Shown: positions 1 to 64,000, numbered from the stretch's first letter. The stretch is DNA of 64,000 nucleotides from Candidatus Latescibacterota bacterium (GCA_963791045.1 CAWBQK010000018.1:134405-198404); one strand, 5' to 3'. The notes: a model not told the origin generated them from the sequence alone. Made by a program: numbers and translations.

Positions 1-61
1 TGAACGCGATGGCCGCTTGGGTTTCTTCTTGGGTTGGCTTGTCGTTTTGTGGGGCTTGACT

Positions 62-1506
62 CTAATCGAGTTCGTGGACGACGATCAGATTGTGCCGTGA
101 CACGCGTAGCCCGGTGCCCGCTATCATGACGATGCGGTCGCCGCCGCCGAGATACCCCGCCTCACGCGCACGTGCGACGACAAAATCAAGAATCCGTTCC
201 GGTTTATCGGTCGGGCTCCCCGCGAGCGGCTGAACTCCCCAATACAGACACATCTTCCTGAGTGTGGCCGGTGACTCGCTGACACCAACTGTCGGAATTT
301 TGAGACGCCTGTTGGAGACGGCCCGCGCCGTTGCGCCGCTCTTGCTTGCCACCACGATGACCTTGGCGTCGATCGATTCGGCGAGCTCGCCCGCCGCCCG
401 CACGACTCCGCGCGTTATATCCGGGACATCGGTTGTGCCGTCGCCGTCGCCGCCGCCGATGTCTTATAGGTTTCTTCGGTTGCCATCGCGATACGTGCCA
501 TCATCTCGACCGTCATCCGCGGATAGGCGCCGATTGCCGTTTCACCCGAGAGCATACATGCGTCCGCACCGTCGAGAATAGCGTTGGCCACGTCGGTCGC
601 CTCGGCGCGCGTCGGCACGCGGGAATGCTGCATGCTGTCGAGCATCTGTGTCGCGACGATGACCGGTTTATGAAAACGCCTGCACATGGAGATAATCTGT
701 TTCTGGACGACAGGCACCCGAGCGATATCGATTTCTACCCCGAGGTCGCCGCGCGCGATCATAATCCCATCGGCGGTTTTTACAATGGCGTCAAGATCGT
801 CGAGCGCCTCCGGTTTCTCGATTTTTGCGATAGCGTGCGTGTTCGCCCCTTCCGTCTCGATTAGTGTTTTGAGCTCCGCGACATCGCCCGCCGAACGAAC
901 AAAACTCAAACCGATATAATCAATGTCGTTCTGTGCCGCCCAGAGCGCGTGTTCGCGGTCCTGGCTCCCAAGCGTGGGAACACTCAATTTGAGTCCGGGG
1001 AGGTTGACACCCTGTCCGCTGCGGACGATCCCCGACTGGATCACCCGGCAGACGGCGGAATCTTTTTCCAGGCTTTCAACCTCGAGAACGACGGTCCCGT
1101 CGGCCAGCATCACCAGCCGCCCGACTTCCAGTTCGTCGATGAGTGGGGCATAGGTGGTCACGAGCTTTGCCGGATCGGACGACTCCTCGCCACGGACAAA
1201 ACGAATGATCGCGTCCGCCGCGCATTCGATCTTGCCGCCGGGTACGGCGCCGAGCCGGATCTTGGGTCCCGCGAGATCGACGAGTATGGCGATCTGACGC
1301 GCCGACTCGTCCGCGGCCTTCCTGATCATCGCCAGGTGATCTTCATGTTCGGCGCGGTTGCCGTGTGCCATGTTGATACGAAAAACGTTCACACCGGCGA
1401 GAATGAGCTCTTTGATTCCGTCGCCGTCTCCGCACGCTGGCCCGACGGTGGCGATGATTTTTGTGTGACGTAGACGCGCCGACGGCGAGAGTTTGTTTTC
1501 GGGCAT
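62..1506 (-). CDS. pyk: Pyruvate kinase, split by one frameshift near 437-459 in a GGC/GAC microsatellite
   Basis: ORF 415-1506 has TKIIATVGPA, IAKIEKPEA, MIARGDLGVE, ATQMLDSM, PTRAEATDVANA, MLSGETAIG. ORF 62-403 supplies the C-terminal domain (IVVASKSGATA, LYWGVQP). Confidence 0.93.
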
Positions 1507-1513
1507 AGGTCCT

Positions 1514-3052
1514 TTAACCTCGTTTCAAGTTTTCAAGAAGTTCGGGGAGGGATACGAGCGCAATTGTAGTCACCATGTCGCTCATTGCATATGGAATTAT
1601 GAGGGTGTCATTGTGGAGCATCGCTCCGCAGGTATAAGCGACGTTGGGTACGTACCCAACGCGCTCCTCTCCGGTCGGGACAATAAGCGGTTCTCGGGTC
1701 TGACCGATGAGCCGCGATGGATCGTCCCGGTCCAGCAATGCGGCGCCGATACAGTACTGCCGCATCGGGCCCACGCCATGTGTCAAAAGAAGCCACCCTT
1801 CGTCGGTTTCGATGGGAGACCCACAGTTGCCGATTATGACCATTTCCCACCAGTATTTCGGCGTCTGGACAAGCCGCCCCTCGTCCCACACCCTCACGTT
1901 ATCCGATTCGAGAATAAAGAGGTTCTCGCCGTCGAGACGGCCCGACATTACGTATTTGCCCCGGATTCTCTTTGGAAACAAGGCCATGCCCTTGTTCTTC
2001 GCATAGCGCCCATACATCGTTCGGATGTCGATTTTGTCCTGGGAGGCCGATAGCGCGAGTAGCGTCGGGAATGTAGCATAACCGTTGAAGGCCGTGTACG
2101 TGCCGTAAAGACATTCCGACCCATCGTCCTCGGTGAACCTGACCAGTCTTACGTCCTCGATCCCACGGCTTTCGTTCTCGGAAGACGGGAAAATAACGAT
2201 TTCGGACGCGTATACGTCGTCGGGGAGGAGAAGCTTATAGTTGGAACGGGCCAGGTAGAGCATGTTCTCCGCGCACTCCGCGGTGTCGGTCGCCGCGGGA
2301 CAGGAGGCGTTTTCATTTTCGATCTCGCTACTGAGTTCATCATAGGTGAACCGATCACCGAGTTTTGCGAGTACCTTTCTGGATACATCATTGATTGCGC
2401 CGATATCGGTCAGGGTTTTTGTAAAGGTTTCGGTGACGTACTCGAAATCATTCACTTTCTTTAGCGGACGGCTGACGGGGCTGTTCATCTCAACAATAAT
2501 GTGGTTGTCCGTATCGATTACGCCGCGGCGAAACACGATTGACGACACGTGTCCTTCGCCGGTCGCGCGCAAACTCATCAGAAACCGTGTCGAGCCGGCC
2601 GGCAAATCACCCTGGTCGAGCGCCTGGACCATCGACGGGTTGAACAGCGCCGCCGATTCGATCGCATACTCCATTGTAAAAAACGCACCGATCAGTAGCC
2701 GTTGTTTTGTCGTGATTTCAACGTTGAGTGGAACCGTGTGCCGGATGTGATCGTAGTGCTCCACCCACACATCGGCGATGTCAGGATGCTGCGTCCGGAA
2801 CTGCTTCTCGAGATCCAGAACTATAGCGGACACCTGTACTTCCGTCAGTGTCAGAACGCGCTCGATTGTCCGGCGTGCCCGCTTGTCGTCTCCCGGAGAA
2901 AAAAAGCGGGGAATCACCCGGGTCGGGTCGGGTTCAATCCGGATCGGGTGCCGCGTGACCTCAATCTTTGACTGTCTCACTTTTTGTCTCCCTCGCTGAA
3001 GCCCGGCGCTTGAATTTCGAGCTGCTTTTGGTTTCATCTTGTTGGCCTGCAA
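1514..3052 (-). CDS. Glycoside hydrolase family 130-like glycosidase/phosphorylase with N-terminal extension
   Basis: Motifs ESAALFNPS, SLRATGEGHVSSI, GIEDVRLVRF, YTAFNG, KNKGMALFP, IGNCGSPIET, HGVGPMRQY, GYVPNVAYTCG. Start uncertain (3052 TTG or 3037 ATG). Confidence 0.82.
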   Translation of the reverse strand: MQANKMKPKAARNSSAGLQRGRQKVRQSKIEVTRHPIRIEPDPTRVIPRFFSPGDDKRARRTIERVLTLTEVQVSAIVLDLEKQFRTQHPDIADVWVEHYDHIRHTVPLNVEITTKQRLLIGAFFTMEYAIESAALFNPSMVQALDQGDLPAGSTRFLMSLRATGEGHVSSIVFRRGVIDTDNHIIVEMNSPVSRPLKKVNDFEYVTETFTKTLTDIGAINDVSRKVLAKLGDRFTYDELSSEIENENASCPAATDTAECAENMLYLARSNYKLLLPDDVYASEIVIFPSSENESRGIEDVRLVRFTEDDGSECLYGTYTAFNGYATFPTLLALSASQDKIDIRTMYGRYAKNKGMALFPKRIRGKYVMSGRLDGENLFILESDNVRVWDEGRLVQTPKYWWEMVIIGNCGSPIETDEGWLLLTHGVGPMRQYCIGAALLDRDDPSRLIGQTREPLIVPTGEERVGYVPNVAYTCGAMLHNDTLIIPYAMSDMVTTIALVSLPELLENLKRG

Positions 3053-3303
3053 TCACTATAGGTATGGTTGCTCGGTCGCGCAAGCCCCGAGAAACGGCCC
3101 ACGGGCCGAACGGGGGCACTGGCAGCTGTTAACTCAATACAAAACATGGCATTGGAATTGCGTCATAAGAAAATGTGCTCAAAGACTAGACAGTTTCTGG
3201 CCATCCAGATCAAAGTTCGACCGTTCGGCGGGTGCTTTTTGTGAAAAGTGTCGCAAGGATTTGACACCAAAATCGGTCGAATTGAACAGTTTTAATCAGG
3301 CAC

Positions 3304-3333
3304 TTGACACGGCTGCACATCCGGTATTATAAA
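3304..3333 (+). promoter_or_regulatory. Putative sigma70 promoter for the GT4 gene
   Basis: TTGACA-N18-TATAAA in the AT-richer divergent intergenic region. Confidence 0.45.
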
Positions 3334-3511
3334 TAGAATATTGGGTGCGGTTGGGCGGTTTTCGAGTCGATTCCTTACTTCTTTTGCTCTTCATTCAGCC
3401 CCGGAAACATTTTCTTCGCCCGCTGCGCATCATGGCGCCCCGCCGGCTATCAGCCACCGAGGACCTCGCCCAAAGATTGTTCGCCGGATTCCGAACAGAA
3501 AGGAACCACCG

Positions 3512-4744
3512 GTGTTTGAAATCGGCGCGAAAAGCGACAAAATGAAGATGATAGGCGTCATCGGTAACTACCTTCCACGCCGTTGTGGGATCGCAACCTT
3601 TACATACGATTTAACCGAAGCGATGGTGCGTGAGGCGGATAGAGGGCAGCGCGTTCTCCTCGCGGCGATGAACGACTGCGTTGATGGGTACGCGTACCCC
3701 CCGCAGGTCGACATCGAAGTTCAACAAGACTCGACACATGAATATGTGCGGCTCGCTCATATGTTTAACTCGCGATGCCGTGTAGTCAATCTTCAGCATG
3801 AATTTGGTATATTCGGAGGGCCGGAGGGCGATAAGGTTCTGAAAATCCTCGATAATTTGCGCATACCACTTGTGGTTACATGTCATACCGTTCTCGGGGA
3901 ACCGACTCCGCAGCAGGAAAAGGTGTTCAAACGAATCGTCGATCGCGCGGACAAACTCGTCGTCATGAATTGCAAAGCGATAGAGTACCTGGAGAAAATT
4001 TACAAAGCGCGGCGCGAACAGATCGTCCACATTTGCCACGGTATTCACGACATGCCGTTTGTCGAACCACCATACGTGAAGGAATCGTTTGGTTTGAGCG
4101 GGCGTGTGCTTCTCACCTTCGGTTTGCTCCACCGGAACAAAGGGCTTGAGATCATGGTGGACGCCATGGCGCGGGTGGTTCGGTCGCGGCCGGATACGAC
4201 GTATGTGATTGCCGGACAAACCCATCCGGCCATCGTGCGGGAGGAAGGGGAAGCCTACCGGAGGAGTCTCGAAGCGCGGGCCGCCAGGCTTGGGGTCGAA
4301 AAGAACGTGTTGTTTCTGGACCATTTCGCCGATTTGTCAGATCTGATGCGTTACCTGTCCGAGACGGACATATTCGTGGCACCGTATCTGAATCTCGATC
4401 AGATGACGAGTGGCGCGCTTGCGTACGCCGTTGGTGCGGGAAAAGCGACGGTTGCGACGCCGTTTCTTCATGCCGAGGAACTGCTGGGAGGCGGCCGCGG
4501 AACCCTCGTCCCGGTGGGCGATTCGAATGCGCTGGCGGACGCCGTTATTGATCTGCTCGAAAACGAGGCTGCGATGGCGGAGATGCGCAGAAAGGCCTAT
4601 CAACATACGCGGAAAATGGTTTGGCAGGCAGTCGCCCGAGAGTATCTGGATCTCTTTGACCGCACGGCGACAGGCGCACAGGCGCACCTCTCGCTCGAGC
4701 CTCGCTTGTCGGTAACAACGGAACACCAGGCGCACGGCCTCTGA
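3512..4744 (+). CDS. Glycosyltransferase family 4 (GT-B)
   Basis: GNYLPRRCGIATFT, QHEFGIFGG, FGLLHRNKGLE, PYLNLDQMTSGALAYA. Start chosen at GTG 3512 after AAAGGAA; ATG 3542 is an alternative. Confidence 0.85.
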   Translation: MFEIGAKSDKMKMIGVIGNYLPRRCGIATFTYDLTEAMVREADRGQRVLLAAMNDCVDGYAYPPQVDIEVQQDSTHEYVRLAHMFNSRCRVVNLQHEFGIFGGPEGDKVLKILDNLRIPLVVTCHTVLGEPTPQQEKVFKRIVDRADKLVVMNCKAIEYLEKIYKARREQIVHICHGIHDMPFVEPPYVKESFGLSGRVLLTFGLLHRNKGLEIMVDAMARVVRSRPDTTYVIAGQTHPAIVREEGEAYRRSLEARAARLGVEKNVLFLDHFADLSDLMRYLSETDIFVAPYLNLDQMTSGALAYAVGAGKATVATPFLHAEELLGGGRGTLVPVGDSNALADAVIDLLENEAAMAEMRRKAYQHTRKMVWQAVAREYLDLFDRTATGAQAHLSLEPRLSVTTEHQAHGL

Positions 4745-4820
4745 CATAGAGCCGGATGTCATCCGGAAAACTTTGACGGGGAAGTGATCGCTGGATGGCG
4801 CGAAGTTCGGTGGAGTTCAA

Positions 4821-7800
4821 TCAGGAACGGGCGCCCAGTGATTTCTTCAAAATCGGGAATGTCGTATTCTCGTGAAAAACCGCGATCCTCTCGAGTTCCT
4901 TGAGGATCTCGGTTTTCTTTTCGCCGGACACACGATAACTCATGTCGACAATCTCCGACCCCTGGATCTCTTCGCCTCCGAGGAACGTGCCGCCCATGAC
5001 GAGCATGTAGTCGGGAAGCGAATCGATCCGGTTGGCCGCCGCCCACATCCTGCACCACGCCTGCGCGGTTGTTTTCTCGTCGTACCCGCCCCCACCGAGA
5101 AGCAGCAGATGGTTGCTGTATTCTCTGATCAGAGTGAGAGCGGTTTCCATACCGTTGTTGGTCAGGCTCAATTGGGCAAGCGGGTCCGCCTTGTGGGTGT
5201 CTGCTCCAATTACGGCGACAACGACGGATGGAGAAAACATCTCGACGGCGGGTGTAACGACACGTTTGAAGATTCGTTCGAAAGCTTCGTCATCCGTGTT
5301 TTCGGGGAGAGGGACGTTCACCGTGTAGCCCTGTCCGATGCCCTCGCCGATTTCGTTCTCGAAACCGGACCACGGGTAGAGTGTTTTGCCTGTTTGATGG
5401 AGCGACACGGTGAGCACCCGGTCGTCGTTGTAATAGGCGTCCTGGACGCCGTTCCCGTGGTGGGCGTCGATATCGATGTAGGCGACCCTGAAACCCTTCG
5501 CGAGAAACATGTCGATGGCGACGATGGCGTCGTTTACATAACAGAAACCCTCGGCATGTGTGCGGCTCGAATGGTGAAAACCACCGAGTGGGTTGAAAAC
5601 AATATTGGCGTTTTCCTTGGTGATTAGATCGACGCCGGTAATCGTCGCGGATGAATAAAGCAGGACGTAATCGAATATGCCTTTGAAGATGGGGCAATCC
5701 TCAACACCGAGATTGAAGTTAATAAACCTGTCCTGCCACTCGCCTGAATTCGCTTGCTCGAGCGCATCGATGAACTCCGGGGCGTGGGATTCGATAAGCC
5801 TCTGTTTTGAAATCATCATCGGCTCTTCGACCCGCATCCACGGTTCGTTCAGGTATCCCTGCTGATTAATAATCTTGAGAGACGTTCGTGCGCGCCCCGG
5901 ATTATACGGGTGCTCATCTCCGTATGAAAAGTCCGCGTAACGTCCCGAGTAAACGACGATGCTGTCCTTTGGTTTTTCAATGTCTCGCGTAGGGAAGCGC
6001 ACGGTAAATACGCACATCCCCGAGTCGTAGGACTTTTCGGATGTCGGCCAGGCTCTGTTGAGCAGCGCGATCGTTGAAGCGTTTTCCGGGATCACGTCGG
6101 AATAGACCCCCGTCAAACCCCTCGCATATGCGATCTTGTTGAGGTAATTGGCGAGAAAAGTCCCGATGCCGTGGCCGCGATAGTCCTCGCGGACGACGAT
6201 GTCGAACTCTCCCATATTGTTCGACGGATTGTAGGTGTACCGCCCCTCGGCGACAATCTCGGGATTCCGCGGCGATCCGACAAGACCGACAATCGCCATG
6301 TCCTGGCTGTAGTCGATCGAGGCGAGCTTTTGGGCGCTTTCGGTCGAGAGGGTTTTTATGGATCCGTGATAACGGAGACGAATTGTCTCCGGTGTCAGCG
6401 CGTAGAACAGCCGCTGCAGGCGGCGCGCATCGTCCGGTTTGATCGCGCGAAAGAAGAGTTCCGTTCCGTCGGGAAAGGTGTGGCTGAATTCATAATGGTG
6501 CGGATACACCCCTCCGCCCTCGGGCGGTAAGACGTGTCGCTCAGTGACATACTTGAGTCTCTTTGCCTCGTCGAGCAGTTGTTGCCGGAATTTTGGATGT
6601 GCAATCGATATCAATGCGATCGCGCGTTCGCGCACGGAACGCCCGTAAAGATTGGCCGATCCGTACTCGGTGACGACGTAGTCGACTTTCGCACGGTTGA
6701 AAGCAACTCCACGGCCGACGCTCGATGCAACAATCCTCGAATGCGCCCCGTCCGGTGTCGTCGAGGGGGTTGCCATTACGGTGAATCCGTTCGTCGAGCA
6801 GTGCGCCCCGTCGATAAAGTCCATACTGCTTGGAAGAGTCCGTTTGAGCGAAACATGCTCGGTGTCCGCCCTGGCCATTCCAGTCAATTCGATCTCCTGA
6901 ACCGAATGAATCGATACCATGTTTTCGTTCTGCGAGATCAGAGAGGGATTGCTCACCACATCGATTGGCAAAAGAGAGATATAGGGGTTGCTCGTCACAT
7001 CCCAGTAGAGTTTCTCCGATCCCATGACCATCGTGGCTACGGTTTTGCCCCTGTGTGTGGTTTTGTGTCGGTTCGTCACCGCGCCGGAATTGATAAGGCG
7101 CATTAGATCGTCGGTGATAATATCAGTGTGAATTCCGAGGTTCTTTCGTGTGTCCAGATACCTCATGGTCGAAGCGCCAATAGTCCCGCCACCAAAATGA
7201 AGTGTCATCCCATCGGTGATCAAGTTGGCGATGTAACGGCCGATGGTAAGAGAGACGGGGTCGAGTGCCGGAGACGGAACCGTGGCGAGCGGAGTATCGC
7301 CGACGACGAAGTAGTCAATTTTATCGGCGGGAATTATTGAATCCCCAAGGGTGGTCGGCATGTTCTTGTTGACCTGGGCGACAACGAGCCGGGCGTTGTC
7401 AACCGCCGCCTGTGTGGCGTCGACCGACACTCCGAGGCTGCACATCCCCAGCGAATCGGGGGGCGATACATGTATGAGTGCGACGTCGATCGGGACCACG
7501 CCGTCCGCGATTGCTTTCGGCAGTTCGCTGACGTTCATCGGGGTATAATCAGTAAGAGTACCTTTTTCGAACGAATCGCCGTGCCGTCCGACATAAAACG
7601 CGTTGTAACGAAAACTTCCCGTGAGCTCAGACCGGGCGAGTTTGGGCTCTTCGTCGGCGGTCGCAAGCTGGATGACTTCGAGGTCGTAGAACTGCCTGGC
7701 CATTTCATCGAGTGTGTCTGTCAAAAGCCGAGGCTCTCCGGCGCCGGATCCGACAAAGATAGTCTGGCCGTTACGAAGATGGGCGAGGGCGTCTTGCGCC

Positions 7801-7847
7801 GTTGCCACTTTGCCGGCAAATCTTTTTTGCCACGATGCGTTTGCCAT
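4821..7847 (-). CDS. Three-domain fusion: acetyl-CoA hydrolase/transferase-like + GNAT acetyltransferase + histone deacetylase family (AcuC-like)
   Basis: One uninterrupted ORF; ATG 7847 follows GGAG. N-terminal CoA-transferase fold (VSPPDSLGMCSLGVSVD, YVVTEYG, RERAIALISIAHPKFR), GNAT (VREDYRGHGIGT), HDAC (GGFHHS, GFCYVND, DIDAHHGNG, GADTHKADPL, GGGGY). Confidence 0.9.
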   Translation of the reverse strand: MANASWQKRFAGKVATAQDALAHLRNGQTIFVGSGAGEPRLLTDTLDEMARQFYDLEVIQLATADEEPKLARSELTGSFRYNAFYVGRHGDSFEKGTLTDYTPMNVSELPKAIADGVVPIDVALIHVSPPDSLGMCSLGVSVDATQAAVDNARLVVAQVNKNMPTTLGDSIIPADKIDYFVVGDTPLATVPSPALDPVSLTIGRYIANLITDGMTLHFGGGTIGASTMRYLDTRKNLGIHTDIITDDLMRLINSGAVTNRHKTTHRGKTVATMVMGSEKLYWDVTSNPYISLLPIDVVSNPSLISQNENMVSIHSVQEIELTGMARADTEHVSLKRTLPSSMDFIDGAHCSTNGFTVMATPSTTPDGAHSRIVASSVGRGVAFNRAKVDYVVTEYGSANLYGRSVRERAIALISIAHPKFRQQLLDEAKRLKYVTERHVLPPEGGGVYPHHYEFSHTFPDGTELFFRAIKPDDARRLQRLFYALTPETIRLRYHGSIKTLSTESAQKLASIDYSQDMAIVGLVGSPRNPEIVAEGRYTYNPSNNMGEFDIVVREDYRGHGIGTFLANYLNKIAYARGLTGVYSDVIPENASTIALLNRAWPTSEKSYDSGMCVFTVRFPTRDIEKPKDSIVVYSGRYADFSYGDEHPYNPGRARTSLKIINQQGYLNEPWMRVEEPMMISKQRLIESHAPEFIDALEQANSGEWQDRFINFNLGVEDCPIFKGIFDYVLLYSSATITGVDLITKENANIVFNPLGGFHHSSRTHAEGFCYVNDAIVAIDMFLAKGFRVAYIDIDAHHGNGVQDAYYNDDRVLTVSLHQTGKTLYPWSGFENEIGEGIGQGYTVNVPLPENTDDEAFERIFKRVVTPAVEMFSPSVVVAVIGADTHKADPLAQLSLTNNGMETALTLIREYSNHLLLLGGGGYDEKTTAQAWCRMWAAANRIDSLPDYMLVMGGTFLGGEEIQGSEIVDMSYRVSGEKKTEILKELERIAVFHENTTFPILKKSLGARS

Positions 7848-8069
7848 TAGATTCGTCTCCGTATTGCCCCGTCTGATGCCACCCGCGCCTATTGATTGGA
7901 TTCGGCATTCGATAATCGGTGTGGGAGTCAAGAGTAGGGGGAAATCGCGTAAACGTCAAGTGGCTATTGAGTTTGACGTGATTTTTGGCTTGGGATGAAA
8001 TGGTTGGTGGAGTACGATGGAATGGCCGCTTGTCGCACAATCCGACAAAACGAACCGGACACGGACATC

Positions 8070-8915
8070 ATGACATTGAGAAAGATGACAGCCGACGACA
8101 TAGAATTTGCCGCTGCAGTGGTTGCGGCGGAGGGGTGGCTTGGCGAGACGCCGGGTGTGTTCGAGGGCTTCGTCGAGCGGGACCCGGACGGCTGCCTGGT
8201 CGCCGCCTGTGATGAGCGTCCCGTTGGCATGTGCATTGCCACCGCGTACGGAGCGTGCGGATTTATCGGTGAACTTATTGTTGAAGAAAAGCTGCGAGGC
8301 CGAGGTTTCGGAAAGCAGCTGTTTGAGGCGGCGTTGGAATATCTCGATTTGTCGGGGGCGGGCGATGTCTATCTGGACGCCGACCCGTCCGCCGTTTCAT
8401 TTTACGAACGAAATGGATTTCGAAAGATTTGCCGTTCGTTGCGGTTTGTGGGCAAGATCGTGCCTCGCAAACATGCGTCTGTCAGACAGGCAACACAAGA
8501 CGACGTGGAAACGATTTTGATTCTCGACAAGAATCGTTTTGGCGCGGACAGATCGTTTTTTCTTAAGCGACGCCTTCGCGTATTTCCGGCGCTGTGTCAT
8601 GTTCTTGTCGTGGATGGCGAGCTCGCCGGATACATTATGGCGCAACCGGGAATCGGCGTGATTTCGGTCGGTCCCTGGCTGGTGCGCGGTGGGGATAAGC
8701 ACGCCGGGACGCTAATCGAGGCGCTGGCCTCAAAGACAAAAGACATTCCGCTGCGTATCGGAGTACTTGAATCCAACCAGAACGCCGTGGAACTGATCCG
8801 GTCGTTCAAAAAGTTTCAGGAGCACGCTCCGTGCTGGCGAATGGTTCGTGGAAATGGAGAAGGCCTTGGTTTCCACGACGATTTGTATGCGATCGGATCG
8901 GCGGCGAAGGGGTAA
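8070..8915 (+). CDS. GNAT family N-acetyltransferase (tandem GNAT fold)
   Basis: Motif A IVEEKLRGRGFGKQL, FYERNGF, followed by a second GNAT-like half. Confidence 0.85.
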   Translation: MTLRKMTADDIEFAAAVVAAEGWLGETPGVFEGFVERDPDGCLVAACDERPVGMCIATAYGACGFIGELIVEEKLRGRGFGKQLFEAALEYLDLSGAGDVYLDADPSAVSFYERNGFRKICRSLRFVGKIVPRKHASVRQATQDDVETILILDKNRFGADRSFFLKRRLRVFPALCHVLVVDGELAGYIMAQPGIGVISVGPWLVRGGDKHAGTLIEALASKTKDIPLRIGVLESNQNAVELIRSFKKFQEHAPCWRMVRGNGEGLGFHDDLYAIGSAAKG

Positions 8916-8990
8916 TTTTGATTTTGATCGCGAAGTATTGTTGTTCTGACGACAATAGATATCCCGCTGTTGCGGAGGAGGAGTCCGGAA

Positions 8991-9824
8991 ATGCCGACAA
9001 ATAGAATGATCGCGCTCGTTCAACAATCCGCCGATGAGGATCGTGAGGCGAACCGGCGGCGTGGACTTGAAGCGGTGAGAACGGCCGCGGGTCGGGGCGC
9101 CAATATTGTTTGTTTTTCCGAGTTGGCCTTCGAGAGGTTCTATCCGCAGGAACAAGCCACGGCCGAAACACTTGCTGTTGCCGAGCCGGTTCCCGGCGAG
9201 ACTACGGAAAGATTTACCGCTTTGGCCGCGGAACTCGGTGTGGTTATCGTGCTCAACCTTTTCGAACGAGATGGAGATTTTACATTCGATACGTCGCCGG
9301 TTATTGATGCGGACGGATCGATTCTCGGCAAGACGCGCATGGTCCACATAACAGATTACGAATGTTTTTATGAAAAAGGATATTACCGCCCGGGAGATCA
9401 CGGCGTGCCGGTATTCGATACGGCGTTTGGCCGGATCGGAGTGGCGATATGTTACGATCGACACTACCCCGAGTACATGCGCGCGTTGGCTTTAAATGGC
9501 GCGGAGATTGTGGTGGTGCCCCAGGCGGGTGCCGTGGGGGAATGGCCTGAAGGACTCTACGAAGCGGAGATGCGTGTCGCCGCGTTTCAAAACGGGTATT
9601 TTGCTGCTCTGTGCAACCGGGTTGGTCCTGAAGCGAAACTCACGTTCGCCGGGGAGTCCTTTATTTGCGATCCCGGCGGCGTTGTTTTTGCGCGTGCCGG
9701 AGAAGGAACCGAAGAAATTCTTTACGGAGAACTCGATCTCGAACGATGCGGCGAATCGCACGCGCGAAAATTGTTTCTGCGTGACAGGCGCCCTGAACTT
9801 TATTCCGAGTGGCTTTCAAAGTAG
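8991..9824 (+). CDS. Carbon-nitrogen hydrolase (nitrilase superfamily, N-carbamoylputrescine amidase-like)
   Basis: CFSELAF, EKGYYRPGD, GVAICYDRHYPE, CNRVG; GGAGGAG upstream of the ATG. Confidence 0.88.
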   Translation: MPTNRMIALVQQSADEDREANRRRGLEAVRTAAGRGANIVCFSELAFERFYPQEQATAETLAVAEPVPGETTERFTALAAELGVVIVLNLFERDGDFTFDTSPVIDADGSILGKTRMVHITDYECFYEKGYYRPGDHGVPVFDTAFGRIGVAICYDRHYPEYMRALALNGAEIVVVPQAGAVGEWPEGLYEAEMRVAAFQNGYFAALCNRVGPEAKLTFAGESFICDPGGVVFARAGEGTEEILYGELDLERCGESHARKLFLRDRRPELYSEWLSK

Positions 9825-9833
9825 ACGACGAAC

Positions 9834-11333
9834 TTGATAACACTTCTCTGTCGCAGCCCAATTAGAGCTTGCCGCGCGAGCGTCCTCGTGTTGCTCCTGG
9901 TGTTCCTGTCGGTCTCCGTCGCCGTTCCCGCCGCTCTTTGCGTCGACAGGGAGTGTTTTATGATCCTTGTGGGGAAGGACGCTACGACGGACGGCTCGGT
10001 CCTGCTGGCTCACAACAACGACCTCTCGGGCACCGAGGTTTCACTCGTGGAGAAGCACCCGCGCCGCGAACACGCCCTCGGTGAAACCGTGGTATTTCCA
10101 ACAGGACTCGAAATACCCGAATCACCCATGACGTTTGAATGGCTCGTCCTCAGAATCGCAGTGGGTTTTGACGAGGGTGATGCCGTTGCTATCAATGAAC
10201 ACCAGGTTGCGATCGCCGGCGGTGTCGCGCTGGGCCGTGACCGTCTCAAACGTGCGGAGAAGGCTGATCCTCTTGTTACGGGTGGGTTGACGGGGGGTGT
10301 GCGCTATATCGCGCTCCAGCGTTCCAAAACGGCGCGTGAGTGCGTGGAAATGGTGGGTCGCTGGTACACCCGGTATGGCGTGACGTATCCGAGCGGCTTT
10401 GGCGTCGCGGATCCTGATGAAATCTGGTACATCGAGTCGGGAGGAGGGCGCAGTTGGGCTGCGGTTCGAATTCCGGACGACTGTTACTGGATCCAGGCCA
10501 ACGGGTATCGTATCGGTGTTATCGATCCATCGGACACACTGAATGTGATTACGTCGCCGGGTCTTCTCGATTTTTGCAAGACGCAACGTTTGTGGAATCC
10601 CGAAGAGGGACCGTTCAGTTTCAAAACGGCTTTCGGCGGAAAATACAACAGCACGCCGGGAAAGGTCAGATACAACACCCGCCGTGTCTGGAGGGGTATG
10701 GACATTTTGAGCCCCTCGCTTGATCTCGACCCTGATGCGGATGAGTTTCCGATGACGGCCCGCCCCGATCTCCCCGTCTCCATAGAGACGCTTGCTGGTA
10801 TTCTAAGGGATCATTATGAGGGTACGCCCTTCGACGGTTATCCCGCCGACGGACATGGTTCAGGAGAGCGTTTGATATGTTCTCCCACGTGTGTTCATAC
10901 CGATGTGATCCAACTGCGTCGAAGTCTGCCGGCGGACATCGGTGCTGTGATGTGGGTGGGGTTGAGCCGGCCCGACGCGGCCATTTACGTTCCGTTCTAT
11001 TTCGGGATCGATGAAGTGCCGGAACGGTACGGGTGTGCGGATGAGGCGTGTGGTTCCGCGTTCAAAAGCTTTGAACGTCTCTCCAACCTGGTGCTTGCAA
11101 ATTACTCGTTAGGCAGTTCGAAAGTAATTCGAGGACGCGAGCATCTGGAAGCCGGCGCGTTCTCGCTACAGAGTACAATTGACGAATCCGCGTCCGAATT
11201 GTACGAGAAGGATCCCTCTCTTGCCCGGGCGTTTCTTTCAACTTATGTCGGGGGGCTTTGCGCTGAATCGCTGGACCTGGCGGCCCGCCTGATTCGAGAA
11301 CTGGAGACTGTATCCGGCGCGAGTCATGAATGA
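9834..11333 (+). CDS. Secreted peptidase C69 family (dipeptidase/secernin-like Ntn hydrolase)
   Basis: Hydrophobic signal region, then CFMILVGKDATTDGSVLLAHNND, INEHQVAI, ADPDEIWYIE, YNTRRVWRG, YVPFY. Confidence 0.82.
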   Translation: MITLLCRSPIRACRASVLVLLLVFLSVSVAVPAALCVDRECFMILVGKDATTDGSVLLAHNNDLSGTEVSLVEKHPRREHALGETVVFPTGLEIPESPMTFEWLVLRIAVGFDEGDAVAINEHQVAIAGGVALGRDRLKRAEKADPLVTGGLTGGVRYIALQRSKTARECVEMVGRWYTRYGVTYPSGFGVADPDEIWYIESGGGRSWAAVRIPDDCYWIQANGYRIGVIDPSDTLNVITSPGLLDFCKTQRLWNPEEGPFSFKTAFGGKYNSTPGKVRYNTRRVWRGMDILSPSLDLDPDADEFPMTARPDLPVSIETLAGILRDHYEGTPFDGYPADGHGSGERLICSPTCVHTDVIQLRRSLPADIGAVMWVGLSRPDAAIYVPFYFGIDEVPERYGCADEACGSAFKSFERLSNLVLANYSLGSSKVIRGREHLEAGAFSLQSTIDESASELYEKDPSLARAFLSTYVGGLCAESLDLAARLIRELETVSGASHE

Positions 11334-11356
11334 CCGGCGAGTGGGGAAGGAGCCTG

Positions 11357-11381
11357 CCGGCTCATACGGAAAAGAGAGCCG
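11357..11381. terminator. Hairpin between convergent genes
   Basis: CCGGCTC-N11-GAGCCGG; no long U tract. Confidence 0.3.
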
Positions 11382-11421
11382 GGCGTTAGAGGATTGATAC
11401 GACCTTCAAGAATCTCCCAGA

Positions 11422-12015
11422 CTACCTTACGATCCAGTTTAGCGCTCCGCGATGGAACACACGCCACAACGTTGACGTCAGCCGTGCCATGGTGTCGCCG
11501 GTTTGAACGTGCTCGCGGGCGGCCTTGAATCTGTCGGGAAGCACGATACGAAACGAAATGTCCATACCGCTTTCATGCCAATTCTCAGTGCCCGTCGTTT
11601 GAATCTTCACATCCTTGCCGCTGCGAGTGACCTGGATGTTGATCGGTTCCGCGGGAGAACTCTTGAGACCGCCGCGTGTCACGCGTTTTGTCTTCTTCAC
11701 GATTACGAGCACTTCGTCGCCGTCCCATGTCTCAATTTTTACGTCAGTCGTCGGCGAATCGACATCGATCACGCCGCCCTCCTCGAGATCTATCGACATG
11801 GTTACCGACTCAACCTCGGTATCGTATTCCGTCTGGTCCGGGTTCTCACAAACCTGTTCTTCGGACGCGCACGCGTCGGCGTTGCACGAAGCGCCGTACG
11901 AGTAGCCGATCGTCCAAACCAGAACGATGAGCACAAGCGCGATGAAAGATAAGAACAGGGGAACCCGCGATTCCACCGGACGGGCGACTGCGGTGGTGAG
12001 CGATTTCTTTTTCAT
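11422..12015 (-). CDS. Membrane-anchored hypothetical protein with DUF4097-like beta-strand segment
   Basis: MKKKS start after GGAG, one TM helix, then GGVIDVDSPTTDVKIETWDGDEVLVIVKK resembling DUF4097/adhesin-like domains. Confidence 0.55.
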   Translation of the reverse strand: MKKKSLTTAVARPVESRVPLFLSFIALVLIVLVWTIGYSYGASCNADACASEEQVCENPDQTEYDTEVESVTMSIDLEEGGVIDVDSPTTDVKIETWDGDEVLVIVKKTKRVTRGGLKSSPAEPINIQVTRSGKDVKIQTTGTENWHESGMDISFRIVLPDRFKAAREHVQTGDTMARLTSTLWRVFHRGALNWIVR

Positions 12016-12225
12016 CGTCCGCTCCAAACTGTGGGGATAGGTGAAAATGTTTTTCCCCGGGGGGGAACACCTCGACAACGCTCCCAACCTGCGGGTGTTC
12101 GAGCAAAGAGGTGAGGCAGGGTCAGACGGCCGGTTGCAGAAGTTAATCTTAAGATCGTTGATGAGATTCTTTTTGTCAATACCTGCAACTCGCCTTTTTT
12201 GAATGATTTTGCGCTGTCTTACCCT

Positions 12226-12255
12226 TTAGACGCCCGAGCCATGAATATGGTTGCA
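12226..12255 (-). promoter_or_regulatory. Putative ECF sigma factor promoter for the gene at 11422-12015
   Basis: Minus strand reads TGCAAC-N17-CGTC(TAA), matching the AAC/CGT ECF pattern. Confidence 0.5.
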
Positions 12256-12269
12256 AGTTTTTTTTATAG

Positions 12270-12305
12270 CTGACAAAAATCAATGAAATTATTGATAAAT
12301 GTCAA
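12270..12305. promoter_or_regulatory. Two FNR/CRP-family-like boxes
   Basis: CTGAC-AAAA-ATCAA (12270-12283) and TTGAT-AAAT-GTCAA (12292-12305), versus FNR consensus TTGAT-N4-ATCAA. Confidence 0.45.
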
Positions 12306-12431
12306 TAACGCTAATGTTTTGGTGGGGCGAAAGGCAATTTACCGGGCTTGAAACCTCGGGTAGGTCCGATGTACAATTATGACGGCCGGTTTGCGGGTGT
12401 CCTTTCTGGTACGAACTCGGATTGGAGCGCA

Positions 12432-13016
12432 ATGAAAACTCTCGGAATCTTGCTTGCCGTGCTGACGGCGGCGATAATCTGCCCGGTCTCAGACGTTTTT
12501 GCCTCGGAAGGTCATGAGGCAAAAAGGGAGAGTTTTGTGGTCGGCTTCGGCGCCGGTTGGGGGAATGCGGGAGCCGATTTGACGACCGTTGAAGAAGTCG
12601 ATCGGCAAAACGGAGTCGTCGGTAATTTGCGACTGGGTTGGGCGGTGAAAAACGAGATGGTGTTCGGCGTCGATTTCGATATCTGGTCGGAGCTATCCGG
12701 GGATACACGTTGGATTTTCAATCTGAGCGCGGCAACGTTCACGTATTTTCCGTTCAATAAGAATGCGTTCATCATCGGTGGAGTTGGAATCGGAACTTCT
12801 CGAGTGGAAGTGGCTGGAGGGGGGACCGTTGAATATCAGGACCAGGCAGGTCCCGGTTACTTTGTTGGCGCGGGATACGAGTGGTGGGTAGTGGATGAAG
12901 TCGCGGTGGGTGCGCAGACAAAGTGGGCGTATCTCGATATGGATGGCGACGTCACGAAGAGTGCGGACTATTTTTCAATTATGTTGCAGCTGACCTGGTA
13001 TAAGCCAAAGAACTGA
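12432..13016 (+). CDS. Outer membrane beta-barrel protein (8-strand OMP-like)
   Basis: Signal peptide, alternating amphipathic strands (FVGAGYEW), C-terminal LQLTWY; GGAG RBS. Confidence 0.75.
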   Translation: MKTLGILLAVLTAAIICPVSDVFASEGHEAKRESFVVGFGAGWGNAGADLTTVEEVDRQNGVVGNLRLGWAVKNEMVFGVDFDIWSELSGDTRWIFNLSAATFTYFPFNKNAFIIGGVGIGTSRVEVAGGGTVEYQDQAGPGYFVGAGYEWWVVDEVAVGAQTKWAYLDMDGDVTKSADYFSIMLQLTWYKPKN

Positions 13017-13070
13017 CCGGGTTCACAGCACCGAATCATGATCCGGCCAGGCGGCGGCGAATCCGAGGAT

Positions 13071-13098
13071 CCGGCGGAAACATTCCGCCGGGTTTTTT
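13071..13098 (+). terminator. Intrinsic terminator-like hairpin
   Basis: CCGGCGGAA-ACA-TTCCGCCGG followed by GTTTTTT. Confidence 0.6.
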
Positions 13099-13104
13099 GA
13101 AGCT

Positions 13105-13872
13105 ATGAGTAAAACAAAGAAAACAATTCTGGGAGTATTTGCCCACCCGGACGACGAATCGATGGGGCCCGGGGGGACTTTGGCGAAGTATGCGGCTGAG
13201 GGCCACACGGTAAAATTCATTTCGGCAACCGACGGCGGCGCCGGTCGTCTTTACGAGGAACGCCCCGTGGATAACACGGCGCTCCGGGACGCACGCAGGC
13301 AAGAAACTATTGCCGCCGCCGGAATTCTCGGTGTCGAATGTCTCGGATTTCTGGGGTGGGAAGACGGAAAGCTCGCTGGGTTGGACATACTTGATGTCGA
13401 GCTGCGGATCGCGGAATTGATCCGGCGGGAAAAACCGGATGTTGTTATCACGTTCCACGCGTCAGGGATCTCTTATCATCCCGACCACAGGGTCATCGCG
13501 CTCGCCCTGATGGGCGCGTTTTGTGGAGCGGGGCACGAGGGCTGGTACGCGGATCCGGTAGTCGAAGGCGTTCCTCCGCACGCCGCATCGAAACTCTACT
13601 TTTTCACGCTTGTTCGGTCACAGATAGACAGGGTCGAATGGCCCCGGGAAGTTTACGCCTCACCCGACAATGAAGTGACGACCGCTATAGATACGAGCGG
13701 GACCGCGGAGGTCAGATGGCGGGCGATACAGGCGCACAAGACGCAGAGGAACGGACCGCCGTTCGAGGCGCTGTACAGCGCGGGCATCTTTGACCAGGAA
13801 TCATTTGTCAGGATTTTCCCGACCCCTTGTCCCGGCGACGCGTTGGAAGACGATCTTTTGGCCGGGCTCTGA
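13105..13872 (+). CDS. PIG-L/LmbE family N-acetyl deacetylase (MshB/BshB-like)
   Basis: AHPDDES and HPDH metal-binding motifs, AHKTQ. Confidence 0.88.
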   Translation: MSKTKKTILGVFAHPDDESMGPGGTLAKYAAEGHTVKFISATDGGAGRLYEERPVDNTALRDARRQETIAAAGILGVECLGFLGWEDGKLAGLDILDVELRIAELIRREKPDVVITFHASGISYHPDHRVIALALMGAFCGAGHEGWYADPVVEGVPPHAASKLYFFTLVRSQIDRVEWPREVYASPDNEVTTAIDTSGTAEVRWRAIQAHKTQRNGPPFEALYSAGIFDQESFVRIFPTPCPGDALEDDLLAGL

Positions 13873-13899
13873 CCCTTCGAAACATCTTCGAAACACAAG

Positions 13900-15030
13900 C
13901 TACCGATTCTCGAGAGTTGATAACGTGTAGACGGCAAACGAGGCGAGCCAGTGCTCGCCTTCATAGTTGCCGCTCGTAATGTGCGCGAGCGCATCGGCGG
14001 CATGACGTTCAGCTGAGGCGGCAAGGGTGTTTCTTGCCGGGCTTTCGGCCGGCAACGCGGACACGATCCCGGCCATACACCAGGCGCGGCTGAGGTTGAG
14101 ACCATCGAGATGCACGATCTTGGGATCGGTCCGATCCGCGACGGTTGCCGGAGTGATTATCTCTTCGGGGATTGTGGGCAAGAATCCATCGAACCATTCG
14201 GCGAATTCCGCGGGACCGAGCACGCGGCGCATCAAGTCGGCCTCCATCAAGGCCGGAGAGAAAAAGTCTTCTCCGCCCGGCTCCCAGTTCGCCGGATAAT
14301 CTGTGTCAGACGCGAAATATTTTTTGCCGCGCTCGACAAGAACCGTTTCGAGCTCCTCGTTCCCGGTTGTTCGAGCGAAATCCAATGCGAACGCGATTCC
14401 GAACGCTGTATTTGGGTGGACGCCGGTCCGGATCGGATACGTTTGTCTCGGTAAAAAATCGATGTATCGCGATGCCAGCAGCTGGATGAGTGGGTCGAGA
14501 CTCGCATACCATTGTTTTCCATCCGGGTCATCCCACGTATAAAGTTCCTCGCCGAGTTTTAGCAACCATGCCCAACCGTACGTGCGTTCGAACGATTTGC
14601 GATTTGGTTCTTCGAAGTACGCTACTTCCTTCTCAATGTTTTCCGGCGTGAGATTGTGATTCAGGGCCGCCCTGATCGGTGCGTCCGTCTCGATGTCGGG
14701 GAAAAGCTTGAGAACTCGAACGAGCATCCAGTGTCCGTGGACGGCCGAATGCCAGTCAAAACACCCGTAAAAAGCGGGATGAAGCACCTGGGGGTTCTGG
14801 ACTTCGTCTTCGTCGTTCAATACGTGCGACGGTTTGTTTGGATATTCGCGTTGAACACAACCGAGCGCGAGCTCCGAAAGTCCGGCGGCAACTTCGGATG
14901 TCAGCGCCGGCGTGCCTGAGATATGGGAGGTTGGATCGGGCTCCGCGTTGGTGCCCGTTTCAACAAGCACACCGAGAACAAAACCGAGCGCCGTAACTGC
15001 TACTACGAGTGCGATGAATATCTTGCCCAT
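13900..15030 (-). CDS. DUF2891 family protein, secreted
   Basis: HPAFYGCFDWHSAVHGHW, FERTYGWAW, HLDGLNLSRAW, YEGEHWLASFAVY. Confidence 0.82.
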   Translation of the reverse strand: MGKIFIALVVAVTALGFVLGVLVETGTNAEPDPTSHISGTPALTSEVAAGLSELALGCVQREYPNKPSHVLNDEDEVQNPQVLHPAFYGCFDWHSAVHGHWMLVRVLKLFPDIETDAPIRAALNHNLTPENIEKEVAYFEEPNRKSFERTYGWAWLLKLGEELYTWDDPDGKQWYASLDPLIQLLASRYIDFLPRQTYPIRTGVHPNTAFGIAFALDFARTTGNEELETVLVERGKKYFASDTDYPANWEPGGEDFFSPALMEADLMRRVLGPAEFAEWFDGFLPTIPEEIITPATVADRTDPKIVHLDGLNLSRAWCMAGIVSALPAESPARNTLAASAERHAADALAHITSGNYEGEHWLASFAVYTLSTLENR

Positions 15031-15251
15031 GGGCCCTCCCCGATTGATGAAGTGTTGATGTTCGGGTTTATTTAACCATTCCTGTCTGGATATCGATAAC
15101 CAAAATTTCAAGGTTCGTCTGCAAACCTTTATCCCATGGATATCGGGGTCTGGGGGACGGTGCAAACCTGCGCTATCCGGCCTATACTATGGGTGATGGG
15201 AGAGGTTGGGGAGGGGCTCACCGAAGCACGAGTCCAGGGAAAGGAGAGGTT

Positions 15252-15716
15252 ATGAAAGTGTCCGATATCATGAACCGCCGCCCCGTGACAGTGGATCCGG
15301 AGACAATGCTTCGCGATGTCGTACAAATAATGCTGAGATTTCACCTGAACGATGTCCTCGTCGTTGACGAGCAGCGGTTGTTGGGGATCGTCACCTACAA
15401 GGATATTTTCCGGAAGCTGCTTCCCGGCGACAGTGAAGTTACACAGCACGCGACGCGGTGGACCGATCCCGAGGCGATAGAGGATCGGCTGCTCGCCGTG
15501 GCGAGGATGCCCGCGCGGGAAATCATGACCACACGACTCCACACCGTCGATTCAAATTCGACTGCGATTCGCGCCGGATCCACGATGAATCTCCGCAGCG
15601 TCAAGCAGCTTCCCGTTGTCGACGACGGCCAGTTGGTTGGCATCGTGAGCTATACCGACATCACCTGGGGACTGATGGTTAAGTATTACAAGGGGTCGTA
15701 CTACCGATCGTCTTGA
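15252..15716 (+). CDS. CBS domain pair protein
   Basis: MKVSDIMNRRPVTV...LLGIVTYKDI and REIMTT...LPVVDDGQLVGIVSYTDI; AAGGAG RBS. Confidence 0.88.
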   Translation: MKVSDIMNRRPVTVDPETMLRDVVQIMLRFHLNDVLVVDEQRLLGIVTYKDIFRKLLPGDSEVTQHATRWTDPEAIEDRLLAVARMPAREIMTTRLHTVDSNSTAIRAGSTMNLRSVKQLPVVDDGQLVGIVSYTDITWGLMVKYYKGSYYRSS

Positions 15717-15725
15717 CCGGCGCTT

Positions 15726-16313
15726 TTACGCGTCGTTCCAGAGATCCTGGGCCTCGCGGCGTTTCTGATCCTCTTCGGCCGCTCGAATTTCGGATCTGAG
15801 AAAAATACCCTTTCGTACCAGCGAGCGGTACCTGTCGATCAGAGTCGTCAACGATTCAGGCCATTCGTTCGGGTCGGGGACGTCGGAGTCGAATTTGTCC
15901 GATGCGGGTAGGTAACCGTGGCGTTTGAGGATCGGCTTGATTTCATTGGCGACGGTAAGTATTGATGCTACGAGTTCCTTGGGCGGGCCCTTGGCAAAAT
16001 CCACGTTACTCCATTGATCTCCCTGGGACCTGTGTGTCCAGAAGTTCGCCGCGCCGATCATTCGAACCACGAGTCCGTTCGTGTTGTCGTCGATTCTTTT
16101 GAGTTCAACTTTCATCTGGGCGAGCGAGGAAGGGCCCAGACTCCTCGTGTGATCGTAGTACTTCATCACATAAAATTCGCCGCACCTCCAATACCAGCTC
16201 TTCACGAACTTCTCGACTTCAGTCAAGAACGCGAGCGTGACGAATTCCATTTCTTGAAGAAGTTTCTTCAGTTCGGTGGTGGAATTCACGGGCGTTTCAG
16301 TCGGCTGCGGCAT
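15726..16313 (-). CDS. Hypothetical helical protein
   Basis: 195-aa ORF with AAGGAG RBS and protein-like composition; no recognised motif. Confidence 0.6.
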   Translation of the reverse strand: MPQPTETPVNSTTELKKLLQEMEFVTLAFLTEVEKFVKSWYWRCGEFYVMKYYDHTRSLGPSSLAQMKVELKRIDDNTNGLVVRMIGAANFWTHRSQGDQWSNVDFAKGPPKELVASILTVANEIKPILKRHGYLPASDKFDSDVPDPNEWPESLTTLIDRYRSLVRKGIFLRSEIRAAEEDQKRREAQDLWNDA

Positions 16314-16547
16314 CGATGGTTGCTCCTTTTGACGATATGCGGTTGAGCCTCGACCCGGAGGGGACTGGGCCGGGCGCAGTGTGGCGTCAAGGAATGTGCG
16401 AGAAGCGTGCCACAAATCGAACCTGGCCCGGTTGGCGTAACTGTTGTGGACGTTATATTTTATGCCGTGTGTCGTGCTGCGTTGACACGTGGGAGGAAGG
16501 CGCTTTCGAGGTGAATCTGCAAGCGTCGTGCGAGAACGCAGGCGGTA

Positions 16548-18710
16548 TCAGTTTTTTTTCTTCCCGGCGACACCCATGAATATGTCCTGGGCGGCGCGGT
16601 GAGGTTCGTCGTTTTCCGGTATACGTTTTGTGTAGGCGCCATCCGGATTGCAGTCCCATGCCGAACAATTGTCGTTGTCATAAACGTCGAGTATTTCCGA
16701 AAGCTCTTTTTTTGTATGACCGTCGAGCACCGGAGTGATGGTTTCGACACGACGGTCGAGATTTCTTCGCATCCAGTCCGCCGACCCGATAAAATATTCG
16801 GAATCCCCTTCGTTGGCAAACTCGAATATCCGGCTGTGTTCGAGGAAACGACCGACGATGGCGACCACGCGAATGTTGTCGGACAGCCCCTTGACCCCCG
16901 GCCTGAGACAACACAAACCTCGGACATGCAAAGTGACGGGCACACCGGCCTGACTCGCTTTGTAGAGCTCGCGAATAACTCCCTGATCCTGGATCTGGTT
17001 CATTTTCGCGCGGATCCCCGAAGTTTTACCCGCCTTCGCGTTTTCCGCCTCGCGTCGAATCAGTGAAACAAATTTGTCCCGCATATAAACGGGCGCCACG
17101 AGGAGTTTCTGATAGTCGGTGTGCGGCGTCGCGCCGGTCAGCGCGTTGAATACCGCTGCCGCATCGTCGCAGATCTCCGGGTCGCAGGTCAGAATTCCAA
17201 CGTCTTCGTAAATCCTGGCCGTACCCGTGTGGTAATTGCCCGTGCCCACGTGGACATAGCGCTTAACCTCTCCGCCTTCTTCGCGAACGACGAGCGCGAG
17301 TTTGACGTGTGTTTTGAGCCGTTCGACACCGTAAGCGACATGAACCCCTTCTTTTTCCAGGTATTCGCCCCACGCGATGTTAGGCGCCTCGTCAAAGCGA
17401 GCCGTTACTTCGACGAGCACTGCTACTTGTTTGCCGCGCCGGACGGCATCGACGAGCGCCGTGACGATCGGGGAGCCGGGACTAGTTCGATAAATGGTGA
17501 TCTTGATGGCGAGGACGGTTGGATCCTCCGCCGCGGATTCGATAAAACGCAGCACCGACGTGTCGAAGCTGTGATAAGGATGATGGAGAAGAACATCACC
17601 GCGGCGAACCTCGTCGAAAATGGCGGACGGATTGTCTTCTTCAATCTCCAAAAGGCGTGGGTGGGTCACAGGTTCATGGGTCGGATAAAGGAGATCTTCG
17701 TGCCCGGGGACGTCAAATTTGAGGAAATCGCTAAGCCGGGTTATCGGGCCTAGAGGATATATGTCCTCGTTGTCGACACCGAGTTGTGCGGCGAGCCACT
17801 TGAGTCGTTTCTTCGGCATGCGCTGGTCTACCTGGAGTCTGACAATCCCGGCAAAACGGCGCGCCTTTAGTTCGTTGGAAACCAGGCGTATGATGCTCCC
17901 AGGCTCCTTGAGTGTTTCCTCGAAGGCGCCGTTCGCGTCGGTCGAAGGATCGCCTTCAGCGCCCCTTGTAACGCGAAACAGATAAGTTGCGCGGGCTTCC
18001 GCCGCTGGAAACATAAGATCGAGATTTGACGAGATGACCTGCTCTATCGGAACGAAGCCGGTATCGTCGGGCAAAGGCACCCAACGCGGCCGATTGGCGG
18101 GTATCTTGATCCGAATAAACCGTTCCCGGTTATTCGGCTCGTCCGTTACAAGAACGGCGATGTTTATCCCATGGTTGCTGATAAAAGGGAACGGATGCTC
18201 CGCGTCGACGGCCAACGGCGTCAGAATCGGCTGGACCGATTGTTTAAAATAATTTCGCAGGTGTTTTTTTGATTTCTTGTCGAGATCGTCATATTCGACG
18301 AGCGGGATGCCGTGTTTTTTCAGTTCGACGCGGAGGCTGTCATCGATGACTCGTGTCAACGCCTCCGCTTGATCGGCCAGCTCACTCCTGCAGGCGTCAA
18401 ATTGTTCTCGCGGCGTCCGTCCGTCGACGGCGGTCTTCTTCGATCCTTTTCTGATCTGTCTTTTGAGTCCGCTCATCCTCTTCATGAAAAACTCATCATG
18501 GAGCGTTCCCATGATTCCCGCAAACTTGATCCTCTCGAGGATGGGCAGCTCGCCGTCTTCGACAAGCGCGAGCACACGGCGGGCAAAGCTCAGCCAGCTC
18601 AACTCCCGGTTGATGTACGCTTCCGGAGAGTCCGGGGCGATCGATGGTCCTTTTTGCGTTTTCTCTTTCATTTCGGTCGTATGGGCTTCGGTTACGGTAT
18701 GGGTCTGCAT
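16548..18710 (-). CDS. ppk1: Polyphosphate kinase 1
   Basis: NRELSWLSF, DEFFMKR, HPFPFISN, LLHHPYHSF, ARFDEAPN, KTHVKL, GTGNY, GRFLEHSR, SADWMRRNLDRRVE. Start at ATG 18710 after GGAG. Confidence 0.95.
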   Translation of the reverse strand: MQTHTVTEAHTTEMKEKTQKGPSIAPDSPEAYINRELSWLSFARRVLALVEDGELPILERIKFAGIMGTLHDEFFMKRMSGLKRQIRKGSKKTAVDGRTPREQFDACRSELADQAEALTRVIDDSLRVELKKHGIPLVEYDDLDKKSKKHLRNYFKQSVQPILTPLAVDAEHPFPFISNHGINIAVLVTDEPNNRERFIRIKIPANRPRWVPLPDDTGFVPIEQVISSNLDLMFPAAEARATYLFRVTRGAEGDPSTDANGAFEETLKEPGSIIRLVSNELKARRFAGIVRLQVDQRMPKKRLKWLAAQLGVDNEDIYPLGPITRLSDFLKFDVPGHEDLLYPTHEPVTHPRLLEIEEDNPSAIFDEVRRGDVLLHHPYHSFDTSVLRFIESAAEDPTVLAIKITIYRTSPGSPIVTALVDAVRRGKQVAVLVEVTARFDEAPNIAWGEYLEKEGVHVAYGVERLKTHVKLALVVREEGGEVKRYVHVGTGNYHTGTARIYEDVGILTCDPEICDDAAAVFNALTGATPHTDYQKLLVAPVYMRDKFVSLIRREAENAKAGKTSGIRAKMNQIQDQGVIRELYKASQAGVPVTLHVRGLCCLRPGVKGLSDNIRVVAIVGRFLEHSRIFEFANEGDSEYFIGSADWMRRNLDRRVETITPVLDGHTKKELSEILDVYDNDNCSAWDCNPDGAYTKRIPENDEPHRAAQDIFMGVAGKKKN

Positions 18711-18942
18711 GGAACAGTCTCCGGTCCTGGGGGCGATCCGACTCTGAATTAAGCGATGACGGGTTGTCGCAAAGCGTTGGCCGCAGGAACTCCAGACTGT
18801 GAGTTTTGGTGGATGAGCGTTGCAGGAATTGTACCGCAAATCACGAGGTGGCCGCAACCAGGTTCGCAATCGTGTGCTGAGAAGGTGAATAGGGAGCAAG
18901 ATCGGGCAAAAACAGTGAGCAGACAAAAATGTGCTTGGTCTC

Positions 18943-18971
18943 TCGACACCCGGCGGTTTGCTTGCTATAAT
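18943..18971 (+). promoter_or_regulatory. sigma70 promoter with extended -10, driving the candidate sRNA
   Basis: TCGACA-N17-TATAAT with TG immediately upstream (TGCTATAAT). Confidence 0.65.
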
Positions 18972-18977
18972 ATGAAC

Positions 18978-19085
18978 AGAGAGCCGTGATACCGGCTCAG
19001 TGGCATTATCGAAGTAGTGAAGATGTTTCAAAGTTCCGATAATGCCGTCCTCCCCCCACGAAAGCGCGTGGGGGGAGATTTTTTT
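18978..19085 (+). ncRNA. Candidate ~110-nt small RNA with three hairpins
   Basis: Promoter upstream; GAGCCG/CGGCTC stem; GGCATTATCG/CGATAATGCC stem; CTCCCCCCACG/CGTGGGGGGAG terminator plus T7; no ORF. Confidence 0.55.
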
Positions 19086-19274
19086 CCGTAAACCGTATAG
19101 TGTTTGCTTAGCTTTTGCGGTCGCTTCGGTTGCGGCGGTTTTTGCCCCCGAATGCCTGATGAACTCGCTCGCCGGTTGCGGGCGTTGTGACGCCTGATTT
19201 TGAGCTCCTGAAAATATTTTGTTTTTGTTCCCAAATCGCTTAGTGTACTAGGCCAATCGGCCGAGGTTTCCGGT

Positions 19275-20624
19275 GTGACCGGTATATGTGATTTATTTCG
19301 GGTGGTTTGTAAGGTATTGCCAGTATATGACTTACATGATTATGCGAGGCGCCGTCCGCGGGTCTATTTACTTCCCCTGGTCGTCGCTCTTATCTGGGCC
19401 TGCACGGGGCTTTCCGTGGATGTGAGTCTTCCGCGTTTGGGGACGAACCTGTGGCGAATGGGCTGGCTCGATATCACGGCCAATATCGTGCTGTACGTGC
19501 CGCTGGGTATTGCACTACGGCGGTCTCGATTCCTGGTTTGTGTCGCCGCGGCACTGATTCTATCTCTGTGTGTGGAAACGGTTCAGCTGTTTTACCCCGA
19601 CCGGTTTACCGCCTTGTCGGACGTCGTTGCAAATGTTGCGGGCGCGACCCTGGGTTACGCGGCGACGCGGTTGTTTGGCGGAAATTCGGCCGGTGGCCTG
19701 GATCCGTTTGACCTCGGTGCGGGTGTTGGTATTTTCTCGGTTACTCTTTTTTTCGTGTTTATGGTTGTTTTAGCGATTCCGGGGCGCCCGTCTGATTTTT
19801 CGACGTGGGACAGGGAATGTCAGCTCATCGTTGGCGACGAACTCACAAGGGATCGGCCGTGGAAAGGAACGATCGACAGGCTCATGATTTTTGATTCTTG
19901 TTTTGGCGCCGACACGATTGAGCGTGTCGCTCAAGATGGGGAAGTCGGTGGGCACGCGATTTTTATCGCGCAGGCACCGATGCCGATGGATTCAATCCGT
20001 GGTCTCCCGCTTCTTGATGAATCCGCTAAAGATGCGTTCTTCGACACACTCTCGGCGCGCCGAACATTGACGATTCTGGTCTGGTTCAAAACTGAAACGA
20101 ACGATCAGGGCGGCCCGGCGCGGATCGTCGGCTTTTCGAAGTCGCCGTGGGACCAAAACTTTTCGTTGGGCCAGGAGCAGCGTGAATTAATATTCAGGCT
20201 TCGTACGCCGACGACGACCGCCGGCGGGTACAACCCCCAGACAAAATCGAGGGATTTGCTCGAGCCGAATAAGCGGACGTTTGTTGCTGTGACCTTCGAC
20301 AGCCGGAATACGAGAGTGTATGTGGATGGACGTCAGGAGTCGCGTCTCAATCTCTGCGCCCACGGAAGGCTTTCTTCATTTTTGTCCGACAGCGGGTTGC
20401 CCGCGGCGGCGACGCTTCTTGGCGCGGCGCTCGCGATTGGAATCCTTGGGTTGAGTGGATGTGGTATGGTGTGGCGGCGGTGGCTGATTGGCGGGGCGGC
20501 CGGACTTGCGGCGTCGGTTTTGTTTATCGCGGCCGGAGGCGTCGGAGCGCTTCCCGAACTCATACCGCTGGTGCCGCTCTTTGGAATTTTCGGCGGCGTT
20601 TCCGCCGCTGCGGCTACCGGTTGA
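19275..20624 (+). CDS. VanZ-like membrane protein with LamG/ConA-like periplasmic domain
   Basis: DITANIVLYVPLG...ETVQLFYPDRFTALSDVVANVAG (VanZ); GPARIVGFS, NFSLGQ, FRLRT, VAVTFD...VYVDG (LamG). Start uncertain. Confidence 0.72.
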   Translation: MTGICDLFRVVCKVLPVYDLHDYARRRPRVYLLPLVVALIWACTGLSVDVSLPRLGTNLWRMGWLDITANIVLYVPLGIALRRSRFLVCVAAALILSLCVETVQLFYPDRFTALSDVVANVAGATLGYAATRLFGGNSAGGLDPFDLGAGVGIFSVTLFFVFMVVLAIPGRPSDFSTWDRECQLIVGDELTRDRPWKGTIDRLMIFDSCFGADTIERVAQDGEVGGHAIFIAQAPMPMDSIRGLPLLDESAKDAFFDTLSARRTLTILVWFKTETNDQGGPARIVGFSKSPWDQNFSLGQEQRELIFRLRTPTTTAGGYNPQTKSRDLLEPNKRTFVAVTFDSRNTRVYVDGRQESRLNLCAHGRLSSFLSDSGLPAAATLLGAALAIGILGLSGCGMVWRRWLIGGAAGLAASVLFIAAGGVGALPELIPLVPLFGIFGGVSAAAATG

Positions 20625-20683
20625 CAGCCGTAAAGTCTCTCAACTATCTTACACAGATATCAACCGGAGTGGAGCGAGTACGG

Positions 20684-22066
20684 ATGATTCAAATACCAAA
20701 AGGAAATCTGCTTTTTAGTGTCGCGGGTGCGCGGGGCATCGTTGGGCACGGGTTCACCGTGGATGTGGCGGCGAGACTGACCCTTGCTTTTTGCTCGAAT
20801 TTGCCGGCGGGACCCGTCGTGGTCGGACGGGATACAAGACCCTCCGGCGAATCGATCAAGTTCGCCGTGATGGGAGCGATAACGGCCACCGGGCATGATT
20901 GTATAGACATCGGTATCGCCACGACACCCACCGTGGAAATGATGGTCGAATCGCATGGAGCGGCCGGCGGAATCATCGTGACGGCAAGTCACAACCCCGT
21001 CGAGTGGAACGCGCTCAAGTTTCTCGACTCGAGGGGAGTTTTCATTCCGAAGGCGCTCGGCGACTCGATCCACGATGACTACAAGAACGAACGATTTAAT
21101 TTCGTGGACGCGCTGTCGACCGGGCGAATCTCGCGTTATCATCAGTCCGCACGGGACCACATCGACGCGATACTCGCTTTGGACGCGATTGACGTCGACC
21201 TCATTCGCAAACGCGGATTCCGAGTCGTTATCGATTCGATCAACGGCGCCGGGAGCGTGATTGCGCCGGATCTATTGAGGGAACTCGGCGCGACCGCGGT
21301 AGCGGTGAACTGCAAGACGGATGGGGACTTTTACCGCGACCCGGAACCACGGGCCGCTCATCTCGGAGAGCTTGCAGAACGGGTCGGCGATGAAAAAGCT
21401 GACATAGGTTTCGCGCTCGACCCCGACGCGGACAGACTTGCGCTCGTTGACGATCAGGGTGTCGCGATCAGCGAGGAATACACCCTGGCACTCGCGATCG
21501 ACCATATCCTCGCGGCGGGAAGAGGGGGCCCGGTTGTCGTCAACGTGAGCACGACGGCACTCATCGACTGGGTGGCTGGGCGCCACGGCGCGACGGTGTT
21601 GCGAACTCCGGTGGGGGAAGCCCATGTTGTTGACGCGATGCTCGGCGCGAATGCGCCGATTGGCGGCGAGGGAAACGGTGGGGTGATTTACCCCGACTTG
21701 CACCCGGGGCGGGATGGGATGCTCGGTATGGCCCTCATCTTGCAACTGCTCGCGTCAAGGGATAAGACGTTAAGTCAACAAGTTGGAGAATATCCTTCAT
21801 TTCACATGTCCAAGACAAAGGTGGATTTGGACGGCGAGTTCTCGTCGGACGGGATTTCCCGCTTAATCGAGGGTCTCGGCCTGCTAGAATCGACACTCAG
21901 GACGGAGTGAAGGCGATATTCGAGGACGGGTGGTTTCATATCCGCGTTTCGAATACCGAAGGGGTTGTGCGGGTCATGGCGGAATCGATGAGCGGAAGAC
22001 CGGACGCAAGTATTATTGAACTCGGCTCGCGAGGTTCTGGCCCAATCCTGGGGTTCCGCGGGCTGA
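20684..22066 (+). CDS. glmM: Phosphoglucosamine mutase / alpha-D-phosphohexomutase, frameshifted near the 3' end
   Basis: GRDTRPSG, TASHNP, DPDADR, TPVGE, GGEGNGG; C-terminal WFHIRVSNTEGVVRVMAES is in another frame; directly upstream of glmS. End approximate. Confidence 0.8.
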
Positions 22067-22114
22067 CAAAAAAACGACGATCGTGGCGCGCCGGCGCGCG
22101 CCGGGAGATGCAAC

Positions 22115-23947
22115 ATGTGCGGAATTATTGGTTACATCGGAAAGAACCAGGCCCTTCCCATTCTCGTGGAAGGTCTGAAACGGCTCGAGTACCGCGGGTA
22201 TGATTCCGCGGGCGTCGCGATCATTGAAAACGGCAACATGCTCGATCGAGAAAACCAAGGGCAAGATCTCGCGGCTTGAGAAGCACCTCGCCGGCAAGGA
22301 ATGCAAGGGTGTAACGGGTATCGCGCACACACGTTGGGCTACCCACGGTGAGCCCAACACCGGAGAATGCCCACCCGCACATCGATTGTACGGGGACGAT
22401 AGCCATCGCCCACAACGGAATCATCGAAAACTACCAATTCTCAAGAAGCGACTCAGGAAAAGGGCCACAAGTTTACGACCGAGACGGACACCGAAGTCAT
22501 CGCCCACCTGATCGAGGATTTTTATACGGGTACATTGGAAGATGCCGTTCAAAAGGCCGTTCAACAACTGGAGGGAACCTACGGAATCGTTATCCTTTCG
22601 AAGAAGGAACCGGAAAAACTCATCGGCGTTCGCAACGGAAGTCCGCTGGTAGTCGGCGTTGCGGACAACGAGTATTTTCTTGCGTCGGACGTGTCGGCCA
22701 TTCTCAAACACACGCGGCAGGTTATTTATCTCGACGACAAGGAAATGGCGATCGTGACAGCCGAACGGGTTTCAAGACAACGACCATCGAGAACGTGACG
22801 GTCGAACAAAGAAGTCGAGAAAGTCGATTGGGATCTCGACATGATCGAGAAGGGCGGATTCCCGCACTTCATGCTCAAGGAGATCTTCGAACAGCCCGAG
22901 ACGATCCGCAACGCGACGCGCGGCCGGCTTGTATACGAAACCGGCGAGGCGCATCTCGGCGGGCTCGATCAGCGTGATGGCCAAACTCCGAGAATCAACC
23001 GGATCGTGCTTCTCGCCTGCGGCACGAGCTGGCACGCCGGGTTTGATCGGCGAGTACATGATAGAGGAACACGCGCGCGTGCCCGTCGAAGTGGAGTACG
23101 CTTCCGAGTTCCGCTACCGGAACCCGATCATCGAACGGGACACGGTAACCGTGGCGATCAGCCAGTCGGGCGAGACGATCGATACGCTGGAAGCGATGCG
23201 GGAAGCCAAGCGAAAGGGGTCGACGGTGCTCGGCATCTGCAATGTCGTTGGGAGCACGATTGCCCGCGAGAGCGAGAGCGGTGTTTATATTCATGCCGGT
23301 CCCGAGATCGGCGTGGCGTCCACAAAGGCGTTTACGACACAGATAACCGTTTTGGCGCTCTGGGCGCTCCTCCTTGGGCGGATGCGTGTGATGTCCAAAG
23401 CGCAAGGGCCAGGAGATCATCCAGGCGCTGCACAAGATGCCCGAACAGGTCCAGAAGATTCTGGATCAGAACGACCAGATCTACGAGATGGCGAAAGAGT
23501 ACTGCAACGATACCAATTTCCTCTATCTGGGCCGGGGAGACGAATTTCCCCGTCGCTCTGGAGGGAGCTCTCAAACTGAAGGAGATCTCGTACGTCCACG
23601 CGGAGGGATATCCGGCCGCTGAGATGAAGCACGGGCCGATCGCGCTGATCGACAAAAACATGCCGGTCGTCGTCATTTGTCCCGAAAGACAACGCGTACA
23701 AAAAAATCCTCGGGAATATCGCCGAGGTCAAGGCCAGAAAAGGGCGGTTGATCGTGATCGCGAACGAAGGCGACTCGAAGCGAGCAAGGTTGCCGACAGC
23801 GTCATCACGATCCCGAAGACACTGGATATGCTGTACCCGATCCTGACTGTGATCCCGCTCCAGCTTCTCGCGTATCACATCGCGGTTCTTCGCGGTTGCG
23901 ACGTCGATCAACCAAGGAATCTGGCAAAGAGTGTAACGGTGGAGTGA
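22115..23947 (+). CDS. glmS: Glutamine--fructose-6-phosphate aminotransferase, about ten frame changes
   Basis: ATGTGCGGAATT (MCGI) start; [66 protein letters not shown] distributed over frames. Confidence 0.93.
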
Positions 23948-23950
23948 GCG

Positions 23951-24329
23951 ATGAAAAAGATTATTAGCACGGACAAGGCCCCCGCGGCGATCGGCCCTTA
24001 TAGCCAGGCATCGACACGGGTGACTCTCGTTTTTGTCGCGGGGCAGATTCCCGTCGATCCCGCCCAGGGTAAGATCGTGGAAGGGGATATCGCCGGTCAG
24101 ACGCGCCAGGTCGCTCGAAAACGTAAAGGCGATTCTAGCCGAGGCGGGGTTGGGTATGGAGAACGTTGTGAAGGCGACGGTGTTTCTGGCGTCGATGGAT
24201 GATTTCAAAGCGATGAACAAGGTTTACGCGGAGTACTTCGCCAGCGAGCCCCCCGCAAGGGCGGCGTTCGAAGTCGCCGCACTCCCTCTGGGCGCGCGGG
24301 TCGAAATCGAGGCGATTGCCAGCCGCTGA
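23951..24329 (+). CDS. ridA: RidA/YjgF family enamine deaminase, frameshifted
   Basis: [15 protein letters not shown], then MNKVYAEYF...[13 protein letters not shown]...VEIEAIA in another frame. Confidence 0.87.
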
Positions 24330-24387
24330 CGGTGTTGCATATTCTAACAAGTTGTTAAGCTCTCCGAAATCGATTATCTTGCCACGT

Positions 24388-24487
24388 GGGAATGGATGGG
24401 TCCTGGTGGGTCCCGGGGACTTCAAATCCCTCTGTCGGGCGTTCAAAAGACGGTCGAGGTGGGTTCGATTCCCACACATTCCCGCCA
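24388..24487 (+). tRNA. selC: tRNA-Sec (anticodon UCA)
   Basis: GGGA-CTTCAAA-TCCC anticodon arm, long variable arm, GGTTCGATTCC T arm, GGGAATG/CATTCCC acceptor, GCCA end; about 100 nt. Confidence 0.93.
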
Positions 24488-24516
24488 GTTTTTTTCTGCC
24501 GAAATGCGGATTTAGA

Positions 24517-25120
24517 ATGAAAAGCGTCGTGCTTTTGTTTATTTTGGCGGTGTTCACGGCCGGGGCCCTGACCATCGCGGCCGCGGCGCCTCAGGAGTTT
24601 TCCGAGGCGGCCGGCGACAGTGTCGGCCAGGCTACGCCGGAGCAAGGCCCCAGCCGGCAGGAAATCAAGGACGAGATGGCGCGGATTGGCACTAACCGAA
24701 GTTCCCGGTGATACGCAGTGGGAGCGGGGGAAGTCGGCCAGGACCGCGACCCTCTGCAGCATGGTGCTCCCGGGACTTGGGCAGCTTTACAACGGCCGAC
24801 GATTAAAGGTAGTCCTCGCGGCGGGTGGATTCGGCTACCTCATTACGCGCGCATGGCTCGAGAACAAGCAGGCCCAGGAGTACCTCGCGGTGAGGGATGA
24901 GTCCGACCCGGGGTCGATCGATTACCAGAACGCGGATATTCTGTACAATTTTCACAAGGATAACTCGATAACATTTGTGTGGTGGTCCGGCGCCGTGTGG
25001 CTCATCCAGGTGCTCGACGCATTCGTCGACGCCCATCTCTACGACGTGCGGGCGGTGACCCCGACCGTCATGCGGGGAACCGACAATACCCAGTACCTCG
25101 CGCTGTCGTTCGATTTTTAA
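24517..25120 (+). CDS. DUF5683-like membrane protein, frameshift near 24690
   Basis: Signal-like N-terminus; SMVLPGLGQLYN and VLDAFVDAHL motifs. Confidence 0.7.
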
Positions 25121-25155
25121 CCCTGAAAAGAAGAATACTTTTTGAATGATAATCG

Positions 25156-26969
25156 ATGAACGTGTCTCAACATCGAATAAGAAATTTTTGTATTATCGCG
25201 CATATCGATCACGGTAAGTCGACTCTTGCCGACCGTTTTCTCGATATTACCGGCGCCGTGGACAAAAAACTCATGCGGGAACAGGTGCTCGACACGATGG
25301 ATCTCGAGCGCGAGCGCGGGATTACGATCAAGAGCCACCCCATCCGGATGGATTACAAGGCCGCGGACGGGGAGACCTACCTGTTCAACCTCATCGACAC
25401 GCCCGGTCACGTGGATTTTACATACGAGGTGTCGCGAAGCCTCTCTGCCTGCGAGGGGGCGCTTCTCGTGGTGGACGCCGTCCAGGGCGTCCAGGCGCAG
25501 ACGATTTCAAATCTCTATCTCGCCATGGAAAACGATCTGGAGATCATCCCGGTCATTAACAAGATCGACCTTCGAAATGCGAGGGTCGGAATATGTCATC
25601 GAACAGCTCGTCAGCTTGCTCGGCTGCAAGGAAGAAGAAATTGATGTGTGAGCGCTCGGGATGGGATGGGGATGGAGCCGCTTCTCGAAGCGATTGTTTC
25701 CAAAATCTCGCCGCCCCAGGGAGACCCGAAGGGCAAGTTTAAGGCGCTAATTTTCGACTCGCTGTTCAATGTTTATAAAGGCGCCGTCGTCTATATCCGT
25801 GTGATTGACGGCGTCCTCAACACAGGGCGACCGTGTACGGCTTATGGCGAACGGCGAAGACGGCCGAAGCCACGGAAATCGGGTTTTTTCGGCTGAACAT
25901 GATTTCGAGCCCATTTTGAGAACGGGTGAAGTGGGTTACATCCACACGGGGATCAAGAGCTTGAAGGAGACAAAAGTGGGTGACACCGTCACCCTGGATG
26001 CCGATCCGTGCGATGAGGCGCTGGAGGGTTATAAGGAAATCAAATCGATGGTTTTCAGCGGGCTCTACCCGATGGAGGCGGATGATTACACGTCGCTCCG
26101 CGAGGCGCTCGAGAAGCTCCAGCTCAACGACTCGGCGTTTTCATTCGAACCCGAGACGTCCGCCGCTTTGGGGTTCGGGTTCCGGTGCGGATTTCTCGGG
26201 CTTCTCCATATGGAAGTGATCCAGGAGCGGCTCGAGCGTGAGTATTCGATGGGGTTGATCACGACAATGCCCAACGTCGAATATAAGATCGTTATGAAAC
26301 AAGGCGGCACCGTCACCGTCGATAACCCGGCCGATTACCCGGAGGTCGGGGGATATCGAGCGGGTTCTCGAGCCCTATGTAAAGACGGAGATCATCGCCC
26401 CCAATGATTTCGTTGGCGCCATAATGAAACTCAACCAGGAGCGCCGTGGTATATATATAGAGATGGAGTACATCAATGTCGATCGTGTTATCCTCACCTA
26501 TGAAATGCCGCTTGGGGAGATCCTGGTGGATTACTTCGATCGGTTGAAAAGCGTGAGCAAGGGGTACGCGAGCCTCGACTATGAGTTTATTGGCCACAAG
26601 CAGGGCGATCTGGTAAAGTTGGATGTGGCGCTCAACTCGGATCCAGTCGACGCCCTCTCGATCATCGTTCACAGGGACAAGGCCTACCATTGGGGGCGCG
26701 AGCTGACCAGCCGGTTGAAAGAGGAAATACCCCGTCAGCTCTACGAGGTGGCGATCCAGGCGTGCATCGGAAGCCGGGTTATCGCGAGAACAAATGTAAA
26801 AGCCATGAGAAAAAACGTGACGGCGAAGTGTTATGGTGGTGATATTACACGGAAGAGGAAACTTCTGGAGAAACAGAAAGAGGGAAAAAAGCGTATGAAG
26901 ATGGTAGGGAAGGTAGAGATTCCCCAGGAGGCATTCCTCGCCGTCTTGAAAGTGGAACGCGGTAGCTGA
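25156..26969 (+). CDS. lepA: Elongation factor 4 (LepA), at least four frameshifts
   Basis: [66 protein letters not shown]. Confidence 0.95.
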
Positions 26970-27052
26970 CAACCTGATGTGATTTATATAGTTACGGACC
27001 TCGTTCGACCCGCATCGAGAGACCCAGACCCCGCAGGAGATTAGACACATGT

Positions 27053-27656
27053 TTGGCAGGTAAAAAAACAGAAGCAACACGCAAGAAATCAATTATTCGC
27101 GAGTACGCCGAAATCATCACGATGGCTGTGATCCTCGCCTTTTTTGTCAGGATCGTTCTTTATCCAGGCATTCAAGATCCCTTCCGAGTCGATGGAAGAT
27201 ACGCTCCTGGTCGGCGATTTTCTGTTTGCCAACAAGTTTGTTTACGGACCGAAGTTTCCTCTGGTCGGAAAAAGGCTTCCCGGGGTCCGCGATCCCAAGC
27301 AGGGCGACATTATTATTTTCAAATATCCAGGCGATCAAAAAACCGACTACATCAAGCGTTGTGTGGCGGTGGAGGGACAGACCGTCGAGCTTCGGGGCAG
27401 GACTCTTCATATCGATGGCGTGCCTCTCGATGAAGACTACGCCAAGTACTACCATGGGTCCAATTTCGGTCCGTATGTCGTTCCCAAGGATCACATATTC
27501 ATGATGGGGGACAACAGGGACAACAGCGCCGACAGCCGCGTTTGGGGGCCGCTTCACAAGGATCTGATTCTTGGGAAAGCAATGTTCATATATTTCTCGT
27601 GGGATACTCCGGCCAAGGCAATCCGATTCGGTAGAATCGGAGACATCATCAGGTAA
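27053..27656 (+). CDS. lepB: Signal peptidase I, frameshift near 27160
   Basis: QAFKIPSESMEDTLLVGD, YIKRCV, MGDNRDNSADSR; follows lepA. Confidence 0.92.
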
Positions 27657-27657
27657 C

Positions 27658-28762
27658 ATGCGTTCGATCTCGCTTTACGTTCACGTCCCTTTTTGCAGGC
27701 GGCGCTGTCCGTACTGCACCTTCTATCACGTATCGCTTCCGGCCGAAGATGAATTGCGGCGATATGCCGATGCCGTTGTTCACGAGTTCGAATCGGCGGC
27801 AACTGAAATAGGTGAGTCGTTCGCGATTCCCTCTTTGTTTTTTGGAGGCGGCACGCCGTCGCTGCTCGATCGCCGTTCGCTCGAGCAAATGGTCGGCGCG
27901 GTGCGGCCCTGCCTTTCCGGGGAAGACGCCGAAATAACAATAGAAGCCAACCCGGAAGACATCGACGAGTCGATGCTTTTAATGTTGAAAGAAGCGGGGT
28001 TCAACCGGTTGAGCCTGGGGGTGCAGTCCCTCGTGGATCGCGCGCAGCGGGAACTTAACCGTTGCAATCCGTGGGTGAACCGGGAAGCGATCGGGCTTGC
28101 GGCTCGGCATTTTTCGAATATGAGTTTCGATTTGCTGCTTGGGATCCCGGGGAGTACCGGGGAGGAATTGGAGAAAACATTGAGTGAGGTTGAGTCGTTC
28201 TCGCCAACGCATCTGTCGGTGTACTGTCTCGAGCCTGGTGGAGATTCCGCTGAGGACACAGGAGACTTTTTCGAACGGGTCGAACCCGAGCACGCGGCGG
28301 ACGAATACCTGTCGGTGTGCGAGCGGCTCGCGGGCGGCCGGCTACCATCACTACGAAATATCCAATTTCGCCATGCCGGGTTTTGAATCGATTCACAATC
28401 GTCGATACTGGGATGGCAGCGAGTATCTGGGGCTCGGCCCAAGCGCGCATTCGTTCATCGCTGGGGAGAGGTTCTTCAATTCTCCGTCGCTCGATGATTA
28501 TCTCCTCCGCGCAAACGAAACCACTGACGGAATCCGACGCCGCGAGATCCGCGGTGATGACGAGCGGCGACTGGAGGAACTGATGCTTGGTCTTCGAACA
28601 TCGTCCGGGTATCCCGTAAAAAAACTTTGCGGCAAAGAGATTGTTGTCGAGAGACTGCTTGAGGATGGGCTGGCGCGAACGGATGGGGATAAAGTTGTTT
28701 TGACGGACAGGGGCTTTCTGGTTTCTGAACGAAATCGTTCACCGCCTGGGCGGCGATTATAG
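27658..28762 (+). CDS. hemW: Radical SAM heme chaperone HemW/HemN-like, frameshift near 28335
   Basis: YVHVPFCRRRCPYCTF, FGGGTPS, RLSLGVQS, then HYEISNFA, HNRRYW, YLGLGPSAHS; typical position before hrcA. Confidence 0.87.
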
Positions 28763-28806
28763 AAACCAATAACCGGCGTGGGTATGCCGTGCGCGCCGCC
28801 GCCCCC

Positions 28807-28835
28807 TTGACAGGTTCCCGCCGCGAAGTTAGATT
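28807..28835 (+). promoter_or_regulatory. sigma70 promoter of the hrcA operon
   Basis: TTGACA-N17-TAGATT; no canonical CIRCE seen nearby. Confidence 0.6.
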
Positions 28836-28865
28836 TAACGGGGGTTTTACAAAACGGAGTGTGTC

Positions 28866-29888
28866 TTGTTAGTCGATAGGGACTTACAGATTTTGAGGGC
28901 GATCGTGGACATGTTTATCCGCGATGGCGTCCCCGTCAGTTCGCGTGCCGTCAAAGATACGCTGGGCTTGCCCGTGAGCACGGCGACGATTCGGAACAGC
29001 ATGTCGCGTCTTGAAAAAGACGGGTGCATTTGCAAGCCCCATACATCGGCGGGACGGGTTCCGTGCGACAAAGGCTACAGGGCGTACGTCGACTCTCTCG
29101 ACCGGCGGCCCGCCGTCGGCGTGGATTTTACACGACAACTTCGTGATGAAATTCGCGACCAGGACAAGGACGTCAATTCTGTGATGGCATCGGCGTCCAG
29201 AGTTCTCGGCACGATGTCCAAGAACTTTGCGCTGGTGTACGGATCGGTCATCCAGGAGAGTCGAGTGAGCCGGATCCAATTGATTGCGCTGGAGGGTCCT
29301 CGTCTTCTCGTTCTTGTGAACCTCGCTCCATCCTATGAACGTACAACGGTTATCCGGTTGGAAAAACGATATGCCCCCGACGTGATCAAACGCGCGGAAA
29401 CATGGATCAACCGCGTCGTCGAGGACTGCTCTCTTACCGATGCGAAGGACCAACTCGGGCGCGCCGTCCGGGACAATGTAACCGACGAAGGAATCATAAC
29501 GCGCGAGGTGGCGATACACAGGGAGGATATTTTCTCCGAGCCGCCCGCCGTGGAACTTTTTTTCGAGGATCAGGGATACGTCCTCGGCCAGCCCGAGCTT
29601 TCCGATCCAAAGCTCTTGCAATTGCTTCTCAGGCTGCTTCATAATAAAGACTTTCTTACGACGATTCTCTCCCGGCGGCTGGGAGAGCGGATTCAGATTA
29701 CAATTGGATCGGAGCACGAAGAGCAAGATCTCCGCTGGTTCAGTCTTGTCACCGCAGGGTATCGGTTGGGTTCCGCCCGCGGTGTTCTTGGGATCATTGG
29801 ACCCACACGTATGCGGTACGCGTTCAACCGGGATCTCGTAGGGTCGGCCGCTCACGAACTTGGAGCGATCGGCGAAGAGTTTTTCTAG
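28866..29888 (+). CDS. hrcA: Heat-inducible transcription repressor HrcA
   Basis: ATIRNSMSRLE, PHTSAGRVP, GYRAYVD, LGIIGPTRMRY. Confidence 0.93.
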   Translation: MLVDRDLQILRAIVDMFIRDGVPVSSRAVKDTLGLPVSTATIRNSMSRLEKDGCICKPHTSAGRVPCDKGYRAYVDSLDRRPAVGVDFTRQLRDEIRDQDKDVNSVMASASRVLGTMSKNFALVYGSVIQESRVSRIQLIALEGPRLLVLVNLAPSYERTTVIRLEKRYAPDVIKRAETWINRVVEDCSLTDAKDQLGRAVRDNVTDEGIITREVAIHREDIFSEPPAVELFFEDQGYVLGQPELSDPKLLQLLLRLLHNKDFLTTILSRRLGERIQITIGSEHEEQDLRWFSLVTAGYRLGSARGVLGIIGPTRMRYAFNRDLVGSAAHELGAIGEEFF

Positions 29889-29960
29889 AGCCCAACTATT
29901 TCGAAATTATCTAAGCCGGTGCGGTAACAATCCGGGACGAGCACAACCGAGGAGCATCAA

Positions 29961-30632
29961 GTGGCGAGCGACAAAAAACACCATGACGGAGACGCGACGG
30001 AAATCGAAATACCGGCGGGTGGGTTGCATGTCGACGCGGAAGCCGCGACGGACCATGGTGATTCTCCCTCCACGGCGGGAGAACGTGCTGAGGGTGTGAA
30101 AAAAGGCGATAAGGAGTCCAAGCGAAAACTCACCAAGAAAGACATCCTCAAGATGCTCGCCGCCAAGAATCAGAAGATTGAGGAACTTACTGAAAAATCA
30201 GCCGTTTCCGAGGCGGAGGCGAAGGAGTTCAAGGACAAATGGCTCCGGAGCGTCGCCGAGTTTGAAAACTATCGAAAACGCACGCGCAAGGAATGGGATT
30301 TGCTTCAGCGTCAATCGAAAGCTGAAGTCATAACCGAAGTCTTAAACGTAGTAGATGACTTCGAGCGGGCGTTTACGGTAGTCGGTGAAAGGGATGACGA
30401 TGTTGTCCAGGGTATACGGCTGATATATAACAACTTAAAGTCCTCCCTGGACGGAATTGGCGTTCAAAAAATGGACGCCATGGACACTCCCTTCGACCCC
30501 GCCTACCATATGGCCGTGGCCCAGATTGACAAAGAAGGTGCAGATTCCAACCATGTGGTTGAAATTGTGCAAGAGGGATACCTTCTCGGGGACGCCGTCA
30601 TCAGACCCGCCAAAGTCATAATCGCAAAGTAA
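29961..30632 (+). CDS. grpE: Nucleotide exchange factor GrpE
   Basis: AEFENYRKR, FDPAYHMAV, GYLLGDAVIRPAKV. Confidence 0.93.
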   Translation: MASDKKHHDGDATEIEIPAGGLHVDAEAATDHGDSPSTAGERAEGVKKGDKESKRKLTKKDILKMLAAKNQKIEELTEKSAVSEAEAKEFKDKWLRSVAEFENYRKRTRKEWDLLQRQSKAEVITEVLNVVDDFERAFTVVGERDDDVVQGIRLIYNNLKSSLDGIGVQKMDAMDTPFDPAYHMAVAQIDKEGADSNHVVEIVQEGYLLGDAVIRPAKVIIAK

Positions 30633-30636
30633 ATAG

Positions 30637-32514
<1,878 letters not shown>

Positions 32515-32544
32515 TCGACCGTCAACCGATCCCGGCTTCACGCT

Positions 32545-32601
32545 TTGCAACATGCCCCTTTCGTGTTATATTCCGTTGGAATTTTACTAACACGAAAGGG
32601 G
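32545..32601 (+). promoter_or_regulatory. Internal dnaJ promoter overlapped by a 14-bp inverted repeat that includes the SD
   Basis: TTGCAA-N16-TATATT with extended TG; CCCCTTTCGTGTTA (32555-32568) / TAACACGAAAGGGG (32588-32601). Confidence 0.6.
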
Positions 32602-32612
32602 TTTCCCTCTAG

Positions 32613-33740
32613 ATGGCGAAACGCGACTATTATGAGGTTCTCGGCGTAGACCGGAGCGCCACGAACGACCAAATCAAAAAGGCTTACAGAAAGCTCGCCC
32701 TCGAATTTCACCCCGATCGCAATCCGGGTGATTCCACGGCTGAAGAAAATTTCAAAGAGGCCACGGAAGCGTACGAGATTCTTCGCGAGGCGGAGAAGCG
32801 GTCGCTGTACGACCAGTATGGCCACGCGGGTGTTTCGAACCAGGCCGGGGCGGGCGGTGCGTACGGGTACGGCGCGGACTTTGATCTGTCCGATGCCCTC
32901 AGGGCGTTCATGCGCGATTTCGGATCGTTCGGGTTCGGCGATGTTTTTGGCGGCGCGGGACGAGGTGGCGGGCGTGCGAGGCAAAACCGTGGGCACGATC
33001 TGCAGGTCAAAGTGCAGCTCACGATCAAAGAAGTCGCCGAGGGCGTCGAGAAACAGATCAAGGTAAAGAAACAGGTGTCATGCGATGAATGTGCGGGGTC
33101 GGGTGCGCGCGCCGGTTCGACGGCATCGGTGTGTGACACATGCGGCGGCGCCGGTCAGGTCAAAAATGTCCAGCGATCGATATTCGGACAGTTCGTCAAC
33201 GTGGTCGAATGTCACAAATGTCACGGGCAGGGCAAAGTGGTTACAGATCCTTGTGGCGGGTGCCGGGGGACGGGAACCGTCCGCGGGAGCGAGACGGTTA
33301 ATGTCAAAATACCCGCCGGTGTGTCCAGCGGCAATTATATCACCATCGCGGGGGGCGGAGATCTTGGCCAACGCGGGGGGACAAAGGGCAATCTCTATGT
33401 CATTATAGAGGAGACAACCGACGATCTGTACGAACGGCATGGAAACGACATCCTCATGGACCTGCCGCTCACAATCAGCCAGCTCACCCTCGGGACAAAG
33501 GTGGAGGTTCCCACCCTCTCGGGCAAGGTTCTGCTCAAGGTTCCGGCGGGAACCCCTTCGCACAAGATTTTTCGCCTGAAGGGAAAAGGAATCCCGAGAC
33601 TCAATAGTTACGGAAAAGGCGACCAGATGGTTCGGGTCATCGCGTGGGTTCCCGAACGTCTGACGGGCGAAGAAAAGAAGTTGTTCCAGGAACTCGATAA
33701 GTCTCTCTCCTCGAAGGTGCCGCCTCCGGGCGTGCACTGA
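32613..33740 (+). CDS. dnaJ: Chaperone DnaJ
   Basis: J domain HPD motif, G/F region, four CxxCxGxG repeats. Confidence 0.97.
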   Translation: MAKRDYYEVLGVDRSATNDQIKKAYRKLALEFHPDRNPGDSTAEENFKEATEAYEILREAEKRSLYDQYGHAGVSNQAGAGGAYGYGADFDLSDALRAFMRDFGSFGFGDVFGGAGRGGGRARQNRGHDLQVKVQLTIKEVAEGVEKQIKVKKQVSCDECAGSGARAGSTASVCDTCGGAGQVKNVQRSIFGQFVNVVECHKCHGQGKVVTDPCGGCRGTGTVRGSETVNVKIPAGVSSGNYITIAGGGDLGQRGGTKGNLYVIIEETTDDLYERHGNDILMDLPLTISQLTLGTKVEVPTLSGKVLLKVPAGTPSHKIFRLKGKGIPRLNSYGKGDQMVRVIAWVPERLTGEEKKLFQELDKSLSSKVPPPGVH

Positions 33741-33750
33741 GCGGACTTCC

Positions 33751-34476
33751 ATGGGCGGCGATTCCTCTCATCGTTTTTTGTTCTACGAACCGGAACTCGA
33801 TTTGCGGTCCGAGGCGGTTGTGCTTGAGGGCGATGAGTACCGTCACCTCGCCCGCGCGCTTCGGGTGCCCGTCGGCGAGACGGTCTACGTGACAAACGGC
33901 CGTGGCCTCATCGCAATCTGCCGCGTCGAAGCGGTCGACAAACGGAGCGCGAGCCTGGCCGTCACCGGTATCGAAGAGGAACGACGTTCGTTTGCGGGCA
34001 CAACGCTGGCCCTGGCCTGTCTCAAGAAGGACGCTTTTGAGAGGGCCGTCGAACAGTGTACCGAGCTTGGGATTTCGGAGATCGTCCCGTTTGTGTCGCA
34101 GAAAGCGCACCTTAAGGATTACTCGCCGAGTTTTCTCGAGCGGCTTGAGAGAATCGCGCTCTCGGCGATCAAGCAGTCTTTTCAGCCGACAATTCCCAAA
34201 ATCCGAACGGTGATTCCGTTCGAAGACGTTCTTGAATATGTGAAGCGATCACCTGTCGCGCTGGTCGGCGATCCCGAAGGGAAACCGCTCGAACCCGTTG
34301 CCGTGGATGGGGCAAGGCTGATCGTTATTGGACCGGAGGGCGGTTTCTCCGATACGGAGCATGATCAATTCGCCGAAGCCGGGGCCGAGTTTGTCAGTGT
34401 GTCCCGGTTCAGGTTGCGCGCGGAGACGGCGGCGGCGGCGATCGCGACCGTGGTCATGTCAACTCGACCCGATTGA
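33751..34476 (+). CDS. rsmE: 16S rRNA m3U1498 methyltransferase
   Basis: HLARALR, TELGI, IGPEGGFS, LRAETA. Confidence 0.92.
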   Translation: MGGDSSHRFLFYEPELDLRSEAVVLEGDEYRHLARALRVPVGETVYVTNGRGLIAICRVEAVDKRSASLAVTGIEEERRSFAGTTLALACLKKDAFERAVEQCTELGISEIVPFVSQKAHLKDYSPSFLERLERIALSAIKQSFQPTIPKIRTVIPFEDVLEYVKRSPVALVGDPEGKPLEPVAVDGARLIVIGPEGGFSDTEHDQFAEAGAEFVSVSRFRLRAETAAAAIATVVMSTRPD

Positions 34477-34586
34477 CATCCCGCGGGATTTTCCCCTAGA
34501 CTGGTCGAGCTGATTGGTCGAAAAATAGAATACACAAAGAGTTGGTTCCGGTGTCTAGTCGCCTTCAGAGGGAAGGGTTCGCTGTT

Positions 34587-35036
34587 ATGATTTCCAAAAC
34601 GCTTACCGAAGACATGAAGAGCTCATTGAAAGCGGGCGACAAGGTCAAGCTCGGGGTGATCCGCATGGTCCTCGCGGAACTTCAGAACGCGAAGATCGCG
34701 GCGGGTGAGGACTTGACCGAAGAGCAAGAACAGAAGGTTGTCGCCGCGTACGCAAAAAAGCGCAAGGAAGCGATGGAAATGTACCAGGATGCGAACCGGG
34801 CCGACCTCGTCGAAAAAGAAAAAGTCGAGTACGATATCACCGTGTCGTATCTGCCGCCGCAGTTGGATGAAGACGAGTTGAAAAGAATCGTCGCGGCAAA
34901 AATCGAGGAAACCGGTGCGGCGAGCATGAAGGATTTTGGCCGCGTGATGAAAGCGGCGATGGCCGAGGTGGGGAGTCGTGCGGATGGGACAGCGGTGTCC
35001 GCGATGGTTAAGAAAATAATGAGCGAACAAAATTGA
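34587..35036 (+). CDS. GatB/YqeY domain protein
   Basis: DMKSSLKAGDK, YLPPQL, DFGRVMK, ADG; TTGACA-N18-TAGACT promoter at 34473-34502. Confidence 0.9.
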   Translation: MISKTLTEDMKSSLKAGDKVKLGVIRMVLAELQNAKIAAGEDLTEEQEQKVVAAYAKKRKEAMEMYQDANRADLVEKEKVEYDITVSYLPPQLDEDELKRIVAAKIEETGAASMKDFGRVMKAAMAEVGSRADGTAVSAMVKKIMSEQN

Positions 35037-35043
35037 GGTTTTA

Positions 35044-35580
35044 ATGGACGGCGTGACAATTACGAATATGGCGCTTATCGGAGTCCTTTTTATTGGGACC
35101 GCCGTGGGATTTGCAAAGGGATTCCTCGAGCAAGCCCTTGAATTTGTCGGTGTGATTGGTGCGTTTGTTCTCGCGATCCTTCTTGGGGGACTGTTCGCCA
35201 ATCTTCTCGAGAAGCAGTTTTCGATGCCGTACTCGCCGGCACTGGTGATCGCATCGATCGCGCTGTTCTTTTTCGGTTTGGTTTTGACGCACTTTGTCGC
35301 GAAAGGTATCGGGAAGGTCGTCAAGATGACGCTGCTTGGGTGGGTCGACCGGTTTGCCGGAGCGTGCCTGGGCCTTATCCTCGCGATGATTATTTCGAGT
35401 CTGCTCATCTCCGTCACGCTCGAGCTGCCGATTCCGAGGGATGTCCAGCAGGATGTGAGGAAAGCGTCGGTCAGCTTGTTCCTGCGCCCGATCGCCGGGC
35501 AAGTTTTCAACTTCATAGTGGCGCACGGACCCAAAGCGGTCCATTTTGAAGAGATCTTCAAGAAGAGCGATTCCGTTTAA
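35044..35580 (+). CDS. cvpA: CvpA family membrane protein
   Basis: GFAKGF...LGWVDRFAGACLG, four TM segments; upstream of mutS2. Confidence 0.82.
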   Translation: MDGVTITNMALIGVLFIGTAVGFAKGFLEQALEFVGVIGAFVLAILLGGLFANLLEKQFSMPYSPALVIASIALFFFGLVLTHFVAKGIGKVVKMTLLGWVDRFAGACLGLILAMIISSLLISVTLELPIPRDVQQDVRKASVSLFLRPIAGQVFNFIVAHGPKAVHFEEIFKKSDSV

Positions 35581-35643
35581 CCCGCGTTCCTGTCGTCTTT
35601 ATTTCGAAAGAAACGTTCTAGATTTATCGCCTGGAGCCAATCG

Positions 35644-37998
35644 ATGAACCGCGATACCGATAGGCCGGTGTCTTTCGCGCATGCCGGAGAAATACTTGAT
35701 TTTGAATCGGTGTTGGACATCGTTGCGTCGAAGTGCGTGAACGACGGGGCGCGGTGTCTCATTGCCGGGCTGCGACCCGGCACGGATGCGGATGCGATCT
35801 CGAGGGCACTTCTGGACATCGAGGAGGTCCGGGGTTTCCACAAGGCGCGGGGCAACCTGCCGGTGCCGCACACCGAGTCGAAGGAATGGATCGAAAGAGC
35901 GCTCGACAAGAACGAGGTGATTTCCGCGGAAGGGTTGCTGTCGATTGCCTCTGTCGAGAAATCGGTTCTCGAAATCAAACGGCTTCTCGTCGAGGATTTT
36001 CCTTATCCCCGTCTCGAACGCGTCATATCAAAGATGGTTCCGAACCGCGATCTGGTCGAGGATGTTGAACGCGCGATAGACCGGGATGGTTCGATCAAGG
36101 ACAAGGCGAGCGCGCATCTCGCGTCGGTGCGCAAATCCATCGGCCGGGCGAGCGACGAGCTTCGACGGCATGTGGCGGGTTTGAGCAAATCGTATGGTTC
36201 GTCCGACTTCGCCACGTTTACGGGGTCGCGGCATGTTCTGCTCGTGCCCCGGGACAAGTGTCGCAAGAAGGAAGGGATCGTCCATTCCGCTTCGCATTCG
36301 GGTGGATCGCTCTATTTCGAGCCGCTTTCGCTCGTCGAACGCAACAACTCTCTCGAAACGCTCCTCCATGACGAACGGGTGGAAGAGGCCCGGATACTGA
36401 ACGATCTAACCGCCAAAGTGTCGGGACGCGCGGAGGAGCTGTTTGCAAACATCGGTCACATCGAATGGCTGGATGCGTTGAACGCAAAAGCGAAGTTCGC
36501 CGAAGCGTTCAAGTGTTTGAGTCCCGCCGTGTCGACGGAGAAGGCGGTCCGCCTCGTAGAAGCGAGACACCCGCTGCTTGAGATGTCGCTGAAGGAAGGC
36601 CCGGGGGGCGGATCGATTGTACCGTTGAATCTCGAACTTGCTCCCGGTTCCCGGGTACTTGTGATAACCGGCCCGAATGCGGGCGGCAAAACCGTGTCGT
36701 TGAAAACACTCGGTCTTGCCGTATTGATGTTTCAAAGCGGGCTGCCCGTTCCGTGCGCCGATGGGACAGAACTTCCGCTTTTCTTGTCGATTCATGTCGA
36801 TATCGGCGACGAACAATCAATCGCTACATCGCTGAGCACTTTCACGTCGCACCTCAAACATCTCGACCGGATGTGCCGGCAGTCGGACGATGGGTCGTTG
36901 TGTCTAGTCGATGAAATCGGCTACGGTACGGATCCCGATGAGGGAGCGGCGCTTGCGATCGCCGCGCTCGAACGGCTGCAGACGAAGGGCGCTTACGTGG
37001 TGGCTACCACGCACTATGGCAAGGTGAAGTCCTACGCGTTGACCGCGGAAGGGATCAGCAACGCGTCGATGGCGTTCGACGAGAACAACGACAACCCTCT
37101 ATACAAACTTCTGCAGGGTACAGCGGGCCGCAGCCGCGGGATCGAAACGGCGAAACGGCTTGGTTTCGATCCGTCCGTTGTCAGTCACGCCGAGTCGCTC
37201 GTCGGCCAGGATGCGTTCCGGCTCGAGAGCGTGCTGAGCCAGCTCGAGTCGAGCCAGCTTGCCCTCGAACGGGAACGCGAGGCGCTGCGCGCGCAGTCGG
37301 AGGTTTTGAACAGGCTCTTCACTTCCTACAACGAGAAAGAGAGAGCGCTCGTTGATTTCAGGGAATCGCACGAAGAGAAAATTAAGAAAGATGTCGAGGA
37401 GATGGCGCTGCAGACGCGTAAAGAAATCGAATCGATTGTGAAACAGATCAGGGAGACACAGGCCGAAAAGAGTGTGGTCCGCGAGGCGCACCGCCGTGTC
37501 AAACAACTGATCAAACGCACGTCGGAAAAACCAAAACCGCAACCGGCGGCGTTCGTCGCCGTGGGTGACACGGTGTCGCTCAGCCCGTCGGGCGACCCGA
37601 GCGGAACGGTTATCGAAATCGGAAAAATCGCTGCTATAGTCGAAATAAAGGGAAAGAAACTGAGTATAAAGAAGGGCAACCTTTATAAGGTTGCGTCAAA
37701 GGAAGATAATCGGCCGCATGGAGACTTTCCGGTCCATGTCACGGCTGAACCTCTCGAATCCACATCGGTGGATGTGCGGGGGAGGGAAAAGATGGAAGCA
37801 ATCGAAGCGGTCGACATTTTTCTCGACAGGGTGGTCTTGAGCGGCGTCCGCGAAATCAAGATCATCCACGGGGTGGGCGAAGGGGTGCTGCTGAAGGCCG
37901 TTCGCGAGCTGCTGAAGAGCGACTCCAGAGTGGGGGAATGGAGACCCGGTGGGCAGGGTGAGGGTGGCGTCGGCGTCACGATTGTTCGTATGAAGTAG
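35644..37998 (+). CDS. mutS2: Endonuclease MutS2 (Smr domain)
   Basis: ITGPNAGGKT, DIGDEQSI...LSTFTSH, DEIGYGTDPDEG, TTHY, IIHGVGEGVL. Confidence 0.93.
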   Translation: MNRDTDRPVSFAHAGEILDFESVLDIVASKCVNDGARCLIAGLRPGTDADAISRALLDIEEVRGFHKARGNLPVPHTESKEWIERALDKNEVISAEGLLSIASVEKSVLEIKRLLVEDFPYPRLERVISKMVPNRDLVEDVERAIDRDGSIKDKASAHLASVRKSIGRASDELRRHVAGLSKSYGSSDFATFTGSRHVLLVPRDKCRKKEGIVHSASHSGGSLYFEPLSLVERNNSLETLLHDERVEEARILNDLTAKVSGRAEELFANIGHIEWLDALNAKAKFAEAFKCLSPAVSTEKAVRLVEARHPLLEMSLKEGPGGGSIVPLNLELAPGSRVLVITGPNAGGKTVSLKTLGLAVLMFQSGLPVPCADGTELPLFLSIHVDIGDEQSIATSLSTFTSHLKHLDRMCRQSDDGSLCLVDEIGYGTDPDEGAALAIAALERLQTKGAYVVATTHYGKVKSYALTAEGISNASMAFDENNDNPLYKLLQGTAGRSRGIETAKRLGFDPSVVSHAESLVGQDAFRLESVLSQLESSQLALEREREALRAQSEVLNRLFTSYNEKERALVDFRESHEEKIKKDVEEMALQTRKEIESIVKQIRETQAEKSVVREAHRRVKQLIKRTSEKPKPQPAAFVAVGDTVSLSPSGDPSGTVIEIGKIAAIVEIKGKKLSIKKGNLYKVASKEDNRPHGDFPVHVTAEPLESTSVDVRGREKMEAIEAVDIFLDRVVLSGVREIKIIHGVGEGVLLKAVRELLKSDSRVGEWRPGGQGEGGVGVTIVRMK

Positions 37999-38007
37999 GA
38001 GAACCAC

Positions 38008-39762
38008 TTGCAGATCCCGCAGGAAACCATAGATGAGATCCGTCAACGGGCCGACATTGTCGAGGTCGTATCCAAGTTCGTCGAACTTCGACGGGCCGGA
38101 TCCAATTACAAGGGGCTATGTCCTTTTCACGAGGAGAAGACCCCCAGTTTTATGGTCAGTCCGGACAAGCAAATCTTTCATTGTTTTGGGTGTGGGCGTG
38201 GCGGAAACGTTTTCACATTCTTGATCGAAACCGAGGGTGTCAGCTTTCCCGAGGCCGTGCGGGCGCTCGGCAAGCAGTACGGTGTCGAGGTGGCGGAACG
38301 CAAGATCCCCGACGAGGTCCGGTCGCGTAACGACGCTTTTTTCCGAGCCAACGAATTTGCCTCCACCTTTTATCAGAAGGTCTTGATGGATGAGCGCGCC
38401 GGGGAGCGGGCCAGGCGGTACCTTCTGTCGCGCAAGATTCCACGCGAGGCCTGGGAGGAATTTCAGCTCGGTTACACCGGCGAGGTGAGCGATTGGCTGT
38501 TCAGATCGGCGAAGAAGAACAATATTCCACTCGATGTTCTCCGCGAATTGAGGCTGATACTATCTAGTGACCGAACAAGAAGTTATATCGACTACTTCAG
38601 GGATCGTCTGATGTTTCCGATTCACTCACCGGCCGGGCGCGTCGTCGCCTTCGGGGCGCGGACCCTCACCAAGGACTCGGAGCCTAAGTATCTCAACTCG
38701 AGCGACAGCCCCGTGTACTCCAAGAGGCGGACTCTTTTCGGGCTCCACAAGGCGCGCGAGACGATCAGGCAGAACCGCGCCGCCATTGTGGTCGAAGGGT
38801 ACACCGACTGCATCGCCCTTCATGTGAACGGTTTTCCGAACGCCGTGGCAAGCTGCGGCACGGCGATCACGGGGGATCATGCGGGTCTCTTGAGGCGGGT
38901 CACCCAGAAGATCATCCTCATCCCCGACTCGGATAACGCCGGTCTCGACTCGGCCCTTGTTTCGGGCGCTGTTTTTCTGGGGGCCGGAATGGACGTAGTC
39001 GTGGCCAAGCTCGATGCGGGTTTGGACCCAGATACGGCTGTAAATGCCGTTGGGGCAAAGAAATTTGAGAAAATTCTGGGCGGTGCGATGGATTATTTGC
39101 AGTTCCTTGACTATATTATGAAGGACAGGCCCCTGACGCCTCGTGAGAAAGAGGCAATTATCCATCGAATCACATCGGGGCTGGCCGATTTCGGCGACCG
39201 GCTCCGTTACGAGGTCGTCGTGCAGGAAATGGCCGGGGTCCTGAAAGTGGATCCTGAAACACTCCGTAAGAAAGTCCGGCCGAGGACGGCGGGGGGCGAA
39301 AAGAAGGAAACACCGTCCTCGGAGATAAGCCGGGAAGCGGCAAACCGGGCTGAACTCGAAAAGAACCTCTTGCGGCTTCTCCTCGAAGACACGCCGGAAG
39401 TGGCCGGAGCGCGCGAAAAGCTCGATTCGGACGATTTTTTGAGTGAATCAAGCCGGGAGTTCTACAAACTCCTTGACTCGGCTTGGGAAAATCATATTGA
39501 TATAGGGAGTCAAACGTTTCAACAAAGGGCAGAACGGGTAGGATTAGAGGGGCTTGCGGCAGAAATTGCTCTCATACCAATCCCTCCGGGTGATCTGAAT
39601 AGACTTCTCAAAGATACTCTCAGGCGGATCAAAGAACTAAAGATCCGCGATGAACTCGAAGTTCTACGCGAGAGGTTACGGGATTTACCGGAGGACAGCG
39701 ACGAAGCGGTGGCGGTAGCGGAGCACTATGCGCAGTTAAAACGCGCGCTGTCCGAACTTTGA
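38008..39762 (+). CDS. dnaG: DNA primase
   Basis: CPFHEEKTPSF, FHCFGC, FRDRLMFPI, KYLNS, VEGYTD, DSDNAG. Confidence 0.96.
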   Translation: MQIPQETIDEIRQRADIVEVVSKFVELRRAGSNYKGLCPFHEEKTPSFMVSPDKQIFHCFGCGRGGNVFTFLIETEGVSFPEAVRALGKQYGVEVAERKIPDEVRSRNDAFFRANEFASTFYQKVLMDERAGERARRYLLSRKIPREAWEEFQLGYTGEVSDWLFRSAKKNNIPLDVLRELRLILSSDRTRSYIDYFRDRLMFPIHSPAGRVVAFGARTLTKDSEPKYLNSSDSPVYSKRRTLFGLHKARETIRQNRAAIVVEGYTDCIALHVNGFPNAVASCGTAITGDHAGLLRRVTQKIILIPDSDNAGLDSALVSGAVFLGAGMDVVVAKLDAGLDPDTAVNAVGAKKFEKILGGAMDYLQFLDYIMKDRPLTPREKEAIIHRITSGLADFGDRLRYEVVVQEMAGVLKVDPETLRKKVRPRTAGGEKKETPSSEISREAANRAELEKNLLRLLLEDTPEVAGAREKLDSDDFLSESSREFYKLLDSAWENHIDIGSQTFQQRAERVGLEGLAAEIALIPIPPGDLNRLLKDTLRRIKELKIRDELEVLRERLRDLPEDSDEAVAVAEHYAQLKRALSEL

Positions 39763-39774
39763 ACGAGGTGAGCG

Positions 39775-41523
39775 ATGGACAAATTTGACGACGTGTTGGA
39801 AGACATCCGACGTGTAGCCGAAGATAAAGGCTATATCCTCAACCATGAAATCGACACCCTTATGGGGCGCGATTTCTCTCCCGAGGATATCGTCGCTCTA
39901 TATGATCGACTCAGTGAAGAGAAAATCGATTATTTTGATACTGAAGAGAAAGCGCTCCTCAAAATCGAGGCCAAGAAACGCCGGGCCGAGAAAGAGGAGA
40001 CCCAGAAGGAAGAACTTCTGAAGACCGTAATTCGGTACGATGACCCCGTTCGTATGTACCTCAGGGAAATGGGCAAGGTCCCGCTGCTCGATCGTGAAGG
40101 TGAGGTTCAACTCGCCAAGCGGATTGAGGAAGGCCATCTTATGGTCGCGAGGGCCGTGTTTTCTCTGGATGGACCGATTCGTGAGCTTCAGAATCTCGCC
40201 GAGAAGGTCGAGGAAGCGGAGCTACGTCTCGATGAAGTCGTCCAGGTGGAAACCGGCGGTCTCCATCCTCACTATACCGGCAAGAAGGAACGGCAGAACC
40301 GTTTCCGGCCCATCCGCAGGATCGCCCAGCTCCGCAAGGAAATCGTCAAATTTCAGAAGCAGGCGAAGCTGAAAAAGAACGCCAACAAGCTTCCCAGTCT
40401 CCAGCGGTCAATTGACCTCAGGCAGACCAAGCTCTTTGACGAATACCTTAAGCTCCAGCTCAATCCAAAACAACTCGAACGGATCGTCAACATGATCCGC
40501 GAGACCGAGGATCAATTCAACGAACTCGACAGCCAGTCGCGCGAGTACGAGAATTTTATCGGGTTGTCGTACGATGGGCTTCGGGGCGCCATCAAGAAGC
40601 TCAAGAGCTACAAGCGCAAGCGGAGTCTCAAGATTGAAGGCAAAGGAACCTGGTCTCTTGAGATGCTCGAGGATTTCGAGCGCAAGATGAAGCAGCTCCG
40701 CAAAGATCTCGGTAAACTCGAAAAAGCCGAGAACGTGTCGATCGAAGATCTCAACAATCTTGTGGATTCTATCGACAGAGGCGAGTACCAGAGCGACAAA
40801 GCCAAACGTGAAATGATCGAGGCGAACGTTCGTCTCGTGATTGCCATCGCCAAACGGTACACCAACCGCGGGCTTGAGTTTCTCGATCTGATTCAGGAAG
40901 GGAACAGCGGGCTCATGCGGGCCGTGGACAAATTTGATTACCGCAAGGGTTACAAGTTCAGCACCTATGCCACATGGTGGATCCGGCAGGCCATCACGCG
41001 CGCGATAGCGGACCAGGCGCGGACGATCCGTGTGCCGGTCCATATGATCGAAGCAATCAACAAGGTGTCGCGGACCGCGCGAAAACTCGTACAGGAGAAT
41101 GGCCGCGATCCGACACCCGAAGAAGTCGCAAAGAAGCTGGCGTACCCGGTGGACAAGGTTAAGAGCGTTATGAAGGCGAGCATGGAGCCGATTTCGCTTG
41201 ACCGGCCGATAGGAGAAGATGAGGATAGTAACCTGTCCGATTTTATCGAGGACACCGGTGCAGCGTCACCGGCGCAGACCGCCGCCCACGCGATGCTCCG
41301 CGAGCAGCTCACAAAGGTACTGAGCACGCTCACTCGTCGTGAGGAGAAGGTGATTCGTCTGCGGTTCGGACTCGGCGACGGAACGCCGCGGACGCTCGAA
41401 GAAGTGGGAACGATATTCAACGTGACCCGCGAGCGTGTGCGCCAGATAGAAGCGAAAGCGCTAAAGAAACTTCAGCACCCAAGCCGTGCCAGGAAACTCA
41501 AGGGGTATACCGACATCGTGTAG
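39775..41523 (+). CDS. rpoD: RNA polymerase primary sigma factor
   Basis: [58 protein letters not shown]. Confidence 0.97.
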
Positions 41524-41559
41524 GGGCCCCGGTCGGCCAGAGGGCTGCAGGGAAAAAGG

Positions 41560-41636
41560 GGGCCCATAGCTCAGTTGGTTAGAGCTACCGGCTCATAACC
41601 GGTTGGTCCCAGGTTCGAGTCCTGGTGGGCCCACCA
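41560..41636 (+). tRNA. tRNA with CAT anticodon, probably tRNA-Ile2 (lysidine); elongator Met not excluded
   Basis: GGGCCCA/TGGGCCC acceptor, CCGG-CTCATAA-CCGG anticodon arm, GGTTCGAGTCC T arm, ACCA end; position after rpoD as for E. coli ileX. Confidence 0.92.
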
Positions 41637-41640
41637 TCTC

Positions 41641-41672
41641 AAAAAGCCGACACCCTTCGGGTGCGGCTTTTT
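41641..41672 (+). terminator. Intrinsic terminator after the tRNA (bidirectional-type)
   Basis: AAAAAGCCG-A-CACC-CTTCG-GGTG-CGGCTTTTT. Confidence 0.8.
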
Positions 41673-41715
41673 GTATGTCGTTTAGAGCCGACACCCTTCG
41701 GGTGCGGCTCAAACG

Positions 41716-42100
41716 ACACTAAAAGAAGAGAAGGCAGGGATGCGGCTATTCGTTGGCACTAGAGAACACTAAAAGAAGAGAAGGCAGGGATGCGGCTATT
41801 CGTTGGCACTAGAGAACACTAAAAGAAGAGAAGGCAGGGATGCGGCTATTCGTTGGCACTAGAGAACACTAAAAGAAGAGAAGGCGGGGATAGAGCTATT
41901 CGTTGGCACTAGAGAACACTAAAAGAAGAGAAGGCGGGGATAGAGCTATTCGTTGGCACTAGAGAACACTAAAAGAAGAGAAGGCGGGGATAGAGCTATT
42001 CGTTGGCACCAGAAAACACTAAAAGAAGAGAAGGCGGGGATAGAACTATTCATTGGCTCCATAAAATACTATAAAACTGGAAGGCCGGTATAGAGTCAAT
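41716..42100. repeat. 50-bp tandem repeat array, 7 units plus a degenerate 8th
   Basis: Unit AGAGAACACTAAAAGAAGAGAAGGC(A/G)GGGAT(GCG/AGA)GCTATTCGTTGGCACT in exact 50-nt register (41761, 41811, 41861, 41911, 41961, 42011). Confidence 0.95.
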
Positions 42101-42290
42101 AGTGGGGTTTGAGCCGCGCTCGAAGAGCGTCGGCTCGAAACGCCACGAAAAGAGGAGAAGACACGGATGTAGTCGACCGAAGACTCGAAACTCGATGGTC
42201 GAGAAGAGAACGGAATTTATTTCGGAGGCGGGTTTGCGTTATAATGACGCAATTGAAATCGACCCATAACCCAAACACTGCGCGGAGATC

Positions 42291-42692
42291 ATGGTATTAA
42301 AAGTTGACGTCTCGGCCGGCGAGTTTCTGGACAAGATAACCATTCTTGAAATCAAGTCCGAGCGGATAAAGGACGAGGAGAAGCTCCGGAACGTTCACAA
42401 GGAGCTCGATCTGCTACGTAAGATCTGGGTGGAATCTCCGTTGAGCCAAAACGACGTGTCTTCGCAGGTGGGGGATCTGAAGAGAGTCAACGAGAGCCTG
42501 TGGGAGATTGAGGATAAAATCCGCCTCAAGGAGGCCGCACAGAGTTTCGACGACGAGTTTGTCCAGCTTGCCCGGTCGGTGTACAAGATCAACGACGAGC
42601 GGGCCTCGATCAAGCGCCAGCTCAACCGCATCCTTGGGTCGGAGTTGACGGAGGAGAAGTCCTATGCGGATTACACGCCTCCGGCGGCGTGA
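42291..42692 (+). CDS. DUF6165 family protein
   Basis: VSAGEFLDKITILEIK, LWEIEDKIR, ARSVYKINDERASIKR, EEKSY. Confidence 0.82.
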   Translation: MVLKVDVSAGEFLDKITILEIKSERIKDEEKLRNVHKELDLLRKIWVESPLSQNDVSSQVGDLKRVNESLWEIEDKIRLKEAAQSFDDEFVQLARSVYKINDERASIKRQLNRILGSELTEEKSYADYTPPAA

Positions 42693-42760
42693 TGTCCGCG
42701 CCTGGGGCGTTGTGGGTCTTGCCCTTGACTCCGGGGCGCGGCCTGGCGTATAGTGGATCC

Positions 42761-42920
42761 TCTTAGCCGCCGAAGGTGAGCGGCAGGAGTCGTTTCAGTC
42801 AAGAGAGACCAATGCGCGTGAAATACCTTATGAGAACAATTCGATGCATGCTCGGCACAGAAACGGCCGGGTGCGCTCGGGCTATGTGAGCTTCTCTGCG
42901 AAGAGGGGCTCATTTTTTTT
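42761..42920 (+). ncRNA. Candidate ~160-nt structured RNA (sRNA or attenuator leader)
   Basis: Promoter TTGACT-N18-TATAGT (42725-42754), long-range pairings, terminator TGAGCTTCTCT-GCGA-AGAGGGGCTCA plus T8. Confidence 0.5.
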
Positions 42921-42932
42921 GAGGGCAGGACA

Positions 42933-43649
42933 ATGACCGACATTCAAAGAGAGACTCATTTGCTGATTTCAATAGCCAAGATCGATGCCGATTTGAACGC
43001 GTTCCGGACCGAGTCCGCCGCTCTTCCCGGCAAGATCGAGAAGATCGACAGGAACATCCAGGCGATCGAAAAAATGATAACCGAAGCGGAAACGCACCTG
43101 GAAGAAATGCAAAAAGAGAAGCGATTTACGGAGCAGGGACTCGAGGACAGTCTGGTTAAGATTAATAAGCTCAAGGTTCAGCTCATGAGCGTTCAAAACA
43201 ATAAAGAGTATACGGCGATGAACCACGAGATCGAGCATCTCGAAAAAGGCATCGACACCAAAGAAGAACGGCTTTTGATCCTGATGGACGAACTCGATCA
43301 GCAGGTGGGCCAGACCGGCGATTTCAGGACGGGAAAAGACGGGGAAAAAAGTCTACTGGTCGCGGAAAAAGAAACACTTGAAGGCCGGCTTTCGGAGATT
43401 GCGGAGAATATGACGCGGCTCGAGAATGAGAAACCCAAATTACTTAATGAACTTGATCCACAGCTGAAAAAACGGTACGACCGCATTCTCGCCAAGCTTC
43501 ACGATTACGCGGTCACCAATGTCGTTGGGGAAGTGTGCCAGGGGTGTTTCAGCCGAATACCGCCGCAGTTTGTTTTGGAGGTGAAGAAAAACGACCAGAT
43601 CATCTTATGCCAAGCTTGTGGAAGAATTCTTGTCCACTATCCGTCATGA
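42933..43649 (+). CDS. Coiled-coil C4 zinc-ribbon protein (CT398/HP0958 family)
   Basis: Long coiled coil, NNKEYTAMNHEI, CQGCF...CQACGRIL. Confidence 0.9.
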   Translation: MTDIQRETHLLISIAKIDADLNAFRTESAALPGKIEKIDRNIQAIEKMITEAETHLEEMQKEKRFTEQGLEDSLVKINKLKVQLMSVQNNKEYTAMNHEIEHLEKGIDTKEERLLILMDELDQQVGQTGDFRTGKDGEKSLLVAEKETLEGRLSEIAENMTRLENEKPKLLNELDPQLKKRYDRILAKLHDYAVTNVVGEVCQGCFSRIPPQFVLEVKKNDQIILCQACGRILVHYPS

Positions 43650-44275
43650 GTCCGGTGATCCGGCGATTGCGGAGAAACTCGTCCTATTTGTCGAGAGGTT
43701 GATGGGAGGCGCCGCTCTCGATCGCGCGGCGCGGGAGGCATCGCTGGACCTTGCCGTGGCGAGTCGTTTTCTCGAATCGGTGCGGGGTCAACTGGCCGCG
43801 GCCATTCCCAAGGGGAAAGCCGCCGCGCCCAAGGCAAAACCGCGCAAATCGGCTAAGAAGAAATCGGCGACGGGCAGGCTCATAGCGTTTACGCGATGGC
43901 GCGTGCAGGGGCAATCCGGGCGAGGCCTCCTGTGCGGCGATTTTGTACGATGATTCCGAAGAAGAACTCCTTCGGCGGTCGAAGCGGCTCGGTGTGACGA
44001 CGAATAATGTTGCCGAGTACGAAGGCGTACTTCTGGCGCTCGAACTCGCCGCGACGCTTGGGGCTCCGGAACTCCTTTTAAAGCTCGACAGCGAACTGGT
44101 CGCCAGGCAGTTGAACGGCGTGTACAAGGTCAAACATCCGGTTTTGAAGCCTCTCCACGGCCGCGCGACGCTTCTTATCCGCGATTTCGACAGGGTCGAA
44201 GTGGTCCATATTGCGCGCGGGGATAACAAGGTTGCCGACAAACTGGCGAACGACGAACTCGACGGCAAAACATAG
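43618..44275 (+). CDS. Ribonuclease HI family protein with N-terminal extension, frameshift near 43893
   Basis: FT/DGACRGNPG across the frameshift, TNNVAEY, DSELVARQLNGVYKVK, NKVADKLAN. Start uncertain. Confidence 0.82.
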
Positions 44276-44332
44276 TCCTTTGGGTGGGTTGCGGGGTGGT
44301 GGAGAACGTAGTATGTTTCTCCCGGAAAACGG

Positions 44333-44703
44333 GGTTGAGCAGGACAGACGGTTGCGGGCGCCTCAGGGCGCTTGAGGAAAGTCCGAGCTCCTCGGGGCAG
44401 GGTGCTGGGTAACGCCCAGTGGAAGTGATTCTAAGGATAGTGCCACAGAAAAAAAACCGCCAAAGCCGCGGGCAACCGTGGACGGTAAGGGTGAAAAGGT
44501 GAGGTAAGAGCTCACCAGTGCCGCCGGTGACGGCGGCAGCTTGGTAAACCCCACCCGGTGAAAGACCAAATAGAAGGGAAGAAGACGCCCCGCTTCGTTT
44601 GACCCTTGGGTTGGTCGCACGAGGTGTCCGGTAACGGGCATCCCAGATAAATGACCGTCACCCCGAAAGGGGAACAAAACTCGGCTTACGGACTGCTCAG
44701 CCT
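44333..44703 (+). ncRNA. rnpB: RNase P RNA (type A)
   Basis: GAGGAAAGTCCGAGCT, AGTGCCACAGAAA, GGGTGAAAAGGTGAGGTAAGAGC, GGTAAACCCCAC, ACAAAACTCGGCTTA; terminal P1 pairing GGTTGAGCAG/CTGCTCAGCC. Confidence 0.95.
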
Positions 44704-44733
44704 CTTGACTCGCTCGTTACAGCGGGCGCGCCG

Positions 44734-46561
44734 ATGATCGCCGTGGCGGGAGTTTTTTTGCGGCGCCCGCCGTTTCTATCGACCAGTAATGGATCCAGTC
44801 AAGTGTTCGTCGATCTACAAACGTTTGAAACCCTGGCAAACGAATTGAATAAGTATATCTGGGAACATACGGAAGCGGCCGACATGGGTCTCGTCCGCGA
44901 TCTCGTCGATTCGTTCGACATGCCGACCGCGGGGGCCCGGTTTCTCGCGGGGCGATTGTCGTCGGTGGAGTCGACGCGCGACTTTTTGTACCCCCTCGAA
45001 AAGGCGCCGCACGACCCTGCGCTCTTCGAAAACATGGTTGAAGCGGTGGACTGCGTCCGTCGCGCCGCCGCCGAATCGAAGCGAGTCCTCGTTCATGGCG
45101 ACTACGACGTCGATGGGGTTAGTGGTACGGCGCTTCTCTATCACTGCCTGGACGGTGTCGTTCCCCATATCTTCAGATTTGTCCCGGACAGACGCAAGGA
45201 CGGTTACGGTATCGCCGAACGCGCGGTTGATTGGGCGATCAAGAACAAGGTCGGTCTCTTTATTTCGGTCGATTGCGGAACCTCGGACGGAACTCTTGTG
45301 CAGCGATTAGAAGAAGCGGGGATCGATGTCGTGGTTTGTGACCACCACGAGTTTCCGCTGGATGGTAGTTCTCGGGGAATCATGCTCAACCCCGGCCGCG
45401 ATGGCGAGAGCTATCCTTTCGCCGGGCTCTGCGGAACTGGGGTCGCGTACAAGTTCGCGCAGGCTCTTGAGGCCGAGGGGCTGACCGGCGGCACACGAAC
45501 CGACGATCTTCTCGATCTCGTTGCGCTTGCGACCGTGGGAGATCTCTCGCCGCTCGTCGACGAGAACCGCCGATTCGTGCAGGAGGGGCTCGCGCGCATG
45601 GCCACGAATCGCCGGACTGGGCTGGACGCGCTCACCGCTGTCGCCAAGATCGATCGTCCTGACATCACCCCATTTCACATCGGGTTACCTTCTCGCTCCG
45701 CGTTTGAACGCCCCGGGGAGGATTTCAAACGCAAAACCGGCGCTCGAACTTCTCTGTACGGAAAACAAACGTCTTGCCGGTGATCTTGCCGCGTCGCTGG
45801 ATGCGGATAACCGACGCCGGAAGGAACTCACGGAAAAGGTCCAGGCCGATGTCACGGGCATGATCGAAAACATGGAAGACCGTGAGAAGCGAAGCGGCTT
45901 CTTGCTGTCGGGCAGCGACTGGAACGAAGGCGTTTTGGGGATCGCCGCGTCACGAATAGTGGACGAGTACGGAAAGCCGGCGATTCTGGTGACGTTCGAG
46001 GGCGGCATAGGGAAGGGGTCGGGACGGAGTGTTCCGGGAGTAAATCTCAAGGAAGTGCTCGACAAGTGCGGGGACGATCTCGTTCGTTACGGCGGACATG
46101 CTGCTGCGGTTGGTCTGACGATCGATGCGTCGAAGATCGACGCGTTTTCCAGAAACCTGACGACACACCTGGACGGCGCGACCAGTGCGCTCCCCGAGAA
46201 ACCCCGGCTCACGATAGACGCGAAGATTGATATCGCCGAGTGTTCGATGGATCTCGTCGATTTTCTTGGCCGGTGTGAACCGTTCGGCGTCGGGAACAAG
46301 GCCCCGGTATGGATGATCGAGGAAGCGGTTATAACGCCCGAAACCAGAAAGGTCGGCAAGGGACATCTCAAGGTGTTCATGCGAGGCAAGCACGGGAACG
46401 AGACCGAGGGGATTTCTTTTAACTGGGGCCGCCGCGGAATCGCTCCGGAGAAACTGCACGGACTGGTCGTCGACCTGGCCGTCACCATTAGAAAGGGATT
46501 CTATCTCGAACGTTACTATCCGGAGATACAGGTTCTCGATATGCGCGAGCACAAAGGATAA
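44734..46561 (+). CDS. recJ: Single-stranded DNA exonuclease RecJ, frameshift near 45685
   Basis: GDYDVDG, VDCG, DHH, ALATVGD, APRLNAPGR, KGSGRS, GGHAAAVG, EPFGVGN. Start uncertain. Confidence 0.92.
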
Positions 46562-46564
46562 CCG

Positions 46565-47014
46565 ATGAAGACGGTGGTGCAAAGAGTCAGTCGGGCGTTT
46601 GTCCGTGTCGACGGCGATGAGGTCGGTTCGATCGGACGCGGGCTCCTCGTGCTGGTGGCGTTCAAGGAGAGCGATGATGACGCTGTTTTGCGCTGGATAG
46701 CGAAGAAGGTCTCGACACTTCGAATTTTCGAGGATCCCGATGGCAAGATGAATCTCGAGCTTAGCGAGGTCGAGGGCGAGCTTCTCGTCGTATCGCAGTT
46801 CACGCTCTACGGCGACTGCCGTAAGGGGAAACGTCCCAGTTTTATCGACAGCGCTCCTCCGGCGGCCGCGGAAGAACGGTATGATCGTTTCGTGGATATT
46901 CTCCGCGAAGAAACATCATGCAAAGTGGAGACCGGTGTCTTCCAGGCCCACATGAAAGTGACTCTCGAAAACGACGGACCGGTGACGGTGCTTATCGAAA
47001 AGGAATCCGAGTGA
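46565..47014 (+). CDS. dtd: D-aminoacyl-tRNA deacylase
   Basis: VVQRVSRA, LRIFED..GKMN, SQFTL, NDGPVT. Confidence 0.96.
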   Translation: MKTVVQRVSRAFVRVDGDEVGSIGRGLLVLVAFKESDDDAVLRWIAKKVSTLRIFEDPDGKMNLELSEVEGELLVVSQFTLYGDCRKGKRPSFIDSAPPAAAEERYDRFVDILREETSCKVETGVFQAHMKVTLENDGPVTVLIEKESE

Positions 47015-47613
47015 ATCCGCTTCTCCCCGAAGACGTGCAACGCGATATCATTCTCGCGTCGCGTTCGCCACGACGTATCGATATCCTCCGCGGGCTCGAG
47101 TTTGAATTCAAAGTGATCCCCGCGGACGATCATGTCGAGGACGGCGCCGAATGCGACGACCTGTCCGAGCGCGCCGTGGTTCGCGCGCGGCTCAAGGCGG
47201 CGGATGTCGCCTCGCGGCATCGGGATTCTCTGGTGATCGGAGCGGACACCGTGGTGATCATCGACGACGAGGTTCTCGAGAAGCCGGTGGACGATGAAGA
47301 GGCATTCGCGTTTTTGAAGAAACTCAGCGGGAGGGAACACACGGTTATCACGGGCGTGGCGATAAGGAGAGAGTCAAGCGGGTTGGATCTCTCAGCGCAG
47401 GAAGCAACACGTGTTTTCTTTCGCGAGCTTTCGACGGATGACATTGACCGTTACGTGGCTTCGGGGGAGGGACGCGACAAGGCGGGATCGTACGCGGTTC
47501 AGGGTCTTGGCGCCGGACTGGTGCGGTCGATCGAAGGGTGTTTTTATAATGTCGTCGGGCTCCCCGTATCATGTTTGTTCGAATTGTTGAGAAAGGTTCC
47601 CACGAAATCATGA
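47011..47613 (+). CDS. maf: Maf family nucleoside triphosphate pyrophosphatase
   Basis: ILASRSPRR, IGADTVV, LEKP, DKAGSYAVQG, NVVGLP. Confidence 0.92.
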   Translation: MNPLLPEDVQRDIILASRSPRRIDILRGLEFEFKVIPADDHVEDGAECDDLSERAVVRARLKAADVASRHRDSLVIGADTVVIIDDEVLEKPVDDEEAFAFLKKLSGREHTVITGVAIRRESSGLDLSAQEATRVFFRELSTDDIDRYVASGEGRDKAGSYAVQGLGAGLVRSIEGCFYNVVGLPVSCLFELLRKVPTKS

Positions 47614-48710
47614 GTGTGATTCCAACCATTACGTTTGTAAAAGGGGCGGTCGAGCTTATCGATCAGACCCTGCTTCCCGGCGAGTACAAGATTCTCCGGC
47701 TGACAAAAGTCGAAGCGCTGTGCGAGGCGATCCGGATGCTGAGGATTCGCGGGGCCCCCGCGCTTGGTGTCGCGGGCGCCTACGGGTTGCTTCTCGCGAT
47801 CGAGGAGAAGTGGCCGCAGCACGAGGATTATTACTACGATGAACAAGCGGTTAAACTGGATGCTTTTCCCGAGATAACGTCGATCGATGCCGTGCGGGCC
47901 TATCTCGAGTTCGCCGGTGAGACGATCCGTGCAACACGCCCCACCGCTGTAAACCTCGGGTGGGCAATTGACAGAATGAGAGGGGTGTACATTCGTCAGT
48001 TCGAGTCGACGACAGACCTTCTGCGGGCGATTTATGACGAGGCCCGGGCGATACACACCGAAGATCTCGAGATGTCGCGGACGCTCGGCGCCCACGGCGC
48101 CGCCCTGCTCAAAGACGGGGACAATGTGCTCACGCACTGCAACACCGGAGGGCTTGCAACGAGCGGTTTCGGAACGGCGCTCGGTGTTGTTTTCGCGGCC
48201 GTCGAAAGCGGCAAGAACATCCATGTCTATGCCGACGAAACACGTCCGCTCCTCCAGGGCGCTCGTCTCAATACATGGGAATGCGTCGAGCGCGGGATAC
48301 CCGTGACCGTCCTCTGTGACGGCGCGTCGGCTTCGCTGATGAGTGAGAAGAAGATCGCGTGCGCGATCGTCGGAGCGGATCGGATCGCGGCGAACGGCGA
48401 CACGGCAAACAAGATCGGTACGTTCAATCTGGCACTTGCCGCGAAACGCTTCGGCGTTCCTTTTTATATCGCGGCGCCGACGAGCACGATCGACCTTGCG
48501 ATTCCGGACGGCGCGGCCATACCGATAGAGCAGAGGGATGAGAACGAAGTCAAGAATTTCCGCGGGGTCAAAGTGACGCCCGATGAAGCGTGCGCGTACA
48601 ATCCCGCGTTCGATGTAACCCCGCACGACCTGATCGCAGGTTATATCACTGAAGATGGTGTCGTCCAACCGCCCTTTACGCGGGAGCTCGGCGACTCCGG
48701 AAGGAGATAA
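47610..48710 (+). CDS. mtnA: S-methyl-5-thioribose-1-phosphate isomerase
   Basis: DQTLLP, RGAPALG, RPTAVNL, LTHCNTGGLAT, ETRPLLQGARL, GADRIAANGDTANKIGT, NPAFDVTP. Confidence 0.94.
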   Translation: MSVIPTITFVKGAVELIDQTLLPGEYKILRLTKVEALCEAIRMLRIRGAPALGVAGAYGLLLAIEEKWPQHEDYYYDEQAVKLDAFPEITSIDAVRAYLEFAGETIRATRPTAVNLGWAIDRMRGVYIRQFESTTDLLRAIYDEARAIHTEDLEMSRTLGAHGAALLKDGDNVLTHCNTGGLATSGFGTALGVVFAAVESGKNIHVYADETRPLLQGARLNTWECVERGIPVTVLCDGASASLMSEKKIACAIVGADRIAANGDTANKIGTFNLALAAKRFGVPFYIAAPTSTIDLAIPDGAAIPIEQRDENEVKNFRGVKVTPDEACAYNPAFDVTPHDLIAGYITEDGVVQPPFTRELGDSGRR

Positions 48711-48712
48711 AC

Positions 48713-49159
48713 ATGTTTCGTATTATAGTTGTTGTTTTGCTTTGTTGTGTTGCCGCTTCGCAGCCGGTCCTCGCCGGTGACGACGCCGACAAAGAAGCGA
48801 TCACAAAAGCCATCATGGATTACGCCGAAGGTTGGTACGAAGGTGACGCGGCGCGTATGGAAAGCTGCTTGCACCCCGACCTTGCCAAGCGAGTGATGCA
48901 GGTCGATGAGAAATCGGGAGAGAGCAAGCTCGTCGGTATGGACGCGGCCAAACTCATCGAGTACACGAAAGCCGCGTACGGAAAGAAAACGCCGAAGGAC
49001 AAACAGACAAAAGACGCGACGATACTCGATGTTTACGGAAACGCGGCGACTGCCAAACTCGTTATGGCGGGTTGGGTCGACTACATGCATCTCGCCAGGC
49101 AGGATGACGGCAAGTGGCTCATCGTGAATGTTCTCTGGGAACCGCTTCCCGACAAATAG
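48713..49159 (+). CDS. Secreted NTF2-like (lumazine-binding family) protein
   Basis: Signal peptide; DYAEGWYEGDAARMESCLHPDLAKR, WVDYMHL, WLIVNVLW. Confidence 0.75.
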   Translation: MFRIIVVVLLCCVAASQPVLAGDDADKEAITKAIMDYAEGWYEGDAARMESCLHPDLAKRVMQVDEKSGESKLVGMDAAKLIEYTKAAYGKKTPKDKQTKDATILDVYGNAATAKLVMAGWVDYMHLARQDDGKWLIVNVLWEPLPDK

Positions 49160-49190
49160 AGCGCGTCGGACGCCGCGCCATAAGAGTGCT

Positions 49191-49826
<636 letters not shown>

Positions 49827-49835
49827 GGCGGCATC

Positions 49836-51158
49836 ATGAATCTTTGGAACGAATCTGTAGACACTTTACGCGAACGAAATGAAATCAGCAAAACTCTGGC
49901 GCGGCTACGTCGTGACCAATCCCGAAACGGGCAAGGTGGTGGCAAGCCATCCGGTGCTGCAATCCATCGCCGATGCGGTGGCGGCGGACACTCGCGACTA
50001 CCGTGGGGCATGAAGGGTGTTTTTTTGAAATCGGCCGCGAGAGCGATCATCTTTTGTCCGCGCACGTCCACTGGACAAAACGCGGGCAGGCCGCTGGCGG
50101 CGTTCGCTTCTGGTCGTACGACACCGTCGAGGAGTTTGTCCGCGACGGCCTTCGCCTGGGCAGAGGAATGGGTCAGAAGAACGCCCTCGCCGGTTTGTGG
50201 TGGGGAGGGGGCAAGGGCGTCGTGGCCAGGCGCAAGGACAGGGACCATCTCGATCCTGATCTTCGCGCACGCGTTGTATCGCGACTACGGACGTTTTATG
50301 TCGGGACTGTGCGGTTGTTATGTCACCGCCGAAGACGCTGGGACGACTCCCGACGACATGGCTTTTGTATACTCGACGACAAGATACACCACGTGTATCC
50401 CGGAGAAGTTTGGCGGTAGCGGAAACCCGAGCGTGCTGACGGCAACCGGCGTTGTCGTGGCGATGGAGGCGGCTCTCGAGCATCTCGGTATGGGGTCGCT
50501 CGAAGGTAAAACCATCGTGATGCAGGGACTGGGAAATGTGGCGCTCCACATGCTCGGAGATCTTCTCGACAGAAAGGTCGAGAAAATCGTCGGAGCCGAC
50601 ATCAACGATTGGACGATCGACCGGGTGAAAAAAACCTACCCCGACGCACCGATCGAGGCGCGGCTTGTCGAGCCCGGCGACGTGTCAATCTTTTCGGAGC
50701 CCGGCGATGTGTTCGCGCCCAACGCGGTAGGAGCGGTATTGAACCCTGTTACCATTCCGCAAATCCGGACGGCGATCGTTTGCGGCGCGGCGAACAATCA
50801 GCTCGAGGATCCCAAACGCGACCAGCACACACTCCACGAGCGCGGGATTCTTTATGTGCCCGATTTCCTGGCCAACCGCATGGGGATCGTTAACTGCGCA
50901 AACGAACAGTACGGCCGCTTCGACGGCGACCCCGCCATCTACGCCCATCTCGAGAGAGAAACGCCGACCGGAATTTATCAACGTTGCATGGAAGTGTTTG
51001 CCCGCGCAAAGTCGTCCGGCCGTACACCGGCGGATGAGGCGAGCGACCTGGCCGACGAACTTTCCCAGGAACTCAATCCGATTTGGGGTCATCGCTCCCA
51101 GAAGGTTATCAACTTCCTTGTCGAAAGCGGTTGGGCGGGCGGGGAACCGATCGAATAG
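49836..51158 (+). CDS. Glu/Leu/Phe/Val dehydrogenase family, frameshifted in the 5' half
   Basis: AAGGVRF, KNALAGLWWGGGKG (frame of 49973), TAEDAGT, GNPSVLTATGV, QGLGNV, GAANNQL, YVPDFLAN. Confidence 0.87.
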   Translation: MNLWNESVDTLRERNEISKTLARLRRDQSRNGQGGGKPSGAAIHRRCGGGGHSRLPWGMKGVFLKSAARAIIFCPRTSTGQNAGRPLAAFASGRTTPSRSLSATAFAWAEEWVRRTPSPVCGGEGARASWPGARTGTISILIFAHALYRDYGRFMSGLCGCYVTAEDAGTTPDDMAFVYSTTRYTTCIPEKFGGSGNPSVLTATGVVVAMEAALEHLGMGSLEGKTIVMQGLGNVALHMLGDLLDRKVEKIVGADINDWTIDRVKKTYPDAPIEARLVEPGDVSIFSEPGDVFAPNAVGAVLNPVTIPQIRTAIVCGAANNQLEDPKRDQHTLHERGILYVPDFLANRMGIVNCANEQYGRFDGDPAIYAHLERETPTGIYQRCMEVFARAKSSGRTPADEASDLADELSQELNPIWGHRSQKVINFLVESGWAGGEPIE

Positions 51159-51230
51159 GGGGCGCGCGGCCGAGCGCATCGCGTCGACACCGGCAAGCGA
51201 TAAATACACGCCGTTTAAAGGAAGGGAATC

Positions 51231-52007
51231 ATGAACAGAGTCAAAGGTAAACGCGTTCTTATTACCGGAGCGAGCTCCGGCATCGGCGAGGCGTGCGCGC
51301 GCCGGTTTGCCGAGAGCGGAGCCGAGCTGTTTCTTGTTGCGAGACGGGAGGACCGTCTTGCCGCCATGAAAAAATCACTCGCGGACACGTATTCCGCTGA
51401 AGTTGAGGTTGCCGGTCTCGATGTCAGGGACCGTGGAGCCGTCGAAGCGTTCAGCGGCGAAATCAAAAAGAGCTGGGGCGCGCCAGACGTGCTCGTCAAC
51501 AATGCCGGGCTGGCCAGCGGGTTGTCCAAATTTTATGAGGGGGATTTCGAGGATTGGGACAAGATGATGGACACCAATGTCACCGGTCTCCTCAACGTCT
51601 CGAGATTCATAACGCCCCTTATGATCGAAAAGAACAGCGGGCATATCGTCAATATCGGCAGCATCGCCGGGCACATGGTGTATCCGGGAGGGAACGTTTA
51701 CAATGCGAGCAAGTATGCCGTCAGGGCGATAACGGAGGCGATGAGTATCGATCTCGTGGGAACACCGATCCGCGTATCCGGGATTGATCCGGGCGCCGTC
51801 GAGACCGAATTCTCCGTGGTGAGATTTCATGGGGACGCGGACAAGGCCAGGTCAGTTTACAAAGGGTTCAAACCGCTTGCCGGCGACGACATCGCCGAGG
51901 CGGTTTTGTTTGTCGTCAACGCTCCGGATCATGTAAACATACTTGATATGGTTGTAATGCCGACCGCGCAGAGGAACCCGTACGTGCTGCACCGGGATGA
52001 AGTGTGA
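51231..52007 (+). CDS. SDR oxidoreductase (YdfG-like, NADP-dependent)
   Basis: TGASSGIG, NNAGLA, YNASK, PGAVETEFS. Confidence 0.9.
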   Translation: MNRVKGKRVLITGASSGIGEACARRFAESGAELFLVARREDRLAAMKKSLADTYSAEVEVAGLDVRDRGAVEAFSGEIKKSWGAPDVLVNNAGLASGLSKFYEGDFEDWDKMMDTNVTGLLNVSRFITPLMIEKNSGHIVNIGSIAGHMVYPGGNVYNASKYAVRAITEAMSIDLVGTPIRVSGIDPGAVETEFSVVRFHGDADKARSVYKGFKPLAGDDIAEAVLFVVNAPDHVNILDMVVMPTAQRNPYVLHRDEV

Positions 52008-52056
52008 TTGCCGGTTGATTGATACAGGCACAGGAAAAAGAGAGAGGGGAAGACTG

Positions 52057-52485
52057 ATGAAGATAGCGATCGGTTCTGATCACGCGGGATATCTTTACAA
52101 AGAAAAAATAAAATCGTTTCTTGCCGAACTGGGTCATGACGTGATGGACTTTGGTACGAATTCAGAGGAATCCGTCGACTATCCTCTCTTCATCCGTCCC
52201 ACCGCGGAGGCCGTGGCCGGCGGTGCCGCCGAGCGCGGAATCGTTCTCGGCGGATCAGGAAACGGGGAAGCGATGGCGGCAAACCGCGTCCGGGGAGTCC
52301 GGTGCGCGCTGTGCTGGAACGAGGAATCGGCGAAGCTGGGACGATCCCATAACAACGCCAATATGATTTCACTGGGTCAGCGGATGATGACCGAAGAAAC
52401 AGCCCTGGAAATCGTACGCATTTGGCTCGAAACACCGTTTGAAGGCGGCCGGCACGAACGCAGGATTAAACAGCTTGATGAGTAA
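52057..52485 (+). CDS. rpiB: Ribose-5-phosphate isomerase B
   Basis: [29 protein letters not shown]. Confidence 0.94.
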
Positions 52486-52882
52486 CAACGACGGGGATGC
52501 GACCCTGCGGCGGCTCAAGCAGAAAGCCGACGCGCTTGGGGCTTCGGCCGGGCGCCGGCACGTTTTTCTGTGCTGTGACCAGTCGGTTCCCAAATGCTGC
52601 GGTCGGGAGGTGTCTCTCGAGTCGTGGGAATACCTCAAACGGCGCCTCAAGGAGTTGAACCTCTCCGAGCGGGGGGGAGTCTACCGGACCAAGGCGAACT
52701 GTTTACGGATCTGCGAGGAGGGCCCGATCGCCGTAGTTTACCCGGAAGGTTCGTGGTACCATGGGTGCACTCCGGATGTAATCGAACGGATTATCCAGGA
52801 GCACCTGATCGGCGGTGTCGTTGTCGCAGAACACCTTATTGTTGAGAACCGCCTGGAAGGTATCGAAGGAGCGGACTCTTAA
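52478..52882 (+). CDS. Thioredoxin-like [2Fe-2S] ferredoxin
   Basis: HVFLC...KCC...[23 protein letters not shown]. Confidence 0.88.
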
Positions 52883-52892
52883 CCGGACAGCT

Positions 52893-53729
52893 ATGCTCAA
52901 ACAAACATTTTGTCACATCCCGGGCATCGGCCCTCGCCTCGAAAACCGCCTCTGGTCGCAGGGGCTTCATTCGTGGGAAAAGGTACTCGAGAAGAAACCG
53001 GAGGAGCTTCCGTTTTCGTGCCGGTCATCGCTGTGCACCCACGTCCGAAAATCGATCGACGAATTCGATACTCAGAACGCTTTTTATTTTTCCGAGCGAC
53101 TGCCCGGCGCCGAACAGTGGCGGCTTTTTCCCGAATTCCGGGATTCCGTCGCCTATTTCGATATTGAAACCACTGGCTTGAGACCCGAACTGAGCACGAT
53201 AACGACGATCGCCGTCTACGATAGTCGCGACGTTCGCTACTACGTGCAAGGGCGCAACCTCGCCGACTTTGCCGACGACATTCAGCAATACAAACTCCTC
53301 GTCACCTACAACGGAAAATGCTTCGACATTCCGTTTGTCGAGAAGTTCTTTGAAATCGAAGTCAAGGCGGCGCACATCGATCTCAGATATGTGCTGGCGA
53401 GCATGGGATACAAGGGCGGGTTAAAAGGGTGTGAGCGGCAGTTGGGAATCGACAGGGGTGAGCTCGACGGGGTCGACGGTTATTTTGCGGTGCTTCTATG
53501 GAATGAATACGTCGAAAGCGGCAGCGAACGCGCTCTCGAAACACTACTTGCATACAACATCGAGGACGTAGTGAATCTGGAACGTCTCATGGCTCTCTCG
53601 TACAATCTGAAAATCAAAAAGACACCGTTCGCCGAGTCGCACCAGTGTGTTGTTCCCGAACCTCCCCCACTCCCTTTTGAGCCCGACCCGAAAACAATCA
53701 AAAAGATAAGGAATGCGTACTATAGATGA
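52893..53729 (+). CDS. YprB-like RNase H-fold exonuclease with N-terminal HhH
   Basis: HIPGIG, FDIETTGL, TYNGKCFDIP, HIDL, GGLK, YNIEDV. Confidence 0.85.
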   Translation: MLKQTFCHIPGIGPRLENRLWSQGLHSWEKVLEKKPEELPFSCRSSLCTHVRKSIDEFDTQNAFYFSERLPGAEQWRLFPEFRDSVAYFDIETTGLRPELSTITTIAVYDSRDVRYYVQGRNLADFADDIQQYKLLVTYNGKCFDIPFVEKFFEIEVKAAHIDLRYVLASMGYKGGLKGCERQLGIDRGELDGVDGYFAVLLWNEYVESGSERALETLLAYNIEDVVNLERLMALSYNLKIKKTPFAESHQCVVPEPPPLPFEPDPKTIKKIRNAYYR

Positions 53730-55054
53730 TGAACGATTCCAATCAGAAGGCGATCGATAAGCACGTCAGCCTCAATCTCAACATCCGCGGAATGCCCGTG
53801 TCGGCGACGCTCTCTATCAACGAACGTTGCAGGGCGCTGCAGGAGGAAGGCAAGTTTGTGTACCGGCTCGGCCTCGGGCAATCGCCTTTCCCCGTGCCCA
53901 GGGCCGTTGTCGAAGCGCTCAAACTTTATGCGCGTGAGAAGGATTATCTTCCCGTCCGCGGGCTTCCCGAACTGCGCGAGGCCGTGGCGAAGTTTCACCG
54001 GAGCAAAGATGAGGTCAATGCCAGGCCGGAAGGCGTCATGGTGGGCCCCGGATCCAAGGAACTGATGTTTCTTCTCCAGCTTGTGTTTTATGGAGAAATT
54101 ATGGTTCCGACGCCTTGTTGGGTGTCGTATGTGCCGCAGGCGCAGATCATCGGCAGGAAGGTTCGGCTAATCCCGACGAGCTTCGAGGAAAAGTGGAGAC
54201 TAACGCCGGAAAAACTCACGAATACGTGCGAACGTGAAAATGACGCATATCGGCCGCGCATCCTTGTTCTCAACTACCCGGGTAACCCCGACGGTGGAAC
54301 CTACTCCGCCGAAGAGTTGATGGAGCTTGCGGAAGTCGCGAAGCGTTATCAATTGATTATTCTCTCGGATGAAATCTATGGGCAGCTCAACTTCAAGGGC
54401 AGCCATGTCTCGATTGCCCGGTTTTACCCGGACCAGACTATTATTAGCTCCGGGCTATCCAAGTGGTGCGGCGCCGGTGGGTGGCGATTGGGAACGTTCA
54501 CATTTCCAGCCGAGCTGCGCTGGTTGATGGATGCGATGGCGTCGGCGGCGAGCGAGACCTATACCTCGGTGAGCGCTCCGATTCAATATGCCGCGGTGCG
54601 GGCGTTCAATGGTGGTCTCACCATCGAAAGATATCTCTGGCACGCGCGTCGGATTCTCGCTACGCTGGGAAATTGGTGCTATGAATGCATGGCGGAAGCA
54701 GGGGTGAGGATTCATCCTCCCGAAGGCGGGTTTTATCTTTTTGTCGATTTCTCTCCGTTTTCGGAAGCGCTGGTCAGGCGAGGCATTCGTGACGGGGAAG
54801 CGCTCTGCGAACGTCTTCTGGCGGATACGGGTGTCGCGATTCTGCCGGGCAGTTCGTTCGAACGTCCCGAGGAAGATCTGACGGCGCGGATCGCTTACGT
54901 GAATTTTGACGGAGCGAAAGCTCTCTCCGCGAGCGAAACGATCCCTATCGACAAACCGCTGACCGAAGAATTCTTGAGGGATTTTTGCCATGGAACGATT
55001 TCCGCAATCGAGAAAATGGCGGAATGGATAAAGGGGTTGAACGAACCAGTCTAG
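53726..55054 (+). CDS. Class I/II PLP-dependent aminotransferase (aspartate aminotransferase-like)
   Basis: GLPELREAV, PGSKE, NYPGNPDG, SDEIY, GLSKWCGAGGWRLG. Confidence 0.9.
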   Translation: MMNDSNQKAIDKHVSLNLNIRGMPVSATLSINERCRALQEEGKFVYRLGLGQSPFPVPRAVVEALKLYAREKDYLPVRGLPELREAVAKFHRSKDEVNARPEGVMVGPGSKELMFLLQLVFYGEIMVPTPCWVSYVPQAQIIGRKVRLIPTSFEEKWRLTPEKLTNTCERENDAYRPRILVLNYPGNPDGGTYSAEELMELAEVAKRYQLIILSDEIYGQLNFKGSHVSIARFYPDQTIISSGLSKWCGAGGWRLGTFTFPAELRWLMDAMASAASETYTSVSAPIQYAAVRAFNGGLTIERYLWHARRILATLGNWCYECMAEAGVRIHPPEGGFYLFVDFSPFSEALVRRGIRDGEALCERLLADTGVAILPGSSFERPEEDLTARIAYVNFDGAKALSASETIPIDKPLTEEFLRDFCHGTISAIEKMAEWIKGLNEPV

Positions 55055-55064
55055 GCGGTCGGAG

Positions 55065-55457
55065 ATGAAATTCAATCGCAGGGAAATGGTGCGAGACCTG
55101 ATGGGTCTGGGAAGCGTTCCTTTTCTGCTGCTCGTCGTGGTTCGTGTCGCGATGGTGGGGAATTTTCTCGAGCTTTTTCACATTCTCACAGCCGTCGCTC
55201 TTTTCGGACTTGCCGGGTTCGTCGTCGCGGGTCTTCACTACCATACCGGCCGGCTCGTCATTATGGCGATATTTACGTCTGTTTTCTACGATGACATTTA
55301 TTTTACCATTTTCGCGGCCTTGATAACGATCGCCGCCGTGTTCAGTTTTGCCAGATATCTCGAATCCATCAAGGTTTACGCGAGTCTCGTTCTGGGTCTT
55401 CTTTGCAGTTTGGCGAGTTACCTGATATCGCTGCCGCTCCCGATCCAGAACATATGA
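55065..55457 (+). CDS. Small integral membrane protein (PAP2-like fragment possible)
   Basis: 130 aa, mostly hydrophobic helices, GGAG RBS. Confidence 0.6.
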   Translation: MKFNRREMVRDLMGLGSVPFLLLVVVRVAMVGNFLELFHILTAVALFGLAGFVVAGLHYHTGRLVIMAIFTSVFYDDIYFTIFAALITIAAVFSFARYLESIKVYASLVLGLLCSLASYLISLPLPIQNI

Positions 55458-55626
55458 CGGGTACTCCGGCCGCAAACGAATCCGGCGACCCCGCGCCTCC
55501 GGGGGGCGGTGTGTAACTTGTCTTTACAAGCTTCGCTCGTTGGCCGTAGTCTCTGAGAAATAGACCGGCTCCCCGTACACCGGACGTGGGAGGGTCACGA
55601 ATCGAACATGACCTGGAGGTAGATCC

Positions 55627-56235
55627 ATGAAGTTCCTGACCGTTTTGTTGTCGGTTGTCCTCGTATTCGCTGTTGTTTTTTCGATGGGGTGCGCGAAACG
55701 GAAGGTAACCCGGATTCCCGAGGACTCCGTGACCGATCTTTCGGGCAACTGGAACGATACCGATTCGCGCCTTGTTGCCGACGAGATGATAAACGATTGT
55801 CTTACCGGTGCGTGGAAGTCGAATCACCACCAGGATGAAGGCAAGAAGCCGGTGACAATCGTCGGGGTCGTCCGCAACAAGACAACCGAGCACATCGCAG
55901 TGGACACGTTTATCGGCGACATGGAGCGGGCGTTTATCAACTCGGGCCAGGTTACGGTTGTTGCAAGCGCGGAAGAGCGCGGCCAGATCCGTGATGAAAG
56001 GTCCGATCAGCAGTCGTACTCCTCGGAAGAAACGATGAAGAACTGGGGCCGGGAGATCGGCGCGGACTATATGCTCGGCGGGGTGATAAACTCGATAATC
56101 GACGAGGTGGGGGGAGAGCGGGTTATATTCTATCAGGTGGACCTCACTCTGTATGACCTCGAGACCAACACCAAGGTGTGGACGGGGCAGAAGAAGATCA
56201 AGAAGTATATCGGCAAGTCAAAAGTGTCAATGTAG
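55627..56235 (+). CDS. LpoB-family lipoprotein (penicillin-binding protein activator)
   Basis: Lipobox SMGC; DLSGNWNDTDS, NKTTEHI, GADYML, FYQVDL, KVWTGQKKIKK. Confidence 0.8.
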   Translation: MKFLTVLLSVVLVFAVVFSMGCAKRKVTRIPEDSVTDLSGNWNDTDSRLVADEMINDCLTGAWKSNHHQDEGKKPVTIVGVVRNKTTEHIAVDTFIGDMERAFINSGQVTVVASAEERGQIRDERSDQQSYSSEETMKNWGREIGADYMLGGVINSIIDEVGGERVIFYQVDLTLYDLETNTKVWTGQKKIKKYIGKSKVSM

Positions 56236-56250
56236 GGCGAAACGCCACGC

Positions 56251-57651
56251 GTGATGCGGCGGATTGAATACAAGACAATGAGGAACCTGCTGGTTCCCGG
56301 GCTCATTGCAACCGTGTGTGTCTTAATTCAGGCATGTACGGCGAACATGGCGTATTCTCCCCTCGTCAAAGAATCCCTCGAAAGACAACAACTTGAAAGC
56401 GCCCTCGAAGGGGTGGAGAAGATAGACCAGGGCAGGTCTGAGCTTCTCTATCTCTATGAGAAGGGTATTCTCCTCCACTACGCCAATCGCTACGAAGAGA
56501 GTAACGCGGCGCTTGAGAAGGCCGAAGGGATTTACGATGAACTCTATACCAAGAGTCTCAGCCTGGAAGCCGGCGCGTTCCTGATGAGTGACAATGTGAT
56601 CAAGTACAGGGGAGAGCAGTTCGAAGCGGCTTTGTCCCACTACTACAAGATACTGAACTATCTTTATCTCTCGGACTCCGAAGGCGCCCTCGTCGAATGC
56701 AGAAGACTCAACCATCGCATAGAGACGTTTTCGGCGTCGGGAGATTCTGTGTTCGTGAACGATCCTTTTCTTCAATATCTCACCGGGATGGTGTTCTTCG
56801 ACAATGGTGAACTGAACGACGCGGACGTGTCGTTCCGCGCCGCCCACGCCGCGTACCAGGAGCTGAGCGAATGGTACGGGATCGAAGCACCGCCGTCGCT
56901 CGCCTGCGATCTCGTCCGGTGTTCGGAGATTCTCGGTGATCTCGAGGGCGCCGATCGTTACAGGGAAGCGGCGGAAGACTGCGACAAATATGAAATCGCG
57001 GATGGCAAGGGAGCCTTGAATATTTTTGTGGAAGCAGGGTTTGTCGCGTACAAAGTTGAGCACAACATCGTGTTGCCGATTTACAAAGATGATTACGACA
57101 AAAAACTCGATAACGACGGCCTCGCCGTAGTGCTCGTCGACAGGTACGGCAGGCCGGTCAATAGTTCGCGTAAACTCGATTACATGCTCCGCGTGGCGAT
57201 TCCGGATATGGTGTCCGCGCCGGAACCATTTATGGATGCCGGAATCCGTGTCCAGGGGGACAGTCTGACGCTCCGCTCCAGGGCCGTCGTCGCCGAGAAT
57301 GTCGAGGGGTTTGCGTTCGAAGCGTTCGACTCCAGAATCGGAAAAATTATGCTTAAAACGGTAACCCGTGGGCTGGTTAAATATCTTGCCAAGGAAGGGG
57401 CGGATGACCAGAGCGAGATCGCCGGGTGGCTTGTCAATCTCTTCAACGTGGTCACCGAGTCCGCCGATATCAGGTGCTGGTCGACGCTTCCGCAGACAAT
57501 ACGGATGGCGAGATTATCCCTTCCCGAGGGGATATACGATGTCGAGTTGAAGCTTTTCGGCAGCCACCAACAGGATGACGAGGTTTATACTGTAGAAGAC
57601 GTAGAAATCAAATCGGGCCGCGCGACCTTTTTGAACCTTCGAATCAACTGA
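56251..57651 (+). CDS. COG3014-like TPR lipoprotein
   Basis: Lipobox-like [35 protein letters not shown]; typical neighbour of LpoB. Start may be ATG 56278. Confidence 0.72.
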
Positions 57652-57704
57652 GTTATCTGATATATTTTGGTTATGCTGGGGCGGTCGCTTATATTCGCCC
57701 CACT

Positions 57705-59978
57705 ATGAGGGATTATCCGCGTTTGAAAAAATTGACACGGGGGAATGGATTCCCGTCGGGGTTGACGTCTGTCTTCTTATGTGTGATGTCGGCATCCGTG
57801 ATAACTGCCGGTAATGGTTGTTCCGACGCTTCACCGCCCGAAGGGACAAAAGGGGAGAGCACGACGATGACACATAGCGATTCCAAAAATATACCGGACG
57901 GCAAGAATCGACTGGCCCTCGAAAAAAGCCCGTACTTGCTTCAGCACGCGGACAACCCGGTGGACTGGTACCCATGGGGCGATGAAGCGTTCGAGAGGGC
58001 GCGACGCGAGGATAAACCCGTATTTCTTTCGATTGGGTACTCGACTTGTCATTGGTGCCACGTAATGGAACACGAATCGTTCGAGGACTCCACCGTCGCC
58101 GCGCTGATGAATGAGTCGTTCATCAATATCAAGGTGGATCGCGAAGAACGTCCCGATATCGACAACATTTATATGACAGTTTGCCAGATGATGACGGGAA
58201 GCGGTGGGTGGCCGCTCACGATCGTTATGACTCCCGACCGCAAACCATTTTTTGCCGCCACGTACATTCCGAAGACGACTCGATACGGTCGTGCCGGTAT
58301 GATGGAAATGATTCCGCAGATTACCTCCTATTGGGAGACGCATCGCGACGAGGCAAATTCAGCGTCCGAACAGATCACCCAGCAACTGCGGTCGCACTTT
58401 GAGAAAACAACCGGGGACGATGTATTGGGGAACGCCGTGATTTTGACGGCGTTTGACCAGCTTTCCGGACGTTTCGACGATGTTCACGGCGGTTTTGGCC
58501 GTGCGCCGAAGTTTCCGACGCCTCACAATCTGCTCTTTCTCCTGCGTTATTGGCACCGGACCGGAGACAAGAAGGCCCTCGGCATGGTCGAGCGTACGCT
58601 CGACGGCATGGCCCGGGGTGGGATCTACGATCACGTCGGTTTTGGCTTTCATCGTTACTCGACCGATGAAAAATGGTTCGCGCCGCACTTCGAAAAGATG
58701 CTCTACGACCAGGCGCTTCTGACAATGGCGTACACCGAGGCCTATCTCGCCACCGGCAACGAATCGTTCAAGCGGACGGCCGAAGAGATTATCGAATACG
58801 TTCTGCGCGACATGACCGACGACAGAGGCGGTTTTTATTCGGCGGAAGATGCGGACAGCGAAGGCATCGAAGGGAAATTCTACTTGTGGTCCGAGGCCGA
58901 GCTGGTTGAACTGCTTGGTGACGAAGACGGGCGGTTGGCGGCGGATGTTTACGGTGTGTCAACCGAAGGAAATTTCGCGGAAGAGGTTGAGGCGGGTAAT
59001 ATTTTGTATCTCAAGAAATCCGTCGGCGACATCGCAAGGGACCGCGGGGAGTCGGAAGAGGCGCTTCGTGAGCGCCTGAAAGCGATACGGAAGAGATTGT
59101 ATTTTGAGCGGAAAAGGCGTGTGCGTCCCTACAAAGATGACAAAGTGCTCATGGACTGGAACGGACTCATGATTGCCGCGCTCGCGAAGGCGGGGCGCGC
59201 GTTTGACAATGACGGTCACACGAGGGCGGCAGTGAAAGCCGCCAGGTTTGCGATGGAAAACATGGGGGCCGACGACGGCCGCTTGTTGCACCGCTACCGG
59301 GACGGCGCTGCGGGGATCGCCGCCAACATTGATGACTATGCGTTTTTTGTGTGGGGCCTTATTGAACTCTACGAGGCGACGTACGACGTTTCTTTTATGG
59401 AGAAGGCGCTCGAGTTTGAGGGTGTCATGGTTCGGGATTTCTGGGACGACGAGAACGGCGGGTTTTTCTTCACGCCCGCGAACGGCGAAACCATGATTGC
59501 CAGGTCCAAAGAAATCTATGACGGGGCCGTTCCATCCGGAAATTCGGTTGCACAGCTCGACCTGTTGCGTCTCGCCCGTATCTCCGCGGATCCAGCGGCG
59601 GAAAAACGTGCCGCGGATATCGGCAGGGTTTTCTTCCATGACGTCACGCGTGCGCCATCCGCTTTTACTTTCCTTATGGTTGGGCTTGAATTCGTCGCGG
59701 GGAATTCGCGCGAGGTGGTCATTGTTGGGGAATCGGGCTCCGAAGACACGAGGTCGATGCGGCGAGCTATCGATTCGAGATACCTGCCTAACCTGGTGAC
59801 ACTGTTCAAGCCGACGGATACGGCGGAGCCGGGAATCGTCCGAATCGCCGAATTTACAAAAAGCCACGCAACGGTCGACGGTAAGACGACGGCGTATGTA
59901 TGCGAAAACTATGCGTGCAAGCTTCCAACGACTGACATCGCAGAAATGCTCGCCCTTCTTGGCGGGGCGCCTCAATAA
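57705..59978 (+). CDS. Thioredoxin-domain / six-hairpin glycosidase-like protein (YyaL/SPATA20 family)
   Basis: [66 protein letters not shown]. Start uncertain. Confidence 0.9.
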
Positions 59979-60134
59979 ATCTGCTATAGAGGATAAGTGG
60001 TCGGCGTTTCATTCCGCCGACAGCAGCGAAAAAAGCGCCAAACCTCGAAAAACGGGAAATATCCGGGTCTGCGAGGATGTGGGGGCTCAACCTGATTATC
60101 GTTGGGGCCATTCAACTTGCATTCCTCAAAAAAC

Positions 60135-60148
60135 TTGACAAATGTCAA
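60135..60148. promoter_or_regulatory. FNR/CRP-family-like palindrome upstream of the oxidase operon
   Basis: TTGAC-AAAT-GTCAA, about 120 bp upstream of the SCO gene. Confidence 0.55.
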
Positions 60149-60267
60149 TTTTTGGTCTATTTTTTCACGACTCAAGTGGATTTTTAAAAGTTCATTCATA
60201 GCATCCAACCATCGATTAACTCCGGTTTCTTGACAACGGTTCGATATTGAATCTGGGAGGCACCTGA

Positions 60268-61071
60268 TTGCGGCTCCAAGGGATCGTTATCTTCGCGCTT
60301 TTTCTAACTCTCGTACTGTCAGTGGGTGTTGTCGTTGCTCAAACTCATACGCCGCCCCCGGCGTCGGATGATGTTGGGATCGACGAACAGCTGGGAGAGT
60401 ACGTTCCGCGCGGTCTCGGATTTCTCGAGGCGAGCGGCGACTCCATTTATTTTGACGACTTGATAGATAAACCCATTGTCCTGACGCTTGTTTATTATCA
60501 CTGCCCGAGTATTTGCATGCCGCTTCTCAACGGCGTCGCCGAGGTTGTCGAAAAAACGGATCTCGATGTCGGCAAGGACTACCGGATCGTGACAGTGAGT
60601 TTTGACAAATATGATAACCCCAAGACGGCAAAACGTGTAAAAGACAATATAACAACGACATTAGGGGATGATGTTCCCGCGGACGCCTGGTTGTTTCTCA
60701 CAGCGGACAGTGTGACGATCGATAAGCTTACCGGTGGGGTTGGTTTTCACGTCAAGCGGGTCGACAAGGACTTTGCCCATGGTTCCGCGCTTATCGTCAT
60801 CGCTCCGGACGGCAAGATTGTTCGTTATCTCTATGGTTTGTTCTACGCGCCTTTCGATCTCAAAATGGCGGTTGCCGAGGCGACGAAGGGGAAAGTCTCT
60901 CCGTCGATATCGCGCGTGTTGCGGTTTTGCTTTAGCTATGATCCCGAAGGCAGGGAGTACGTGTTCAATCTGACGCGAGTGGTCGGCGCACTCGTCCTGT
61001 TCTTCGCGGCTGTATTCGTGATCACCATCAGTTTGATGGGCAAGAAACGCAGGAAAGAGAAAAGGATCTGA
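60268..61071 (+). CDS. SCO1/SenC copper chaperone
   Basis: YYHCPSIC (CxxxC), FAHGS, RYLYG, CFSYDP. Confidence 0.88.
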   Translation: MRLQGIVIFALFLTLVLSVGVVVAQTHTPPPASDDVGIDEQLGEYVPRGLGFLEASGDSIYFDDLIDKPIVLTLVYYHCPSICMPLLNGVAEVVEKTDLDVGKDYRIVTVSFDKYDNPKTAKRVKDNITTTLGDDVPADAWLFLTADSVTIDKLTGGVGFHVKRVDKDFAHGSALIVIAPDGKIVRYLYGLFYAPFDLKMAVAEATKGKVSPSISRVLRFCFSYDPEGREYVFNLTRVVGALVLFFAAVFVITISLMGKKRRKEKRI

Positions 61072-61073
61072 GT

Positions 61074-62705
61074 ATGGCCACGCATTCCGCAGCAGAGAAC
61101 GGCGCCGCTCCGGACTTTTACAATGTCCGCGGCCGGTATTCAGGGATACTGTCGTGGATACTGTCGACCGACCACAAACGTATCGGGATTCTGTACCTCG
61201 GTTCTATGCTCACGTTTTTTCTCGTCGGGATGTCGTTGGGGTTTCTCATCCGCCTGGAGCTCATCGCCCCGGGCAAGCAGATCGTAGAAGCCCAGACGTA
61301 CAACGCGTTTTTTACCCTCCACGGAATCATAATGATCTTCCTGTTCGTGGTTCCGGGGCTTTCCGCGTCGTTTGGTAATTTCTTTCTCCCGCTTCATATA
61401 GGCGCCGAGGATGTGGCGTTTCCGCGGTTGAACCTCCTCTCGTGGTGGCTCTTCATCGGTGGCGCGTTCATCGTCGTCGTTTCCATGTTTACCGGGTCGG
61501 GGCCGCCGGATACGGGATGGACGTTTTATGCTCCGTACAGTCTTCGGTCGGGGACCAATGTTGTGCTCGCGGCGTTTGGCGCATTCGTCCTTGGGTTTTC
61601 ATCGATATTGACCGGCATCAACTTTATTACGACCGTCCACCGTCTCCGCGCGCCGGGGATGGGATGGTTCAGGATGCCGCTGTTCACCTGGTCGCTTTAC
61701 GCAACGGCGTGGATGCAGGTGCTTGCTACCCCGGTTATCGGCATCAATCTCCTGCTCATTATAGCCGAGAGGTTTTTCGGGATTGGCGTGTTCGATCCCG
61801 CAAAAGGCGGCGACCCGATTCTTTACCAGCATCTCTTCTGGATCTATTCACACCCGGCCGTTTATATCATGATTCTTCCCGCGATGGGGGCGATATCGGA
61901 GATCATGCCGGTTTTTTCGCAGCGGACGATCTTTGGTTACAAATTCATAGCGTATTCAACCATGGCAATCGCGGGGTTGGGGTCGCTGGTGTGGGGGCAT
62001 CATATGTTCGTGAGCGGGCAGAGTTATGCCGCGGATGTGATCTTTTCGCTTCTCACGATGCTTGTCTCGATTCCCAGCGCGATCAAGGTTTTTAACTGGG
62101 TTGCCACGATGTACAAGGGCTCGATCCGGATCGAAGCGCCGCTTCTATTTGCGATGTCTTTCATTTTTCTTTTTGCCATCGGCGGCCTGAGCGGAATGAT
62201 GCTTGGGGTGCTCTCATTCGACGTGCACGTTCACGACACCTATTTCGTCGTCGGTCATTTCCACTATGTGATGTTTGGCGGAATGGGCATGGCGTTCTTC
62301 GCGGCGATTCATTACTGGTTTCCAAAAATGTTCGGACGGATGTATCGCCGCAAACTTGCTAACGTGTCGTGGCTCATTATCCTCATCGGTTTCAATATGC
62401 TCTATATTCCATTTTTTGTTCTGGGTTGGATGGGCATGCCGAGGCGGTATTACGATTACCTGCCTCAGTATCATGACATGCACCTGTTGTCTACAATCGG
62501 TTCGTGGGTGCTTATCAGCGGAATCCTGATCATGCTCGGAAATCTCATTGTATCGCTCCGCAAGGGCGAAAAGGCGCCCGCCAACCCGTGGAACGGCACG
62601 ACGCTCGAATGGTCGGTGCCCTCACCGCCGCCTCTCTTGAATTTTGAGGAAATTCCGGAAATCGATCGGGGGCCATACGACTACGAAGGAGCGTCAAAGA
62701 GGTGA
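61074..62705 (+). CDS. ctaD: Cytochrome c oxidase subunit I, type A2
   Basis: [54 protein letters not shown]. Confidence 0.96.
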
Positions 62706-63484
62706 GCGGCACCACGGGACTTGCAGTTGAACGCCACCACGACTATGCCGGCTCGAAGATCGGTATGTGGGTGTTTCTTTTTACAGAGTTGCTGCTGTTT
62801 GGCGGCATGTTCCTCCTCTACGCCGTTTACCGGACAAAATACCCGGAGGACTTCCACTATGCCGCCGGAGAGCTCGACATGCTCGCCGGGACGTTGAACA
62901 CGATCATCCTCCTGACAAGCAGCCTCACCGTCGCGCTTGCCATCGTAGCTGTTCAAACGGCGCGCAAAAAGCTCGCGATTGGTCTCCTTCTTATAACCGT
63001 CGTCTTCGGGATCTGGTTTCTCATAAACAAATATTTTGAATGGGGCGCGAAGTTCGAGCATGGGCTTTATCCCGGATCGGAATTTCTGCTCCAGCACTCC
63101 AACGGGGAAATCATCTTTTTTGGTTTGTATTTTACGATGACCGGCTTGCACGCGCTCCACGTCATCGTCGGTTTGATAGTTATCGGCGTCGTCACGGTCA
63201 AAATGCTGGGCAAGCCATTTGAGGAAGTGCTGTTTGCCGGCGAGGGCCTCGAGCGGATGCAGGGGACCCGCCCGGCGGTGCTCGATGAATCGGGGAAGCC
63301 CGTTTGGATTGGAGAGACAATCGACGATTCGGTCGAACAGGTCACGGTGCGGACCAAGTACCTTCCGGTCCAGAAAAGAATCCGCCGGGAAGATTTTGGC
63401 GGGCTCGAAAACGCCGGCTTGTACTGGCACCTGGTCGACATTATCTGGATATTTCTGTTTCCGCTTTTCTATTTGATCACTTAA
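62702..63484 (+). CDS. ctaE: Cytochrome c oxidase subunit III with a soluble insertion
   Basis: [47 protein letters not shown]. Confidence 0.93.
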
Positions 63485-63506
63485 CTGTTCGCCCGGTACG
63501 GGGGAT

Positions 63507-63803
63507 TTGATTTTGGAGAAGAACAGCAAAGAACACGGGCCAATCGGCTTTGACGTATACGTGCTCGCGTGGGTGGCGCTGCTGATACTCACGGCGATCA
63601 CGGTTACGGTTGCTGGGATGCACCTCGGCAGGCTCAGCGTGTTGACGGCAGTGTTTATTGCCACCGTCAAGGCGAGTGTCGTGCTGTACCTGTTCATGCA
63701 TCTCAAGTATGAGAGCAAAATGCTGAAATTATTTGTTTTTGCGGCGGTCGTGACCCTGGCGATTTTCATCGGACTGACGTTTACGGACATTCTTTACAGA
63801 TAA
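63507..63803 (+). CDS. Cytochrome c oxidase subunit IV
   Basis: LLILTAITV, IATVKASVVLYLFMHLKYE. Confidence 0.88.
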   Translation: MILEKNSKEHGPIGFDVYVLAWVALLILTAITVTVAGMHLGRLSVLTAVFIATVKASVVLYLFMHLKYESKMLKLFVFAAVVTLAIFIGLTFTDILYR

Positions 63804-63808
63804 AAAAC

Positions 63809-64000
63809 ATGACGGACTTATTCTCAACAACCACCGAAGCGGTGAACATAGCATTCTTCGTGATCCTCGCCATTTCCGTGGCGATGCTGATTCTCATCAC
63901 GGGGTTGATGGTCTTTTTCGCCATCAAATACCATCGCAAGCGGCATCCAAAAGCCGTGCAGATCGAGGGCAATACGATGCTCGAGATCGTCTGGACTGTG
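63809..64000 (+). CDS. ctaC: Cytochrome c oxidase subunit II, 5' part truncated by the window end
   Basis: Translation MTDLFSTTTEAVNIAFFVILAISVAMLILITGLMVFFAIKYHRKRHPKAVQIEGNTMLEIVWTV contains the QIEGN..LEIVWT motif. Confidence 0.88.
   Translation, partial: MTDLFSTTTEAVNIAFFVILAISVAMLILITGLMVFFAIKYHRKRHPKAVQIEGNTMLEIVWTV

Follow-up and report, generated by a model that had tools for sequence, protein, structure and literature searches.

Can one polypeptide both write and erase lysine acetylation? Accounts of the reversible modification in bacteria assign it to separate writers (Pat/AcuA-type GNATs) and separate erasers (sirtuins and AcuC). A gene on the minus strand of the window (the whole 64,000-nucleotide stretch of DNA that was analyzed) raises the question, as a first-pass annotation had read it as a single 1008-residue frame in which a CoA-transferase module, a GNAT and an HDAC are joined. 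The reading developed here, to which we give even weight, is that the product may be a self-contained three-module protein-lysine acetylation enzyme, with a Pat-type GNAT as writer, a Zn-dependent deacetylase as eraser and a regulatory module derived from a CoA-transferase.

Gene, reading frame and neighborhood

The minus-strand frame is open across positions 4821-7931 of the window sequence. Translated from the ATG at 7847, it gives 1008 residues with no stop other than the terminal one, as annotated, and 1008-residue homologs align from residue 1. Pfam places AcetylCoA_hydro at residues 13-190 (3.9e-25), AcetylCoA_hyd_C at 276-428 (1e-42), Acetyltransf_1 at 525-596 (6.9e-9) and Hist_deacetyl at 646-937 (1.2e-77), in agreement with the domain boundaries first drawn. 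The gene and its architecture are directly established, and its features are the following.

4821..7847, minus strand: whole gene, 1008 codons plus the stop at 4821-4823; full-length homologs
7857..7860, minus strand: GGAG, a Shine-Dalgarno-like motif 9 nt upstream of the ATG at 7847, read from the sequence
6543..7835, minus strand: 4-hydroxybutyrate-CoA-transferase-like domain (residues ~5-435), predicted non-catalytic; Pfam, PDB 3eh7 (E 4e-94), Foldseek TM 0.92 (normalized to the target)
7122..7124, minus strand: codon of Asp242, which occupies the place of the catalytic Glu of class I CoA-transferases (RipA Glu249); alignments
6816..6836, minus strand: L-P-S-S-M-D-F (residues 338-344) in place of G-x-G-G-Q-x-D-F; alignments
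5988..6509, minus strand: Y-P-H-H-Y-E linker and Pat-type GNAT (residues 447-620); Pfam, profile and PDB matches
6207..6209, minus strand: codon of Glu547, counterpart in the alignment of the catalytic Glu809 in E. coli PatZ; alignment and PMC12184503 (in excerpt)
6162..6179, minus strand: acetyl-CoA P-loop R-G-H-G-I-G (residues 557-562), aligned with PatZ G822-G824; alignment
5958..5987, minus strand: GNAT-HDAC junction (residues 621-630), with near-invariant P626-K627-D628-S629-I630; bridged by contigs
5028..5963, minus strand: class-I/AcuC-like Zn-dependent deacetylase (residues 629-940); Pfam, HDAC2 (E 6e-65)
4824..5027, minus strand: extension at the C-terminus (residues 941-1008), the last part of which is a long predicted helix (975-1007)

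The source genome is a MAG (81% complete, 5.8% contamination). A stop or frameshift between the GNAT and the HDAC, the defect on which the annotated fusion could have foundered, was sought here and in the homologs, and none was found. Contigs from two sequencing runs span this boundary without indels; the contigs are short pieces, and one of the two runs may be the source sample. Among the sequencing runs listed, none was an RNA run carrying the sequence, and each contained at most 0.16 of the sampled words. More than 100 full-length homologs, at 56-77% identity, occur in bacterial and archaeal MAGs, and Hist_deacetyl accompanies AcetylCoA_hyd_C in all 120 of the database relatives listed, which bears out the proposed architecture and gives its spread. 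All three parts lie within one ORF in 30 of the 80 genome loci fetched; one relative (L089) has the gene broken into four pieces, and another (G151) carries an in-frame TGA. An assembly or frameshift artifact, or a decaying pseudogene, is ruled out with near certainty by the number of homologs, the 30 one-ORF loci and the conservation of the junction.

A conserved neighborhood was sought across 31 loci, and no neighbor family is common to more than four of them. The acetyl-CoA synthetase gene acs, encoding the PKTRSGK acetylation site, lies directly upstream on the same strand in three of the 31 (L023 and L029, with an 18-nt gap, and L025); it is not adjacent to the gene in the window. ATP-citrate lyase genes are found nearby at three loci (L027, L043 and L048). 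The neighbors in the window are a divergent GNAT, a C-N hydrolase, a C69 peptidase and a GT1 glycosyltransferase, and over the 31 loci they are not conserved past close relatives. The same genome encodes a sirtuin, another HDAC homolog and a GNAT match within an 896-residue open frame; the window protein is therefore not the sole candidate writer or eraser.

Acetyltransferase and deacetylase domains

The assignment of the GNAT to the Pat type holds. All nine PDB sequence matches of the domain are protein lysine acetyltransferases, among them PatZ (4.7e-15), S. lividans PatA, Sulfolobus Pat and mycobacterial Pat. The catalytic glutamate of these enzymes is E809 in PatZ and E123 in SlPatA (PMC12184503, in excerpt). 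In our alignment PatZ R754, E809, G822-G824 and K860 pair with R492, E547, G560-G562 and R598. Position 547 is Glu in 99 and Asp in 13 of 112 rows, G560 is kept in 111 of 112, and position 562 is Gly or Ala in every row. R492, the counterpart of the gating-motif arginine R754, is invariant in a 26-row alignment. The motif REDYRGHGIG, noted at the outset, is located at residues 553-562. The NCBIfam model for mycobacterial Pat scores 52.2 bits against a cut-off of 460. The published regulatory-domain types, as given in the excerpts of PMC6456759 and PMC12184503, are NDP-forming acyl-CoA synthetase-like, cAMP-binding, ACT- or NADP-binding; the CoA-transferase-like N-terminal domain of the window protein matches none of the types in these excerpts.

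The deacetylase had been annotated with an intact catalytic set, and each of its residues is in place: the dyad H758-H759, D792/D794/H796, D883 and the G-G-G-G-Y motif at 918-922. The Zn ligands D794, H796 and D883, the dyad and Y922 align with their HDAC2 counterparts, and H758, H759, D792, D794, H796, D883 and Y922 are kept in at least 111 of 112 rows. D717, the equivalent of the peptide-binding Asp101 of HDAC8, is Asp in 75 and Glu in 37 of the 112. Cluster 2 of Graf et al. 2024 is distinguished by XGGLHH and (G/A)GGY, rather than RPP and XGGY (PMC11532494, in excerpt). Both cluster-2 signatures are present, as L-G-G-F-H-H at 754-759 and as the tyrosine motif already named (GG[F/L]HH and GGGY across the family). 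Counting both domains, at least 99 of 112 homologs keep the catalytic residues; this conservation, and the state of the catalytic residues, are direct observations. The GNAT passes into the HDAC without a flexible linker.

Both domains could be active without switching the same targets reciprocally. The HDAC could instead remove autoacetylation in cis and so reset the Pat-like enzyme, or it could remove other acyl groups, the pair then editing or swapping acyl marks. The rigid, conserved GNAT-HDAC junction would suit action in cis, autoacetylation of PatZ/YfiQ controls its oligomeric state (PMC6456759, in excerpt), and cluster-2 deacylases have an extended foot pocket, accept several acyl types and can be promiscuous (PMC11532494, in excerpt). 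We nevertheless consider such a role unlikely: the family has no known autoacetylation site, the adjacency to acs points to an external substrate, and the stand-alone AcuC acts on AcsA (PMC11532494, in excerpt).

The CoA-transferase-like domain and its family

The N-terminal domain has the two-lobed alpha/beta fold of the CoA-transferases (AcetylCoA_hydro with AcetylCoA_hyd_C); its score for the NCBIfam model of butyryl-CoA:acetate CoA-transferase, TIGR03948, is 181.5 bits against a cut-off of 674.8. In AbfT we take Glu238 to be the catalytic residue, and a literature search for this role of Glu238 returned nothing. The mapping of the catalytic Glu is therefore based on RipA, in which the nucleophile is Glu249, 22 residues past the G-V227-G loop (PMC3180442). 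At this position the family has Asp in 101 and Glu in 7 of 113 rows. When RipA variants are ranked by score against the window protein, the E249D chain comes first and the E249A chain last. Most members of the family have a changed G-x-G gating loop. A second motif, GXGGQXDFXXGA (described in PMC8360832), reads L-P-S-S-M-D-F-I-D-G-A, and P339 recurs in 97 of 113 rows. The external oxyanion-hole glycine is strictly conserved in the superfamily (PMC4876117), and we take GXGGQ to be the motif that contains it. HTE and GGQ are both kept in 15 stand-alone and two-domain relatives from related genomes.

With the catalytic Glu and GXGGQ both lost, the domain is most likely non-catalytic, an acyl-CoA-binding or regulatory module comparable to the regulatory domain of PatZ, and so probably a sensor or scaffold rather than an enzyme. 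The opposite case supposes that the domain still turns over, as an acyl-CoA hydrolase created by the Glu-to-Asp change or as an atypical CoA-transferase, and that the three domains together tune local acetyl-CoA, CoA and acetate, for instance as an overflow valve from acetyl-CoA to acetate. Glu-to-Asp substitution in class I CoA-transferases does abolish transfer, with thioester hydrolysis retained or gained, and it turns some of them into acyl-CoA hydrolases (PMC12400318, citing Mack and Buckel 1997, in excerpt). In addition, Asp242 sits in a near-invariant H-T-D-x-x-T-D-D block (113-row alignment), and the domain is under purifying selection, with a family-wide mean identity of 61%. This case is, in our estimate, quite improbable, given that the presumed oxyanion-hole glycine is lost along with GXGGQ (PMC4876117) and that the Asp itself is missing from 12 of the 113 members. 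A further argument against it comes from a family in Verrucomicrobiota, including cultured Rubritalea, which has the same three domains in the same order with a class-II-like HDAC. Here the nucleophile position is Gly in 79 of 79 sequences, so a carboxylate is unnecessary for the role of the domain in the Verrucomicrobiota architecture.

Recurrence of the three-domain design is directly established. The Verrucomicrobiota proteins keep the GNAT Glu in 79 of 79 sequences and the HDAC residues in 78-79 of 79, and, as they branch elsewhere in the CoA-transferase tree, they represent an independent second origin. The Rubritalea proteins are annotated merely as 'GNAT family N-acetyltransferase'. Two-domain CoA-transferase-GNAT fusions had been said to exist, and indeed they make up 83 of 149 representative clusters. 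The family of the window protein forms one clade (SH-aLRT 100) nested within them. The catalytic Glu is retained in 39 of 71 two-domain representatives; its loss in the others would fit relaxed selection on catalysis after the fusion of the GNAT. Syntrophales contribute another GNAT-HDAC fusion family, and on sequence grounds the independent families number three in total. One genome (G038) has a split form, with the CoA-transferase-GNAT and the HDAC encoded by overlapping genes. A complex prediction for residues 20-621 of this CoA-transferase-GNAT protein with the downstream HDAC scored 0.00, which gives no answer and is neutral on binding.

Proposed function and known systems

In the proposed mechanism of the three-module enzyme, the Pat-type GNAT would move an acetyl (or short acyl) group from acyl-CoA onto lysines of target proteins, and the class-I/AcuC-like Zn deacetylase, held by the rigid junction, would strip such groups. 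The N-terminal domain, which descends from a 4-hydroxybutyrate-type CoA-transferase and has lost nucleophile and oxyanion motif, would most likely serve as an acyl-CoA/CoA-binding regulatory and oligomerization module that sets the balance between writing and erasing. The homologous CoA-transferases form dimers (PMC3180442). The targets are likely AMP-forming acyl-CoA synthetases and other acetyl-CoA-linked enzymes. We infer activity of both catalytic domains, the ligand of the N-terminal domain, protein-lysine substrates and reciprocal regulation. A writer and an eraser that were always on would merely hydrolyze acetyl-CoA, so regulation must be assumed; that it takes the form of reciprocal switching as in GlnE or SpoT is pure inference. 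More broadly, and only tentatively, we suggest that one-polypeptide writer-erasers of lysine acylation arose in prokaryotes at least twice on the three-domain plan and once in a simpler form. On the three-domain plan a pseudoenzyme CoA-transferase would sense acyl-CoA/CoA (or acetate) and reciprocally gate the Pat-type GNAT and the Zn deacetylase on shared targets, for example acetyl-CoA synthetase.

The substrate could in principle be a small molecule, the GNAT acetylating and the HDAC-like domain deacetylating an amine (a polyamine or amino acid, for example) in metabolism or detoxification. We find this very unlikely. Both folds do have members that act on small molecules, polyamine deacetylases among them (PMC11532494, in excerpt), and the window neighbors include another GNAT, the C-N hydrolase and the C69 peptidase. 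These neighbors, however, are not shared between loci, the PDB sequence relatives of the GNAT are protein acetyltransferases only, and the HDAC bears class-I/AcuC signatures down to the peptide-binding Asp; a polyamine substrate is thus the less likely one.

The first-pass annotation knew of no characterized example, and our literature searches agree, having found no paper on a CoA-transferase-GNAT or GNAT-HDAC fusion, the supplements of PMC11532494 and PMC12184503 aside; the CoA-transferase-GNAT-HDAC design has apparently never been studied. In their available excerpts, the acetyltransferase classifications contain neither a CoA-transferase-type regulatory domain nor a deacetylase fusion (PMC6456759, PMC12184503, PMC11254643), the last of these repeating the class/type scheme of the other two. 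The finding points to a large, unclassified CoA-transferase-GNAT group and, inside it, to two independent families that gained a deacetylase and, by prediction, lost CoA-transferase catalysis. It also offers a clear example of a catalytic domain turned into a probable metabolite sensor. Should reciprocal control prove true, the protein would stand as the first acetylation switch contained in a single polypeptide, the acetylation counterpart of GlnE, SpoT or AceK, and would define a new lysine acetyltransferase class, bacterial and archaeal, beyond the type I-V scheme. Since cultured Rubritalea carry the sister architecture, bench experiments on the idea are already feasible.

The closest parallels in logic are the adenylyltransferase GlnE, GlnD, SpoT and AceK, in which forward and reverse activities reside in one polypeptide and a sensor decides between them. 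Their chemistry and folds are different, and reciprocal control is demonstrated there, whereas for the window protein we only hypothesize it. AbfT and RipA (PDB 3eh7, 2oas, 3gk7 and 3qli) share the fold of the N-terminal domain, with 29-38% identity over ~430 residues, and the SRIV, VTEYG and RERA...IAHP motifs of 4-hydroxybutyrate/butyryl-CoA CoA-transferases are kept; unlike these enzymes, the window protein has Asp for the catalytic Glu and a replaced GXGGQXDF. The Verrucomicrobiota HDAC has RPPGHHA and EGGY motifs, is nearest to HDAC6 and follows a long Lys-rich linker after the GNAT, whereas the HDAC of the window protein is class-I/AcuC-like and directly joined.

The AcuA/AcuB/AcuC system of B. 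subtilis likewise sets a GNAT writer and a class-I-like Zn eraser on acetyl-CoA synthetase, with linkage to acs (PMC11532494 and PMC13121692, in excerpt), and the cluster-2 motifs of the AcuC type are common to both HDACs. The Acu proteins are separate, AcuA being a small stand-alone GNAT, while the window protein is one chain; sensing belongs to AcuB in B. subtilis and, as we propose, to the CoA-transferase-like domain here. PatZ/Pat of E. coli and Salmonella (class I-alpha, type I) has a homologous C-terminal GNAT; the two share the lead-in Y-P-H-Q-x-E, the catalytic Glu and the P-loop, and each has a basic residue where PatZ has K860. In both proteins the N-terminal domain is large and originates from an enzyme that handles acyl-CoA; in PatZ it binds acetyl-CoA allosterically and aids the binding of Acs (PMC12184503, in excerpt). 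In PatZ this domain is an inactive NDP-forming acyl-CoA synthetase type and in the window protein a class I CoA-transferase fold; and where the marks set by PatZ are erased by a separate sirtuin, CobB, the window protein has a deacetylase fused at its own C-terminus.

Structure and integrity of the fusion gene

The open frame runs on the minus strand from 7931 to 4821 of the window and, translated from the ATG at 7847, gives 1008 residues without a stop. This ATG is the likely start, because GGAG lies 9 nt 5' of it and the alignments of several 1008-residue homologs begin at residue 1. Pfam models match the protein as follows:

residues 13-190, AcetylCoA_hydro
residues 276-428, AcetylCoA_hyd_C
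residues 525-596, Acetyltransf_1
residues 646-937, Hist_deacetyl (E 1.2e-77)

Frame, translation and Pfam matches confirm the single uninterrupted ORF of the first-pass annotation, with its CoA-transferase-like, GNAT and HDAC domains, and the motifs quoted there lie where it placed them.

A word-indexed protein search gave 466 relatives among 7999 scored candidates. Among the matches listed, Hist_deacetyl and AcetylCoA_hyd_C occur together in 120/120 relatives (56-100% identity), and 113 of the 121 proteins (query plus these 120) are 980-1110 residues long. Among 80 loci fetched from species-representative genomes, 30 encode the three parts as one ORF and 47 hold a stand-alone HDAC alone; there is one contig-end fragment of the fusion gene (L056), one locus with HDAC and CoA-transferase-GNAT genes separated by 3 kb (L099), and one Myxococcales MAG in which the gene is split into four ORFs (L089, 2124-5161). 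A match in a genome of the window's class (G151:C1024:111164-114163) has one in-frame TGA; this and the four-ORF break may be decay or sequencing errors. Each residue of the GNAT-HDAC junction (P626-K627-D628-S629-I630) is kept in 101-111 of 112 aligned rows of the window's family, which has no flexible linker there. Contigs mapped over this junction reveal no indel: one of 295 nt from sequencing run X1, which may be the source sample, spans it with 3 differences, no gap and unchanged length, as does, with unchanged length, one of 711 nt from run X2. An indel artefact as the origin of the fusion is excluded by the homologs, the one-ORF loci, the conserved junction and the junction-spanning contigs. 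The AlphaFold model (26 homologs; mean pLDDT 82, pTM 0.80) suggests a defined inter-domain arrangement.

Active-site residues of the three domains

The nearest solved structures of the N-domain are 4-hydroxybutyrate CoA-transferases (3eh7, E 4e-94; Foldseek TM 0.92). In all five alignments examined, H-T-D242 of the query is paired with the H-(T/S)-E conserved in these enzymes, and P-S-S-M-D-F with their GGQ(V/L/M)D(F/Y). The catalytic Glu249 of RipA lies 22 residues past the G-V227-G loop (PMC3180442, in excerpt), a spacing also present in the query. Ranked by score against the query, the RipA PDB chains run from the E249D mutant at the top to E249A at the bottom, which independently places D242 on RipA residue 249. 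4-Hydroxybutyrate-type transferases share the conserved motif GXGGQXDF (PMC8360832), and the external oxyanion-hole glycine is described as strictly conserved across the superfamily (PMC4876117). In the window's family position 242 is Asp in 101/113 rows and Glu in 7/113, and P339 is present in 97/113; HTE and GGQ are retained in 11 one- and two-domain relatives from related genomes and in four stand-alone ones. Despite the lost motifs the domain is conserved, with a mean identity of 61% within the family.

All nine PDB sequence relatives of the GNAT domain are protein lysine acetyltransferases, with matches to PatZ of E. coli (710-879, 4.7e-15), S. lividans PatA, Sulfolobus Pat and mycobacterial Pat. 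An ungapped alignment pairs R492, E547, G560-G562, N589 and R598 with PatZ R754, E809, G822-G824, N851 and K860, of which E809 is the key catalytic residue and G822-G824 the P-loop (PMC12184503, in excerpt). Position 547 is Glu in 99 and Asp in 13 of 112 rows. The HDAC domain is nearest to HDAC1/2/3/8 and HDLP; H758, H759, D792, D794, H796, D883 and Y922 each vary in no more than one of the 112 rows. It carries the cluster-2 (class I/AcuC) signatures defined in the available text of PMC11532494: GG[L/F]HH, GGGY and the Asp matching HDAC8 Asp101.

Recurrence and distribution of the fusion

When 1.84 billion representatives were searched exhaustively and without a profile, the clusters listed besides the family's own numbered 149: 83 with CoA-transferase+GNAT, a single additional three-domain protein (P0134), one GNAT+HDAC protein (P0209), and 42 CoA-transferase only and 22 HDAC only, these last two classes being set by BLAST at 1e-5 and possibly hiding divergent GNATs. 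Other architectures (P0125, P0128, P0148, P0214) join a 4Fe-4S ferredoxin-like N-terminus to CoA-transferase and GNAT, or a receiver domain to a CoA-transferase or, as a response-regulator receiver, to an HDAC. Among the 71 two-domain representatives whose transferase domain is nearly complete, the catalytic position is Glu in 39, Asp in 13 and another residue in 19; stand-alone CoA-transferase representatives keep Glu in 25/38.

A maximum-likelihood tree built by quick search from 122 rows of the transferase domain groups the 12 members sampled from the window's family into a single clade (SH-aLRT 100). This clade is nested in a larger set with support 96, together with nine two-domain clusters, of which several are already degenerate. 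P0134 is placed elsewhere, in another supported set of eight (99). With P0271-P0351 it represents another CoA-transferase-GNAT-HDAC family, of about 925-960 aa and fused independently; 79 proteins of 900-970 residues belong to Verrucomicrobiota, and cultured bacteria are among the sources (Rubritalea spongiae, R. tangerina, R. marina, R. squalenifaciens, Coraliomargarita and Haloferula). The HDAC of this family resembles class II, with RPPGHHA and EGGY motifs and HDAC6 as nearest match, and a Lys-rich linker is present. Gly occupies the nucleophile position of the transferase, and G-(A/S) stands in place of GG (each 79/79); the GNAT Glu is invariant (79/79), and the HDAC residues are kept in 78-79/79, except the second His of the D-x-H-H motif. 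A third family (P0209, P0390-P0443; ~588 aa, Syntrophales/Smithella) joins a class-I-like HDAC, 37% identical to the window's, to a small, unrelated GNAT in which no resemblance to the Pat-type domain could be detected. Judged by sequence, the writer-eraser fusion arose repeatedly, because these further independent families exist, and in both three-domain families it is accompanied by loss of the transferase nucleophile (Glu persisting in the 7/113 rows of the window's family). In another sampled genome (G038:C11, L009) a canonical CoA-transferase-GNAT gene, whose catalytic Glu and GGQ motif are intact, shares 28 nt with the stand-alone HDAC gene that follows it (5294-6466(-) and 6439-8304(-)), plausibly a pre-fusion state.

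The fused loci, MAGs throughout, are labelled Myxococcota/'Deltaproteobacteria', Planctomycetota, Nitrospirales, Fibrobacterota and Aminicenantes, and seven Thermoplasmata/archaeal, some of these automated labels perhaps being unreliable. The window itself is ordinary chromosome (ppk, hrcA, dnaJ, mutS2, dnaG, rpoD), its DnaG sharing 71% identity with the DnaG of a Candidatus Latescibacterota chromosome. Within its phylum, matches at E <= 1e-200 occur in 8/151 sampled genomes (5/117 high-quality ones). In a set of 41 relatives, 6 genomes have full-length copies, the window's own counted. Clustered at 50%, the members of the family all fall under one representative (P0065). The family is thus compact and patchily distributed; it probably spread horizontally.

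Gene neighbourhood and proposed mechanism

No general neighbour of the fusion gene was found, the largest shared neighbour family occurring in 4/31 loci; those that recur encode enzymes of acetyl-CoA metabolism. In L023 and L029 (18-nt gap) and in L025 (259 nt) the fusion gene is immediately preceded on its own strand by a gene for AMP-forming acetyl-CoA synthetase, each with the acetylation-site motif PKTRSGKIMRR, and ATP-citrate lyase subunit genes are close by in L027, L043 and L048. In L023 and L029 (Myxococcota) the three-domain gene, itself following acs, is adjoined downstream by a convergent two-domain CoA-transferase-GNAT paralog (10117-12042(-) and 10556-12763(-), respectively). The window's genome has a sirtuin, further HDAC and GNAT homologs, and an acs-like gene in two frames (G000:C3:69017-70871, L100/L101; AcsA-model positions 2-215 and 209-628), which may reflect a frameshift or assembly error and keeps PKTRSGK in its C-terminal part. 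Another HDAC homolog lies ~12 kb from that gene (C3:56817-57623). Divergent from the fusion gene in the window are three genes not conserved beside it at other loci:

7995-8915, +, two-domain GNAT (Acetyltransf_1 + Acetyltransf_18)
8970-9824, +, carbon-nitrogen hydrolase
9834-11333, +, C69 peptidase

A PIG-L family de-N-acetylase (13105-13872(+)) and a DUF2891 protein (13900-15165(-)) lie a few kb away.

The first-pass reading of the protein as an acetylation switch is supported in part: the architecture stands, and the switching is a proposal. The GNAT and HDAC domains are probably both active on protein lysines. The N-domain would probably bind acyl-CoA or CoA, probably dimerise as its catalytic relatives do (PMC3180442, in excerpt) and, by analogy with PatZ, probably tip the enzyme toward writing or erasing; absent such control, the protein would merely burn acetyl-CoA. 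Alternatively, the HDAC could serve as a cis-acting reset or in acyl editing, or the substrates could be small molecules. A still-catalytic N-domain with acyl-CoA hydrolase activity is a minority possibility, raised because a Glu-to-Asp change makes hydrolases of some class I transferases (PMC12400318).

The component domains belong to known families; as far as the literature was searched, their combination, the pseudo-transferase module and the recurrence are new. A literature search found no description of such a fusion, and database entries carry automatic names ('GNAT family N-acetyltransferase', 'AcuC-like/acyl-CoA hydrolase/GNAT'). The main text of a bacterial-deacylase survey (PMC11532494) makes no mention of a GNAT fusion. 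Bacterial lysine acetyltransferases are sorted into types I-V, with synthetase-like, cAMP-, ACT- or NADP-binding regulatory domains; the available text of these sources (PMC6456759, PMC11254643, PMC12184503) mentions neither a CoA-transferase-type domain nor a deacetylase fusion. We liken the N-domain, as a putative regulator, to that of PatZ, which binds acetyl-CoA (PMC12184503, in excerpt), whereas in the fusion protein the corresponding module is CoA-transferase-like.
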